From: a virus
IMG/VR virus record: IMGVR_UViG_3300045988_150219
Location: 1-42,170 of that record
DNA length: 42,170 nucleotides
Strand: one strand, 5' to 3'
This document shows positions 1 to 42,170 of this stretch, piece after piece; positions within the stretch are counted from its first letter, which is position 1; the number at the start of each line of letters is the position of its first letter. Both the position numbers and the translations under genes were made by a program. The notes under the pieces were generated by a model. That model had not been told where the DNA came from. It saw nothing but the letters and a program-made list of their open reading frames with translations, and ran no database searches.

Positions 1-55
1 TCAATCAAGGAGCCACTCCCCGACAGTGTATGTTTGTGAATGCCCAGCGATTGGA
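1..55. repeat. Terminal direct repeat, copy 1; identical to 42116-42170 (circular-assembly overlap)
   Basis: Bases 1-55 match 42116-42170 exactly by direct comparison. An ORF reads through the join in frame. Confidence 0.95.
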
Positions 56-404
56 CGAGATGGGGATACACAGGAATTTCATGTTTGACCCCACAGGTGA
101 TGACATAGGATTCTGTGCCGAGATTCTACAGCATGGCGGTGAGTTGTTCTACATGAATTGTCTGGGATACGAGTTTATTGATGATGAAATCAACAGCGTT
201 ATCCGCAATGACAGCAATCGCAGACAACTCGCTGCATATGAAGAACAGTGTCTGATGCAGTACGATTTGGGCAAACACTACCTGAAACGCACATTCACAT
301 TCGACGATGGTTCATACAAGTTTGGTGATATTGACTGGAGGGCATATCACCGATTCACAAACACCAAGCCCTCCCGAATAATGTTGGAGGAATTACTACC
401 ATGA
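1..404 (+). CDS. 3' part of the junction-spanning ORF (starts at 41587, 310 aa in total); GT-A-like glycosyltransferase candidate
   Basis: The frame of track ORF 30-404 is open back to base 1 and continuous with the frame opened by ATG 41587 (42145 equals position 30; 42145-41587=558, divisible by 3). Its stop overlaps the next start (ATGA at 401-404). Confidence 0.6.
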   Translation, partial: NQGATPRQCMFVNAQRLDEMGIHRNFMFDPTGDDIGFCAEILQHGGELFYMNCLGYEFIDDEINSVIRNDSNRRQLAAYEEQCLMQYDLGKHYLKRTFTFDDGSYKFGDIDWRAYHRFTNTKPSRIMLEELLP

Positions 405-859
405 ACATAATTTTGGAGGGATGCGACGGAACAGGCAAAACCACGCTGGCAAACTATCTATGTCAGGAACTCGGGTGCTATTATTGGCACGAATCTGTTC
501 CCCGCACCAAAGAAGAATACACACAGATGTTAAGCAGTGGGAATGACATCGTGTTCGACAGATTCTGCTATGGACAGTTCGTATACAACCAAGAGGCAGA
601 GCGTAAACTATCATTGCAAGACCTTATCGAACTTCAAGCCACCGTGTTCCCATACACCAAGACAATCGTGTTGTATGTGGATGCAGATAGTGAAACAATT
701 GCCAAACGAATGGAGTCCCGCAACGAATATCCCGCAGGAGTGACTTCCCATGAAGAACTTGTGCGCTGGGTGAAGAATATTCGGGGAACATATCGTTCTT
801 TGTTCCAAAGAGCAGGAACCAAATTTATAAACATAAACGGAGTAGAAAGTAAACTATGA
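401..859 (+). CDS. Thymidylate-kinase-like dNMP kinase
   Basis: N-terminal P-loop EGCDGTGKTT (the EGxDGxGKTT signature of dTMP kinases) and DRFCYGQFVY. It overlaps both neighbouring ORFs by 4 nt. Confidence 0.75.
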   Translation: MNIILEGCDGTGKTTLANYLCQELGCYYWHESVPRTKEEYTQMLSSGNDIVFDRFCYGQFVYNQEAERKLSLQDLIELQATVFPYTKTIVLYVDADSETIAKRMESRNEYPAGVTSHEELVRWVKNIRGTYRSLFQRAGTKFININGVESKL

Positions 860-1683
860 GACCGATAGAAGACAACACAATCGAATTGCGCCAAATCTTG
901 GCTGAAAACGCAACGGGTGCTTTTGAGACGGCATATTACAGGCTCAAATGTCTTGGGGAAGTCGTTGAAAGCAGGATTGGCACAACCAAACACATGTCCA
1001 ATGTAACCATAAGAATCATGAATCCGCAACATGGGATTTGTTTGAATCCTGAACGCAATTTGTCGCTCAAATACCTGTTGGGTGAAATCAACTGGTACAT
1101 GTCTGGCTCTAACCGAGTTGCGGACATCGCAAAATATGCCAAAATGTGGAATCACTTAACGGATGACGGCGAAACAGTCAACAGTGCTTATGGTTATCGC
1201 ATGTTTACCAAATTCGGATTCAACCAACTTGAATACTGTATCAACAAACTCAAAGCGAATCCGTATGACAGACAGGCTGTCATTCATATCAAAGACGCAG
1301 ACAACAAGCCCACTCTGGATACACCTTGTACTTGCCTGATTCAATTCACGGTGTATCACGGACAACTCGAAACATCCGTGTATATGCGGAGCAACGATGT
1401 ATGGCTTGGATTGCCCTATGACGTGGCATTCTTCACATATCTCCAGTCTTATGTGGCAAAGGCAATAGGACTTCCTGTTGGCGTATATACTCACACTGTT
1501 GGGGATTTACATGTGTATGAAAAACACTGGGGCAAGAATATTTCTCGCACAATCACAAATAATGAATTGTGTTGGGATGGAACTGAACTCAAAGAAGAAC
1601 TCCAACGAGTTGAAGAAGGGAATCCCCCGAATAACGAGTTGTTGAGGCAACTCTGGAGGTTGAACAATGGTAAACAAAATTAA
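856..1683 (+). CDS. Thymidylate-synthase-family pyrimidine hydroxymethylase or methylase, dCMP-hydroxymethylase-like
   Basis: TS-fold motifs NSAYGYR, DRQAVIHI, catalytic Cys in PCTCLIQF, YMRSNDVWLGLPYDVAFF and GDLHVYEKH. The Asp in LPYDVA aligns with E. coli ThyA Asn177 and T4 gp42 Asp179. Confidence 0.8.
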   Translation: MRPIEDNTIELRQILAENATGAFETAYYRLKCLGEVVESRIGTTKHMSNVTIRIMNPQHGICLNPERNLSLKYLLGEINWYMSGSNRVADIAKYAKMWNHLTDDGETVNSAYGYRMFTKFGFNQLEYCINKLKANPYDRQAVIHIKDADNKPTLDTPCTCLIQFTVYHGQLETSVYMRSNDVWLGLPYDVAFFTYLQSYVAKAIGLPVGVYTHTVGDLHVYEKHWGKNISRTITNNELCWDGTELKEELQRVEEGNPPNNELLRQLWRLNNGKQN

Positions 1684-1993
1684 AGTCAGTGCACCTGCAA
1701 TCAATCCCCATATTTGCTATGTTAACGCCAAATACAAAGGAGACATTCAGACTCTGCGTCAGCGTTACAATCTGTCGTTCTATCGGATTCTCTGCGTGAA
1801 CGCAGGCAAGGAATTGTGCGACAAAGCAGCGATTGCGGAGTACAAAAAGAATATCCGCAAGAAAGGATACAGGAACATTGGTGAATATGCGGAAGACCTT
1901 ATCACCATTTTGATTCTTAATCCCGATATAACAATACAAAACTTGGGTCAACTCGAACTCACAAGAACCAAAATAACCAAACAGGAGAACTGA
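1667..1993 (+). CDS. Hypothetical protein (108 aa)
   Basis: Overlaps the upstream ORF by 17 nt in the same operon. No recognisable motif. Confidence 0.55.
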   Translation: MVNKIKVSAPAINPHICYVNAKYKGDIQTLRQRYNLSFYRILCVNAGKELCDKAAIAEYKKNIRKKGYRNIGEYAEDLITILILNPDITIQNLGQLELTRTKITKQEN

Positions 1994-1996
1994 CAT

Positions 1997-2326
1997 ATGA
2001 TAATCGCAATGGATTTTGACGGAACACTCTGCACGGAATCTTTTCCGGAGATTGGGGAACCATTATATCCCCGAATTGAGTTTTGCAAGAAACTCAAAGC
2101 CCAAGGACACAAATTGATTCTTTGGACATGTCGCACTGGGAAGACACTCGAAGATGCTGTATTATGGTGCAAGAAACACGGGTTGACCTTTGATTCAGTC
2201 AACTGTAATTTACCAGAGATACAGGAAAAATGGGGCGGAGACACCCGAAAAATCTATTGTGATTACTATGTTGACGACAAGAACATATCCTTCCGGGAAT
2301 TACATGAAAAGACCTTCTCGCTTTGA
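1997..2326 (+). CDS. Minimal HAD-superfamily phosphatase, candidate deoxynucleotidase
   Basis: HAD motif I DFDGTL at residues 6-11, WTCR (motif II Thr) and K..YCDYYVDD (motifs III/IV). It is the last gene before the terminator. Confidence 0.6.
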   Translation: MIIAMDFDGTLCTESFPEIGEPLYPRIEFCKKLKAQGHKLILWTCRTGKTLEDAVLWCKKHGLTFDSVNCNLPEIQEKWGGDTRKIYCDYYVDDKNISFRELHEKTFSL

Positions 2327-2337
2327 GAAGGTCTTTT
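2307..2337. terminator. Bidirectional rho-independent terminator between the convergent arms
   Basis: Perfect 13-bp inverted repeat AAAAGACCTTCTC / GAGAAGGTCTTTT (2307-2319 and 2325-2337) with a 5-nt loop. A-run and T-run flanks serve both strands. Confidence 0.85.
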
Positions 2338-2342
2338 GCTTG

Positions 2343-2666
2343 TTACTTCTTGGCTGCTTCAATCATGTATCGTATTTCCGCATATAACTCGACATACTCT
2401 TCATGGGCTTGCCCCCATTTGTATTCCATGTATTCCGGAACCTCTACCCCTTTGGATTGCATTTCAGCACGAGCAGCCTTGATTTGGTTCATGGCGACAT
2501 CATGCCACATATCAGCGTGGGATAACTCTTCATCTGCAAGTTTTATCGCAGTTTGATACACAGCAGAATCGCCATTCGATTTGGCTTTTGCAGCACACAG
2601 TGCATACTTTTTTGCGTCTGAGAGTTCTTCATTGATGTACTCTATTGACTTTTCGATTTTCAGCAT
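2343..2666 (-). CDS. Hypothetical helical protein (107 aa)
   Basis: Last ORF of the minus arm. Helix-rich, charged sequence with no recognisable motif. Confidence 0.55.
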   Translation of the reverse strand: MLKIEKSIEYINEELSDAKKYALCAAKAKSNGDSAVYQTAIKLADEELSHADMWHDVAMNQIKAARAEMQSKGVEVPEYMEYKWGQAHEEYVELYAEIRYMIEAAKK

Positions 2667-2676
2667 GGCTGTCTCC

Positions 2677-2874
2677 TTATTGATGTGATTTGTTGAGTTG
2701 TCGGAGTTCTTTCAGAATCTCGTTCAACTCATCATCGCCTGAAAACGCAGCATATATTTGGAGTTTTTGGAGTCGCTTAACATACTTGTTGGTACGCCGA
2801 TTCTCGACATAATTCAACACTGCAAGAATGTCCAGTAAACCAAACTCTCCAAACAGCCCGTTATTGCGACTCAT
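2677..2874 (-). CDS. Hypothetical small protein
   Basis: The track ORF 2677-2886 opens with GTG. ATG 2874 lies directly after the upstream stop (TAACATG). No strong SD. Confidence 0.4.
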   Translation of the reverse strand: MSRNNGLFGEFGLLDILAVLNYVENRRTNKYVKRLQKLQIYAAFSGDDELNEILKELRQLNKSHQ

Positions 2875-2875
2875 G

Positions 2876-3229
2876 TTAATACCCACATTGTTTCACAGGG
2901 AAATTATGCGTGATAAAGTGGACACTTCCGGAAGTTCCGACATACGTAAGATATTTGAACAGGGGACAATAGTGTATATTGTCGTTAGCCACAAGCAAAT
3001 CACCACCTGTGATTGAATTGGCAAACCGATTCAACAACACATAGTTGCTTCCCCCGACATCGATGTACACGGGCAAGTTGGTTGCTCCGGAAGGAATGCT
3101 CACGTTGCGTGCGAATCGAAGCACGATTTGGGATTTGTCCGCCAAAGACGGTGTTCCGTTAAGTGTGAGTATAAGAGAACCACTGGACACAGTTGCTCCT
3201 GTGATGTAATAAAATTTGGGACATGACAT
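2876..3229 (-). CDS. Hypothetical beta-rich protein with Cys at both termini (MSCPKF...KQCGY)
   Basis: ATG 3229 is preceded by GAAGGAGG with 8-nt spacing; the TTG start at 3247 in the track is less likely. It follows a terminator. Confidence 0.55.
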   Translation of the reverse strand: MSCPKFYYITGATVSSGSLILTLNGTPSLADKSQIVLRFARNVSIPSGATNLPVYIDVGGSNYVLLNRFANSITGGDLLVANDNIHYCPLFKYLTYVGTSGSVHFITHNFPVKQCGY

Positions 3230-3244
3230 TTTGAATTCCTCCTT

Positions 3245-3273
3245 CAAAATAAAGGGCTGCCACAGCAGCCCCC
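3245..3273 (-). terminator. Rho-independent terminator after 3296-3886
   Basis: Hairpin GGGCTGC-CACA-GCAGCCC (3254-3271), followed on the minus strand by TTTATTTTG. Confidence 0.7.
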
Positions 3274-3295
3274 AAAGAATGTTTTGTTTGTGTGT

Positions 3296-3886
3296 TTAGA
3301 ATCCACAATTGCAACCGCCGAAGTTGTTACCACAACCGCAGTTATTGTAGCAAGTATAAGGATTTACAGAAGGGTGAGTGTAGTACTGCCCCAACTGGCT
3401 CAGAATGTATGTGCTTTGGCTGCGGTTGCTGATTTCCGCTTTTGCGTCGGACAAAGCCGTGCGCAAGCCTTCAACATAATTCTGCTGAATCAGGTCACGA
3501 GTTGCCTGATTCTGTTCGATAATTGTGGTTCTCAAATCACAGCAACATTGCTGCAGTTGCTGACCAAGACTCTGGAATCCGAGTTGAGTTTGGAATCGGT
3601 TGTTGAGAATTTCCTTATCAACGCCACAAATTCCGCTTTCAACGCTGTGGAACCCATCACGAATATCGTTCTTGATGTCTTGACTGCCGAGAGCCGAATA
3701 CAATTCTGCCGTCGTCAAACTTGCTTGTGTTGCAGAGCCTGCTCCGTTGCCGAAGAAACCATTGCCACTTATTGCAAGCAAGAAGATAAAGAGAAGAATA
3801 ATCCAGCCAACGAATCCGTCACCCCAGCCATCACGGTCATCTCTGCCAGTGAGAGCAAGGACATCTGCTGCCGATAAATCTGCCAT
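3296..3886 (-). CDS. Membrane-anchored coiled-coil protein with a Cys/Gly/Asn-rich C-terminus
   Basis: Strong SD (AAGGAGGAAAACAATATG). One predicted TM (FVGWIILLFIFLLAISG), a Q/L-rich helical region with a CCC triplet, and the tail CYNNCGCGNNFGGCNCGF. Confidence 0.7.
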   Translation of the reverse strand: MADLSAADVLALTGRDDRDGWGDGFVGWIILLFIFLLAISGNGFFGNGAGSATQASLTTAELYSALGSQDIKNDIRDGFHSVESGICGVDKEILNNRFQTQLGFQSLGQQLQQCCCDLRTTIIEQNQATRDLIQQNYVEGLRTALSDAKAEISNRSQSTYILSQLGQYYTHPSVNPYTCYNNCGCGNNFGGCNCGF

Positions 3887-3949
3887 ATTGTTTTCCTCCT
3901 TGTTTATTTACACAAACCGATGTTGCGCACCACCTGTTTGGGCATTGTA

Positions 3950-4288
3950 TTAGAATCCTCTAAAAGCGGAAGAATCACCTTGTATTGCCTGTTCCAATTC
4001 ATCCCAGACTTTGTTATCTATTTTATGCGCAAATCCGAGTTTTTGCGCTGTTCGATAAGCAGATTTTACATCATTGAAATTTTCAATTGTAACCCTGCCT
4101 GATTGAACTTGTTCTTTCAAAAATTCCTCAGGTCTCTTGCCTGCGTTTATTGCTTGCTTTATGGTGTTAGCCAACTCAGGATTCCGTTTGCTTGCTTCTT
4201 CCAACATCATATTCAATCCTTGTCGGGGATTCGATACACTGTTTGCAATCTTAACGAACTTGGCAATTGTGTTAAGTCCTATTTTCAT
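3950..4288 (-). CDS. Hypothetical protein (112 aa)
   Basis: ORF in the minus-strand operon, overlapping the upstream ORF by 17 nt. Confidence 0.5.
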   Translation of the reverse strand: MKIGLNTIAKFVKIANSVSNPRQGLNMMLEEASKRNPELANTIKQAINAGKRPEEFLKEQVQSGRVTIENFNDVKSAYRTAQKLGFAHKIDNKVWDELEQAIQGDSSAFRGF

Positions 4289-4754
4289 GTTTCACCTCTG
4301 AAATCACGGGTTGTTTTCGGGATTGCGACAGAGATTCAACTCTGCTGTACAGTTCTTCCACACGATTTGTGAGCAACTCTGCCCATTCAGGTATCTCATT
4401 GGGAGTTTGCTCAGGAGAAGATTTTTCATCTGTTTTAGATGTGTTTAAGGGTGAAAATGAAAACGGCTGACAACTCGTAACCCCATTTACAAGTTTTTTG
4501 CTGTAAAACACACCGCTGTTTTCGATAAATATATTGACAGGTGTCCCATCCACAGGAACGCCATAATTCTCCATATCTTGAAGAGTCTTAACCACAACAT
4601 AAGTTCCTATTTGTGTTATGCCGTTTGTGGGCGGTTGAGGTTGACTCGGAATCGGTGAGTTAATCTGGGATTGCATTGCCCTTAACTGATTGAGTTGATT
4701 GTACAGGTTATTGATGGTTGCTTCATTATTCATGTTGAATGGCTGATTGAACAT
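4272..4754 (-). CDS. Hypothetical protein with an N/Q/P-rich N-terminus (160 aa)
   Basis: ORF in an operon, starting 4 nt after the stop of 4758-4985. Confidence 0.5.
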   Translation of the reverse strand: MFNQPFNMNNEATINNLYNQLNQLRAMQSQINSPIPSQPQPPTNGITQIGTYVVVKTLQDMENYGVPVDGTPVNIFIENSGVFYSKKLVNGVTSCQPFSFSPLNTSKTDEKSSPEQTPNEIPEWAELLTNRVEELYSRVESLSQSRKQPVISEVKHENRT

Positions 4755-4757
4755 AGG

Positions 4758-4985
4758 TTATTCCTCCTTTGGTTCTGATTCAGCAAGAATTTTGCGAATC
4801 CCTTGGAATCCCTCCAAGAGTTTTTGAAAAGTTGATTTGTGTGTTGAAGATTTCAAATCACGTCGATATGTCAACACGAACCGCAATTCCGAATCCGTTA
4901 GTGATTCCCCATCCACACACTTCTTGATAATTGCATTATACAATTTTGCGCTATTGCGCATGTATTCATCCATATAATCCGACAT
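4758..4985 (-). CDS. Hypothetical small protein
   Basis: ATG 4985 is preceded by AGGAGG. The track's GTG 4991 overlaps that SD. Confidence 0.5.
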   Translation of the reverse strand: MSDYMDEYMRNSAKLYNAIIKKCVDGESLTDSELRFVLTYRRDLKSSTHKSTFQKLLEGFQGIRKILAESEPKEE

Positions 4986-4987
4986 GT

Positions 4988-5137
4988 TCACCTCCTGTCG
5001 ATTACAACTGGCTCTCCTGTTTCTTCCTTATCGTTGGGGTACAATTCATCCATGTTGAATCGGGATTCGTCCACATTTGTGTCTTCTGTGTCCAAATCCA
5101 ATCCGTTCAATTCATTGTACAATGGATAATACTTCAT
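4988..5137 (-). CDS. Small acidic ORF (49 aa), below the track's length cutoff
   Basis: Hand translation gives MKYYPLYNELNGLDLDTEDTNVDESRFNMDELYPNDKEETGEPVVIDRR. GGGGGAA lies upstream, and its stop sits inside the SD of the next gene. Confidence 0.4.
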   Translation of the reverse strand: MKYYPLYNELNGLDLDTEDTNVDESRFNMDELYPNDKEETGEPVVIDRR

Positions 5138-5153
5138 AATTCCCCCACAAAGT

Positions 5154-5207
5154 GTGAAGGAAGGAAAGCACCAGAGGGCTCAGGTGTTTCAACTTTCCTG
5201 CCTTCAC
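5154..5207 (-). promoter_or_regulatory. Long structured hairpin in the presumed 5' leader of the accessory operon
   Basis: The 15-nt arms 5154-5168 and 5193-5207 pair at 14 of 15 positions. An inner CACC/GGTG helix (5169-5172 and 5183-5186) extends it. It ends 16 nt upstream of ATG 5137. Confidence 0.5.
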
Positions 5208-5230
5208 CATAACTTTAATGATTTGGGGTA

Positions 5231-5259
5231 AATATAATTCCGAAACAAGGAGTCTTAAA
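5231..5259 (-). promoter_or_regulatory. Possible sigma-A-type promoter for the accessory operon
   Basis: On the minus strand: TTTAAG, a 17-nt spacer, then TATATT. The GGAATTATATT context resembles the GGAATATAAT of the three conserved plus-strand promoters. Confidence 0.25.
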
Positions 5260-5271
5260 GGTATCGTACAA

Positions 5272-5305
5272 CAAAAAACACCAGTCAACGCTGGTGTTTT
5301 AATTT
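5272..5305. terminator. Bidirectional rho-independent terminator
   Basis: 8-bp stem AACACCAG / CTGGTGTT (5277-5284 and 5291-5298) with a 6-nt loop, an A-run on the left and a T-run on the right. The stop of 5285-5869 lies in the loop. Confidence 0.75.
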
Positions 5306-5869
5306 GGTTTCAAGTGTTTGTTCAATACGCTTTTCTCGGCGTATCATTTGTGATTTGCTGTATCCAATCTTGTCGTAGAGCGTTTGCCCTGCGAGTTTAT
5401 AGACGATTCGTTGGATGACAATTTGAGTGTCGATTTCATCCAGTCCTTTTCGATAACAATATTGCTGCAACTCATCTTCTGTTAACTCATACAAATTGAC
5501 ACGGGATTCTTTCTTGGTCAACCTGAAATTCTTCTCCCCTTGAATATAACTGATGTATGCTATAAGTAACCCAAACGCTGGTGCGAATACTATGCTGTAT
5601 CGTATTGGTACAACTGCATATGTTGAGAATGCAAACACTGCTAACGATAACCCAAAACACCGTATCATACGACTTGCGTGGTATTGATAATCGTACAGTC
5701 CTTTGGTCAACATATAAGGTGCAAACAACAGAATAAATTCTATGGGCTTTCCCAAGAGAAAGGCGCAGGCAATCAGTAATGAAAGTATTACAAAGAATCC
5801 ACCCACGCCATATACTCTGAGAATTCTTTTGTATTGTTTACTTGTTATCTTGATTCTCTTCATCCACAA
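5285..5869 (-). CDS. Four-TM membrane protein fused to a C-terminal sigma-70 region-4-like HTH
   Basis: About four hydrophobic segments in residues 20-115, then LTEDELQQYCYRKGLDEIDTQIVIQRIVYKLAGQTLYDKIGYSKSQMIRREKRI. A YHASRMIRC motif (H-x6-C) lies between TM2 and TM3. Confidence 0.6.
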   Translation of the reverse strand: MWMKRIKITSKQYKRILRVYGVGGFFVILSLLIACAFLLGKPIEFILLFAPYMLTKGLYDYQYHASRMIRCFGLSLAVFAFSTYAVVPIRYSIVFAPAFGLLIAYISYIQGEKNFRLTKKESRVNLYELTEDELQQYCYRKGLDEIDTQIVIQRIVYKLAGQTLYDKIGYSKSQMIRREKRIEQTLETKLKHQR

Positions 5870-6569
5870 TATCGAACTTGTTTTTCAAATCCGCATCTGC
5901 AGACTGTTCGTTACCGAATATTCCAAAAGGACTGTTTGGCCAACCACCGTGTTCCTCAATGGGCTTTTTCTCTTCTGTGTTGTTAAGGGATTTGTGTGAC
6001 ATTTTGCTACCTCCAATGTATTTTCTTACAGCATATATGGACACCACAAACAGATAATAATCCAGTGATGCCACCATGCCATAGACAAAATTATAGTTTG
6101 CGCTCATGACATCGTTTTCCCCGAGTCGTCCATATATGAACATCAACGAGTACAAAGTCATGACCACGGCAAACAGAATGCCCTCTACAATTGCTCGTAA
6201 TTGTCTTCTGACAATCACAGGGATAACCACCATACATGAAAGATTGAACATGGTTTGTCCCATTCCTTGTGGCACAAAATACATAATGGCTGTTTGAATC
6301 GCAGCGATAAGAATGCACCACTTCCACTTTGTGTTACAAAGGATTTTGTATTGAAAACTCAGTTGAACAAGATTCACAATACACAGTATGAACTGTTGCC
6401 AGAATAGGGACGGAATCGGTACATTCCCCCAATCTGCTTGAAACCAAAGTGAACCTGTCAACCGAGCCACAACACAAATCACCATCAGTATAGGAAATAT
6501 CAGAGCAAGGCTTGCAGTGAATATTTCTTTTCCTGAGTGTGATTTTATCCGAGTTTTGAGTTTGTTCAT
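5838..6569 (-). CDS. Polytopic membrane protein (about six TMs) with an acidic C-terminal tail
   Basis: Repeated 20-aa hydrophobic segments and the tail EQSADADLKNKFDIVDEENQDNK. It overlaps the next ORF by 32 nt. Confidence 0.6.
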   Translation of the reverse strand: MNKLKTRIKSHSGKEIFTASLALIFPILMVICVVARLTGSLWFQADWGNVPIPSLFWQQFILCIVNLVQLSFQYKILCNTKWKWCILIAAIQTAIMYFVPQGMGQTMFNLSCMVVIPVIVRRQLRAIVEGILFAVVMTLYSLMFIYGRLGENDVMSANYNFVYGMVASLDYYLFVVSIYAVRKYIGGSKMSHKSLNNTEEKKPIEEHGGWPNSPFGIFGNEQSADADLKNKFDIVDEENQDNK

Positions 6570-6578
6570 GGCTCATCG

Positions 6579-6608
6579 TAAAATTGGGGTACACACTATG
6601 TACCCCAA
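6579..6608 (-). terminator. Hairpin terminator or attenuator after 6615-6995
   Basis: 9-bp stem TTGGGGTAC / GTACCCCAA (6584-6592 and 6600-6608), followed on the minus strand by TTTTA. It sits 10 nt upstream of ATG 6569. Confidence 0.55.
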
Positions 6609-6614
6609 CTCTGA

Positions 6615-6995
6615 TTATGCAACGATGTCTTTGTCACGAGCGTTAACAATTTTGGTGTTGCCAATCGCCGTGTCAATGTAGTTGCTCCAATATGCTTCAT
6701 CGTATTTGTAGTTGAGTTCAAGACATTTCGCAAGCACACGGGTGAGTGCGCTTTCCTTCTTGAAACATCCCAAGGATAATTCCGGACTCAATGCCTTTTC
6801 AGCAACATCTCGATTGTAGAATTCTTTTTCAAGGTCTACCAGAAGATTGTCCACGAATTCTTTGAGAACCAACAATTTGTCGGAAGCATTTTTGCCTTTG
6901 GTTGCTTTGCGCAGAACTATGACAAGCGGAATTGCTGCGGACAGAATCGCTGCCACAATTGCGACACAAAGATACACAATGTACAAAACATTCAT
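6615..6995 (-). CDS. N-terminally membrane-anchored protein; possible holin-type lysis protein
   Basis: SD GAAGGAGAAG. A single N-terminal TM (LYIVYLCVAIVAAILSAAIPLVIVL) is followed by a helical domain. It sits at the end of the late operon. Confidence 0.35.
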   Translation of the reverse strand: MNVLYIVYLCVAIVAAILSAAIPLVIVLRKATKGKNASDKLLVLKEFVDNLLVDLEKEFYNRDVAEKALSPELSLGCFKKESALTRVLAKCLELNYKYDEAYWSNYIDTAIGNTKIVNARDKDIVA

Positions 6996-7047
6996 ATTCT
7001 CTTCTCCTTCATGTTATTATTACAGGGATGAAGTTCCCTGCTGACTG

Positions 7048-7386
7048 CTATACCTCAGGCTCCGGAACAGGAATTCCGTCTTCCAAGAACTCTTCATCGT
7101 TTTCAAAGAGTTCTTCATTGGGCTCTTCCATCTCGACAATGTAAGGAATTATATCAGCGTAACGAGCGTTGAACTCCTTCATTTCATTGTCAGCAATGGT
7201 TGCTACAAGAGCGTCAACATCGTCTTGTTTGAGAATTCCCGATTCGACTTGCGGTGCAAGTGCCAGGCGCACGCTATCTTGGGATGCGTGTAACCGCTCA
7301 TCAGCGGAATCCTTTTCAAGTTGATATTGCTCAAACTTGTGTTGTAACATTTGGACGATTGCGTCCGTATCAAGAACGAGTCTCAT
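7048..7386 (-). CDS. Highly acidic hypothetical protein (112 aa)
   Basis: ORF in an operon with an E/D-rich C-terminus (VEMEEPNEELFENDEEFLEDGIPVPEPEV). Confidence 0.5.
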   Translation of the reverse strand: MRLVLDTDAIVQMLQHKFEQYQLEKDSADERLHASQDSVRLALAPQVESGILKQDDVDALVATIADNEMKEFNARYADIIPYIVEMEEPNEELFENDEEFLEDGIPVPEPEV

Positions 7387-7513
7387 GTTGTTTCTCCTTT
7401 TTAGATTTTTTCATACACTTTCCGCATACATAGTCATTGGTTTGACCCCTGAATGCGAACGGTGCTTTCTTTATTATTTTGCCACATACGGCACATTTTA
7501 TAACCCTATCCAC
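7370..7513 (-). CDS. Small zinc-ribbon ORF (47 aa), below the track's length cutoff
   Basis: GTG 7513 is preceded by GGGGAGGAA with 9-nt spacing. Hand translation gives MDRVIKCAVCGKIIKKAPFAFRGQTNDYVCGKCMKKSKKEKQHETRS (CxxC...CxxC). It bridges an otherwise empty gap and overlaps both neighbours. Confidence 0.45.
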   Translation of the reverse strand: MDRVIKCAVCGKIIKKAPFAFRGQTNDYVCGKCMKKSKKEKQHETRS

Positions 7514-7740
7514 GATTTGATTCCTCCCCAAATTTTGTCCCATAACTCTGAGAACACGTTGGGGTCAATGTATGTCTGAATAACTATCAATGCCCCAACG
7601 AATCCTATTATGAGAAGAGCAACTCCTGTCCAGAATGTTTTAACATCCGTGAACCAAGTCTTGAACAACAAGAACAAGCCTGTAATCCCGAAAAACACTA
7701 TGGACAAGTATTTGAGAATCCTATTCTTGCTGTCTTTCAC
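7498..7740 (-). CDS. Two-TM small membrane protein, holin-like
   Basis: 80 aa with two hydrophobic helices (LSIVFFGITGLFLLF and GVALLIIGFVGALIVI). It lies directly downstream of the tail-fibre genes. Confidence 0.45.
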   Translation of the reverse strand: MKDSKNRILKYLSIVFFGITGLFLLFKTWFTDVKTFWTGVALLIIGFVGALIVIQTYIDPNVFSELWDKIWGGIKSWIGL

Positions 7741-7759
7741 ATTACACCCTCCACTTCTA

Positions 7760-7948
7760 TTATACTGGTGATTTGTCGTTTATAGTCTCCGGAATCGGAG
7801 TTTTCTCACGGAACTCATACATATCGCCTGATAACTCAATATGAATTCCAGGCATATCCAGCGACTTGGGAGTGAATTGTATGGATTCGGATTCATAAAT
7901 TGTCTTTACTTCCCCTGTTTCTATGTTCACTTTTTCGACTATCATCAT
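7760..7948 (-). CDS. Hypothetical small protein (62 aa)
   Basis: Overlaps the stop of 7945-9270 by 4 nt. Confidence 0.45.
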   Translation of the reverse strand: MMIVEKVNIETGEVKTIYESESIQFTPKSLDMPGIHIELSGDMYEFREKTPIPETINDKSPV

Positions 7949-9270
7949 GCCACCTCTATTTTGTATGAGATTGTCAATACATCGCCTTCTGCAAGTGTTA
8001 TAGGTGTAGAGAAGTTGGCTGCTGTGCTGTTGTACAAACGATAACCAGGGCTACCAAACTCACTTGGCCATGGATTTACTCTGTCAAATGAAATTTGTAA
8101 TCCAGAGTCGCTTAATGGCATATGACAGAAATACCCGTTGGGATAATCTCCATAATATAATTCAGTGGCTAACCCTTTATATGCATATACGCTCAAATCA
8201 TCGTTTACTCTCACAAGACAATATTTTCCCGAGTCGAGAGGAATGAACATATAATTCCCAATCACACAGCATGTTGGATAAGAACGGACATATCCAGATG
8301 GCCATGCGTTATCCATAAAGTTAGATGACGCCAAAGGAATTGACGCATCCTCTGCTATGGGCTCATCAGGGATTTGCCACGCATTAGAAACCATCGTTCC
8401 CCCAGAAGAATAGAATTGTACCAGATAATTTTTAGTACCTGTGTTGATTATTCTTATAGCCCGACGATACGATGAAGAATTTGGTTGATACACTCCTGAA
8501 AATTGACTCAAGTCAAAATATCTTAACGGTGTGTCCAAGTTTGATTTATCATATATACACAGTCTTGTATATGTATCGTAAGGGTATTGTTGGATGCCTT
8601 TCTCAAAAGTTGTATTTGTGTATGCTGCTCTTTCATTGGGATTCGCAAGCGGATACGGGATTGTGTGTATAGCATATGCATAGGAACCCTCCAGAAGTCC
8701 CCCCATATATTGATTTGTAAACTTAAAGTTTGACAATTTCAAATTTGCGATAGCACATCCTTTATAAACTGAACCCAAATAACTGGCATACAATTTTCCG
8801 TCCATAACATGTACATACCCTCTACTGTTGGTGACATAATCTGTTATGAACTCAATTATATTATTTCCTGGATTATTTGAATCCAGGAACCCAACACTTT
8901 TAAGTGTTAGAGCCTGTTGGACTGTCCAAGTGTTCTGAACCACCAAAGACTTATCGTTTTTTGTGATTGTTGGTACGCTTTCCCACCATTTTGTTGCACC
9001 TGAATACTTTCCATACAACGCCACAGGGCGGAATTCGGGTTTTTCCAAATTCATGGTATCTTCAGAAAGTCCAAAATACTTAAAATAATTGGCAATATTC
9101 ACAAACGAAGTATCCCTCACATATTGGGAATTAAGCGTTCTTGATATTTCGGGGTATTCCAATGATTTTTTGAGTACCAATGCAGGAATATCGAATACTA
9201 CATTGTGTTCTCTCCTGTGTTCAGTTGTGCCGTCTTTTCGTTTGATATTTATATCAATTATGCCTTTCAC
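7945..9270 (-). CDS. Distal tail or receptor-binding protein candidate (441 aa)
   Basis: Large ORF at the distal end of the tail module. The call rests on position only. Confidence 0.4.
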   Translation of the reverse strand: MKGIIDINIKRKDGTTEHRREHNVVFDIPALVLKKSLEYPEISRTLNSQYVRDTSFVNIANYFKYFGLSEDTMNLEKPEFRPVALYGKYSGATKWWESVPTITKNDKSLVVQNTWTVQQALTLKSVGFLDSNNPGNNIIEFITDYVTNSRGYVHVMDGKLYASYLGSVYKGCAIANLKLSNFKFTNQYMGGLLEGSYAYAIHTIPYPLANPNERAAYTNTTFEKGIQQYPYDTYTRLCIYDKSNLDTPLRYFDLSQFSGVYQPNSSSYRRAIRIINTGTKNYLVQFYSSGGTMVSNAWQIPDEPIAEDASIPLASSNFMDNAWPSGYVRSYPTCCVIGNYMFIPLDSGKYCLVRVNDDLSVYAYKGLATELYYGDYPNGYFCHMPLSDSGLQISFDRVNPWPSEFGSPGYRLYNSTAANFSTPITLAEGDVLTISYKIEVA

Positions 9271-9285
9271 GCTTTGTTCCTCCTT

Positions 9286-9957
9286 TTAGAACGGTGTCGG
9301 TGTATCGTTAATTGTTATTGTACCAGAATCGGTCGGTGTTAATTTGGTCCAAAGTTGTATTGATGTTAGAGATATTCCGTTTGTTGCCCAAGCACTCAAA
9401 TCAAGATTGTCTTCTATGATATGAACATTCGTGTTTTGGTACGTAGAACAGTTCTCTTCCAGACCAAGGTTGCTCCATATCGAACCCTCTGCAGGAACTC
9501 CTTTTGATGCCCAGAATTTTAAGTACAATTTCTCTTTGGCTACAAGCGGAAGTCGCTGATACGTGGCTTTTACCCACATTTGAGAATCCGAATCCCAAAC
9601 ATATGCATCACATTCAACTTGCATACCATCTATGTTAACAACAGAATTGGATAAGTTCATGTTGATATCCAGTGTACGATTGTTAACAAGGTGAACAGTG
9701 TCAGTTCCAATAGTACCATTTAGTGCTGAAAACAAGAATACTCCGTTGTCAGCATATATGTTACCATCAGATTCAACCAAGTTATTATTGACACCAACTT
9801 GCTTGATTGTCTTAACATTGGGGGGAGTGATGTCTTCCGGGAACACAAGAACTATGTCGCCAGATTTTCCAGGAGATGTTGGAATCGTATTGGACGCAGT
9901 TATGTTCCAAGAGACTCCCCCCAATACTTGGATGTATGGATTCCTGATTATTGGCAT
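9286..9957 (-). CDS. Tail or baseplate-associated protein (223 aa)
   Basis: Lies between the fibre-like ORFs. The call rests on position only. Confidence 0.4.
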   Translation of the reverse strand: MPIIRNPYIQVLGGVSWNITASNTIPTSPGKSGDIVLVFPEDITPPNVKTIKQVGVNNNLVESDGNIYADNGVFLFSALNGTIGTDTVHLVNNRTLDINMNLSNSVVNIDGMQVECDAYVWDSDSQMWVKATYQRLPLVAKEKLYLKFWASKGVPAEGSIWSNLGLEENCSTYQNTNVHIIEDNLDLSAWATNGISLTSIQLWTKLTPTDSGTITINDTPTPF

Positions 9958-9959
9958 AT

Positions 9960-11114
9960 CTATCCCTCCACAATGTTAATTCCTGTAATGGATTGTTCGG
10001 GCTTTTGAGTTGCAAAATATGTGATTTGAGAATCCGTGATACTCCCAATTGCAATCCCATAACGAGCCATATCAAGCGTATTGAATACTCCTGAAACAAC
10101 ACTCGTGGGATTCAATTGAAGAGTTGTGGATTTGGTAGCCTTGACAACAAATGGTTCAATGTCCAAATCCTCAACCCAATCGGATTCAGCAATTGTTACA
10201 GATTCACTGACTGTTTCCACATAACTCAACCCCTGTGGACCTCTTTCACCTTTGGTGTACGCAACTTGCAAAATCTCGAATGTTGCCATCGTGTCTGCAA
10301 TATCAATGATTCGAGCAGAACACAACCACGAGTTCGTTGACATTGCGTTGTCTTTGATTACAAGATAGAAAGTGTCTCCCACAACAGGAGTACGATTGAA
10401 GTTGTTAACATGGTCAGTGTATGCTTTGAGTCTCTGCGGAGGATTGTCAAACATAACATCATAAACATCGTTATGAACCAATCCAATCGTGCCTGTTTCG
10501 CCTTGAAGTCCCTGTTGACCTTGAGGAATCCCAAAACGGAAGTCCGTGTACCAAATCTTGTCATCTGGTTCGTATCGTTCAGTGATGTACACATATGGCT
10601 CAGAGTCCGGAGACAATTCCACTGTTTCAATCGTTCCAACATGGATTCTGTCACCGCCCGAACTTCCGCCAACAATAGACTTGACAGTCCGTTTGAATTC
10701 TGATATACCATCAGAACCCAACACGAATCTGGCGATTTCAACTTGGTATGTACCATGTCCTGATGCTGTCTTGAATAACTCATCCTGAACCAAATCCTGG
10801 GTCTCTTGGACAACAAATGAAAATTCTACCACACCGCTATCGGATACGACAACCTGTGCTATGATTTGGTAATTTATGGGATTGGAAGGCAAGTTATTGA
10901 ATGTCCAATCCTTTGAGTCTTCAATCCAGATTTGGTGTCCACATATAAGGAGTTCCCCAGAACTCAATGTGATTGTATTCGTGGTATGAACCATGGCACC
11001 GCTGTTGAGCACGTTAACAACATAACCATCCCTGTTACCAGCGGTGAATCGGTTGAATGCTGCTCCATTTATGTTGGTATTCTCAACAGCATTGTTGGTT
11101 AGAATCTTAATCAC
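9960..11114 (-). CDS. Tail fibre protein with short collagen-like Gly-X-Y runs
   Basis: GQQGLQGETGTIG (10482-10520) and GERGPQG (10230-10250). The likely start is GTG 11114 (GGAGGAG 6 nt upstream, GTGA overlap with the upstream stop); the track extends to 11138. Confidence 0.6.
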   Translation of the reverse strand: MIKILTNNAVENTNINGAAFNRFTAGNRDGYVVNVLNSGAMVHTTNTITLSSGELLICGHQIWIEDSKDWTFNNLPSNPINYQIIAQVVVSDSGVVEFSFVVQETQDLVQDELFKTASGHGTYQVEIARFVLGSDGISEFKRTVKSIVGGSSGGDRIHVGTIETVELSPDSEPYVYITERYEPDDKIWYTDFRFGIPQGQQGLQGETGTIGLVHNDVYDVMFDNPPQRLKAYTDHVNNFNRTPVVGDTFYLVIKDNAMSTNSWLCSARIIDIADTMATFEILQVAYTKGERGPQGLSYVETVSESVTIAESDWVEDLDIEPFVVKATKSTTLQLNPTSVVSGVFNTLDMARYGIAIGSITDSQITYFATQKPEQSITGINIVEG

Positions 11115-12037
11115 GATGTTCTCCTCCATATGTAGCATACAATGTAAGGTTGCATGTTGTTGTGAGCGATATTCCCACCAGTGCTCTCTGTTGTCCGAGA
11201 AACACTGTCGCCACTCACACCAGCAGTTGTAATACCGCCATACCCAGCACCAATGTCAGGATAACCATAAGAGTGACTGTGAGATGGCAACTCCTTGACG
11301 ATGAGTCTGTGTTCAAACTCGCCATCTTGACTTCCTGCACCAAAAGTTTTTGTTGTTTTGCGGGAATCCGTTGTGGTGCCAGCACCCACGATAACTCGTC
11401 CTTGGGAGTATTGTTCCCATGTACCGCCAAGATATGTTGACGGATTCACATTGTTGGTGCTTATCTTAATGGAGCCAACAGGATATATCATCTCAAGCAA
11501 TGCCAACTGCAATGTCTTGAAATCCCCTGATTTGGTTTTGACTCTCTCAGAGTTTTCAGCCTTCTCGACAACTCCCACTTCAATGAGTTTGAATTGTGCT
11601 ACAACATTCGATATGACTCCGCTGAGAGATTGGAATCGGTACAACACAACATTGGCAACTCCGGAAGGATTCTGAGTCAAATCATCCCCCTTGGCTATTG
11701 TGGGATATGTTGCTGTATCGTATGTTGCTTTCAGAGTTATAACAGGGGATTCAGTGCGCAAATCGTATTCAAGATATACCACATAATACCGAGTTGTTGC
11801 TATGTTGTCTATTGTAACACTCACTCCATTGGCATCAATAATCGCTTGCCAACCATCGCATATAACTTCACCGCTGTTAACAGTGAATGTTGTGCCTGTT
11901 GAAGTGTATGAGCATTCTTGATTATAATCTTTGGTGACTCCATTATATCCCGACAATGCATAGCGGAACATGCGACTATCGTCCATGCCCTGAACAGTTG
12001 GGGTATCACTTTGTCGTCTCAACAGCGAAACTGCCAT
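11111..12037 (-). CDS. Baseplate or tail-fibre protein with a tail-collar-like C-terminal domain
   Basis: ATG 12037 has a GGAGGAAAT SD. The C-terminus GGTWEQYSQGRVIVGAG...HRLIVKELPSHSHSY...GGNIAHNNMQPY resembles the phage tail-collar (MdpB-like) domain. Confidence 0.6.
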   Translation of the reverse strand: MAVSLLRRQSDTPTVQGMDDSRMFRYALSGYNGVTKDYNQECSYTSTGTTFTVNSGEVICDGWQAIIDANGVSVTIDNIATTRYYVVYLEYDLRTESPVITLKATYDTATYPTIAKGDDLTQNPSGVANVVLYRFQSLSGVISNVVAQFKLIEVGVVEKAENSERVKTKSGDFKTLQLALLEMIYPVGSIKISTNNVNPSTYLGGTWEQYSQGRVIVGAGTTTDSRKTTKTFGAGSQDGEFEHRLIVKELPSHSHSYGYPDIGAGYGGITTAGVSGDSVSRTTESTGGNIAHNNMQPYIVCYIWRRTS

Positions 12038-12047
12038 ATTTCCTCCG

Positions 12048-13079
12048 TTAGAATAGTTGCGTAAGCAATTGCGTTCTATAACCAATTGTGAGTCTGTACT
12101 TTCCGTTGCTATCGGTTTCAATTTCGCCAACAGGCATTTTCTTGTACAATCCCACATCAGTGTATATGTTCACTGCCGTATCGAATGAGATTCCCCGCAA
12201 TACTGAATCGTTGCTTGCGTCGATGTCAAAATTCTCTTGATACCGATTCTCTGCAAGCCCCATGATTGCGTCGTAACGAGCAGATGCTATGTCTTCATCA
12301 GAACTCGCAATGTAGTTGCGATTCTTGATTGGGTACACAATTGGCTTATTGGTTGGTTCCTTGGCAATTGTATTGTCTTCACAGAGCACATAGGAATCTT
12401 GCAATACATAACTTGTGTTATACACTGATACTTTATTATACTCCCCAAAGTCCTTAACAATTCTATCAATTCCATAATCCGACAGACGAATGTTCTTGGT
12501 ACGGATTCCAACCTTGCTGAAATTGTATGTTAACGATTTGGAGTGAACATCCAATACAGGAGTACAGAACAAGTCATAATAACTCATGTATTGAGAGATT
12601 ATATCGTACACCAAAGCACTTTCTGTTTCGGTCGGGATTATACTTGTGTCTGCTGTAATATTGGATAACGAATCTGTGTTCCAAGAGATTCCATCGAATC
12701 CGATTTCCCCATTTTGGGTTGTCCATAATCCCAATATAACATCAAAAATTGTCTTGACGGAAGCATTCGGGTAGTTGGTTGTAATAGTTGCCCAAGGAAT
12801 TATGATTTCACTGTTCATGAGTGTCATAAAATCTTTGAGCACAAGAGTCGTTTTTTGAGTCTTATCATCAATGTCAGGAGTGCCTGCCAATCCGCTGAAC
12901 AACTCATGCCCTTTCTCATTGTTAACTACAACAAAAAACGGACTTGCTTCAGAAGGAAGTTGTTGGCATACAATTGACATTGTGTCAAAATCGTATGCAC
13001 GTTGAACTCTGTTCCAACTTTCAATCTTGTACAAGCCCCGATAACTGGACATATTTTGGTCATACAATACTGCGTACAT
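12048..13079 (-). CDS. Tail-associated (Tal/baseplate-hub-like) protein
   Basis: 343-aa ORF directly after the Dit-like gene, the canonical siphovirus order TMP-Dit-Tal. Confidence 0.45.
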   Translation of the reverse strand: MYAVLYDQNMSSYRGLYKIESWNRVQRAYDFDTMSIVCQQLPSEASPFFVVVNNEKGHELFSGLAGTPDIDDKTQKTTLVLKDFMTLMNSEIIIPWATITTNYPNASVKTIFDVILGLWTTQNGEIGFDGISWNTDSLSNITADTSIIPTETESALVYDIISQYMSYYDLFCTPVLDVHSKSLTYNFSKVGIRTKNIRLSDYGIDRIVKDFGEYNKVSVYNTSYVLQDSYVLCEDNTIAKEPTNKPIVYPIKNRNYIASSDEDIASARYDAIMGLAENRYQENFDIDASNDSVLRGISFDTAVNIYTDVGLYKKMPVGEIETDSNGKYRLTIGYRTQLLTQLF

Positions 13080-13087
13080 GTGTCCTC

Positions 13088-13945
13088 CTACAAGGTGTAC
13101 TGGCGATAAGAGCCACGCAAATACCCAGTGTCATTCGCCGTCAGATTGATGCTCAATCGACTTATTGTGTTCTCTTCTGCATACAAGAACTTGTCGAATG
13201 ATGCCCCCAAATCCAAATAATCATATGCGTCTTGATAAGCGTTGTTGCGATACAACAGCACCTGCTTGTTGATGGCATCAACTATCACGTGTTCTCCGTC
13301 AACCAGCGTCAAATCGTTGAACTTAACGCTGGAATACACTGTGTCTGTTTCATCCAACAGAGATATGACAGGATTCGATATGCTTCCGTACACCCATATT
13401 CTGAGCGGAATTTCGTCAAAATACGTGTTGAATATCTCGTTGTTAGATACAACTTTGGAGCCATAGGAATACGGATATTTCAACGGATATTTCTTGCCCG
13501 TGGAACTGTATTGAATACGAATGGTGTTGTCTTTGTATATGTACTTGGGTGTCCCAGGTGCAAACACCAATCCGCATTTCAATGCTCCATATTCAGTTTT
13601 CTCCGTTTTGGTTAATTTGCGAACTTTCCCTTCCCACATCTTTACAACAGTGGTGTCATTGTACTCGAATACAATGCGGGAATTCATGTATTTCTGGATA
13701 AACCTTGCCAGAGCATTGTATCTCTCATACACATAACCATCCGCAAACACAATTGTGAGATTCGTGTCGATTCTCTTCTCTTTCGCACTCGTGAAGTATG
13801 TTGTGAGCCGTTGTTCCAGTGTGGTAAACTCCATCTCAAACCCCAGATTCTGGGGAGATTCGACATAATCCAGGTTGTATCTATCGACGATTTGGTCAAA
13901 GTCGTCAATAACCAACAACGCAAACTTTCTGATATTCAGTGCCAT
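13088..13945 (-). CDS. Distal tail protein (Dit-like)
   Basis: 285-aa ORF directly downstream of the tape measure gene. Confidence 0.55.
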   Translation of the reverse strand: MALNIRKFALLVIDDFDQIVDRYNLDYVESPQNLGFEMEFTTLEQRLTTYFTSAKEKRIDTNLTIVFADGYVYERYNALARFIQKYMNSRIVFEYNDTTVVKMWEGKVRKLTKTEKTEYGALKCGLVFAPGTPKYIYKDNTIRIQYSSTGKKYPLKYPYSYGSKVVSNNEIFNTYFDEIPLRIWVYGSISNPVISLLDETDTVYSSVKFNDLTLVDGEHVIVDAINKQVLLYRNNAYQDAYDYLDLGASFDKFLYAEENTISRLSINLTANDTGYLRGSYRQYTL

Positions 13946-13947
13946 TC

Positions 13948-15669
13948 TTAACTCCTTGAACTTGCCTGGAGTTTGAGTGCTTGATTTATTTTGTTAACCA
14001 AGTCCTCTGCTGTATCTCCTGCTTCATTCACTATGCTGATGTTTGTGGTGGAATTGTCCACGCTATTGTCTTGTATGATTTCAGTTGTACTACCAGAACC
14101 TCCACCTCCGGACGCAGAACTTTTCATAGCCTTATCGACTTCTGATTGAACATTGGAATAGTCCAATGAAGTCTGGGAAGTCCCAGTGGTTCCTTCAATA
14201 TCTTTCTGAGCAGATTTTACAGCAGCAACAACTGCTGCAATACCTGCAGCAATACCCACAGCAGCGACTCCAAGCGTGAGTGCGCTTTGGAATGCGCCAA
14301 ACGCTATCGCTGCCCCGAGAGCAACTGTTGTGAGCGTTCCCAATATGGCAATTACTTTCTGCCAAGTGTTCATGTTGCCCCAGTTGGCAATTATTGCGCC
14401 AATCTCGAATAATGCTGCACCCAGTGTCCCAAATATCAGCGCACTCTTTGCTGTAGCAAAATTCAGTGTTGTGAACACCTTAACAAGTGAACCGATTCCT
14501 GTTATGAGTTTTCCGGAGAGAGTCAACAACGGTGATAGTGCTGCAGCAATGAGCAAGAATTTCAACACGGTCTCTTGCCCAGAAGCACCCAATTTATCGA
14601 ACCAGCCTGTTAATTTTTCAATCACAGGAACGACTTTGTCATTCACAAATGATGCAACCTTTTGCATGATTGGTATCAGAGCAGCCCCCAATTGGTACGA
14701 TGCATACTGAACAGAAGTGCGCATTTGGTATAACGAATCGTCCATTTTGGCCAATTGTTTCACTTGGTCATCCGAAAAATAGTTCATTTGGGCGAATTCT
14801 TCCCGGAATTTGGTTAATTCCTGTTCCCCTGCGTTAATACTTGGGATGAGTTGGTTAGCAATCCTATCACCAAAAATTTCGTTGGCATATGTCATCTGGA
14901 GAGTTTTATCTTCAACTTTGGATAACGCATTCAGCAATGCGTCAAACATTTCTTCTTGATTCGCAAAATCGCTCATGGAGAGTCCGAGATTCTCAATGGC
15001 TTTTGCTGCTTCATTCGTTTTTCCAGATGAAAAATCCAAAAGAGCAGCACGAGCACGCACCAAACCTTTCTGAAAGTATTCAAAATCAATTCCTGTCTGT
15101 ACAGCCACGTATTGCCATTCTTGAATCTTTCGTGTGGACACTCCCAATCGTTGGGATAAATCATCAATCTCTGCTCCTGCAGAGGCAGCATCCATACCGA
15201 GTTTGGCCAATCCTGTTATGGCAGCCGTTGCGCCCAATGAGACACCACGCAAGGAATTCCCCAATTTGGTTACATTAGCCCCCAATTTGGATATGCTTTC
15301 AGAGATTCGAGTGAATTTGAGTTTGTTTATTTCTTCAAGCCGTTGTTGTGCAAGTTCGGCTTTGTTTTCCAATTTGATAAGTTCAGTTTGAAGTTTTACA
15401 TACTCTGCTGTATCGGTCTTGCCTGCGGATTCAAACTGACGCAATTTATCTCGCACTTTTTCGGCACTTGCTTCTGTTTTGGCAAGTGCCTCTTGTGCCA
15501 GTTTTTGGGCTTGAGCAAACTTGGCATTGTCCCATTTCAGAGTTAAGGATTTTTGGAGTTCCTTAATCTGCTTGGAAGTTTGGTCCACAGACTTCTGGGC
15601 TTTGTTTATTCCCTTGATGAATTGTGTGGTGTCCGCACCTATTGTGACTGTAATACTCTTGTTTGCCAT
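13948..15669 (-). CDS. Tape measure protein
   Basis: 573 aa with an N-terminal coiled coil (KQIKELQKSL..., LQTELIKLENKAELAQQRLEEINKL) and a Gly/Ala-rich hydrophobic core (GAAIAFGAFQSALTLGVAAVGIAAGIAAVVAAV). It follows the G/T chaperone pair. Confidence 0.9.
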   Translation of the reverse strand: MANKSITVTIGADTTQFIKGINKAQKSVDQTSKQIKELQKSLTLKWDNAKFAQAQKLAQEALAKTEASAEKVRDKLRQFESAGKTDTAEYVKLQTELIKLENKAELAQQRLEEINKLKFTRISESISKLGANVTKLGNSLRGVSLGATAAITGLAKLGMDAASAGAEIDDLSQRLGVSTRKIQEWQYVAVQTGIDFEYFQKGLVRARAALLDFSSGKTNEAAKAIENLGLSMSDFANQEEMFDALLNALSKVEDKTLQMTYANEIFGDRIANQLIPSINAGEQELTKFREEFAQMNYFSDDQVKQLAKMDDSLYQMRTSVQYASYQLGAALIPIMQKVASFVNDKVVPVIEKLTGWFDKLGASGQETVLKFLLIAAALSPLLTLSGKLITGIGSLVKVFTTLNFATAKSALIFGTLGAALFEIGAIIANWGNMNTWQKVIAILGTLTTVALGAAIAFGAFQSALTLGVAAVGIAAGIAAVVAAVKSAQKDIEGTTGTSQTSLDYSNVQSEVDKAMKSSASGGGGSGSTTEIIQDNSVDNSTTNISIVNEAGDTAEDLVNKINQALKLQASSRS

Positions 15670-15672
15670 TTT

Positions 15673-16358
15673 CTACCCTTTCGACCATTTCCGTATGTCT
15701 TCTGTTGACATAGGCTTGATATGGTGTATTCCTTGTCGCTGTGCTTCTTCTTGTTTTTTGGAAGCAATAAACTCTTTGAATTCTGCAATACGATATTGTA
15801 TCAGCAAGCACTGTAAATCCGTGTAATGAAGTCTCTTCATCATCGAATCTGATATTCCGTACTTGACACAATCCCGTACTTGTTGCAAAAATCTTGGCAT
15901 AGCCAGAGATTCAGGCTTGGGAGATTCGTATGCTTTGACGAATTCCCAGAGCCTTAACAATTCCCTGCTATGCCGAATCAGTTTTTTTCAACCGAGCCAC
16001 CAAAAATTGAATTAAACACATCGACGATAGTGGTGATGAGTCTCTCCAAATAATCCAAATCGTTCATGGAGAATAACTGGAGAAATTGCTTAAAATTGAG
16101 TTCTGTCTCTATGTAACAGTACAAACCTTTGAGCATGCTTGTTACCACAGCAAGATTGCAATCTTTTTCAGCAATCTTGACTACACGAGAACAGTATGAT
16201 TGCAAGTCTTCTTTTTCGGCTTGCTTGGGAAAATTCTGTTCCCAACGCTGTTCACTGAATATCGACTCATCCACATAGATTTTGATTTGACCTTCTGTGG
16301 ATTGAATCTTGCCATCAATGAGTTGTTGCTGCAAAGTAGGAAGGGTGGCTGCTATCAT
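15673..16358 (-). CDS. Tail assembly chaperone G-T fusion made by a -1 frameshift
   Basis: After a -1 slip at A_AAA_AAC (15987-15981), the G frame reads ...EKKLIRHSRELLRLWEF, in frame with track ORF 15673-15960. Confidence 0.7.
15978..16358 (-). CDS. Tail assembly chaperone (gpG-like)
   Basis: 126-aa acidic ORF between the major tail protein and the tape measure. It ends ...GGSVEKN on the slippery run. Confidence 0.7.
   Translation of the reverse strand: MIAATLPTLQQQLIDGKIQSTEGQIKIYVDESIFSEQRWEQNFPKQAEKEDLQSYCSRVVKIAEKDCNLAVVTSMLKGLYCYIETELNFKQFLQLFSMNDLDYLERLITTIVDVFNSIFGGSVEKN
15981..15987 (-). promoter_or_regulatory. Programmed -1 ribosomal frameshift heptamer A_AAA_AAC
   Basis: The minus strand reads GAA AAA AAC TGA. 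It fits the X_XXY_YYZ pattern immediately before the G stop, and the -1 frame is open into the T ORF. Confidence 0.7.
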
Positions 16359-16369
16359 TGGTTAACTCC

Positions 16370-16999
16370 TTATGCGGATGCCATTTTGGGCACAGGAACT
16401 GTATCCCCGAATGTTGCATAACCAGCATCGTCTGGCCAGCAGATAACTCGGGTGGCATACAGTTTATTGCCCTTGGCATCAATGTAATCGGTCTCTCCCG
16501 ATGATGCTTGAATCGGCGTACCATAGACTGTGAGAGGAATCGACACAATGTTGGTGTTGATGCTGTCCGTCTTCTGGGACACCGTTGTACTCGGACGGGA
16601 AGTCGTTACATTCAGCAACCAGCACTTGATGACATCAATGTCACCCTTGTCTGTGCCGTCCACTTCCATGCCTTCCAATTCAACGTAAATGTTGATAGGA
16701 ACTTCACCAACTTGGCGAATATCCGCAACACCGATAGCCAAAGGCTGTTTGCGCCTTTGAGAGACTTCAAAATCGTCGAACAGAGACACCATATCCAATG
16801 AACCCGTGTAGCCTTTGTCATTGGGAAGTGCAAGAATGACTTCACCATCCCCATAGATTTTTTGCTCATTGAAATCAGCGTCAAGTTTGAGCGCATCGGA
16901 CTTGCCGATGGATTTGATTTCCGTCGGATTCGCAAGCGTGCAATACTTGGCATTCTTTACATTGAACAATAGCACGTTCTTGTATTTGTTATCAGGCAT
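16370..16999 (-). CDS. Major tail protein
   Basis: 209-aa ORF directly upstream of the G/T chaperones, in the standard siphovirus position. Confidence 0.7.
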   Translation of the reverse strand: MPDNKYKNVLLFNVKNAKYCTLANPTEIKSIGKSDALKLDADFNEQKIYGDGEVILALPNDKGYTGSLDMVSLFDDFEVSQRRKQPLAIGVADIRQVGEVPINIYVELEGMEVDGTDKGDIDVIKCWLLNVTTSRPSTTVSQKTDSINTNIVSIPLTVYGTPIQASSGETDYIDAKGNKLYATRVICWPDDAGYATFGDTVPVPKMASA

Positions 17000-17348
17000 T
17001 TTTGATTTCTCCTTGTATTATTTCAACTATTTTGTTTTCATTCTTGGCAAACGTTTTGCGCAGGAATGGTTTGCCCTTGCTGCTGTATTCCAACAAGTTG
17101 ACAATTGGGATATTCTTGGGAGTCAGGGACAAATTGTACAAGTATCGAACATTCTTGTATTTCGTGGTACGAACCCACATTGATTTGGTTTTGCCAGTCT
17201 TAACAGGAGTTGCCTGTTCAAACTGATCAAGCATGTAATCCGCTGCAATGTCCAAACCTTTCTCTTTGGCAGCATATACGGATTCTGACACCTCTTCAAG
17301 AATGTCCTTCAACTCACCTGAAAGCCCAGCCAAATCTGTTGTAGCCAT
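16992..17348 (-). CDS. HK97 gp10-like head-tail joining or tail component
   Basis: ATG 17348 follows the previous stop. It carries the motif ATPVKTGKTKSMW, typical of the HK97 gp10 family. Confidence 0.5.
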   Translation of the reverse strand: MATTDLAGLSGELKDILEEVSESVYAAKEKGLDIAADYMLDQFEQATPVKTGKTKSMWVRTTKYKNVRYLYNLSLTPKNIPIVNLLEYSSKGKPFLRKTFAKNENKIVEIIQGEIKNA

Positions 17349-17349
17349 T

Positions 17350-17721
17350 CTAACCTCCCCAGAGTTCAAATGAGAATGTTGTCTCAATACAATCTGCGTC
17401 TTCATCGTACGGCAATTGTACCATCTCATAGCATATGTTGTTCTCTTCAAGAATCAACTTGACTGCTTCTGAAAGATAACCAGCATTCTCATTGTTACCA
17501 TTGCCTGCCTCATGGCAAATCACATCACAGGTGCTTTTCCGGAAGAATCCGAATCCGTCCCCATAGAATCCGTTGTTGACAACATCAGAACGATACACAA
17601 TGTAATCAGACGGCATGCTGTTCAAATCAGATTTGACTGAGTTAAGATACAGCACTTCATCGTACTTATCATTGAGCGGTTTCAGTATGTTGTACAATTT
17701 CAAATCGAACTCTTTGGACAT
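17350..17721 (-). CDS. Head-tail joining or tail-completion protein (by position)
   Basis: 123-aa ORF in the connector block. No diagnostic motif. Confidence 0.35.
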   Translation of the reverse strand: MSKEFDLKLYNILKPLNDKYDEVLYLNSVKSDLNSMPSDYIVYRSDVVNNGFYGDGFGFFRKSTCDVICHEAGNGNNENAGYLSEAVKLILEENNICYEMVQLPYDEDADCIETTFSFELWGG

Positions 17722-18062
17722 TATTTCCCACCTGTTAACAGTTTTGTGATTGTGGAACTCACATCAGTCTTGCAGACCAACTTAACATATGCCAGAGTGT
17801 GACCTTTGGCAGGTCGTACGACTTCATATGGTTGTGTTCCTTTGACAATGTATTTCTCTTGTGTATAATGAACTTTGGGAATCTCGAATACGGCTGCCAA
17901 TTTGATGTTGCTTCCTGCCGCAGAATAGTATTCCTCTTGGCCAACATCTTGTTCATCGGCATACACATCCTGTTGTTTGACAATCTTGGTTTCACGTTTG
18001 CCTGTGGCAGGATTCGTGACAGTGTCAATGTCAACAAGTGTTATTCGGGTATTGTATCCCAT
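17721..18062 (-). CDS. Head closure protein (SPP1 gp16-like)
   Basis: ATG 18062 has a GGAGGG SD. Its size, position and the sequence ITLVDIDTVTNPATGKRETKIVKQQDVYADEQDVGQEEY fit head-closure proteins. Confidence 0.5.
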   Translation of the reverse strand: MGYNTRITLVDIDTVTNPATGKRETKIVKQQDVYADEQDVGQEEYYSAAGSNIKLAAVFEIPKVHYTQEKYIVKGTQPYEVVRPAKGHTLAYVKLVCKTDVSSTITKLLTGGK

Positions 18063-18063
18063 T

Positions 18064-18381
18064 TCATTTTCCCTCCGAGATATAGAGTTGATTGGTACAC
18101 AGAGTGGCTTTGATGGACGCATAGGACTTTTCGTACTTCTCACTGTCGGAATTGTATAATCCGAACTTGGCCAAACAATATGTTCCTATGGCCATGAGTA
18201 TTTGAGAATCCACAGTCGCCAGCGTCAGGCTGTCAGCAAAATACTTGGGCAGCACCCCAGCAACTTTCAGATTCTGAGCAGAAGCATCGATGTAATCCAT
18301 GATTTCATCGTCGAATTCCGTGCTTGTCTCACGCAATCTTAACTTGATGCGTGGAAGTAGATTCTGAGCAAATTGAGACAT
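18064..18381 (-). CDS. gp6-like head-tail connector protein
   Basis: IKLRLRETSTEFDDEIMDYIDASAQNL matches the hLRhd..d.D.ei..hi.aA pattern of connector proteins. It lies after the capsid gene. Confidence 0.6.
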   Translation of the reverse strand: MSQFAQNLLPRIKLRLRETSTEFDDEIMDYIDASAQNLKVAGVLPKYFADSLTLATVDSQILMAIGTYCLAKFGLYNSDSEKYEKSYASIKATLCTNQLYISEGK

Positions 18382-18395
18382 GCTGCCCTCCTATG

Positions 18396-18746
18396 TTATG
18401 CTTGTGCTGCTGTAAGCGTGATAGCGACAGTCTTCTTTCCGGAAGTCTTGTCAGCGGAAGTTATCTCAATTGAGCCACTTCCATCTGTGTATCCTGCCGC
18501 AGTTGCCGTGTAGGTGTATGTGCCTACATCCATGTAATACTTGCCATCTTCTGCTTTGGGTATGACAGAGCCACTGCCATTCTTAATCGTAACATTTGCA
18601 GACGTGGGAGTGAGCGTCAGCGTTACAGCAACTCTGTATTGGTCATTGTAATGCCTTAATACGTCTTCAACTCCGTTGTATGCGCTGGCTTTGGCTTTGT
18701 TCGAGAGATTATGCAAGAGTTCGTTCAATTCTGTTGCCAAACTCAT
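18396..18746 (-). CDS. Capsid-associated protein with an Ig-like beta-sandwich C-terminus
   Basis: T/S/G-rich beta-strand repeats (VTLTLTPTSANVTIKNGSG...YTYTATAAGYTDGSGSIEITSA). It lies directly downstream of the major capsid gene. Confidence 0.4.
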   Translation of the reverse strand: MSLATELNELLHNLSNKAKASAYNGVEDVLRHYNDQYRVAVTLTLTPTSANVTIKNGSGSVIPKAEDGKYYMDVGTYTYTATAAGYTDGSGSIEITSADKTSGKKTVAITLTAAQA

Positions 18747-18760
18747 ATCGCCAATCCTCC

Positions 18761-20014
18761 TTAACCTTTCTTGATGAGAAGAACGCCGTACGGGTCAATG
18801 AGTTTGCCGTCCGCAATGAGGATGACTTTGTTTTTGATTTCGTTGGTATCGTTATCAACCCAACGAGCAGAAGTCATCTGCATGTTGCTGTTCCAACCAT
18901 AGTTGCTCAAATCTGCGAATACCGCAAAAACTGCGCCCACGTCAGCGTTGTCATAGTTGGGGAGAATGTCGTCTTCAACGGTCTCGACAGTTTTTCCGCC
19001 GAATCTGTAAACTTCTGCGCCGTCAATGCCGTAATTGACACGACCAATGGGCTGCTGAACATCGTCAACCATGCCGTCGATGTAACCATCGAATGTGCCC
19101 TGTGCCATGAAGAATTCACCATTGCGGTATGATTTCTTCATTGCGCCGAAAACCTTCTTTTTCCATGCCGTCCACGATTTGATGTCCGCTGCCGCAAGCG
19201 TGATAGTGTTCTTTGCGGGAACACGACTGTCTTTGGTGATGCCGAGCGGTTGGCCAGAGCCACTGCCGTTCATGATTGCTACATCGATTGCGTGCGCCAT
19301 TGCTTCAACTGCAAGGGAAGTAAACAACTGCTGGAACATTTCCAACGTGGTGACTTCCGTAAGGAGAGTCTGAGCAACTTTACATTCAAGTCCGTAATAA
19401 CTGAACGTGATTTTGGTGTTTGCTTGGATTTTCTGCAGGTCGGATTCAGACGTGCCAGTGTCCGCCGTAATCCAAGTTGCGACAGGTTTGAGGGTGAGAA
19501 TAGGAATCTGAACACCGCCTTGGATGTTGAGTTTACGCACCTTGGCGTACAGACTGCCGTATTCGGACATTTCTCTGATGATTTCGTTGAGAATGGTAGT
19601 CGGGATAACCGCACTTGCGTCGGAAGTTTTGGTGATTGCATTCGCACGGAATTTGGTAGGGATTTGAGTGCCATGCTGGCAATATTCCATGAATGCTTCC
19701 CTGTACTCAACCGAATCATACACGTCAACCGATTTGCGTGCTTTGGGCGATTCTGTGGGTTGGGCAGTGATTACACTGCGAGTGCTCTGAGAAGATTCCT
19801 CTTCAGGCTCTTCCAAATCGTCGCTGTTGGTAAGGATGCTTCTTTGCGCTTTTGCTTCCATCTCAATCTTCTTATTGAGTGAACGGATTTGCTCTTCCGT
19901 GCTGTTGATGTCTGCTTCAAGAGCGTCAAGTTCTTCATCCTTGCATGTTGCCAACTTGTTGCGGAGTTCTTTCAGTTTCTCGACTGCTTCCGCTCTGAGT
20001 TTTTTGAGATTCAT
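18761..20014 (-). CDS. Major capsid protein, HK97 fold, with an N-terminal scaffold-like coiled coil
   Basis: 417 aa directly after the prohead protease. The N-terminal ~100 aa are coiled coil (KLRAEAVEKLKELRNKL...). No separate scaffold gene is present. Confidence 0.9.
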   Translation of the reverse strand: MNLKKLRAEAVEKLKELRNKLATCKDEELDALEADINSTEEQIRSLNKKIEMEAKAQRSILTNSDDLEEPEEESSQSTRSVITAQPTESPKARKSVDVYDSVEYREAFMEYCQHGTQIPTKFRANAITKTSDASAVIPTTILNEIIREMSEYGSLYAKVRKLNIQGGVQIPILTLKPVATWITADTGTSESDLQKIQANTKITFSYYGLECKVAQTLLTEVTTLEMFQQLFTSLAVEAMAHAIDVAIMNGSGSGQPLGITKDSRVPAKNTITLAAADIKSWTAWKKKVFGAMKKSYRNGEFFMAQGTFDGYIDGMVDDVQQPIGRVNYGIDGAEVYRFGGKTVETVEDDILPNYDNADVGAVFAVFADLSNYGWNSNMQMTSARWVDNDTNEIKNKVILIADGKLIDPYGVLLIKKG

Positions 20015-20658
20015 AAAGTTTGTTCCTCCAAAAAAATTTTTGTTTGTAACGACAATCTCTGCCGTCTGTATTTGACTCGTTTTGCACTATCCAGTGCTTG
20101 TTCTGCTCTCTTCTCCAAGTCGGCAAAACTCCGAGCGTATATCTCTGTGTCATCATATGCGGGAATGTCCACCGCACTGATGTCCCAAATCCTTTTGAAT
20201 TTGGTTATGCGTGAACGCACATAGGTGTCCGCATATTCTTCAATAACCCCATCCGAATCCGTGGTGAATGCGAATGACATCTTGTCGATGAGTCCTTCTT
20301 GAATCATCTTGAACAAATCTCGTCCTGTCTGGGTGTCAATGAATCGTGCTTGAAATTTGAGCCCAATATCATCAACATTCAATTGAAGACTCTTGTTACG
20401 AGTTCTTGCAACAATGAATACAGAATCGTCGTGATTGTATTTCATCGGGACATCTGTCATGTCTGCGTTATCCGCAGCCCCACGCTCTATGATTTCATAG
20501 AATTTCATTCCGCTGCGGGATTCATACAACAAAGTCTCCTTGTTGAATTTGAAGGCATAACCCTCTACAATCATGTCTTCAACTTCTGTGCCGTCTTCAG
20601 CCTTTCGTTTCAGAATCTGTGACTTCACTGGAAGTGTCATTCTCAGTGTTTTTTCCAC
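20011..20658 (-). CDS. Prohead protease (HK97 family)
   Basis: Lies between the portal and capsid genes. Carries VEGYAFKFNKETL, similar to protease N-termini. The likely start is GTG 20658 (GGAGG 8 nt upstream) or ATG 20640; the track ORF extends to 20793 inside the portal gene. Confidence 0.7.
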   Translation of the reverse strand: MEKTLRMTLPVKSQILKRKAEDGTEVEDMIVEGYAFKFNKETLLYESRSGMKFYEIIERGAADNADMTDVPMKYNHDDSVFIVARTRNKSLQLNVDDIGLKFQARFIDTQTGRDLFKMIQEGLIDKMSFAFTTDSDGVIEEYADTYVRSRITKFKRIWDISAVDIPAYDDTEIYARSFADLEKRAEQALDSAKRVKYRRQRLSLQTKIFLEEQTL

Positions 20659-21823
20659 TTGTCTTTCCTCCGTTCCCTGTGGTGTTTTCCACAAAGTTTT
20701 TACTGTATTGATATATGTCGCCACCTTCAATGGGGGTGTCCCCAAACCACTGGCGAATCTCATTGCGGTTATACAACGCTCCATCCAGAGCAAGTTTTAC
20801 CATTGCAATCTTATTGTTGGGACTCATGAATGTCATCTGATTCACACTTGATGCGATTCGATTCCCATAATCCAACTCTGTATCCGTGAATAACTTGATG
20901 TTGTAGTTTTGCTCCATATCGTTAAGCATAGGAGCCACCATGCCATCATGGAATGCTTGCCAAGTATCAGAATTGTATTGGGATAACATTATGTCATTAT
21001 TCATACCAAAATAACGATACACATAATCCCGAACTTCTTTCATTTGTTCAGCATCCGTTATCTTTCCGGAGTATTGAATGGGAATGAAGTCGAACTTGTT
21101 ATCAATCATGCCAATTCCACCAGAATTGCTTGCACGCAAATAACTCTCTCGGAACAACTTTTCTTGCTTGGCCAAATCATCAGGGTCAATGGTATTGGCA
21201 TGTTTCAAAATACCCTTGATTTGTGCTCCGTTTTTAAGACTCGCATCCAACGATATGTTCATTGTATTCTGGAGTCCCACATCTGTCTTCAATGGAGCAT
21301 TGGTCTCACCGAATACGTCATTGCGATAATAGAACCTGCGAATGTGAACAACATCAGAATATGGTACAACTATATGTTGCCCATCTTCAAATGTGAACTT
21401 ATAAAACAAGAACCCAGCGATTTCACGACATTCTGTTTCACTGGATATAACAGGCAACAAGGCAATGGGATTCCCTCTGTCATCTCGTTGTATCCATTGA
21501 TATGCGTTGTTGTGGATGAGCAAGTCAGTCATGAACTTGTACTGAATTTGACTCGGGGTCATGAAGGAGTTCGGCTTGATTGTCAAGAGTTTGTTGATTC
21601 TATCGTTGACTTTGGCAAAATCCTTTCCTTCACCTCTCACGTGCTCAAATCGAACCATTGACACATATGTAGCAATTTTATCTACAATTGAACGCACAAG
21701 GGAGTTGGCGTACAAATCCTCTCCCCAAGGCATGATTTCACTTGGTTGTCCGTTCAAGAACCGAGCCTGTGTTGTAGGCTTGTCAGATGGTTTTATTTTG
21801 AACAGTTTGCTGAAAAATCCCAT
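20597..21823 (-). CDS. Portal protein (HK97 family)
   Basis: 408 aa directly after the large terminase, with typical size and position. Confidence 0.85.
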   Translation of the reverse strand: MGFFSKLFKIKPSDKPTTQARFLNGQPSEIMPWGEDLYANSLVRSIVDKIATYVSMVRFEHVRGEGKDFAKVNDRINKLLTIKPNSFMTPSQIQYKFMTDLLIHNNAYQWIQRDDRGNPIALLPVISSETECREIAGFLFYKFTFEDGQHIVVPYSDVVHIRRFYYRNDVFGETNAPLKTDVGLQNTMNISLDASLKNGAQIKGILKHANTIDPDDLAKQEKLFRESYLRASNSGGIGMIDNKFDFIPIQYSGKITDAEQMKEVRDYVYRYFGMNNDIMLSQYNSDTWQAFHDGMVAPMLNDMEQNYNIKLFTDTELDYGNRIASSVNQMTFMSPNNKIAMVKLALDGALYNRNEIRQWFGDTPIEGGDIYQYSKNFVENTTGNGGKTSGKNTENDTSSEVTDSETKG

Positions 21824-21851
21824 GGAATTCCCTCCATATTTTATTATACTG

Positions 21852-23516
21852 TTATTCCCCCAGATTTTTTCTCTTCAGAATTCCTTTGTAGTTTTCCCAT
21901 TGGCGATACATAACAGTTTTGGCGTTAAGTGTTGCCAGAGTTCCGTCGATTCGTTGACGGGAATTCTTTTTGTCTGGTCGCCAGTTATCGTTTGCGTCCT
22001 TAACAATTGCTGTGTTACAGAAACACCAACGAGTCATTGGGTTGTTGTTGTAATTGTATCGTTTGGCGCATATATCAGCCCCAACATCTTTCATTGGCGT
22101 GCTCAGAGTATAACCGCCTTGGGCAACTGCTTCACCACCAGTGAATCCGTGGTTAATCATGTCTGTCTGCCAATAATCCGTCAAGGCTCTGTCATAGCCG
22201 AACCATATGGTGTGGATTCTATATTCCTTTTCCATTTTAACGAACCATTGGGTGATGTCTTCATACTTGACTTGGTCAGAATCACACAATGTTAACCAAC
22301 CTTGTTCAGCCCATACATCATATGGAATCTTGTCTTCCTTGATTTTCCTTTCAAGCCCGATTCGTGGCAAGAAGTATTGGGCAATCTCGTATGTGCATGG
22401 GTCATCCTTGGTCTGGAGCAGAATCTTGGCAGCAGATAAGTCCCCTCTGTTGGACAAGTCAACTCCCCCAACGCCATAATGCCCTGCGAACCACTTCAAG
22501 TCATATGTTGCGCTGTTCATTACATCTTCAACGGACAACCAACTCTCTGCGGTGTTCTCTCTTATGTTGAAGTCCTTGGTTAATACTGTGGATTTGTACT
22601 TCTTTTCATTTGTGGCTCTGGTGACTTCCTTCCGGAGCCAATCCACGGATTTTGTGATTCCCAAACTCGGATTGGCTTTTATCCAGCAGGACTCGTCTGT
22701 CCACTCTTCTCGGGAGTCAAGTTCATACACGAATGCCAAGAACGATTCGTCTTGTACCACCCCATTGAGCACGTCTTCTGCGTAAAAATACATGTCATCA
22801 TAGATATTCTCACGCACGAATCCTGCTGTGGTTATTGACCACATAATTGGCTGACGACGTGCGGATTGGGATTGCTTAACTACATCATACAGGTTGCGGT
22901 CTTTCAGAGCATGTAACTCGTCAACGATTCCCATGTGAGCGTTGAGTCCGTCCAATGAACCAGAATCTGATGCCAAGGGAGTGAATGTGCCAAAATTGGG
23001 GTAGTAATATATACAGTTGTTCTTCTTGTCCAACTCGTTCTGGAGCGCAGGACTCTGTTTACGCATGTTATCGAATGCTGTGAACAGAATCTTGGCTTGG
23101 TCAAGTTTGGTGGCAAGATTCCTGATTTGTGGACCGCCTTCCCCATCCCCTATCAACATGAATCCTGCTTCCCCAGCAACCCATGTTGTTTTGCCGTTTT
23201 TTCGTCCGACGATGACAAGGACTTCCTTGTGCTTGCGATAACCTGTGTTCTTGTCAACGAATCCGAACACTGCTTGGTGTATGGCTTTCTGCCACAACAA
23301 GAGTTCTATCTTCTGGCCAATCCATTCTCCCTCAAACTGCCGACAATAACCTTCAATGAACTCAATCCCAATATTGGCCAAATCTTCATCGAACACCCAT
23401 GGGTCTTTGGGGTGCTCCATAAGGTCAATCAGGATTTCCATCTGTTTATGTATCTTGCGACAGACTTTGATTTTTCCGGAATTTATGTATTCCCAGTATT
23501 GCTTGATGTAGTTCAT
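21852..23516 (-). CDS. terL: Terminase large subunit
   Basis: Walker A VGRKNGKTT, Walker B GIVDELH and a C-terminal nuclease region. 554 aa. Confidence 0.95.
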   Translation of the reverse strand: MNYIKQYWEYINSGKIKVCRKIHKQMEILIDLMEHPKDPWVFDEDLANIGIEFIEGYCRQFEGEWIGQKIELLLWQKAIHQAVFGFVDKNTGYRKHKEVLVIVGRKNGKTTWVAGEAGFMLIGDGEGGPQIRNLATKLDQAKILFTAFDNMRKQSPALQNELDKKNNCIYYYPNFGTFTPLASDSGSLDGLNAHMGIVDELHALKDRNLYDVVKQSQSARRQPIMWSITTAGFVRENIYDDMYFYAEDVLNGVVQDESFLAFVYELDSREEWTDESCWIKANPSLGITKSVDWLRKEVTRATNEKKYKSTVLTKDFNIRENTAESWLSVEDVMNSATYDLKWFAGHYGVGGVDLSNRGDLSAAKILLQTKDDPCTYEIAQYFLPRIGLERKIKEDKIPYDVWAEQGWLTLCDSDQVKYEDITQWFVKMEKEYRIHTIWFGYDRALTDYWQTDMINHGFTGGEAVAQGGYTLSTPMKDVGADICAKRYNYNNNPMTRWCFCNTAIVKDANDNWRPDKKNSRQRIDGTLATLNAKTVMYRQWENYKGILKRKNLGE

Positions 23517-24016
23517 TTTCTGTATTTGTTGCGTGCTTCTGCGCCTTTGGTCATGAGTGCTTCAAGAGCAGATGTTTCTTTGTCTTTCTTCCCGATAGAT
23601 GTTCCTTTGGGGTTGGCAAGTTTGTTAAGTTCCTTGAGAACTGCCATGTATTGTTGTACATAACGCAGATGTAACTTGGCCATGGGGCTTTCACGCTCAT
23701 ACACTGTTGCGCCTTGTATAAACATCTCTGAAACAGAATCCCGTTGAACTCTCCTTTCAATTGATGCAATTTCCGCCTTCAAAAATGCAGCACGCTCCAG
23801 AATATTATTCACGAGCAACATGTTATTGTTCCCGCAGCGTTCAGCGGTGTATATCTTTCGCAACTTTTTCAGTTCATTTTTGCGCTCTTTTTCTTTCAAT
23901 TCCGATTCCTGAGCGTTCTCAAGTTCTTTTCGGGCTTTGAGCGATTCTGCTTCTGCTCGGAGTGCCTGATATTCTTCACTTGCATAATATGCAACTTGCG
24001 TCTTTTCGTTAGCCAT
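23513..24016 (-). CDS. Terminase small subunit candidate
   Basis: 167-aa charged coiled-coil protein overlapping terL by 4 nt, with the HNH gene and phased repeats just upstream. Confidence 0.5.
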   Translation of the reverse strand: MANEKTQVAYYASEEYQALRAEAESLKARKELENAQESELKEKERKNELKKLRKIYTAERCGNNNMLLVNNILERAAFLKAEIASIERRVQRDSVSEMFIQGATVYERESPMAKLHLRYVQQYMAVLKELNKLANPKGTSIGKKDKETSALEALMTKGAEARNKYRK

Positions 24017-24051
24017 GTATGCTATCCCTCCAGAAATAAAAATAAATGGGC

Positions 24052-24108
24052 ATAATTGCCGATAAATGGCTATAACTGCCGATAAAAGGCGATATGTGCC
24101 AAAAATTC
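24052..24108. repeat. Three 20-bp-phased direct repeats between the HNH and terS genes; candidate cos or terminase-binding site
   Basis: ATAATTGCCGATAAATGGC (24052-24070), ATAACTGCCGATAAAAGGC (24072-24090) and a degenerate ATATGTGCCAAAAATTC (24092-24108). Confidence 0.6.
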
Positions 24109-24111
24109 TTC

Positions 24112-24483
24112 CTATTTTTTCGTACCTATCCCCCTGCGGTTAATCGCAGACAAAAATTTTTGTTCCCCAGGGGGGGTTGCTTTGATTTCTCCTGTGCTCG
24201 CATCCACGTAAAATCCGTCTGCTATGTTCTGACACCCATGGTTCATTCGATTATGAATGATGTTATGACACGTGGGACATACAGCCATGAGATTCTCCTC
24301 CCCGAATGCCTTCTTGGGGTTGTTGTAATAGTCATCGCCTTGTAACTCTTCAATGTGATGAACTGTGTTAGCAGGTCTCCCGCATATCTCGCACAGATAA
24401 TGCTTGCTGGCAAGATACGCTTGACGACATTGTTTCCACTTGGATGAAGTATAGAATGGGTGTACCTTCTTTTCGTATTTCAT
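24112..24483 (-). CDS. HNH endonuclease (terminase-associated)
   Basis: CEICGRP...VHHIEEL...CPTCHNIIHN is a typical HNH core. It lies next to the terminase genes. Confidence 0.85.
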   Translation of the reverse strand: MKYEKKVHPFYTSSKWKQCRQAYLASKHYLCEICGRPANTVHHIEELQGDDYYNNPKKAFGEENLMAVCPTCHNIIHNRMNHGCQNIADGFYVDASTGEIKATPPGEQKFLSAINRRGIGTKK

Positions 24484-25040
24484 TGTTCTTGCTCTCCAAT
24501 GATATCATACACTTGTTGTCTTAACTCCGGACTCCAATTGCATAATCCCATTTGGGATAACCGCACAATGTTACAATATGGAATCCCTTTGTACTCAAAT
24601 TCCTTGGTCTCTTGAATCGCCATATCCTTGGTGTATAAACTCACATCAGACTTCCAAGCAATCTCGTTGGGCTTTTTATAAACAAGATTCAAAGGGACTT
24701 TGCTTCCTTTTGCGCCTGTTAACCCCATGAGCCATGCACACAGGATTCGTGCTTCTGCTTCACTGTTCATAATGTAAATTATTGAATGGTCGAATCCTAC
24801 ATAATTGCCGTTGGGCTTTGTTTCGTTATAAACTTGGCGCAGTGTACCCCAACTCACTTTCCGGAGTTCGGTATTCTTGAATAGACAGTACACGATTATT
24901 TCTGGTCTGTCTGCGCTCTCTTCCAATTGTTTACGATACAAATAATATGCCATGGGTGGCGTAACCATACACAAATCACCGTTAAGGATTCGACCACACG
25001 CAGGACACACAATATTTTCATCGTTGCAAAATACACACAT
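24480..25040 (-). CDS. Hypothetical protein with an N-terminal zinc ribbon; first gene of the leftward arm
   Basis: CVFCNDENIVCPAC (CxxC-x6-CxxC). 186 aa. Overlaps the HNH gene by 4 nt. Confidence 0.6.
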   Translation of the reverse strand: MCVFCNDENIVCPACGRILNGDLCMVTPPMAYYLYRKQLEESADRPEIIVYCLFKNTELRKVSWGTLRQVYNETKPNGNYVGFDHSIIYIMNSEAEARILCAWLMGLTGAKGSKVPLNLVYKKPNEIAWKSDVSLYTKDMAIQETKEFEYKGIPYCNIVRLSQMGLCNWSPELRQQVYDIIGEQEQ

Positions 25041-25052
25041 GTTTACCTCTTT

Positions 25053-25089
25053 GATATTTTCAATGCCTCTTTCGATATTTTCAATGCCT
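25053..25089. repeat. Two exact 16-bp direct repeats GATATTTTCAATGCCT, 21 bp apart
   Basis: Copies at 25053-25068 and 25074-25089, immediately upstream of the leftward start at 25040. Confidence 0.9.
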
Positions 25090-25108
25090 TTTGGCTCTCT
25101 TCACCATT

Positions 25109-25459
25109 ATTATATAGATGTTCCCACAAAATTATACTGATGTTCCGCAAAAATTATATAGATTTCCCACCAAAATTATATACTTGTGGTCAAAAATTAT
25201 ATACTTCTGGGAAATTTGAAAAATTCCGTTTTACCGCTGAAACAAATCTATATAATTTTTCCCCATATCTATATAATAAATTTATACTTTTGGTCCTCGG
25301 GCGGGGTATATTATTATATAGAAGTGGCGTAAAATTATATAGATATCAATCGTCTATAAAACGGATTTTTTTCGATTTCCCACTTCTATATAATTTTTGC
25401 CCACAACTATATAATTTTGCCCAATCATCTATATAATTTTGCCCGAACATCTATATAAT
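25109..25459. repeat. Array of 13 phased copies of the ATTATATAG / CTATATAAT core; iteron- or operator-like
   Basis: Forward cores start at 25109, 25131 (variant), 25153, 25175, 25196, 25313 and 25334. Inverted cores start at 25248, 25269, 25386, 25407, 25429 and 25451. Spacing within blocks is 21-22 bp, and the flanks are conserved (AAAATTATATAGAT.TTCCC and CTATATAATTTTGCCC). Confidence 0.85.
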
Positions 25460-25513
25460 TGAAAATTTTTTCCAAAATCCCAAAAATTTTTTGAATTTTC
25501 TCCATAAAAATAC

Positions 25514-25542
25514 TTTACTTTTGGACGATTCGGGAATATAAT
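25514..25542 (+). promoter_or_regulatory. Conserved sigma-A-type promoter P1
   Basis: TTTACT (25514-25519), a 17-nt spacer, then TATAAT (25537-25542), inside the block AAAATACTTTACTTTT...GGAATATAATCA shared with P2 and P3. Confidence 0.7.
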
Positions 25543-25587
25543 CAATAGTGTAATAAATGAAAGGACGCAAGTCCGGAGGAGATAAAA

Positions 25588-25905
25588 ATGAAACAAAGTT
25601 TTTACAAGACAACCGATGAAACGATTCTTGCAGGTGTTGTTGACAGAATCTACAACGATGAAATTGGCGGAAGAGAAAATCATTATTACGATACCAATGA
25701 AATGCTTCCGATAACTGAAGAAGAACTCATCAATCGTGCTGTATGTGAGATTCTCAAATCCAAAACCGTGCTTTGGACGGAACGTGGATTCGGTATTGAG
25801 CCCAAACACGTCAGATTCATAGGCAAAGAAAGAGTGACTGAAATAGTCGAACACAGAATCAAATACCGCCATGAGAAAGAAGGCGGTTGGATTTGGGAAG
25901 AATAA
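25588..25905 (+). CDS. Early hypothetical protein (105 aa)
   Basis: SD GGAGGAGAT. First ORF after P1. Confidence 0.65.
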   Translation: MKQSFYKTTDETILAGVVDRIYNDEIGGRENHYYDTNEMLPITEEELINRAVCEILKSKTVLWTERGFGIEPKHVRFIGKERVTEIVEHRIKYRHEKEGGWIWEE

Positions 25906-25986
25906 ACAAAACGAATCCGAGCGGTGGCGGATAATCCACCGCAAATAACCCCACCAATAATATTGATAATATAAGGAGATAAAACT

Positions 25987-26427
25987 ATGAAGAACACCTA
26001 TTCAATTAAAGCAATCAAAGAATTTATTGACAACGTAATCACCAAACACAATATCGACCGCAACGAACTCGACAACCAAGGCGCAGTGTATTATTGCAAC
26101 GGCAATGATGGAACTGACTTTGATTTTGAATGTAACTACCGCACATGTGAATTCTATGTATATTGGAAGAACGGTGACGGTGCAATCAAAACCACTGTAA
26201 ACAGGGAAAACATCCATTGCTTCATTTACCCCCAAGACAATCCGTATGGCGGAGAATATAAAGAGGAATCTGTCCCGAGTCCCTTTGACCTTGAAGAACT
26301 CTGTGCATGGCTCCAAGGAACATTCGACGATAAGAATATTTGGGATATGGCAATCAAAGATTGGGAACTCACCGACATGGGATATGTCCCCAGTGACTGT
26401 GAAGACGATGAAGATGAGGAGTGGTAA
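25987..26427 (+). CDS. Early acidic hypothetical protein (146 aa)
   Basis: SD AAGGAGAT. D/E-rich with the C-terminus SDCEDDEDEEW. Confidence 0.65.
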   Translation: MKNTYSIKAIKEFIDNVITKHNIDRNELDNQGAVYYCNGNDGTDFDFECNYRTCEFYVYWKNGDGAIKTTVNRENIHCFIYPQDNPYGGEYKEESVPSPFDLEELCAWLQGTFDDKNIWDMAIKDWELTDMGYVPSDCEDDEDEEW

Positions 26428-26428
26428 T

Positions 26429-27109
26429 ATGGATATTCGTTTAACGATTCGCAAACTCCTGGCTCTGTCCAATAGCAGCAACGAAAATGAAGCACAGTCT
26501 GCCCTGACAAAGGCACAAGAATTACTGGCCAAATATCACCTGAGCATGGATGAAATCAAAGACGCAGATGTTGACCATAACGTCATTGAAGAAACAGCAG
26601 ATAGGAAAGCCCACAGAACTCCTTGGAAACATCGCTTGGGACGTGTAATCGGAACTAACTTCAAATGTGACACATTCATTCGGGGATACGATACATATGA
26701 GACAATATTCATAGGCAAGCGTGCCGACATCGATGTATGTAAGGAAGTCTACACATCAGCATTACGATTCATTGACTTTTATTTCAAGTCATTCTGGCAT
26801 AAGACATTGATGGAAAAGCCTTGGCTGAATCTTGCTGATAGCATCTCAATGAAAGCATCATATGCAAACGGATTCATTGACGCACTCAAAAACCGATTCG
26901 ACGAACAGAAAGTCCAGGCTGACCAAGAGGGCTGGGGATTGGTTCTTGTGAAAGATGCTGATGTGGTTAACTACATGAACACACAATACCCCAATTTGAG
27001 AACATCAGTGTCCAGATGCAATCGCTCCGACAGTAACGCATATTACCAAGGACATGAAGATTGTTCATCCAAGTTCGGTGACACAGGTGTCCGCAAAATC
27101 AAGAAATGA
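26429..27109 (+). CDS. DUF2786-like domain protein
   Basis: ATG 26429 follows the previous stop. The N-terminus IRKLLALSNSSNENEAQSALTKAQELLAKYHLS matches the DUF2786 pattern. The track start at 26246 overlaps the previous gene. Confidence 0.6.
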   Translation: MDIRLTIRKLLALSNSSNENEAQSALTKAQELLAKYHLSMDEIKDADVDHNVIEETADRKAHRTPWKHRLGRVIGTNFKCDTFIRGYDTYETIFIGKRADIDVCKEVYTSALRFIDFYFKSFWHKTLMEKPWLNLADSISMKASYANGFIDALKNRFDEQKVQADQEGWGLVLVKDADVVNYMNTQYPNLRTSVSRCNRSDSNAYYQGHEDCSSKFGDTGVRKIKK

Positions 27110-27121
27110 AAGGAAACTTGT

Positions 27122-27370
27122 ATGAGAGCAAAATTCTTATATGAAACAACAAACCAAGACGGCATAGTCGAATGGTGGTATGAATATCGTGGGTATGAGT
27201 ATTCAATTGAACCTTATAGCACGAATTGGCCATTATCAGAATTGCATAAGCATGAGAAAAGCAATATCGACGCAAAAATTGAGATGAGTGAAAAACAATC
27301 TCATTCGACTTTCAAGAGCGAATCCGCAGACAAGGGATTTGAACTCTTTTGGAAATATCTGGAGGAATAA
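27122..27370 (+). CDS. Hypothetical small protein (82 aa)
   Basis: ORF in the early operon. Confidence 0.55.
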   Translation: MRAKFLYETTNQDGIVEWWYEYRGYEYSIEPYSTNWPLSELHKHEKSNIDAKIEMSEKQSHSTFKSESADKGFELFWKYLEE

Positions 27371-27371
27371 A

Positions 27372-27668
27372 ATGACCAAACAAGAACAAGTGAAAGAAAT
27401 ACTTGAAGTCATTAAACATTGTAGTGATTACACAGACAGGGATTGCACAGAATGTGACTACCGTCTTTATGGGCATTGCCACAATCAAAAACAATGTGAA
27501 GCAGAAGCAATTTACAATGCGGGATACAGACAAACTCCCGACAATCTCGATTACCACCGATACAAAAAGGGATTCGAGAAGGCTTGCAAATTGCTATCTC
27601 GATACATGGATTTTGAGATTCCGGAAATACAAGAAAAATTGCTGTCTATGGCGGAGGAAGAGATATGA
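27372..27668 (+). CDS. Cys/His-rich small protein
   Basis: ATG 27372 has a GGAGGA SD. Carries CSDYTDRDCTECDYRLYGHCHNQKQC. Confidence 0.55.
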   Translation: MTKQEQVKEILEVIKHCSDYTDRDCTECDYRLYGHCHNQKQCEAEAIYNAGYRQTPDNLDYHRYKKGFEKACKLLSRYMDFEIPEIQEKLLSMAEEEI

Positions 27669-27820
27669 TTGTATATGTGAACAATACCCCGATACAATAC
27701 ATCAATAGGGAACGAGCATTACGAGTAGCCAAACAACACGACACAGTTGTGTTTGGACTTCCCCCAGAGGAGCCAAAATTCCAACTGAGATTTGTTTTTA
27801 TAAGAATTATAAGGAGATAA
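27665..27820 (+). CDS. Small ORF (51 aa), below the track's length cutoff
   Basis: ATGA overlap with the upstream stop. Fills the 27669-27823 gap. Hand translation gives MIVYVNNTPIQYINRERALRVAKQHDTVVFGLPPEEPKFQLRFVFIRIIRR. Confidence 0.4.
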   Translation: MIVYVNNTPIQYINRERALRVAKQHDTVVFGLPPEEPKFQLRFVFIRIIRR

Positions 27821-27823
27821 CAC

Positions 27824-28558
27824 ATGGAAAACTACACTGGCATTTTAAGACAACTTGACGCAGACGAACAAGAAGAAATGCGGAAGTACGATATGCGTAC
27901 TTCTATGAAGACTGATACGGCAGCCAAAACAATCCCCATCACCAACGAGATTATCATTCAAGGATGGTTCACATTCGCTCCGGAATACAGTCATACGAAT
28001 AACGGAGAAGAATTTTATACAGGAATCCTTGAAGTTCCAAGAGAGTCCGGAACTCACGATAAAATTCCCGTCACAATATCACAATTTTCAATCAATGAAA
28101 AACTCCAAACATACCAGACATACCGATTCAAAGGTGAGATTCGAACACGCAATATTCACAATCCCAATACGGATAGAATCGAACTTGAACTGACAGTATT
28201 TGTCACTGAACAACTTCCGGTTATTATGGGAGTTGATAACAATAAAGTGGAATTGGAAGGCTATGTATGTAAAGCCCCAATTGGGCGGAAAACCCCTTAT
28301 GGCAAGAACGTGTGTGACATTCTTTTGGCAGTTAACCGCAAATACAAGAAGTCAGATTACGTGCCATGCGTGACTTGGGGCAGATGTGCTATCAGGTCAG
28401 AACATTTTGATGTGGGCGATTGCTTGCATGTATATGGGAGACTTCAAAGCCGTGATTACATCAAAAGACATCCCGATGGGAGCAAAACCACTCATACAAC
28501 ATATGAGTTGTCAATATCCCGATTCGACTTGAAAGGAAACAACAGACATGATAAGTGA
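27824..28558 (+). CDS. SSB-like protein with two OB-fold-like halves
   Basis: Two similar segments: IIIQGWFTFAPEYSHTNNGEEFYTGILEV...KIPVTI and VELEGYVCKAPIGRKTPYGKNVCDILLAV...VPCVTWGRCA...VYGRLQSRDY. SD AAGGAGAT. Confidence 0.55.
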   Translation: MENYTGILRQLDADEQEEMRKYDMRTSMKTDTAAKTIPITNEIIIQGWFTFAPEYSHTNNGEEFYTGILEVPRESGTHDKIPVTISQFSINEKLQTYQTYRFKGEIRTRNIHNPNTDRIELELTVFVTEQLPVIMGVDNNKVELEGYVCKAPIGRKTPYGKNVCDILLAVNRKYKKSDYVPCVTWGRCAIRSEHFDVGDCLHVYGRLQSRDYIKRHPDGSKTTHTTYELSISRFDLKGNNRHDK

Positions 28559-28829
28559 TTTGGAGATTTTGTGCGAATCAATCGGCAGCGAGATTGATGA
28601 AATTGAAAGTGTAATTGAAAAATCACAAGGGTTGACCTCAGATGAGTTGAAGCAACTCCAAACTTGTCTGAAAAATCTTGCCCGATACAACGATTCAGTG
28701 TATCATGTGTATGAGTGTTGTCCAGACACAGAATCCCGAATCGGATTGTACGAGCAAATACTTGGGGAGAAGTTAACATGGCAAGAGAAACAAGAACTGC
28801 GAATCAAGCACCAAATAGACCTTCTGTAA
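28548..28829 (+). CDS. Hypothetical small protein (93 aa)
   Basis: ORF overlapping the SSB-like stop. Confidence 0.5.
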   Translation: MISDLEILCESIGSEIDEIESVIEKSQGLTSDELKQLQTCLKNLARYNDSVYHVYECCPDTESRIGLYEQILGEKLTWQEKQELRIKHQIDLL

Positions 28830-29128
28830 CAGCCACCAAACTGCGTCGATATTACAATTATATACGCAGGGAGCGAGAGTGGTATGCAGACAAATCTTTT
28901 GGATTTGAATGGGAATATTGCGACAAGTGGTTAGAATACGCTGATTTGTTGTTAGCCAAGACAAAACTCCTGCATTATGTCGTGTACGATTGTTACAAGA
29001 TTCAAGATTTGGAAGAACGCTCTGGTTTCAAGACCAGAAACATATTCAGAATCCTTGCAGTTGAAGTCGATTCTGTATATAATGCTCTCCTGAAATTTGA
29101 GGAGAAGTTCTACGATGAGATGTGTTGA
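28778..29128 (+). CDS. Hypothetical protein upstream of the sigma factor gene
   Basis: ATG 28778 is an internal start of track ORF 28715-29128. Confidence 0.5.
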   Translation: MARETRTANQAPNRPSVTATKLRRYYNYIRREREWYADKSFGFEWEYCDKWLEYADLLLAKTKLLHYVVYDCYKIQDLEERSGFKTRNIFRILAVEVDSVYNALLKFEEKFYDEMC

Positions 29129-29136
29129 GGAAGATT

Positions 29137-29667
29137 ATGTCACCAACAGAATTATACCAGAACAACCAGAATCTTGTGTATTATATATACAACAAATCAT
29201 TTGCGAGATTCCCACAGAACGACTTATACAAGGAAGACATAATACAAGATGGCATGACAGCCTTGTGGATGGCTTGTACAAGTTTTGACGAATCGAAAGG
29301 AATACAGCCTACAACATACATATATCCTTGGGTGTACTTCCGTATGTTACACCGAGCAATATATTACACCAAGCATCAGTCTGAAATGGTATCCCTTCAA
29401 TCAGTCATGATGACCAATGAAGAAGGAGAACTCACCCTTGAAGATTTGTTGATGTCCAACAATCAGTTTGAGGATGAAATATGCGTGAGATATTGTATTG
29501 ATATGTGTTGTAAAGACATGTCCCATAAGGAACGTCAAATCATGGAATTGTTGGCACAAGGATACACTCAGACGCAAGTCTCCAACCGCATCGGAATATC
29601 CCAAGCACAAATATCTCGAATTCTCAACAAGTTGCGTCGCAAACTCACGGAGGAACTTCAAGAATGA
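29137..29667 (+). CDS. Sigma-70-family (ECF-size) RNA polymerase sigma factor
   Basis: Region 2: DIIQDGMTALWMACTSFDESKGIQPTTYIYPWVYFRMLHR. Region 4 HTH: ERQIMELLAQGYTQTQVSNRIGISQAQISRILNKLRRKL. ATG 29137 has a GAGGAAG SD. Confidence 0.85.
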   Translation: MSPTELYQNNQNLVYYIYNKSFARFPQNDLYKEDIIQDGMTALWMACTSFDESKGIQPTTYIYPWVYFRMLHRAIYYTKHQSEMVSLQSVMMTNEEGELTLEDLLMSNNQFEDEICVRYCIDMCCKDMSHKERQIMELLAQGYTQTQVSNRIGISQAQISRILNKLRRKLTEELQE

Positions 29668-31349
29668 TACATATGGTTATTGATATTGAGACAACAGGTC
29701 TCAACCGATTCAAAGACAAAATCAACATAGCAGGAGTGTATGTTCCGGAATACGATTATTATGCATTCCCTCAGACTCCTAACCAGTTTATGGGACTGTT
29801 GGAAAACCTTCCGGAAAAGCCAACCATGTTGTGGGCAAATGGGAAGTTCGATACGCTGTTCTTGGAACAACAATGGGGAATCCCCAAGGAGTACTTGACC
29901 ATTGATGAAGACATAATGGTTCTTGCGTATTGTTTTGAGATGGGCAAGAGAAAGAGTCTCAAGGAATTGGCCAAGAGGCATTGCGGAGCGGAAGATTGGG
30001 ACATAAGCAAGAAGGAAAAAACACAAATGTCCCTGACACTTTTGGATTACAACAAGAAGGATTTGTATTACACATGGGAAGTCTGGAAAGAACTTATGCG
30101 CCTTGTACATGCTCATACAGAGAAAGACAGAATCCTGCGATTGTATTATGGGCTTGCCTTGCCGTCTTTTCGGATGTACCGAGATGTTGAGAGACACGGA
30201 ATGCATGTTGACACGGAAAAGATTCAGCAAATGCTTCCGGAGTATTATGCCAAGCGAGATTCTCTTGCAGAACAACTCAAATCCTATGCAGACATCAACT
30301 GGAACAGTTCATCCCAAGTGGCAAAAGTGTTCATTGACCAACTTCATATGCCCATACTCAAACGCACCGAGAAAGGCGCAGTGAGTATAGATGGGGAAGC
30401 ACTTGAAGACTATGCTTATATGGGATACGATGTTGCCAAGATTTTGGTTGAATACAAACAAGTTGTTCGAGATATTGGAATGTTCTTGGAGCCTTGGTTG
30501 GACAAATCCATAAACAGTCGTGTGTACCCCACGTTCAATATTGACACTGTGAGAACCGGAAGAACAAGTTGTTCAGAGCCGAATCTTCAACAAGTTCCAA
30601 GAGACAAAGCCTTGCGAACTCTGTTCAACGCCAAAGAAGGGTATGTTCTCTTTGAGGCAGATTACAGCCAAGTTGAATTGCGAATCGCTTGCCAATTTGC
30701 TAACGAATCTACAATGCACAAGGTGTATAACGAGAATGGCGACATACATACAACAACAGCCCAAGCCATAACAGGGAAACAAGAAGTGACCAAGGCTGAG
30801 AGAAGGGATGCCAAGGTTGTCAATTTTGGATTCTTGTATGGAATGTCTGCCAAAGGATTCCAGAATTATGCCAAGACAGGATATGGAATGAGAATAACCG
30901 AACAGCAAGCAACTGAAATGCGCAATCGTTATTTTGCGACATACCGAGATTTGCCTGTGTGGTATGAGCACCAAAAGGGTGTATGCAAGCGTGACGGCGG
31001 AGTGTACACATTATTTGGTAGATTCAGGGAATTGTCCGACATATATTCCAACAACTACAAACTCAAAAGCGGAGCGGAGCGTTGTTCATTCAATACCCCA
31101 GTTCAATCGACTGCGAGTGACATATTGCTATCCGCCGCCATTGAAATAAACGATTGTCTCCCCGATGTGGACATTGTATGTACAGTTCACGATTCTATCC
31201 TCATGGAAGTACCAGAGGCAAAGAAGGATGAATATCTGGAGCGAGTTCGCAACATAATGCTTCACCCCAAATTGCTGGATTTATTTGGTGTAAAATTGAA
31301 TGTGCCACTTGATGTTGACATAGGGGTTGGACCATGGGGAACACATTAA
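29664..31349 (+). CDS. Family A DNA polymerase with a 3'-5' exonuclease domain
   Basis: ExoI VIDIETTGL, motif A FEADYSQVELRIA, motif B RRDAKVVNFGFLYGMS and motif C VHDSILMEV. Confidence 0.95.
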   Translation: MIHMVIDIETTGLNRFKDKINIAGVYVPEYDYYAFPQTPNQFMGLLENLPEKPTMLWANGKFDTLFLEQQWGIPKEYLTIDEDIMVLAYCFEMGKRKSLKELAKRHCGAEDWDISKKEKTQMSLTLLDYNKKDLYYTWEVWKELMRLVHAHTEKDRILRLYYGLALPSFRMYRDVERHGMHVDTEKIQQMLPEYYAKRDSLAEQLKSYADINWNSSSQVAKVFIDQLHMPILKRTEKGAVSIDGEALEDYAYMGYDVAKILVEYKQVVRDIGMFLEPWLDKSINSRVYPTFNIDTVRTGRTSCSEPNLQQVPRDKALRTLFNAKEGYVLFEADYSQVELRIACQFANESTMHKVYNENGDIHTTTAQAITGKQEVTKAERRDAKVVNFGFLYGMSAKGFQNYAKTGYGMRITEQQATEMRNRYFATYRDLPVWYEHQKGVCKRDGGVYTLFGRFRELSDIYSNNYKLKSGAERCSFNTPVQSTASDILLSAAIEINDCLPDVDIVCTVHDSILMEVPEAKKDEYLERVRNIMLHPKLLDLFGVKLNVPLDVDIGVGPWGTH

Positions 31350-31365
31350 ACAGGAGGAAAATATC

Positions 31366-31584
31366 ATGTCAAAACTTATTGTAACATTTGGGGATTTGCC
31401 CCGAGTCGTAAAACGCACACAAGGCAAATCAAGTTGCTGGGAGTGTAAACACTGTCAGAAGAAGCACAGTATGCGGGGTGGAAACACATATTTTTGTGAT
31501 GCTCGTCCCGGAGTAGATATGTTCACAAAAAGGAATTTCCCTTGGGACAACACCAGTTGCGGTTGTTATGAAGAAGATGAATAA
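31366..31584 (+). CDS. Cys-rich small protein (72 aa)
   Basis: SD CAGGAGGAAA. Carries CWECKHCQKK...FCDA...SCGC. Confidence 0.55.
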   Translation: MSKLIVTFGDLPRVVKRTQGKSSCWECKHCQKKHSMRGGNTYFCDARPGVDMFTKRNFPWDNTSCGCYEEDE

Positions 31585-31978
31585 CCAAGAACGTGGAAAA
31601 TCATTCGAGATTGAATTCTGTGAGTATCTTCAATCACAAGGTTATTGGGTGCACTACATGAATCCATCCAGAACAGGTGCACAACCATTCGACATATTGG
31701 CGTTACGAGATAACGACATAATGTGTTTCGATTGCAAGACTCTTGCTGGTTCCCGATTTCACTTGAATCGGATTGAGCCCAATCAAGAATTGGCATTCAA
31801 GTCGTTGAATGCTCATGGAATACAAAACACATATTTTGTTATTGCCCATAAGGGTGGGTGGAGTTTATTTCCTTCCCAATCCCTGTTGGCTGAAAAGGAT
31901 TCCGGAACAAGGAGCGTGAAAGTTGATGACCCAATGTCACATATCTTCCAAGTTATTGATAGAAAACTGTCCAAATGA
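31568..31978 (+). CDS. PD-(D/E)xK Holliday-junction-resolvase-like nuclease (Hjc-like)
   Basis: ERGKSFEIEFCEYLQSQGYWV...PFDILALRDNDIMCFDCKT fits the E...D...(D/E)xK pattern. Confidence 0.6.
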   Translation: MKKMNNQERGKSFEIEFCEYLQSQGYWVHYMNPSRTGAQPFDILALRDNDIMCFDCKTLAGSRFHLNRIEPNQELAFKSLNAHGIQNTYFVIAHKGGWSLFPSQSLLAEKDSGTRSVKVDDPMSHIFQVIDRKLSK

Positions 31979-33317
31979 GATTATAACTTGGGCGCATCAG
32001 AATCTTGAGTATGACAATCCCGAGTTCTACAAAGCCCAACGCATGAACAAGTGGACAGGCAACATTCCGGAGCAGATTGTACTTTGGGAAAGAATTGGTT
32101 CCGGACTTGTGCTTCCCTATGGTGTATGTAGAGAGTTGTTTCAGCGATTCGGAGGAATGCTCCAAGCGATTCCGCATATGTCAATTGGGGAACACGTTGA
32201 CTATCAGAGTCACATCAAGTTGTATGATTATCAAGAATGGGCAGTTCGACAAGCCCAACAAAACCCGAATGGTGTAATTGTTATGCCTTGCGGAGCAGGC
32301 AAGACTCAAACTGCGCTTGAACTCATATCCCGAATCGGTCTCCGGACTCTCTGGATTACTCATACACACGAACTGTTGAACCAAAGCAAGAAACGAGCCG
32401 AGGACTGTTTTGACATCAATCCTGACACTATGGGAACGATAACATCAGGCAAGATTGATGTTGGGACAAGTATAACATTTGGGACTGTTCAGACTCTTGT
32501 GAGCGTTGATTTGAGAGACTATAAGGATTACTGGGATGTTATTGTGGTGGATGAATGCCATAAGGCGGTTGGAACACCAACCAAATTGATGATGTTCTAC
32601 AAGGTTGTGTCACAACTCAACGCACCATATAAAATCGGTATCACAGCAACACCCAAGCGGTCAGACGGATTGGAAAGAAGTATGTTTGCTCTGTTGGGTG
32701 AGCCCATATGTGAGATTCCCCAGAGCGCAGTGAACTCACACACTGTTCCTGTCATGGTTCAACGAATCGACACTGAATACTATCCCAACATACACAATCC
32801 CAAGATATTCAATATGGATGGAACACTCAATTATGTCGGATTGACTAACGAGATTTGTGCGGATTCGGAGCGGAATGCCCTGATATGTGACGTGTTGTCC
32901 CGATTGGATAGCCCTTGCTTGGTGCTTTCAGATAGAGTTGAGCATTTGAAGCAACTACAATCCATGCTGGGTGAAGGGGTTGTCATATCTTCTCAAGACG
33001 TGAAAAAAGCCGATAAGGAAAACAGGAAACAATCCATGGGAATGCTTAACTCCGGACGGATTCGTTATTTGTTTGCGACCTATCAATTGGCCAAGGAAGG
33101 CTTGGACATACCCACATTGAAATATGTGGCGTTCACCACACCCAAAAAAGACAGCATAACAGTTATTCAGGCATCAGGCAGAGTGAGTCGTCAAGCCCCA
33201 GGCAAGACCCAAGGCTGTGTATTGGATTTTGTAGACTCCCGATTCAGCATGCTGGACAATTATTGGAAGTGCAGACAACGAATATATCGTTCCAAAAAAT
33301 ACAAAATTGTACAATAA
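31923..33317 (+). CDS. SF2 DNA helicase (DEAD/DEAH, ResIII-like)
   Basis: Motif I MPCGAGKTQTA, motif II VVDECHK, motif III GITATP and motif VI QASGRVSRQ. Confidence 0.85.
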   Translation: MMTQCHISSKLLIENCPNEIITWAHQNLEYDNPEFYKAQRMNKWTGNIPEQIVLWERIGSGLVLPYGVCRELFQRFGGMLQAIPHMSIGEHVDYQSHIKLYDYQEWAVRQAQQNPNGVIVMPCGAGKTQTALELISRIGLRTLWITHTHELLNQSKKRAEDCFDINPDTMGTITSGKIDVGTSITFGTVQTLVSVDLRDYKDYWDVIVVDECHKAVGTPTKLMMFYKVVSQLNAPYKIGITATPKRSDGLERSMFALLGEPICEIPQSAVNSHTVPVMVQRIDTEYYPNIHNPKIFNMDGTLNYVGLTNEICADSERNALICDVLSRLDSPCLVLSDRVEHLKQLQSMLGEGVVISSQDVKKADKENRKQSMGMLNSGRIRYLFATYQLAKEGLDIPTLKYVAFTTPKKDSITVIQASGRVSRQAPGKTQGCVLDFVDSRFSMLDNYWKCRQRIYRSKKYKIVQ

Positions 33318-33322
33318 AATAC

Positions 33323-33351
33323 TTTACTTTTTGAAAAATCAGGAATATAAT
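33323..33351 (+). promoter_or_regulatory. Conserved sigma-A-type promoter P2
   Basis: TTTACT (33323-33328), a 17-nt spacer, then TATAAT (33346-33351). It starts 6 nt after the helicase stop. Confidence 0.65.
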
Positions 33352-33375
33352 CATAGCAGAATGGAGGCAACTACA

Positions 33376-34371
33376 ATGCTGTATAAACAATCGGATGTGC
33401 CATATTGTGGCGTATCTTATGACAACATTCAGAATTCAAATCCCCAAATAAACAGGAATAATTTTGGGATTCTGTATTATTACATTCAAGAACGATACAA
33501 AATACATGTATTGAAGGACGTGTATGGCGTTCAACCACCTTGGACCAAAGACCCAATCTTGTACAAATACCGATTTACCAACATTCGACGAGAACATGAC
33601 CGTGAGACACGGTGGCTTGCTAACAACATATGCCTTAACTCGATGGACGTTGAGAACAAAATTGCGAACATCATACTGTTTCGCATGATAAATAAAAGTT
33701 CCACCTGTCAGCACTTTATGCCTTTGGATTTTGGGCAACCGATAAACTGGGAACCCATAATAGCCGTTAACAACTCTGAACATGAAGGTGCTCTGTTCAC
33801 TAACGCATTTATGGTATCTGGTATGTTGTCTGGCTGCCGCAAGTTATTACAACAGCCCAAAATGGATGCATTGTATGCTGTTGTAGCCGTGGTGAAACAA
33901 TTCTGGGACAACGGGAAGATACACCATCTGGCATCCATACAAACGAATCCTCAAGAATGGTGTGAAGTTTTGAGGGGATTTGGTGCTATGGGGGATTTCT
34001 TAACATACCAAATATGGGTGGATTATACCTATTGTCCCGAATGTCCTTGGAGCGAAAATGAATTTGTCGTGGCAGGTCCAGGATGCAAAGCAGGATTGAA
34101 CTACATATTCACCGATAGGGGTGGTATGACTTATGAAGAGTGTTTATTCTGGTTGCGCAATAACTGGGATTCACTCTGTAAACAATACGGATTCAACTGG
34201 AATCCCAATGAACTGTTTATAGATTTGCCACCACACGACCGATACATGAATGTTATGTCATTGGAGAACTGCATGTGTGAGTTAAGCAAATACATGAAAG
34301 GATTGAACAAATCAGGAAGATTACGAGCAACATATGTATATCATGGAGGAGAAACACACAATGAAAATTGA
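33376..34371 (+). CDS. aGPT-Pplase-like protein (candidate DNA base-hypermodification transferase)
   Basis: PPWTKDPILYKYRFTNIRREHDRETRW, plus GDFLTYQIWVD and AGPGCKAGL. From memory these resemble the W-T-x-D-P-I-L-x-x-Y-R-F-x-N-x-x-R-E-x-D-R-x-T family of alpha-glutamyl/putrescinyl thymine pyrophosphorylase-like proteins. ATG 33376 has a GGAGG SD and lies downstream of P2. Confidence 0.45.
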   Translation: MLYKQSDVPYCGVSYDNIQNSNPQINRNNFGILYYYIQERYKIHVLKDVYGVQPPWTKDPILYKYRFTNIRREHDRETRWLANNICLNSMDVENKIANIILFRMINKSSTCQHFMPLDFGQPINWEPIIAVNNSEHEGALFTNAFMVSGMLSGCRKLLQQPKMDALYAVVAVVKQFWDNGKIHHLASIQTNPQEWCEVLRGFGAMGDFLTYQIWVDYTYCPECPWSENEFVVAGPGCKAGLNYIFTDRGGMTYEECLFWLRNNWDSLCKQYGFNWNPNELFIDLPPHDRYMNVMSLENCMCELSKYMKGLNKSGRLRATYVYHGGETHNEN

Positions 34372-34864
34372 TAGGGATTTGTTTTGTGAAGCACTTAATT
34401 TGGCACAAATGTACGCAGACAACAACAGCACATGCACCAAGACATCTGTTGGTTGCGTCATAATCAAATACGAAACAGAATACCACAATGGCGTTCTGCT
34501 GGGGATTGGCGCAAACAGCGGAGAAGAGAATTGCAAAGAACTCGGATGTTTACGTGTAAGCATGTACGGAGACAACAGCAAATCTCATCGCAGCACTTGC
34601 CGTTGTAAGCATAGTGAAATCAACGCTCTTGCATGTGCTGAATCCCAACACCGCAGCGTGAAAGGTGCTATGGCGTTTGTCACTCGTTATCCTTGCATCA
34701 ATTGCGCCAAAGCCTTAACCAAAGCAGGAATCAAGAAAGTCGTGTATGGGCGACAATTCCCCATTGAGGAAGAGACAAAACAATGGTTCGATTCGCATGG
34801 TGTGGAGTACTACCATATGAAAGATTGGGCAACTGATACAGTTATTCGTGACACAAACAACTGA
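34361..34864 (+). CDS. dCMP deaminase (cytidine/deoxycytidylate deaminase zinc-binding family)
   Basis: Zinc motifs HSEINAL and PCINCAKAL. ATG 34361 has a GGAGGAG SD and overlaps the upstream stop by 11 nt. Confidence 0.85.
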   Translation: MKIDRDLFCEALNLAQMYADNNSTCTKTSVGCVIIKYETEYHNGVLLGIGANSGEENCKELGCLRVSMYGDNSKSHRSTCRCKHSEINALACAESQHRSVKGAMAFVTRYPCINCAKALTKAGIKKVVYGRQFPIEEETKQWFDSHGVEYYHMKDWATDTVIRDTNN

Positions 34865-34872
34865 GGTGTATT

Positions 34873-36810
34873 ATGACACTTGAACAATTGGTCTCCATAT
34901 TCGGGGACAACCAATTCAAATTGTGTAATGGCAAACGAGCAATTGATTCTCAACTTCACTCCAAAGCGGAAGCAGAAGAATGGTTGGCGCAAGGCAAGAA
35001 TATCGGATTGTGGTGCCCTGCTGGATTCGTTATAATCGACATTGACGATGTCAACATGGCAGAACGATTCGCAATGATGACTTCAACTCTCCGTTGTAAG
35101 ACTCCCCATGGGATGCATTTCTACTTCCGGACTTCTCTCAATATCAGGCAAGTCGTAAACGGACATTTACCTGTCGGGTTGAGATGCGATACAAGAGTTG
35201 CGGGAAAAGGTTATTGTCTGTTGCCCTACAACTGCAAAGACCGTGAATGGATTGAGGGGGAAGTGGAAGAACTCCCATATTGGGCGGTTCCGCTCAATGT
35301 GCAATCCAAATCAGACAGTTATGTAACAGTGGGGATGAAAGAAGGGCAAGGACGCAATGATGCTTTGATTCGTCAGGCTATGCGTCTCAAATCCGCAGGA
35401 TTCTCTGAAGAGAACATTGCATTCACGCTTGGACTTATCAACACATACGTATTCGACGAACATCTTGATGGTTCAGAGATGAAGTCCATCATCAACAATG
35501 CCAAGTCGTACACGGGATTGTCAAGGGATTCGCAACTTGATTTCCGAATCTATGGTGGGAACGGAGCAGTCGTGTCCATCAACCATAAAGCCATTGTGGA
35601 CTATCTCATTGCAAATCACCCCATGTTTACATTGGGCGGTTCTTTGTACTATTACCAGAATGGTGTATTCGAGAAGAACGAAATTGCCGTCAAAGACCTT
35701 ATCAAGAGCCTGATTGATGAGCCCAAATACCAGAAGCAATCTCAAATCAACGAGATTCTCAAGTTATTGATGGACGACCTGCGAATACAATTTGAAGACA
35801 AGTGGTGTAACCAATACAAGAACTTAATCAATTTCAAGAACGGAATGTTCGATGTGGAGACGCAACAATTGCTCCCGCATGACCCAAAATATTTGAGCAC
35901 AATCCAAATCCCGAATAACTATGTTGAGAGCGATTTGGACATCAACGATGTTCAGTTTATGGATTTCCTCCGGAAAACTGAATTGCCCCAAGACGACCTG
36001 AACATGATTCTGGATTACATCGCATATTGTATGACTGTCGGGAACGGAATGAAGTGTTTCATGTGCTTGGTGGGTGGTGGTGACACAGGAAAATCCACGC
36101 TGATAAAAATGCTCAATAAACTCGTTGGCAGTCGCAACATAAGCAGTCTCAGCATACAGGATTTATCCAAGCGATTCTACCCATCCCGACTCAAAGACAA
36201 ACTGGTGAACAGTTGCGCTGATAACAGCAGTATCGCATTGGATGATATTGGCAACTTGAAGAAGATTACAGGCGATGATGAGATTATGTATGAGGACAAG
36301 GGCTGCACACCATACTTCTTTACATCGTTTGCCAAGTTGATATTCTCGTTCAACACTATGCCTTTGCAGTTGGAAGAGAAGTCAGACGCATTCTACAATC
36401 GCATGAGAATCCTGGAGATGAACCATAAACTTGTGCTCACACAACGCTATGTTGATGACTTGTGCAGTGAAGAATCCATCTCAGGATTGATTCCGCTCCT
36501 TTGCAAACGCTTGAAAACCATGAAACGAATCCTGCCGTCTGCCAACAGCAAGTATCTGTGCGATAGACTCCGCAGCGAATCCGACAGCATCCATGCGTTC
36601 TTGAAAGAGGGAGGAATCTCTGTGACCAATAATTATGGGGACTACATATACCAAGACGATTTGTATGATGCATACTCACGATTCTGTATGAAAGATGACC
36701 GAGTTCCCCACAAGCGCATCAATTTTTATCGGTGTTTGGAAACACTCGGATTCGTGTTGGCTACACATGAAGGGAAGAAACTTTATGTTGGCGTGAAAAA
36801 AATTTCATGA
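34873..36810 (+). CDS. Bifunctional primase-polymerase / SF3 helicase (P4/D5-type)
   Basis: Prim-Pol motifs FVIIDIDD and KTPHGMHFYF. C-terminal Walker A VGGGDTGKST. 645 aa. Confidence 0.9.
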   Translation: MTLEQLVSIFGDNQFKLCNGKRAIDSQLHSKAEAEEWLAQGKNIGLWCPAGFVIIDIDDVNMAERFAMMTSTLRCKTPHGMHFYFRTSLNIRQVVNGHLPVGLRCDTRVAGKGYCLLPYNCKDREWIEGEVEELPYWAVPLNVQSKSDSYVTVGMKEGQGRNDALIRQAMRLKSAGFSEENIAFTLGLINTYVFDEHLDGSEMKSIINNAKSYTGLSRDSQLDFRIYGGNGAVVSINHKAIVDYLIANHPMFTLGGSLYYYQNGVFEKNEIAVKDLIKSLIDEPKYQKQSQINEILKLLMDDLRIQFEDKWCNQYKNLINFKNGMFDVETQQLLPHDPKYLSTIQIPNNYVESDLDINDVQFMDFLRKTELPQDDLNMILDYIAYCMTVGNGMKCFMCLVGGGDTGKSTLIKMLNKLVGSRNISSLSIQDLSKRFYPSRLKDKLVNSCADNSSIALDDIGNLKKITGDDEIMYEDKGCTPYFFTSFAKLIFSFNTMPLQLEEKSDAFYNRMRILEMNHKLVLTQRYVDDLCSEESISGLIPLLCKRLKTMKRILPSANSKYLCDRLRSESDSIHAFLKEGGISVTNNYGDYIYQDDLYDAYSRFCMKDDRVPHKRINFYRCLETLGFVLATHEGKKLYVGVKKIS

Positions 36811-36826
36811 ATCTGTGCAAAAATAC

Positions 36827-36855
36827 TTTACTTTTTGCGTCGTCAGGAATATAAT
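36827..36855 (+). promoter_or_regulatory. Conserved sigma-A-type promoter P3
   Basis: TTTACT (36827-36832), a 17-nt spacer, then TATAAT (36850-36855). It is followed by a leader similar to that of P1. Confidence 0.7.
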
Positions 36856-36900
36856 CAGTAGTGTAGTATGAAAAAGGGCGATTGCCCAAAGGAGATAAAA

Positions 36901-37332
36901 ATGAAAGTAAACAGTAAAGAACAAGCGTGGGTAGAGGCAGATAAACTTTTCCCGACAGATTATATCAAAGACGAGAAGAAAAGCGATGCAGCAGGTTACG
37001 ACATATATTACAGCACCTGCGACGGTGTAAACGCTTGGATAAGCGATTTAGAAGACAGATTAGAAGTCAACCTTGCAACAGGCGAAACGGTCAATATTTG
37101 GATAGAAAACGAATCTCAATTCAAGGAATACCAAATAAGTGATGCGCTCAAAGTTATAAACAACGCAATATATGAAATTGATGACAATGTTGATAGCAAG
37201 TTAGCAGAAGTCACCGGAATAAAGGAAGCAAGAAATAAACTTTATGAAGCATATAAAGCGATTGCGGAAATATTAAAACGACAGCACCCTGACAGTGAAT
37301 TGTACGCAAGATATAATTTACAATACGCATGA
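36901..37332 (+). CDS. Hypothetical protein (143 aa)
   Basis: ATG 36901 has an AAGGAGAT SD. The track start at 36868 lies about 6 nt from the predicted TSS and has no SD. Confidence 0.6.
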   Translation: MKVNSKEQAWVEADKLFPTDYIKDEKKSDAAGYDIYYSTCDGVNAWISDLEDRLEVNLATGETVNIWIENESQFKEYQISDALKVINNAIYEIDDNVDSKLAEVTGIKEARNKLYEAYKAIAEILKRQHPDSELYARYNLQYA

Positions 37333-37350
37333 CCGTTGAAGGAGAGCAAA

Positions 37351-37569
37351 ATGAAAATCAATTGGTTCGATGAAGTAAAAACTATGTATGAGGCAGTTGT
37401 GTGGGAAGACGACAATAACCTATTGTTAGATGAAGACTACACAACAAAAGCAGAAGCATTTAAGGCTGTTAAGACGTTCAAAAAGCGTTACAAAGGCAAG
37501 GGCAAACTTGAATGCTATGTAAGATTTTTCGACTTTGAAAATGACTGGGTACAAGATTACAATTTATAA
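37351..37569 (+). CDS. Hypothetical small protein (72 aa)
   Basis: ATG 37351 has a GAAGGAGAG SD. Confidence 0.55.
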   Translation: MKINWFDEVKTMYEAVVWEDDNNLLLDEDYTTKAEAFKAVKTFKKRYKGKGKLECYVRFFDFENDWVQDYNL

Positions 37570-37580
37570 GGAGATTGAAA

Positions 37581-38687
37581 GTGAGTAAACAACCAAAACA
37601 ATTTTTCAGCACATCACAAATCTCGTGTTTCCGAGAGTGCAGACAAAAATGGGATTACAAATACAGGCAAGGGCTGTCAACCAAAGCACCCCAGAGACCT
37701 TTGTATTTGGGCTCCACAATACACAGATTGCTTGAAGCAAGAGCCCAAGGGGAACAATGGAGAGATGTGTTGTACAAGGAAGTCCAACCAGAATACGATA
37801 ACATGCCTGGAACATACCAATCCCAATTGGGAGAGGACTTCATTCAAGTATGCGAACACATTCTGGAACAATACGATGAGCAATACAGCAACGATTCGGA
37901 TTTGTATGAGATTCTTGGAATTGAGTTACCGCTTAATTTCAAGTTGAAGGGAAGAAAGTTCTTCATCGGATATGCGGACATGCTCATCAAGGAAAAGTCA
38001 ACAGGACGAATCCTGATTGTAGAACACAAGACGTTCAAAACCACCAAAATGTCCATGGACCAAACTTGGATAAACCAACAGACCGCTCTGTACGCCAAAG
38101 TCATCAAAGAGACAATGGGTATATCGGTTGATGGAGTCCTTTGGGACATGATTAAAACCGAATCCCCCGAACAACCCAAGATTCTGAAAGATGGTTCATT
38201 TGGGCGACAATACAGCAAGGTGACATTGAAGTCATTCGAGTGGGCAGGAATCCCTGTAGAACGCATTCCGGAATCCGTACTCAATGAAGTCAAAGGCAAT
38301 GTTCTTAACTTCCTTGACCGATACATCACTCCTATCAATTATGACGCTGTTGAAGTCATATGGAATGAGTATCTTCAATCTGTGGACGAGATTTCACGTG
38401 TCAAGTACACCCCCAAAACTCTGGGCAAAAACTGTGACTGGTGCGAGTTCAAGGAATTGTGCCAGTTAAGCATAACAGGTGGCGATGTAGCATACACCAG
38501 ACAGTTGCTTTTTACCACAAGGGAAGAGAGGGAATCGGCGCAAATCAAGGAATACATCCATACGAATCCCCATTGCAACGCTTGCGTGGAATTTGCACAA
38601 GCCAACAACATACAATTTGACGCCAACAATTACGAGATATGTCGCAATTGTGCACATTATCAAAAATATAAGGAGAACAAGAGATGA
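37581..38687 (+). CDS. Cas4/RecB-like PD-(D/E)xK exonuclease with an Fe-S Cys cluster and an extra C-terminal zinc ribbon
   Basis: GYADMLIKEK...LIVEHKTFK (D...ExK). An N-terminal Cys (CFREC) plus CDWCEFKELC (C-x2-C-x5-C), then CNAC...CRNC. GTG 37581 lies 7 nt after AAGGAG. Confidence 0.75.
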   Translation: MSKQPKQFFSTSQISCFRECRQKWDYKYRQGLSTKAPQRPLYLGSTIHRLLEARAQGEQWRDVLYKEVQPEYDNMPGTYQSQLGEDFIQVCEHILEQYDEQYSNDSDLYEILGIELPLNFKLKGRKFFIGYADMLIKEKSTGRILIVEHKTFKTTKMSMDQTWINQQTALYAKVIKETMGISVDGVLWDMIKTESPEQPKILKDGSFGRQYSKVTLKSFEWAGIPVERIPESVLNEVKGNVLNFLDRYITPINYDAVEVIWNEYLQSVDEISRVKYTPKTLGKNCDWCEFKELCQLSITGGDVAYTRQLLFTTREERESAQIKEYIHTNPHCNACVEFAQANNIQFDANNYEICRNCAHYQKYKENKR

Positions 38688-39412
38688 GTTTTGCTGACAA
38701 ACTTATACCTGTACAACAATTCAACAACGGGAATCTGCATCTTGTCTATGGACGTTCTGGGAGCGGAAAGACGGCATTCCTTGCGACATTCCCCAACAGC
38801 GTGTTTATAAGCATGGGAGACAAAGGCTTGAACACGGTGAAAAACTATCCCAACGTGTCATATTACCCATTTGATTCGGACGCAGAATCGCTCAAGAATC
38901 TTATCGACGAACTGGAGAAAGAACCTGATTACAATCAGACATACCATTTTGACACGTTTGGGCTCTGGATTGACAGCCTTGCTGGACAGATGCTCAAAGC
39001 AAGCGGAAAAAAGAAAATGACGCTTGAAATGTGGGGAGACCTGAATGTTATGGTCAAGCAAGTTGTGGACAAGATTTACAACCTGTCCAAGACCAAGCGT
39101 TGCACCATATCGTTCCATGAAGACGTGCTCAAAGCCCCAGAAGGCTATGACACTGAACTTGCTCCGGAAGTATCCATATTCTGCAACGCCAAAATCGCAA
39201 AATACATTTGCGGGAAAGTCAATTATGCATACCATACGAGTATCAAGACATTGACCAACCAGAATGGTCAGCCCCAAAACTTCTTCACCCTTGATGTGGG
39301 AACACATCCGTATTACTGGATAAAATGCCAAGTTCCGGTCGGAACGACATTACCAGAGTACATCATCAACCCGACATTCGAGTCAATCCAACAATTGACT
39401 CTGTGCAAATAA
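38684..39412 (+). CDS. AAA_24/Sak4-like recombination ATPase
   Basis: Walker A YGRSGSGKTAF near the N-terminus. ATGA overlap with the nuclease gene. The nuclease-ATPase-DUF669 gene order is typical. Confidence 0.7.
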   Translation: MSFADKLIPVQQFNNGNLHLVYGRSGSGKTAFLATFPNSVFISMGDKGLNTVKNYPNVSYYPFDSDAESLKNLIDELEKEPDYNQTYHFDTFGLWIDSLAGQMLKASGKKKMTLEMWGDLNVMVKQVVDKIYNLSKTKRCTISFHEDVLKAPEGYDTELAPEVSIFCNAKIAKYICGKVNYAYHTSIKTLTNQNGQPQNFFTLDVGTHPYYWIKCQVPVGTTLPEYIINPTFESIQQLTLCK

Positions 39413-39433
39413 TTTTATATGGAGGACAATATC

Positions 39434-40063
39434 ATGTCACAATCTATGGACCTTGATTTCACAGGTGTAACCACCAGCAACCTTATCCCCGAAGGCACTC
39501 ATGTAGTGCGTATATCTGCTGCGGATTTCAGCAAAGCACAAACAGGCTCTGACCAACTTGAAGTTGAGTTTGAGAACGGCGATGGAGCCACCCGCAAAGG
39601 TTGGTTCTCGCTTGTTCCCCAAGCACTCTGGAAAGTGAAAGGATTCTTGGAAGCAATCGGAATCTCCGCAGATGGAAGAATCAAACTCAACACCAAGAAT
39701 CTTATCGGCAAATACTGCAAAATTGTTGTAGAACCCGACAAGAATGATTCTACAAGATTCATTATCACCAAGTATCTCAAAGCCGAATCGAACAACACAG
39801 TTGCGCCTCAGATGTATGCTCCCGCAGCACCGTTAACATATGACCCTGCTATGATGGCTCCCGCAGGTCCTGCTGCGCCTGTTCAACAGAATGTTCAACC
39901 TGCTCCTGTTGCACAACAGCCCACGACTCCTGCACCCGCACCTGCTATGCATTTGCCCTGGGAAACGGCACAACAACCTGCTCAACCCGTGCAGCAACCC
40001 ATGCAGCAACCCGCAGCACAACAACCCGCATCAATGCCTACACCGCCTTGGCTGGTGAAATAA
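39434..40063 (+). CDS. DUF669-like (SSB-like) protein with a long P/Q/A-rich tail
   Basis: Position after the AAA_24 ATPase. NLIPEGTHVVRISAADFSK is typical of the DUF669 N-terminus. The C-terminal ~85 aa are low complexity (APAAP...QQPAQPVQQPMQQPAAQQP), ending PPWLVK. Confidence 0.6.
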   Translation: MSQSMDLDFTGVTTSNLIPEGTHVVRISAADFSKAQTGSDQLEVEFENGDGATRKGWFSLVPQALWKVKGFLEAIGISADGRIKLNTKNLIGKYCKIVVEPDKNDSTRFIITKYLKAESNNTVAPQMYAPAAPLTYDPAMMAPAGPAAPVQQNVQPAPVAQQPTTPAPAPAMHLPWETAQQPAQPVQQPMQQPAAQQPASMPTPPWLVK

Positions 40064-40084
40064 CGAATCCTGGAGGAGTATAAC

Positions 40085-41044
40085 ATGAACATACCCAACG
40101 ACACTGGCAACATGTGGAGATTAGACCGCTATGTTGAATATTACAACATACGGCATTCCCAGAATGATGGAGATGTCCATAATCTCGGAATCGTATGCCA
40201 AGACGCAGACCTTGACACAAAAGTGTGGATGGCATTCTTGTATTCGACTTGTTACAGTGTTGCCACGACATGTTTCTTGTTTACGCATTTCCCTTCCATT
40301 GAGTATGCCACCGAATCCCGATTGAGACAATTCTGGGCAGAATACAAATCGAAACTCATATTCCAATCCGACAGAAGATATGTGAAGAACATGGATAAAT
40401 TCTGCGACATAGTTATGTCGTACAAGGAAAAGGTTGCTGGCAGACGGCAATTCGAGATTTGCGAAGAATTGGGGTGGAACCAAACTGCAATCTACAAGTG
40501 GTTCACTTCTGTGTATTATTGTGGAAGATTCTCTGCCATGCTATTCATGGAAGCAGTTTACGGCTTGATGGGAAAACCCTTAACACAAGAAAGTTATCTT
40601 GATTGGAATTCCTGCAAGACTTGTTCACAAGGATTGCTGACAATCTCGTATCAAGATGACCTTGTAGCGGAAGTAGAACACAGGGATTTCACTCCCCAAG
40701 AAATAGAATGCCTCAAAATAACGCTGGAATATGTTATGCGGTACACACAATCCCATCTGGATTACCCAATCAATTTCAGTCGAATAATTGGGTATCTGTG
40801 CTCATATTTCAAGTTGTACAAACAAACGAGATATTTGGAATACTACACAGACAGAAGATTGGAAGAACTGCTTCACTACAAGAAGGTGTTCCCAGAGTCA
40901 CCCCTGTGGGATTACTTGTTTGAGATTCGTTACAAAAATGTTCCTCATAGCATTCTTGGGGAACTGAATGGATGGAGCGGAATCCGCAAAGAGAAGTGTA
41001 AGGAATTTGTGACTTATGGCAAAATTGACTGTAATCAACCTTAG
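40085..41044 (+). CDS. Second aGPT-Pplase-like protein (different clade), candidate DNA transferase
   Basis: 319-aa helix-rich protein with FQSDRRY and GRFSAMLFMEAVYG motifs. It overlaps the downstream P-loop kinase-like ORF by 29 nt. The family call comes from memory and gene context only. Confidence 0.4.
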   Translation: MNIPNDTGNMWRLDRYVEYYNIRHSQNDGDVHNLGIVCQDADLDTKVWMAFLYSTCYSVATTCFLFTHFPSIEYATESRLRQFWAEYKSKLIFQSDRRYVKNMDKFCDIVMSYKEKVAGRRQFEICEELGWNQTAIYKWFTSVYYCGRFSAMLFMEAVYGLMGKPLTQESYLDWNSCKTCSQGLLTISYQDDLVAEVEHRDFTPQEIECLKITLEYVMRYTQSHLDYPINFSRIIGYLCSYFKLYKQTRYLEYYTDRRLEELLHYKKVFPESPLWDYLFEIRYKNVPHSILGELNGWSGIRKEKCKEFVTYGKIDCNQP

Positions 41045-41594
41045 AGGCACATCAGGTAGTGGGAAGACGTACATTGTCAAGCAAATCCTGGCTCATGGGA
41101 ATTGGTCCAGATGGACTGACAGCAATGGAAAAATCCTTGGGTATTACAACGAATCCAATCGATGGGCAATTGTTGGTTCTTATGAGACTCCTTGTGGGGG
41201 TTGCGATACAATCAAGACCCAAGCGGAAGTCAAATCCCGAATCTACATGTTGCTTCAATGGGGATACAATGTTCTGTTTGAGGGACTTGTAATCAGTACC
41301 ATTACACAAGGCTGGCTGGATTTTGCGAACTCAATAAAACCCCAAGCCAACACCATGTTTTGTTACTTGAACACCCCGATTGAAACTTGTATTCAGCAAG
41401 TTCGTTCCAGAAGAGAGAGCAACGGAAAATCACCCGAGTTCAATACAGACAATACTGTTAACAGAGTTAAGTCCATACAATCCACTCGGGATAAACTCCG
41501 GAATGCAGGATTCTGGTGTGTGGAAGGAAGTTCCTCAGACATACTGCATTACTTGAATCAATTCTTTGGGATAGGAGGAGATTTGGATGTTTAG
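41016..41594 (+). CDS. P-loop kinase, candidate 5-hydroxymethylpyrimidine DNA kinase (5-HMUDK-like)
   Basis: Walker A GTSGSGKTY at residues 11-19 and a GSYETPCGGCD motif. It is sandwiched by overlaps between the aGPT-Pplase-like and GT-A-like ORFs. Confidence 0.5.
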   Translation: MAKLTVINLRGTSGSGKTYIVKQILAHGNWSRWTDSNGKILGYYNESNRWAIVGSYETPCGGCDTIKTQAEVKSRIYMLLQWGYNVLFEGLVISTITQGWLDFANSIKPQANTMFCYLNTPIETCIQQVRSRRESNGKSPEFNTDNTVNRVKSIQSTRDKLRNAGFWCVEGSSSDILHYLNQFFGIGGDLDV

Positions 41595-42170
41595 ACGAGA
41601 ACAAATGGAGTATCTCTTGAATACAGCCAACGGAATTGGACCAATATGTATTCCCACCTATAAGCGGTGGAGCCGAGAAGACAACAAAGCACTATCGTTC
41701 TTGGAGTTATGTCAACCCGATATTCGGGATAACATACACATATTTGTTCGTCCGGAGCAAGCCCAAGCATATCACGAATCGTTCCCGTGGGTACACATTG
41801 TTGTATTGCCAGCCCAGATACAAGGGCTGGCAAGCACTCGGGAATACATATGCTGGTATGTATTGAATGTGCTGCATGAACCCATATTCATGGATATGGA
41901 TGATGACGTGACTTATCTCTTGTATCTGTGGTATGATGAAATCAAGCAGTTTTCCCATTATTCCAGAGGGGTTGAACAACGCCACTCTGAGACGATTCGA
42001 TTGGGATTCAATTTGGCACAATACGTGTTCAACAAAGCCCCGAAAACTGTGTTGGGCGGACTTGCCCGAAAACGATTCATCCACAAACCCGAAAACTCTC
42101 AGCGCATGGCAAGTATCAATCAAGGAGCCACTCCCCGACAGTGTATGTTTGTGAATGCCCAGCGATTGGA
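41587..42170 (+). CDS. 5' part of the junction-spanning ORF (continues to 404); GT-A-like glycosyltransferase candidate
   Basis: ATG 41587 lies 5 nt after AGGAGGAG and overlaps the kinase stop. The frame is open to the window end by hand translation. Carries ICIPTYKRW (a GT2-like first strand) and FMDMDDDV (DxD-like). It is absent from the track because it has no stop within the window. Confidence 0.6.
   Translation, partial: MFRREQMEYLLNTANGIGPICIPTYKRWSREDNKALSFLELCQPDIRDNIHIFVRPEQAQAYHESFPWVHIVVLPAQIQGLASTREYICWYVLNVLHEPIFMDMDDDVTYLLYLWYDEIKQFSHYSRGVEQRHSETIRLGFNLAQYVFNKAPKTVLGGLARKRFIHKPENSQRMASINQGATPRQCMFVNAQRL
42116..42170. repeat. Terminal direct repeat, copy 2; identical to 1-55
   Basis: Exact 55/55 identity with the window start. 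Confidence 0.95.

Follow-up and report, generated by a model that had tools for sequence, protein, structure and literature searches.

The phage genome analysed here (the window, the whole 42,170 nucleotides of IMG/VR virus record IMGVR_UViG_3300045988_150219) encodes, at positions 856-1683, an enzyme of the thymidylate synthase (TS) family that very probably is a dCMP 5-hydroxymethylase (5hm-dCMP synthase), as judged from its sequence and its relatives. Its neighbours, a DNA kinase, an amino acid:DNA transferase and a DNA glycosyltransferase, belong to families known until now mostly from thymine modification. Either this genome decorates cytosine in a way not yet described, or it reaches hydroxymethyl-uracil by an unusual detour. 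The chemistry of a DNA kinase followed by an amino acid:DNA transferase (AADT) has so far been described only for thymine (5hmU), and either outcome would be new.

The window is a complete phage genome of 42 kb, and its 55-bp terminal repeat (bases 1-55 recur as 42116-42170) indicates that it is circular. A near-identity DNA search with 16 kb of it against 50,697 phage records gave zero matches, so that it is without an annotated close relative there. The modification cluster runs across the junction as a contiguous and overlapping set of genes, all on the + strand like the other features given below: AADT, a 5-HMUDK-like kinase, a TAGT glycosyltransferase, a dNMP kinase, the TS homolog and a HAD phosphatase. 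An earlier note on this DNA had placed the TS homolog among enzymes of thymidine hypermodification. This description holds, with matches to PF18748, PF18723 and PF18724 as well as a dCMP deaminase, and the context is larger than was reported.

The AADT homolog (40085-41044; aGPT-Pplase clade 2) matches PF18724 with E=1.7e-10 and 41.4 bits (cut-off 26.2). In tblastn searches it finds the ViI gp247 serine:DNA transferase (E=6e-9, 93% of the query covered) and the LysYB1 homolog (E=5e-35). Its Cys239 aligns with the essential catalytic Cys and occupies one of the four columns that do not vary among nine AADTs. AADTs also have an essential Glu near this Cys; M6, ViI and two related loci (L005, L067) have a Glu 4-5 residues upstream of it, but none is seen there in the window protein (RIIGYLC), in a part of the alignment that is gappy. 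When the AADT sequence was compared with solved structures, so as to map the base contacts of PaMx11 gp46, there was no significant match. The next gene (41016-41594) encodes the P-loop kinase, a member of the nucleobase hydroxymethyl DNA kinase family (PF18748, E=3.6e-12, 46.6 bits, cut-off 27); by tblastn it is 31-33% identical, over 82-96% of its length, to the 5-hmdU DNA kinases PaMx11 gp49 and M6 gp54 (E down to 1e-17). Away from the cluster, a stand-alone "HMUDK helical domain" protein (33307-34371; PF18723, E=2.9e-57), homologous to Ab18 ORF13, is encoded by a gene overlapping the start of the deaminase gene. The two genes adjoin or overlap in 24 related loci, some of them in genomes that lack kinase or AADT. 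A PLP decarboxylase, a radical-SAM enzyme, a FAD oxidoreductase and an acetyltransferase were not found among the window ORFs scanned.

The TAGT gene, overlooked in the earlier note, lies inside the cluster and spans the junction: the N-terminal part of the 310-aa GT-A DNA glycosyltransferase is encoded at 41587-42115 and the C-terminal part at 1-404, and the ORF list shows just a 124-aa fragment at 30-404. The reconstructed ORF matches PF20691 (E=1.2e-11, 45.4 bits, cut-off 27.5) and the glycosyltransferase family phrog_4519 (8e-19), it carries the acidic DxD/DDD motif as MDMDDDV, and it is unbroken on an independent Logan contig. According to a preprint (bioRxiv 10.1101/2023.12.21.572611), 5hmC is the substrate of those phage GT-A DNA glycosyltransferases that have been tested. 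TAGT as decisive evidence for cytosine was considered and rejected, as its structural homolog JGT acts on 5hmU.

Downstream of TAGT, a small thymidylate-kinase-like dNMP kinase (401-859; PF02223, E=1.2e-12) is encoded by a gene whose stop overlaps the TS start (ATGA); most related loci have such a gene immediately ahead of the Asp-type TS. The TS gene is followed by a conserved 108-aa ORF without family match (1667-1993) and by the gene of a small HAD-family phosphatase (1997-2326; phrog_1238, phrog_24386). The latter is a homolog of SPO1 gp30.2 (42% identity, E=4e-21), resembles PDB 2obb (6e-22), and in 38 related loci likewise comes after the TS.

The TS-family ORF proved to be as the earlier note described it: 275 amino acids from an ATG start, matching PF00303 (Thymidylat_synt) with E=5.1e-34 and 118 bits (cut-off 24.3). 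The catalytic set of the family is complete, C158, E77, R178 and Y112 corresponding to Cys146, Glu58, Arg166 and Tyr94 of E. coli ThyA (Ec numbering below). The AF2 model (pLDDT 94.8) matches the structures of MilA, TS and T4 dCMP hydroxymethylase (T4 dCH, gp42), and the best solved-structure match, by sequence (E=5e-26) as well as by fold (E about 1e-21, TM 0.77-0.80 with the AF2 model), is the CMP hydroxymethylase MilA. The motifs had been said to be closer to T4 gp42 than to ThyA, which is correct at motif level but not globally: the whole-protein score is 67 bits with T4 gp42, 80 with E. coli ThyA and 96-128 with the dUMP hydroxymethylases of Ab18, M6 and SPO1.

The residue on which the substrate prediction turns is Asp189 (codon GAC, 1420-1422), in the LPYD motif of the peptide YMRSNDVWLGLPYDVAFFTYL (residues 176-196 of the ORF, nucleotides 1381-1443). 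It stands opposite E. coli Asn177, the position of T4 gp42 Asp179, in three independent alignments. The HMMER alignment to solved thymidylate synthases sets glpyd over gvpfn, and in the alignment to MilA the residue pairs with a MilA Asp; a MAFFT alignment with E. coli ThyA, T4 gp42, SPO1 gp29 and Ab18 ORF14 again puts it opposite Asn177; and so does a MAFFT alignment of 159 sequences, composed of 150 representatives of 50%-identity clusters and nine references. The earlier note's claim that an Asp replaces Asn177 is thereby confirmed: the residue is Asp, not Asn. Asp189 is also invariant in a 37-sequence alignment and in 120 of the 120 nearest database homologs, and is thus no accident of this one sequence.

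Several other positions point the same way. In the segment D155-T-P-C158-T159 (1318-1332), the alignments place D155 at Ec L143, the catalytic C158 at Ec C146 and T159 at Ec H147. Asp155, three residues ahead of the catalytic Cys, is a hydroxymethylase marker (PMC6400193, PMC13326640) and Thr159, found at this position also in T4 gp42 and MilA, a cytosine-type marker. Further upstream, S110-A-Y112 (1183-1191) aligns with Ser94-x-Tyr96 of T4 dCH, in which Ser94 coordinates a water and Tyr96 contacts cytosine N4; this Ser-x-Tyr and the Asp at Ec 143 are both required for hydroxymethylation by the T4 enzyme (PMC6400193). The full signature, E77/S110/Y112/D155/C158/T159/D181/D189, matches that of T4 dCMP hydroxymethylase: written as a string it is ESAY-DCT-D-D in the window and ESNY-DCT-D-D in T4 gp42, as against EPVY-LCH-D-N in ThyA. 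All of the 120 nearest homologs likewise carry it unchanged, and 145 of the 159 sequences in the large alignment have its five-position form D143/C146/T147/D169/D177 (Ec numbering).

From these residues a pathway on cytosine can be proposed. Cys158 would attack C6 of dCMP, with methylene-tetrahydrofolate as the carbon donor, while Asp189, Thr159 and Tyr112 would read the N3/N4 face of the cytosine. Asp155 and Ser110 would position a water, by which the exocyclic methylene would be hydrated to CH2OH and not reduced to CH3. The translationally coupled dNMP kinase (401-859) and the host NDP kinase would presumably convert 5hm-dCMP to the triphosphate, and the phage family-A polymerase may incorporate the resulting 5hm-dCTP. 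In the following step, the novel and least certain one, the three enzymes encoded immediately upstream would take 5hmC in DNA as their substrate: TAGT would add a sugar to some 5hmC, the 5-HMUDK-like kinase would phosphorylate the hydroxymethyl group of others, and the AADT, through attack of its Cys239 on C6, would displace the phosphate and put an amino acid in its place. Glycosyl- and aminoacyl-methylcytosines would result, and the deaminase would have the role that it has in T4, the supply of dUMP from which dTMP is made. This whole chain, from 5hm-dCMP through 5hmC in DNA to TAGT, kinase and AADT, comes close to an even chance without quite reaching it. Homologs of dCTPase or dUTPase were found neither in Pfam and PHROG scans, which covered all but several short ORFs, nor in local profile searches seeded with the VPE25 dUTPase and Ab18 MazG, so the replacement of cytosine may be partial. 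A dUTPase-like gene beside the kinase in one related locus (L024) was not adopted as a dCTPase, as the same family also matches SPO1.

The distribution of the Asp-type TS bears on this proposal. Its lineage includes dozens of IMG/VR contigs together with the 120 nearest database homologs; relatives come from samples such as SRR25571423, SRR27755823 and IMG 3300045988, and the phage with the closest cultured TS relative infects Agathobaculum. The related viral loci were collected with an alignment of TS homologs; when viral contigs were scanned with the window kinase as a single protein, no relatives came up. In 80 such loci the Asp-type TS core is accompanied by interchangeable partners, namely GT-B glycosyltransferases, TAGT, or kinase plus AADT, an argument that the TS product is what they all work on. 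Against the proposal, 5hmU is the substrate of all 5-HMUDKs and AADTs characterised so far, and 5hmC DNA is not phosphorylated by the commercial 5-HMUDK (PMC6457204). The TET-like enzymes of phages that are linked to AADTs and P-loop kinases have proved to be thymine dioxygenases (PMC13229309). The earlier note had called a kinase route on cytosine undescribed; phosphorylation of 5hmC by such kinases had already been hypothesised, though not demonstrated, for TET contigs (PMC8256090). A search for kinase residues separating Asp-type from Asn-type genomes gave two variable columns with disjoint residue sets and no convincing pattern, and in an NJ tree of the kinases the two types of genome are interleaved. 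There is thus no sign in these sequences of a switch in specificity.

The alternative that survives best, although less likely than the route on cytosine, keeps the kinase and AADT on their known substrate. The TS would make 5hm-dCMP, all or part of which the deaminase (34334-34864) would convert to 5hm-dUMP, and the resulting 5hmU in DNA would be handled by kinase and AADT, possibly also TAGT, in the thymidine manner; in a variant with partial deamination, hmC- and hmU-derived bases would both occur in DNA through a single hydroxymethylase. The attraction of this route is that it reconciles two strong priors, an Asp-type TS acting on dCMP and HMUDK/AADT acting on 5hmU. dCMP deaminases accept 5-substituted dCMP. 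The window enzyme is a zinc-dependent deaminase of the ComEB/T4 cd type (PF00383, E=1.9e-14; phrog_174), and in 31 of the 34 lineage loci its gene lies a little ahead of the primase gene; the contact between the deaminase and helical-domain genes in 24 loci also speaks for the route. The HAD phosphatase may be added, as its homolog SPO1 gp30.2 adjoins the SPO1 dUMP hydroxymethylase, and HAD is absent from the GT-B-linked relatives.

The deaminase does not settle the matter. In a first pass, 15 of 23 related loci had none within 10 kb, but extension of the contigs revealed one in each case, situated upstream of the primase or polymerase. It is thus present in every extended genome with the kinase and in all related genomes whose relevant region is readable, and no related genome with kinase and AADT but without deaminase was found among the extended contigs. 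Conversely, it is equally present in the TAGT-only relatives, most GT-B-linked relatives have a deaminase, and T4 possesses both cd and gp42 without making hmU. The deaminase being core to the lineage whatever the modification module, its presence neither supports nor excludes a passage through hm-dUMP. Against this passage, an Asn-type enzyme would suffice for it, yet none occurs in the lineage, though kinase modules seem to have been exchanged with Asn-type phages; the route is, moreover, indirect and without described precedent.

Improbable, by comparison, is a role of the HMUDK-like kinase on free nucleotides, as a second hm-dNMP/dNDP kinase, with the AADT having another substrate and the DNA containing just hmC and glycosyl-hmC. 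The HMUDK-like kinase is related to the dNMP kinase, both being P-loop proteins, and each matches the profile of the other; two loci (L140, L113) carry an HMUDK-like gene without a separate dNMP kinase. Conversely, the window kinase matches the Pfam DNA-kinase family above its cut-off, and the AADT co-occurs with the kinase, to which it is fused in L037, L039, L043 and L059; such fusions fit the known two-step chemistry on DNA (PMC8989533).

Still more improbable is that the Asp is not decisive and that the enzyme is a dUMP hydroxymethylase, as in M6, PaMx11, ViI and SPO1, feeding ordinary thymidine hypermodification. Global similarity favours the enzymes of Ab18, M6 and SPO1 over T4 gp42, the neighbouring genes are a thymidine-hypermodification set, and an Agathobaculum phage homolog bears the automated label deoxyuridylate hydroxymethyltransferase. 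Surveys of kinase-AADT clusters label the neighbouring TS homolog "dUMP hydroxymethylase", with the specificity residues unchecked (PMC8989533). Against this, Ec positions 92, 147 and 177 are jointly, and invariantly, in the T4/MilA state. SPO1 gp29, M6 gp58, Ab18 ORF14 and LysYB1 have the signature E(A/G)xY-DCN-D-N: all four dUMP-hydroxymethylase references carry Asn at Ec 147 and Ec 177, where the window enzyme has Thr159 and Asp189, and Ala or Gly where it has Ser110. In the NJ tree these four form an exclusive clade, while the window enzyme falls with VPE25 and AB434P2 in a clade of 52 sequences with zero Asn-type members. In T4 dCH, the D179N substitution abolishes 5hm-dCMP formation (PMC6400193), and in MetaGPA no positions set cytosine-modified contigs apart better than Ec 177 and 147 (PMC8670742). 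The dCMP specificity put forward in the earlier note is therefore well supported, if inferentially, by the conserved Asp, the Thr at Ec 147, the Ser-x-Tyr, the common clade with VPE25, and the reported cytosine modification of that phage (PMC4999554). As an annotation rule, the Ec 147/177 pair, Thr/Asp or Asn/Asn, would tell dCMP-type from dUMP-type hydroxymethylases.

Least probable is another C5 product, 5-methyl-dCMP (as by the XP12-type dCMP methylase), which the earlier note had allowed, or 5-hydroxy-dCMP (RB69/DLP3 type): Asp177 is common to all dCMP-using TS homologs and the fold search also gives 9iqu, a phage dCMP hydroxylase, but Asp155 replaces the bulky hydrophobic residue that excludes water at Ec 143 in canonical TS and dCMP methylases and accompanies the Ser-x-Tyr water site, 5-hydroxy-dCMP synthases are disfavoured because Asp181 is kept at Ec 169 in place of their diagnostic Asn (D169N; PMC13326640), and the neighbouring kinase needs a hydroxymethyl group.

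With the kinase and AADT acting on 5hmC, which is the reading preferred here, the proposal extends beyond one genome: that a widespread uncultured lineage of ~40-kb phages uses a 5-HMUDK-type kinase and AADT to make aminoacyl-methylcytosines alongside TAGT-made glycosyl-hmC is advanced tentatively, with a little less assurance than the chain in the window. If true, the pathway of thymidine hypermodification would for the first time have a counterpart on cytosine, and amino-acid or phospho modification of cytosine would offer new enzymes with which to tag and sequence 5hmC, as well as a new class of DNA that resists restriction and CRISPR. The detour, if true, would place hydroxymethylation before deamination to 5hm-dUMP, possibly with both pyrimidines modified from one hydroxymethylase.

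Known systems share parts of this arrangement. The 5-hydroxy-dCMP synthases RB69 gp48 and DLP3 gp80 have Asp177, an acidic residue at 143, and thymidylate-kinase-like and HAD-like phosphatase genes as flanks, but they carry D169N (PMC13326640). MilA, from mildiomycin biosynthesis (PDB 5B6D, 5JNH), resembles the window enzyme in its Asp at 143 and 177 and its Cys-Thr; it belongs to bacterial secondary metabolism, prefers the ribonucleotide CMP and has no link to DNA. T4 gp42 (PDB 1B5E, 1B49, ternary complex) has the same TS fold and the same active-site signature (Glu58, Ser-x-Tyr, Asp143, Cys146, Thr147, Asp169 and Asp177 in Ec numbering), and the logic of an accompanying dNMP kinase and DNA glycosyltransferase is also common to both, whereas its identity to the window enzyme, 28% over 170 residues, is the weakest of all references compared. 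T4 has, in addition, a dCTPase and GT-B alpha/beta-glucosyltransferases, and lacks a DNA kinase and AADT.

The TS homolog of the Enterococcus phages VPE25/VFW is 42% identical over the core, with the same signature and in the same NJ clade. VPE25 DNA was reported as cytosine-modified: it is resistant to bisulfite and to MspI, and PvuRts1I cuts it (PMC4999554). VPE25, with 86 kb, belongs to another lineage. Its TS gene adjoins that of a T4-type beta-glucosyltransferase (PF09198, 8.6e-62), a GT-B enzyme that acts there as the post-replicative partner together with a dUTPase-like gene, without HMUDK, AADT or TAGT.

Thymidine hypermodification in M6, PaMx11, ViI and SP10 proceeds from a dUMP hydroxymethylase to 5-HMUDK and AADT (Lee et al. 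2018, 2021). These pathways share with the window the kinase and AADT families, a gene neighbourhood that includes the helical-domain protein and a dCMP deaminase, and the conserved AADT Cys. Their TS, in contrast, has Asn177/Asn147 in six of the six HMUDK/AADT phage genomes checked, against the Asp/Thr of the window, which also has TAGT. In GT-A pathways (TAGT, JGT-like) with ThyS or 5mYOX, TAGT stands by a TS homolog and the genome has a dCMP deaminase, as in the window; kinase and AADT partners are not reported in the available part of the preprint (bioRxiv 10.1101/2023.12.21.572611), whereas the window unites both modules in one operon-like cluster.

The thymidylate-synthase-family protein of the window (TS) is very probably a dCMP hydroxymethylase. 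Its gene (856..1683, plus strand) begins with an ATG that shares bases with the stop codon of the kinase gene before it (ATGA), and encodes 275 residues that match Pfam Thymidylat_synt with 118 bits (E=5e-34). The earlier note had placed an Asp where E. coli ThyA carries Asn177, and this observation is correct, as three independent alignments agree. The residue is Asp189 (codon GAC, nt 1420-1422), within the peptide YMRSNDVWLGLPYDVAFFTYL (residues 176-196). HMMER alignments to solved thymidylate synthases set 'glpyd' of the window TS over 'gvpfn' and pair Asp189 with the Asp of the CMP hydroxymethylase MilA. In a MAFFT alignment with E. coli ThyA, the T4 dCMP hydroxymethylase gp42, SPO1 gp29 and Ab18 ORF14, Asp189 shares its column with T4 Asp179, the residue being Asn in SPO1 gp29 and Ab18 ORF14. 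An alignment of 159 sequences (150 nearest 50%-identity cluster representatives, out of 1.84 billion, and nine references) likewise puts Asp189 at position 177 of E. coli ThyA, the numbering used hereafter.

Positions 147 and 177 are the top discriminators between cytosine-modified and unmodified contigs in MetaGPA (PMC8670742). Read across references at positions 58/92/93/94/143/146/147/169/177, the signature of the window TS is E S A Y D C T D D and that of T4 gp42 is E S N Y D C T D D, while the homologs of phage VPE25 and of an Agathobaculum phage follow the pattern of the window TS. The dUMP hydroxymethylase types display E A P Y D C N D N (SPO1 gp29, LysYB1) or E G A Y D C N D N (M6 gp58 and the PaMx11-like Ab18 ORF14), and E. 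coli ThyA E P V Y L C H D N. The comparison indicates that the specificity positions 92, 147 and 177 all shift jointly to the cytosine state in the window TS. The signature is unchanged in 120/120 nearest homologs from a search of 5.8 billion proteins, and D-C-T-D-D occurs in 145 of the 159 aligned sequences. An acidic residue at 143 and a Ser two residues before Tyr94, which place the water that yields a hydroxymethyl and not a methyl product (PMC6400193, PMC13326640), are both found in the window TS. To note, many of the cluster-representative homologs with Asp at position 177 (Asp-type) are 470-550 amino acids long with an N-terminal TS domain (P0147, P0150-P0152, P0157, P0162, P0163, P0166 and others).

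The earlier note had also judged other motifs of the enzyme closer to T4 gp42 than to ThyA. This holds for the active-site motifs but not overall (67 versus 80 bits); the gp42 score is the lowest, hence the likeness is limited to these motifs. Higher scores are obtained with Agathobaculum phage AB434P2 (172 bits), VPE25 (150), Ab18 ORF14 (128), M6 gp58 (100) and SPO1 gp29 (96). With ThyA as root, a neighbour-joining tree groups the four dUMP hydroxymethylases in a clade of their own and places the window TS, VPE25 and AB434P2 together in one of 52 members that contains no Asn-type sequence. The best fold match of an AlphaFold2 model (37 homologs, pLDDT 94.8, pTM 0.92) is MilA (E about 1e-21, TM 0.77-0.80), followed by thymidylate synthases, a phage dCMP hydroxylase and T4 dCMP hydroxymethylase, all at about 1e-16. 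In the Enterococcus phage VPE25, the TS homolog has as neighbours a true T4 beta-glucosyltransferase (PF09198, E=8.6e-62) and a dUTPase-like gene. According to Duerkop et al. (PMC4999554), the DNA of VPE25 is sensitive to PvuRts1I and refractory to MspI and to bisulfite conversion, a behaviour that indicates glucosyl-hydroxymethylcytosine. Indirectly, this suggests that members of the clade feed 5hmC into DNA. The cultured gut phage AB434P2, the closest cultured relative (41% identity) and a possible experimental entry point, has its Asp-type TS homolog (3838-4500) annotated 'deoxyuridylate hydroxymethyltransferase'; the signature ESCY-DCT-D-D predicts a dCMP enzyme.

The first 55 bases of the window are the same as the last 55 (1-55 = 42116-42170, an exact direct repeat), so that it represents a circularly closed 42,115-bp phage genome, apparently complete. 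The minus strand encodes the large terminase, portal, major head protein, tape measure and tail proteins. The replication module, on the plus strand, comprises a sigma factor (sigma-70 family, 29122-29667), family-A polymerase, helicase, D5-type primase, PD-(D/E)XK exonuclease, Sak4 and SSB, with two SSB-like genes (27824-28558 and 39419-40063); the genome harbors no tRNA genes. The modification cluster runs, with overlaps between most neighbours, from an amino acid:DNA transferase (AADT, 40085-41044) through a 5-hmdU DNA kinase (HMUDK)-like kinase (41016-41594), a TET-associated, JGT-like GT-A DNA glycosyltransferase (TAGT), a dNMP kinase (401-859), TS and ORF108 (1667-1993) to a HAD phosphatase (1997-2326). 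The TAGT gene crosses the junction (41587..42115 joined to 1..404, 310 residues), and a linear ORF list shows merely a 124-aa fragment of it. Its product matches PF20691 above cut-off (E=1.2e-11) and phrog_4519 (8e-19), and has an MDMDDD motif. An independent Logan assembly contains, contiguously, AADT, HMUDK, the 310-aa TAGT, kinase, TS and ORFs of 108 and 109 aa; a close relative (L005) is devoid of the TAGT gene. Two further products, a stand-alone 'HMUDK helical domain' protein (33307-34371) and a dCMP deaminase (34334-34864), are encoded about 7 kb upstream of the cluster.

The kinase and transferase families of thymidine hypermodification, reported near the TS in the earlier note, are borne out by homology to characterised members. 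The HMUDK-like kinase shares 31-33% identity over 82-96% of its length with the 5-hmdU DNA kinases of PaMx11 and M6; it and the dNMP kinase hit one another's profiles, with partial contamination of the profile, and some relatives (L140, L113) have an HMUDK-like gene without a separate dNMP kinase. The AADT matches PF18724 above cut-off, the serine:DNA transferase ViI gp247 (E=6e-9 over 93%) and a Lysinibacillus phage homolog (E=5e-35), and is nearer the ViI type than the M6 and PaMx11 glycine transferases. The Cys that is essential in this family has its counterpart in Cys239, and the neighbouring essential Glu is not evident in the alignment, which has gaps there. The window ORFs scanned yielded no PLP decarboxylase, radical-SAM, FAD oxidoreductase or acetyltransferase. 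Going by its place directly after the kinase, M6 gp55, which the published reconstitution could do without, seems to correspond to Ab18 ORF13, a homolog of the 'HMUDK helical domain' protein. The small HAD phosphatase shares 42% identity with SPO1 gp30.2 (25565-25969 of the SPO1 locus L004), which adjoins the SPO1 dUMP hydroxymethylase; the phosphatase follows TS in the kinase/TAGT lineage and is absent from GT-B-linked relatives. Its RefSeq and PHROG label, 'phosphoheptose isomerase', looks wrong for a DxDGT HAD protein.

Scanning IMG/VR with the TS-homolog alignment returned 80 loci with 10-kb flanks, Asp-type by construction since the search patterns held the PYD motif. Iterated local profile searches revealed an Asp-type TS core, usually with a small kinase and in one lineage the HAD phosphatase, accompanied by interchangeable post-replicative partners: GT-B glycosyltransferases (profile seeded with T4/VPE25 beta-GT, about 33 loci), TAGT (18), AADT (17) and HMUDK-like kinases (26, a count including reference loci and some dNMP-kinase cross-hits). 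Several loci, like the window, unite TAGT, kinase and AADT. The kinase or TAGT loci belong to one phage lineage, as they share replication-module synteny with the window. AADT and P-loop kinase are fused directly upstream of the Asp-type TS in four loci (L037 7639-9105, confirmed by Pfam; L039 and L043 7501-9105; L059 492-2018). In L024 (7762-9352; also L025 and L117), an HMUDK-like kinase of 331 aa, extended at its N-terminus, lies beside a dNMP kinase, an Asp-type TS and a dUTPase/dCTP-deaminase-like gene without AADT, and could represent a kinase-only variant of the pathway. All six HMUDK/AADT phage genomes checked (Ab18, PaMx11, Epa5, M6, LysYB1 and Simon, the last an unverified sewage-derived record) have an Asn-type TS. 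In the literature consulted, the TS beside such clusters is named 'dUMP hydroxymethylase' without discussion of position 177 (PMC8989533).

The most direct reading of the operon, held tentatively for the chain as a whole, is that 5hmC would be incorporated into DNA, then glycosylated, phosphorylated and aminoacylated. The TAGT is neutral as to the modified base, because tested phage GT-A enzymes use 5hmC and the structural homolog JGT uses 5hmU. Kinases from Asp-type and Asn-type genomes are interleaved in their tree, and their alignment has no separating column. Alternatively, the deaminase would convert 5hm-dCMP to 5hm-dUMP, leading to 5hmU, maybe for part of the pool with both pyrimidines modified; this would reconcile all the evidence and is possible, if rather doubtful. 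5hmU is the substrate of all characterised kinases and AADTs, and commercial 5-HMUDK is inactive on 5hmC (PMC6457204). Phage TET-like enzymes of these modules, once suggested as the 5hmC source for the kinase (PMC8256090), were later assigned to the thymine dioxygenases (PMC13229309). In extended contigs, the deaminase gene lies just upstream of the primase or polymerase in 31/34 loci, and a search for a kinase-bearing relative lacking it, which would argue against deamination, found a deaminase in every kinase-bearing genome. However, the deaminase is equally present in TAGT-only relatives, and most GT-B-linked ones have a deaminase as well; the gene is thus lineage-core and not kinase-linked. 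T4, too, has a deaminase together with gp42. As in the window, the 'HMUDK helical domain' gene stands immediately ahead of the dCMP deaminase gene, or overlaps it, in 24 related loci (among them L005, L093, L094, L109, L113-L117, L119-L124, L131, L132, L135, L136 and L140). Since some are TAGT-only genomes without P-loop kinase and AADT, the Pfam name may be misleading; the protein could function together with nucleotide metabolism instead.

That the kinase, a homolog of DNA kinases, acts at the nucleotide level is highly improbable, and so is use of dUMP by the TS despite its Asp, in a clade free of Asn-type members. Another C5 product is the least probable of all: D169N, the mark of 5-hydroxy-dCMP synthases (PMC13326640), is not seen in the signature alignment of the window TS, which has Asp at 169. 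Standard experiments suffice as a direct test, and whichever holds, the 5hmC chain or deamination to 5hmU, it would be a variation new to the known hypermodification pathways.

Follow-up and report, generated by a model that had tools for sequence, protein, structure and literature searches.

A phage gene block, very probably for DNA pyrimidine hypermodification, that places homologs of thymidine-decorating enzymes beside a ThyA homolog with a dCMP-hydroxymethylase signature

Hypermodified thymidines are known from the phages ViI, M6, PaMx11, phiW-14 and SP10 (Iyer et al., 2013; Lee et al., 2018, PMC5889632; Lee et al., 2021, PMC8989533). The serine:DNA transferase of ViI is gp247 (PMC8989533), and the structure of the PaMx11 protein gp46 has been solved (PMC11472151). 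A Glu/Thr motif in gp46 holds a metal that contacts O4 of thymine; the Glu proximal to the conserved Cys is Glu243 in gp46, and its replacement by Ala abolishes the activity of M6 gp51 and ViI gp247. The commercial kinase 5-HMUDK is inactive on 5hmC (PMC6457204). A different group of pathways produces glycosylated 5hmC. Here the DNA of the Enterococcus phage VPE25 carries a modification at C (PMC4999554), and a dCMP deaminase is associated with the glycosyltransferase pathways that contain ThyS (Pyle et al., bioRxiv 10.1101/2023.12.21.572611; Cell Rep 2024).

The window analysed here is the whole stretch of 42,170 nt. It represents a phage genome that is a circle of 42,115 bp, since bases 1-55 are identical to 42116-42170, a 55-bp assembly overlap. 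The source of this 42-kb genome is a gut phage. A block of overlapping or abutting genes crosses the contig junction and ends at a perfect 13-bp hairpin, and all its ORFs are on the plus strand at the coordinates originally predicted (Table 1). The block measures 4,357 nt, in agreement with the original prediction of about 4.4 kb running through the junction to a perfect 13-bp terminator. The hairpin lies between an A-tract and a T-tract, overlaps the stop codon of the last gene, and faces a convergent minus-strand gene whose end is at 2343; it is likely to be a bidirectional terminator that closes the block. A search of the plus strand from 36.5 to 42.17 kb gave no terminator-like site, and the block is therefore probably the end portion of a longer plus-strand unit, not an operon in its own right.

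Table 1. Positions of the genes, gene junctions and hairpin of the block, and of two associated genes elsewhere in the window
Feature	Position	Strand	Size	Remarks
Amino-acid:DNA transferase homolog (ADDT, formerly aGPT-Pplase2)	40085..41044	+	319 aa	
Junction ADDT/P-loop kinase	41044/41016		29-nt overlap	
P-loop DNA-nucleobase kinase homolog (5-hmdU DNA kinase family)	41016..41594	+	192 aa	
Junction P-loop kinase/glycosyltransferase	41594/41587		8-nt overlap	
TAGT-family GT-A glycosyltransferase	41587..42115 (N-terminal part) and 1..404 (C-terminal part)	+	310 aa	One ORF
Junction glycosyltransferase/TMK-like kinase	404/401		4-nt overlap	
Short thymidylate-kinase-family dNMP kinase (TMK-like)	401..859	+	152 aa	
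Junction TMK-like kinase/ThyA homolog	859/856		4-nt overlap	
ThyA homolog, 5-hydroxymethyl-dCMP synthase (dCMP hydroxymethylase) signature	856..1683	+	275 aa	
Junction ThyA homolog/small ORF	1683/1667		17-nt overlap	
Small ORF	1667..1993	+	108 aa	Between ThyA and HAD
Junction small ORF/HAD	1993/1997		3-nt gap	
Minimal capless HAD phosphatase	1997..2326	+	109 aa	DFDGT motif
Perfect inverted repeat	2307-2319 and 2325-2337		13 nt per arm	AAAAGACCTTCTC/GAGAAGGTCTTTT; loop 5 nt
HMUDK_hel (formerly aGPT-Pplase1), helical ADDT paralog	33376..34371	+		Glu-x3-Cys kept ('LENCMC')
dCMP-deaminase-family enzyme	34334..34864	+		38-nt overlap with the end of the HMUDK_hel gene

The block is very probably a phage gene set for hypermodification of DNA pyrimidines. 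A hitherto undescribed pathway probably produces the decorated base or bases, because the kinase, the transferase and the glycosyltransferase belong to families known from the decoration of thymine, while the enzyme that would supply the base has the signature of a cytosine hydroxymethylase. The absence of PLP, radical-SAM and oxidoreductase enzymes had been predicted, and Pfam agrees, with no such domain in the approximately 36 larger ORFs (about two dozen shorter ORFs were left out). The ORFs scanned gave no match to Tet_JBP, and no dCTPase, dUTPase or dTTPase that could exclude canonical nucleotides was found.

The ADDT homolog scores 41.4 bits against the Pfam ADDT family (PF18724, cut-off 26.2), with a match that covers only residues 31-171; PF18724 matches 12 of the 19 members of the window's ADDT family. 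It also matches phrog_3271, and by tblastn is 24% identical over 93% of its length to gp247-type proteins of ViI-like phages (E 1e-10 to 1e-11). An AF2 model was obtained with a pLDDT of 93.3. When this was compared with the PDB using Foldseek, the top matches were 8z2m and 8z2n, both PaMx11 gp46 (TM 0.56-0.61, probability 1.00, about 300 columns, though with an E-value of only 1e-2). This is the sole real PDB match, and the fold is all-helical and DNA-glycosylase-like. Cys239, the putative catalytic residue and counterpart of gp46 Cys247, is invariant in all 19 homologs and aligns with the catalytic Cys of the gp46-like and gp247-like proteins. Together with the invariant charged residues, it is kept among ADDT homologs down to 25% identity.

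The alignment also reveals a difference. The window ADDT does not have the proximal Glu, reading 'IIGYLC' where gp46-like proteins have 'VETILC', and the same residue is missing in the sister phages of the window and in a large 'GK[IL]C' subgroup of ADDTs. Many ADDTs linked to a D-type (Asp177) ThyA retain the motif E-[ST]-x-L-C. The ADDT of the Lysinibacillus phage LysYB1 belongs to the same subfamily as that of the window and adjoins an N-type (Asn177) dUMP hydroxymethylase; it has no E-[ST]-x-L-C, and loss of the Glu is thus uncorrelated with ThyA type.

ADDT and kinase genes are adjacent in 83 of 89 related loci. The P-loop kinase scores 46.6 bits against Pfam HMUDK_HMUD1 (PF18748, cut-off 27) and at most 17 bits against other kinase families, and matches phrog_800 with E 1e-28. 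It is 32% identical over its full length to gp12 of Ab19, the kinase of a PaMx11-type cluster, with which it shares the Walker A motif (RGTSGSGKT) and 'YETxCGGCDTI' (YETPCGGCDT in the window). HMUDK_hel scores 194.9 bits against PF18723 (cut-off 25) over model positions 4-273 of 281, and is 26% identical to Ab19 gp13; it can be aligned with ADDT, and the two have an invariant Gly and Cys in common. The original prediction had placed ADDT and HMUDK_hel among the aGPT-Pplase families and 41016-41594 among the DNA kinases, and had proposed profile searches and structural comparison as checks. The Pfam scores bear out all three assignments, and the Foldseek match to gp46 adds structural agreement for ADDT. 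The motifs listed there are also present (GTSGSGKT and CGGCD in the kinase, FQSDRRY and GRFSAMLFME in ADDT).

The glycosyltransferase ORF reads through the contig junction once the 55-bp duplicate is removed. The prediction of a GT-A-like protein holds: it scores 45.4 bits against the Pfam family TAGT (TET-associated glycosyltransferase, PF20691, cut-off 27.5), and its AF2 model (pLDDT 93.6) has a GT-A fold. Among viral structures it comes closest to TAGT-domain phage proteins and a T-even beta-glucosyl-HMC-alpha-glucosyltransferase. The sequence DMDDD (D103, D105-107) is invariant. From the TAGT family (Pyle et al.) and the gene context we infer that it acts on a hydroxymethyl-pyrimidine in DNA. 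That base could as well be 5hmU as 5hmC; homologs of 42-48% identity are located in ParB-linked cassettes, and ParB-dependent systems are reported to produce 5hmU (PMC13229309).

The most informative protein is the ThyA homolog. It scores 118 bits against Pfam Thymidylat_synt, but is far under all the NCBIfam thymidylate synthase cut-offs (best 93.6 against 327). In E. coli ThyA numbering, residues 143/146/147/169/177 are D/C/T/D/D, identical to those in T4 gp42 and VPE25, and the protein has Cys146, Glu58, Arg166 and Asp169 together with Asp177 and an acidic residue at 143, which is the pattern of a dCMP hydroxymethylase. It also groups with T4 gp42 and VPE25 in having Met rather than Asn at 165. 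The dUMP-hydroxymethylase lineages, for which the references were ViI, YuA (M6-like), Ab19 (PaMx11-like), SPO1L2 (SPO1-like) and LysYB1, all have N147, N177 and a one-residue insertion before 177, and four lineages read D/C/N/D/N at the five positions. The T4 variant D179N reportedly prefers dUMP. According to published rules, Asp177 indicates dCMP specificity and Asn177 specificity for uracil, N177D makes thymidylate synthase prefer dCMP, and an acidic 143 indicates a hydroxymethyl product (PMC13326640). Three other assignments were considered and rejected: a dUMP hydroxymethylase of the SPO1 gp29, ViI, M6 or PaMx11 type (Asp, not Asn, at 177), a thymidylate synthase proper (D/T/D instead of Leu143/His147/Asn177, and a score below the NCBIfam cut-offs), and a 5-hydroxy-dCMP synthase of the RB69 gp48 type (Asp169 is kept, not replaced by Asn; PMC13326640). 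A D-type ThyA is present in all 36 related loci that have both ADDT and ThyA homologs, which form 13 clusters at 70% identity. The original prediction that the core logic is the same as in the thymidine-hypermodifying phages therefore has to be revised, because Asp177/Thr147 is not their dUMP-hydroxymethylase signature.

The families predicted for the part of the block that follows the glycosyltransferase (dTMP-kinase-like, TS-family and HAD) are those found. The TMK-like kinase scores 48.3 bits against Pfam Thymidylate_kin, below the NCBIfam dTMP kinase equivalog cut-off, and the same kinase-ThyA gene pair is found in the C-modified VPE25 and in the related locus L100; it probably phosphorylates a hydroxymethyl-dNMP. 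The HAD protein scores 107 bits against the NCBIfam BT0820 family (below the cut-off of 165) and matches phrog_24386 and phrog_1238. In 33 of the 36 loci with both ADDT and ThyA it comes after the ThyA homolog, an arrangement seen also in L100, where the P-loop kinase and ADDT are both missing; it is probably a nucleotide-pool phosphatase. The small ORF has no match in Pfam, PHROG or NCBIfam, and is kept in the sister phages. Across the clade, a conserved small protein is encoded between ThyA and HAD; with this family the window ORF has only an 'HxCY' patch in common (hhalign probability 28%).

The original prediction named the GT-A-like ORF as the only additional catalytic-looking one, and overlooked the dCMP deaminase, which is conserved with HMUDK_hel in the clade. 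It scores 53.8 bits against Pfam dCMP_cyt_deam_1 (PF00383, cut-off 25), and its top PDB matches are the dCMP deaminases of S. mutans and T4, with H-x-E (HSE) and PCxxC (PCINC) aligned. HMUDK_hel is directly upstream of the deaminase in approximately 50 of 59 deaminase loci; a TAGT glycosyltransferase lies between the two genes in 14 loci, and the deaminase follows ADDT-HMUDK in four. All the related contigs of at least 35 kb that have ADDT, kinase and D-type ThyA also have the deaminase, except for one truncated contig. We propose that it turns 5hm-dC nucleotides into 5hm-dU nucleotides, although it could simply supply dUMP to the host ThyA. Its sequence looks like an ordinary ComEB/T4-cd-type enzyme and carries no sign of a preference for 5-substituted cytidine nucleotides. 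Human DCTD is said to deaminate 5hmdCMP. Phage PF00383 deaminases in cis with D177 ThyA homologs favour 5mdCTP or 5hmdCTP; one of them converts 5hmdCTP to 5hmdUTP, and seven, together with T4 gp42 and gp1, gave 5hmdU in plasmid DNA (bioRxiv 10.1101/2024.12.05.627091). The text consulted names no sequence determinant of 5m-/5hm-dC selectivity (mSCD type).

Our best model, to which we give slightly less than an even chance, is that the DNA contains both 5hmC and 5hmU. The ThyA homolog would hydroxymethylate dCMP and not dUMP, and the TMK-like kinase, with host NDP kinase, would convert 5hm-dCMP to the triphosphate. The deaminase, translationally coupled to HMUDK_hel, would turn some of the 5hm-dC nucleotides into 5hm-dU nucleotides, and the phage family-A DNA polymerase would build DNA with both bases. 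The glycosyltransferase would then add a sugar to 5hmC in DNA, while the P-loop kinase with HMUDK_hel would phosphorylate 5hmU, and ADDT would use Cys239 to put an amino acid or amine in place of the phosphate. The HAD phosphatase and small ORF may condition the nucleotide pool. The substrate of the deaminase, the base used by each DNA-level enzyme, the donor sugar and the nucleophile are those that we infer for this model.

The model is favoured because of the observed ADDT, HMUDK, HMUDK_hel and TAGT families, the D-type ThyA signature and the conserved linkage of deaminase and HMUDK_hel. The genome encodes no source of 5hmU, either dUMP hydroxymethylase or T-dioxygenase (Tet_JBP is absent among the ORFs scanned), and since its sole ThyA homolog is of the dCMP type, 5hmU for the kinase would need the proposed deaminase step; the published conversion of 5hmdCTP to 5hmdUTP by phage PF00383 deaminases favours such a supply. 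5hmU is favoured as the substrate of the kinase and ADDT because of the likeness of the kinase to that of the PaMx11-type 5hmU cluster, the failure of 5-HMUDK to phosphorylate 5hmC, the pairing of the same ADDT subfamily with a dUMP hydroxymethylase in LysYB1, and the retention of the Glu/Thr motif in many D-type-linked ADDTs. Against the model are the ordinary appearance of the deaminase, the missing Glu in ADDT that is essential in M6 gp51 and ViI gp247, the possible action of the glycosyltransferase on 5hmU, and the lack of enzymes to exclude canonical nucleotides.

The DNA might instead contain 5hmC only, which we consider rather unlikely. The kinase and HMUDK_hel would then phosphorylate 5hmC, ADDT would add an amino acid or amine to the cytosine methylene, the glycosyltransferase would act on the remaining 5hmC or on the appended group, and the deaminase would only supply dUMP for host thymidylate synthesis. 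This would fit a dCMP-type ThyA that is the sole encoded source of hydroxymethyl-pyrimidine in 36 of 36 related loci, the presence of the same TMK-ThyA(D) pair in VPE25, and the interleaving of glycosyltransferase genes with ADDT and kinase, for example GT-ADDT-GT-HMUDK in locus L019. The window ADDT has lost the Glu/Thr pair that holds the O4-of-thymine metal in gp46, but the independence of Glu loss from ThyA type weakens this point. By analogy with dCMP hydroxymethylase and C5-methyltransferases, Cys-C6 Michael chemistry should be feasible on cytosine. However, the characterised 5-HMUDK rejects 5hmC (PMC6457204), the kinase and HMUDK_hel share 26-32% identity with their counterparts in a 5hmU phage, the tight linkage of HMUDK_hel and deaminase is left unexplained, and the literature searched describes neither such a base nor such an activity. 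Kinase and ADDT would together yield a 5-(aminoacyl- or aminoalkyl-methyl)cytosine, which might also carry a sugar. We regard this product as doubtful, but if real it would extend hypermodification of the thymidine kind to cytosine for the first time and represent a natural DNA base of a new class.

The families of the kinase, ADDT and HMUDK_hel are read most simply as a canonical thymidine hypermodification, in which ThyA hydroxymethylates deaminase-supplied dUMP despite Asp177, the ViI/M6 scheme follows, and the glycosyltransferase is the lineage-specific tailoring enzyme, which could glycosylate either 5hmU, with a product like base J, or the hydroxyl of an appended Ser/Thr. A dCMP deaminase is indeed found beside the dUMP hydroxymethylases of PaMx11-type phages and Acinetobacter phage SH-Ab 15599, and a structural relationship links the GT-A DNA glycosyltransferases of phages to the base-J glucosyltransferase of trypanosomes (bioRxiv 10.1101/2023.12.21.572611). 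We nevertheless find this improbable, because exchanges at position 177 switch the specificity in both directions in experiments, and Thr147, Met165 and the lack of an insertion before 177 place the ThyA with T4 gp42 and VPE25 and away from the five dUMP-hydroxymethylase lineages. It is likewise improbable that the DNA carries only T4-like glycosyl-5hmC, made by the D-type ThyA, the TMK-like kinase and the glycosyltransferase, with the P-loop kinase, ADDT and HMUDK_hel as inactive relics or not involved in base modification. The D-type ThyA, TMK-like kinase and glycosyltransferase do stand alone in L100, and Microbacterium phages pair them with HMUDK_hel, with P-loop kinase and ADDT not detected; the missing Glu in the window ADDT would suit a relic. 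On the other hand, ADDT and kinase are kept as adjacent, overlapping genes in 83 of 89 loci, Cys239 and the charged residues are invariant among sequences as little as 25% identical, the Walker A and family motifs of the kinase are intact, and the ADDT model folds confidently. The Microbacterium phages bear also on the model with both bases: they have HMUDK_hel, a D-type ThyA and a TAGT glycosyltransferase, with no P-loop kinase or ADDT by Pfam in the proteins scanned, so HMUDK_hel need not always belong to a 5hmU branch.

In comparison with known systems, the window resembles the thymidine hypermodifiers in having a P-loop nucleobase kinase that adjoins an aGPT-Pplase2/AADT homolog with a conserved Cys, together with an aGPT-Pplase1/HMUDK_hel paralog, a ThyA-family hydroxymethylase, a dNMP kinase and a dCMP deaminase, all within a replication module that also encodes a family-A DNA polymerase. 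It differs in its dCMP-type ThyA (D177/T147, where theirs is N177/N147), in the absence from the ORFs scanned of a PLP, rSAM, FAD or acetyltransferase tailoring enzyme, in the TAGT glycosyltransferase inside the cluster, in the missing proximal Glu of its AADT, and in an HMUDK_hel whose gene is coupled to that of the deaminase, away from the kinase. The D-type ThyA, dNMP kinase and DNA glycosyltransferase are those of the glycosyl-5hmC pathways (T-even; VPE25, PMC4999554; the GT-A plus ThyS clusters of Pyle et al.), which however lack both a nucleobase kinase and an amino-acid:DNA transferase. In T4 and VPE25 the glucosyltransferases are of the GT-B kind and a dCTPase/dUTPase takes part; neither was found in the window.

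The 5mC phages of the Xp12 type (bioRxiv 10.1101/2024.12.05.627091) also combine a D177 ThyA homolog with a PF00383 deaminase in one phage. There, ThyA makes 5m-dCMP and deamination leads to ordinary dTTP, whereas D143 in the window predicts 5hm-dCMP and hence 5hm-dU nucleotides; the window deaminase is linked to HMUDK_hel and not to ThyA. Finally, phages of the Microbacterium cluster-EA type (e.g. Morrigan, OR253914) are likewise tailed and of about 40 kb. They have a similar block, with HMUDK_hel (an 'aGPT-Pplase1 domain protein'), D-type ThyA, TMK-like kinase and a TAGT glycosyltransferase of 31% identity to that of the window. Their scanned proteins include no P-loop HMUDK or ADDT by Pfam, and within 6 kb the annotation has no deaminase; what they have instead is a MazG-like pyrophosphohydrolase.

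The genes that run through the circle junction, together with a partner some 6 kb upstream, are a real DNA hypermodification gene set. The original prediction had placed three of the proteins in the aGPT-Pplase and 5-hmdU DNA kinase families and had named a search against the corresponding Pfam models as its own test. That search was run, and the family-level assignment is right: ADDT (the AADT homolog, formerly aGPT-Pplase2), HMUDK_hel (formerly aGPT-Pplase1) and the kinase all score above their cut-offs. Full-length alignment gives 32% identity between the kinase and its counterpart in a PaMx11-type cluster, with the motif YETxCGGCDTI common to both. The glycosyltransferase (GT) is modelled with pLDDT 93.6 as a GT-A fold in which DMDDD is invariant, and its nearest viral structures are TAGT-domain proteins and a T-even beta-glucosyl-HMC-alpha-glucosyltransferase. 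Sequence searches found no PDB relative of either the kinase or the GT.

Features of the window, with Pfam scores and model cut-offs
Feature	Position	Strand	Pfam model	Score (bits)	Cut-off (bits)
ADDT	40085-41044	+	ADDT	41.4	26.2
Kinase	41016-41594	+	HMUDK_HMUD1	46.6	27
GT, across the junction	41587 to 404	+	TAGT	45.4	27.5
TMK-like kinase	401-859	+	Thymidylate_kin	48.3	27
ThyA homolog	856-1683	+	Thymidylat_synt	118.1	24.3
Small ORF	1667-1993	+			
Minimal HAD phosphatase, BT0820 type	1997-2326	+			
Hairpin arms	2307-2319 and 2325-2337				
HMUDK_hel	33376-34371		HMUDK_hel	194.9	25
Deaminase, dCMP-deaminase family	34334-34864				
Phage sigma-70-family factor	29122-29667				
Protein directly upstream of ADDT	39419-40063				
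Minus-strand arm: terminase, portal, major head protein, tape measure, Dit, baseplate protein		-			
Plus-strand arm: SSB, sigma factor, family-A DNA polymerase, helicase, D5-type primase, PD-(D/E)XK exonuclease, Sak4-like ATPase		+			

A 55-bp exact direct repeat is present at both ends of the window (1-55 = 42116-42170). Such a repeat is commonly left when an assembler closes a genome that is circular or terminally redundant, and the window is therefore a circular assembly with a true length of 42,115 bp. With the overlap removed, the GT gene reads through the junction and encodes 310 aa; the other ORFs originally named all exist, and the peptide motifs reported for them are present. Successive genes of the block overlap by 29, 8, 4, 4 and 17 nt, and the last junction is a 3-nt gap. 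The block is 4,357 nt long and ends at a perfect 13-nt hairpin, which is common to the block and a convergent minus-strand gene. The plus-strand arm extends from about 26.2 kb across the junction, and no terminator-like site was found on it between 36.5 and 42.17 kb. The block is therefore probably not a self-contained operon but the tail of a longer plus-strand unit, at the far end of the arm for replication and nucleotide metabolism. The protein encoded directly upstream of ADDT ends in a long C-terminal tail rich in Pro, Ala and Gln and has no family match; relatives carry a DUF669 protein at this position.

The phage is probably siphovirus-like (long-tailed), with a host among the gut Clostridia. 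Its TerL is 45% identical to that of Clostridium and Clostridioides phages, and its DNA polymerase 35% identical to C. perfringens phage polymerases. A megablast search with 22 kb of the window against 50,697 phage records gave no match, so that no annotated relative is usable for comparison. The window contains no tRNA genes. The sigma factor, with regions 2 and 4, is encoded just upstream of the DNA polymerase gene. The sister phage has, among its tail genes, a complete gene for glyceraldehyde-3-phosphate dehydrogenase (Gp_dh_N/Gp_dh_C, 362 aa; L009 20154-20951; L010 16427-17515, minus strand), for which tblastn found no counterpart in the window.

The nucleotide source is indicated by the ThyA homolog. 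The diagnostic positions of phage ThyA homologs (E. coli numbering) have been summarised by Lee et al. 2026 (PMC13326640): at position 177, Asn marks a dUMP and Asp a dCMP substrate; at position 143, a bulky hydrophobic residue marks a methyl product and Asp or Glu a hydroxymethyl product; and Asn at position 169 marks a 5-hydroxy-dCMP synthase. The window protein has D143, C146, T147, D169 and D177, a pattern identical in T4 gp42 and in the homolog from Enterococcus phage VPE25, whose DNA carries a cytosine modification (PMC4999554). The dUMP reference set comprised the ThyA homologs of ViI, YuA (M6-like), Ab19 (PaMx11-type cluster), SPO1L2 and LysYB1, phages that are known makers of 5hmU-derived bases or their close relatives. 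All five have D143, C146, N147, D169 and N177, with a one-residue insertion before 177. The window protein also lies far under every NCBIfam thymidylate-synthase cut-off. From the D143/T147/D169/D177 pattern shared with T4 gp42 and VPE25, its predicted product is 5-hydroxymethyl-dCMP, not 5-hydroxymethyl-dUMP. The thymidine logic assumed in the original prediction was not borne out here, the protein reading D177/T147 and not N177/N147. A 5-hydroxy-dCMP synthase was rejected, Asp169 being kept. The argument that a TMK-family kinase points to a uracil nucleotide was rejected too, since the cytosine-modified VPE25 has the same pair of a TMK-like protein and an Asp177 (D-type) ThyA homolog.

The same combination recurs across a clade. 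Related loci (6 from ENA/Logan and 80 from IMG/VR) were compared, their ORFs being typed with HMMs of the window proteins. ADDT homologs are mostly on contigs of about 40-55 kb, and ADDT adjoins the kinase in 83 of 89 loci. Where a ThyA homolog lies beside the ADDT homolog, it has the D/C/T/D/D pattern in every case (36/36) and Asn177 in none; at 70% identity these 36 loci fall into 13 clusters, and at 90% into 22. The sole ADDT locus with an N-type (Asn177) hydroxymethylase is that of the cultured Lysinibacillus phage LysYB1, a spounavirus. The recurring gene order is ADDT, kinase, (GT), (TMK), D-type ThyA, small ORF, HAD, and synteny with the window is complete in the sister phages (66% ADDT identity). 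The small protein, of 100-140 aa, always has the ThyA homolog on one side and the HAD phosphatase on the other (for example L053 13160-13510 and L023 18340-18642). It is a conserved family (W.H.CY...QGW.RVW) with no Pfam match, and the small ORF of the window aligns with it in the HxCY patch alone (hhalign probability 28%).

Some relatives depart from this plan. In L011 (8540-10010), a 43-kb relative with 37% ADDT identity and no GT, the genes directly before ADDT and the kinase encode an Fe-dependent alcohol dehydrogenase and a HAD_2 hydrolase. They may form another kind of module, for tailoring or for nucleophile supply. A temperate phage with an integrase, L014 (8752-12620), has ParB_N, kinase, ADDT (canonical VETSLC), acetyltransferase and radical SAM genes and no ThyA homolog; this cassette resembles ParB-dependent post-replicative T-dioxygenase systems. 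The ADDT-kinase pair of L013 (9333-11576) has as neighbours a Por secretion tail protein, an RHS/YD toxin and an IS1595 transposase, with no phage genes nearby, and looks like part of a Bacteroidota chromosomal contig. In L025 and L026 (9962-11566) the ADDT homolog is one ORF of about 534 aa with no separate kinase match, apparently an ADDT-kinase fusion. The entry P0004 bears PF18748 and PF18724 marks together.

ADDT shares 24% identity, across 93% of its length, with the gp247-type protein found in ViI-like phages, and ViI gp247 is a serine:DNA transferase (PMC8989533). The AlphaFold model of ADDT (pLDDT 93.3) has one real PDB match, the 5-PmdU glycinyltransferase PaMx11 gp46 (TM 0.56-0.61, probability 1.00). 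This match came from the fold search alone: gp46 was found in the PDB by sequence neither with the ADDT homolog nor with a 19-sequence profile. Cys239 is invariant in the family and aligned with the catalytic Cys. By alignment, the window protein (IIGYLC) lacks the Glu beside this Cys, as does a large subgroup of homologs; this proximal Glu is essential in M6 gp51 and ViI gp247, and in gp46 it helps to hold the metal that touches O4 of thymine. Loss of the proximal Glu/Thr was considered as a marker of a cytosine substrate, and the argument was dropped because it does not track with ThyA type, both motif types occurring with D-type ThyA and without any ThyA homolog. HMUDK_hel has kept a Glu-x3-Cys motif (LENCMC), the equivalent of the AADT active-site pair, while the window ADDT has lost its Glu. 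For this reason the "helical domain" may be catalytic, and not a kinase accessory alone.

The deaminase belongs to the modification system. In the window, its gene and the end of the HMUDK_hel gene have 38 nt in common. A second scan of IMG/VR, with the deaminases of the clade as query, gave 59 loci: HMUDK_hel is directly upstream of the deaminase in about 50, a TAGT GT lies between the two in 14, and the deaminase follows ADDT and the kinase in 4. For seven of eight large contigs from which the deaminase was apparently missing, the second scan located the gene just past the 10-kb flank; the eighth is incomplete on that side.

The kinase and ADDT families indicate 5hmU and the nucleotide source 5hmC, and two readings reconcile them. 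Our best estimate, which we hold tentatively and at a little short of an even chance, is a deaminative branch with both bases in the DNA. The deaminase would turn part of the 5hm-dC nucleotide pool into 5hm-dU nucleotides, so that the DNA would hold 5hmC and 5hmU together; the GT would use 5hmC, the known substrate type of TAGT enzymes, and the kinase, HMUDK_hel and ADDT would use 5hmU. Human DCTD reportedly deaminates 5hmdCMP. A direct precedent is provided by phage PF00383 deaminases encoded in cis with D177 ThyA homologs: most of them favour 5mdCTP or 5hmdCTP, one makes 5hmdUTP from 5hmdCTP, and seven co-expressed with T4 gp42 and gp1 yielded 5hmdU in plasmid DNA (bioRxiv 10.1101/2024.12.05.627091). 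With such a branch each enzyme would retain the known substrate of its family, and the coupling of HMUDK_hel to the deaminase would be explained. It also fits the rejection of 5hmC by the characterised 5-HMUDK, and the fact that many ADDTs linked to D-type ThyA have kept the Glu/Thr motif for the O4 contact.

The other reconciling reading, that the kinase and AADT homolog act on 5hmC itself in a chemistry new to DNA, we consider the less likely of the two: the exclusive association of ADDT and kinase with D-type ThyA and the interleaving of GT genes with both (L019) speak for it, but two enzyme families would have had to change the base they act on, and the HMUDK_hel-deaminase linkage is left unexplained. 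To our knowledge, the first enzyme of every characterised kinase/AADT pathway is either a dUMP hydroxymethylase or else a thymine dioxygenase. That the Asp177 ThyA homolog uses dUMP all the same is improbable. It is very unlikely that the kinase and ADDT are inactive passengers in a plain glycosyl-5hmC phage. The literature searched contained nothing relevant on a 5hmC DNA kinase, a cytosine-directed AADT, the function of aGPT-Pplase1 or DNA modification in Microbacterium phages. As originally noted, PLP, radical-SAM and oxidoreductase enzymes were not seen: a Pfam scan restricted to the roughly 36 larger ORFs, the window having about two dozen shorter ones as well, found no such domain. The lack of decarboxylase, radical-SAM and oxidoreductase genes suggests that the final product is the primary adduct itself, either unchanged or glycosylated.

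Base hypermodifications determine which restriction and CRISPR systems cut a phage, and are a source of enzymes for epigenetic sequencing (5-HMUDK, glucosyltransferases, mSCD deaminases). In the window and at least 13 distinct uncultured phage lineages of about 40-55 kb, the only partners of the kinase/AADT enzymes are a hydroxymethylase of the dCMP type and a tightly linked deaminase. If true, the deaminative branch would be new, one hydroxymethylase feeding modification of both pyrimidines; action of kinase and AADT on 5hmC would be new as well, so for this sizeable uncultured clade either answer would extend current knowledge. For annotation, a match to "5-hmdU DNA kinase + AADT" alone would not identify thymine as the modified base.

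The literature searched describes no system in which a nucleobase kinase and an AADT occur together with a dCMP-type hydroxymethylase. The parts list overlaps those of thymidine hypermodification pathways, of pre-replicative glycosyl-5hmC pathways, among which Pyle et al. noted metagenomic associations of GT-A, ThyS and deaminase, and of the Xp12-type deaminative supply of dTTP from 5mdCTP. GT homologs occur elsewhere as ParB-TAGT-rSAM (L098, L099) and as TAGT-rSAM-TMK-ThyA(D)-x-HAD (L100). In the latter, a related architecture (10001-13918), TAGT and a radical-SAM/SPASM enzyme occupy the position of ADDT and the kinase in the window, and the TMK, D-type ThyA, small ORF and HAD that follow are 40-45% identical to the window proteins. 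In Microbacterium phages HMUDK_hel, D-type ThyA, TAGT and TMK are present, and neither the kinase nor ADDT was detected. These modules have therefore been shuffled among lineages.
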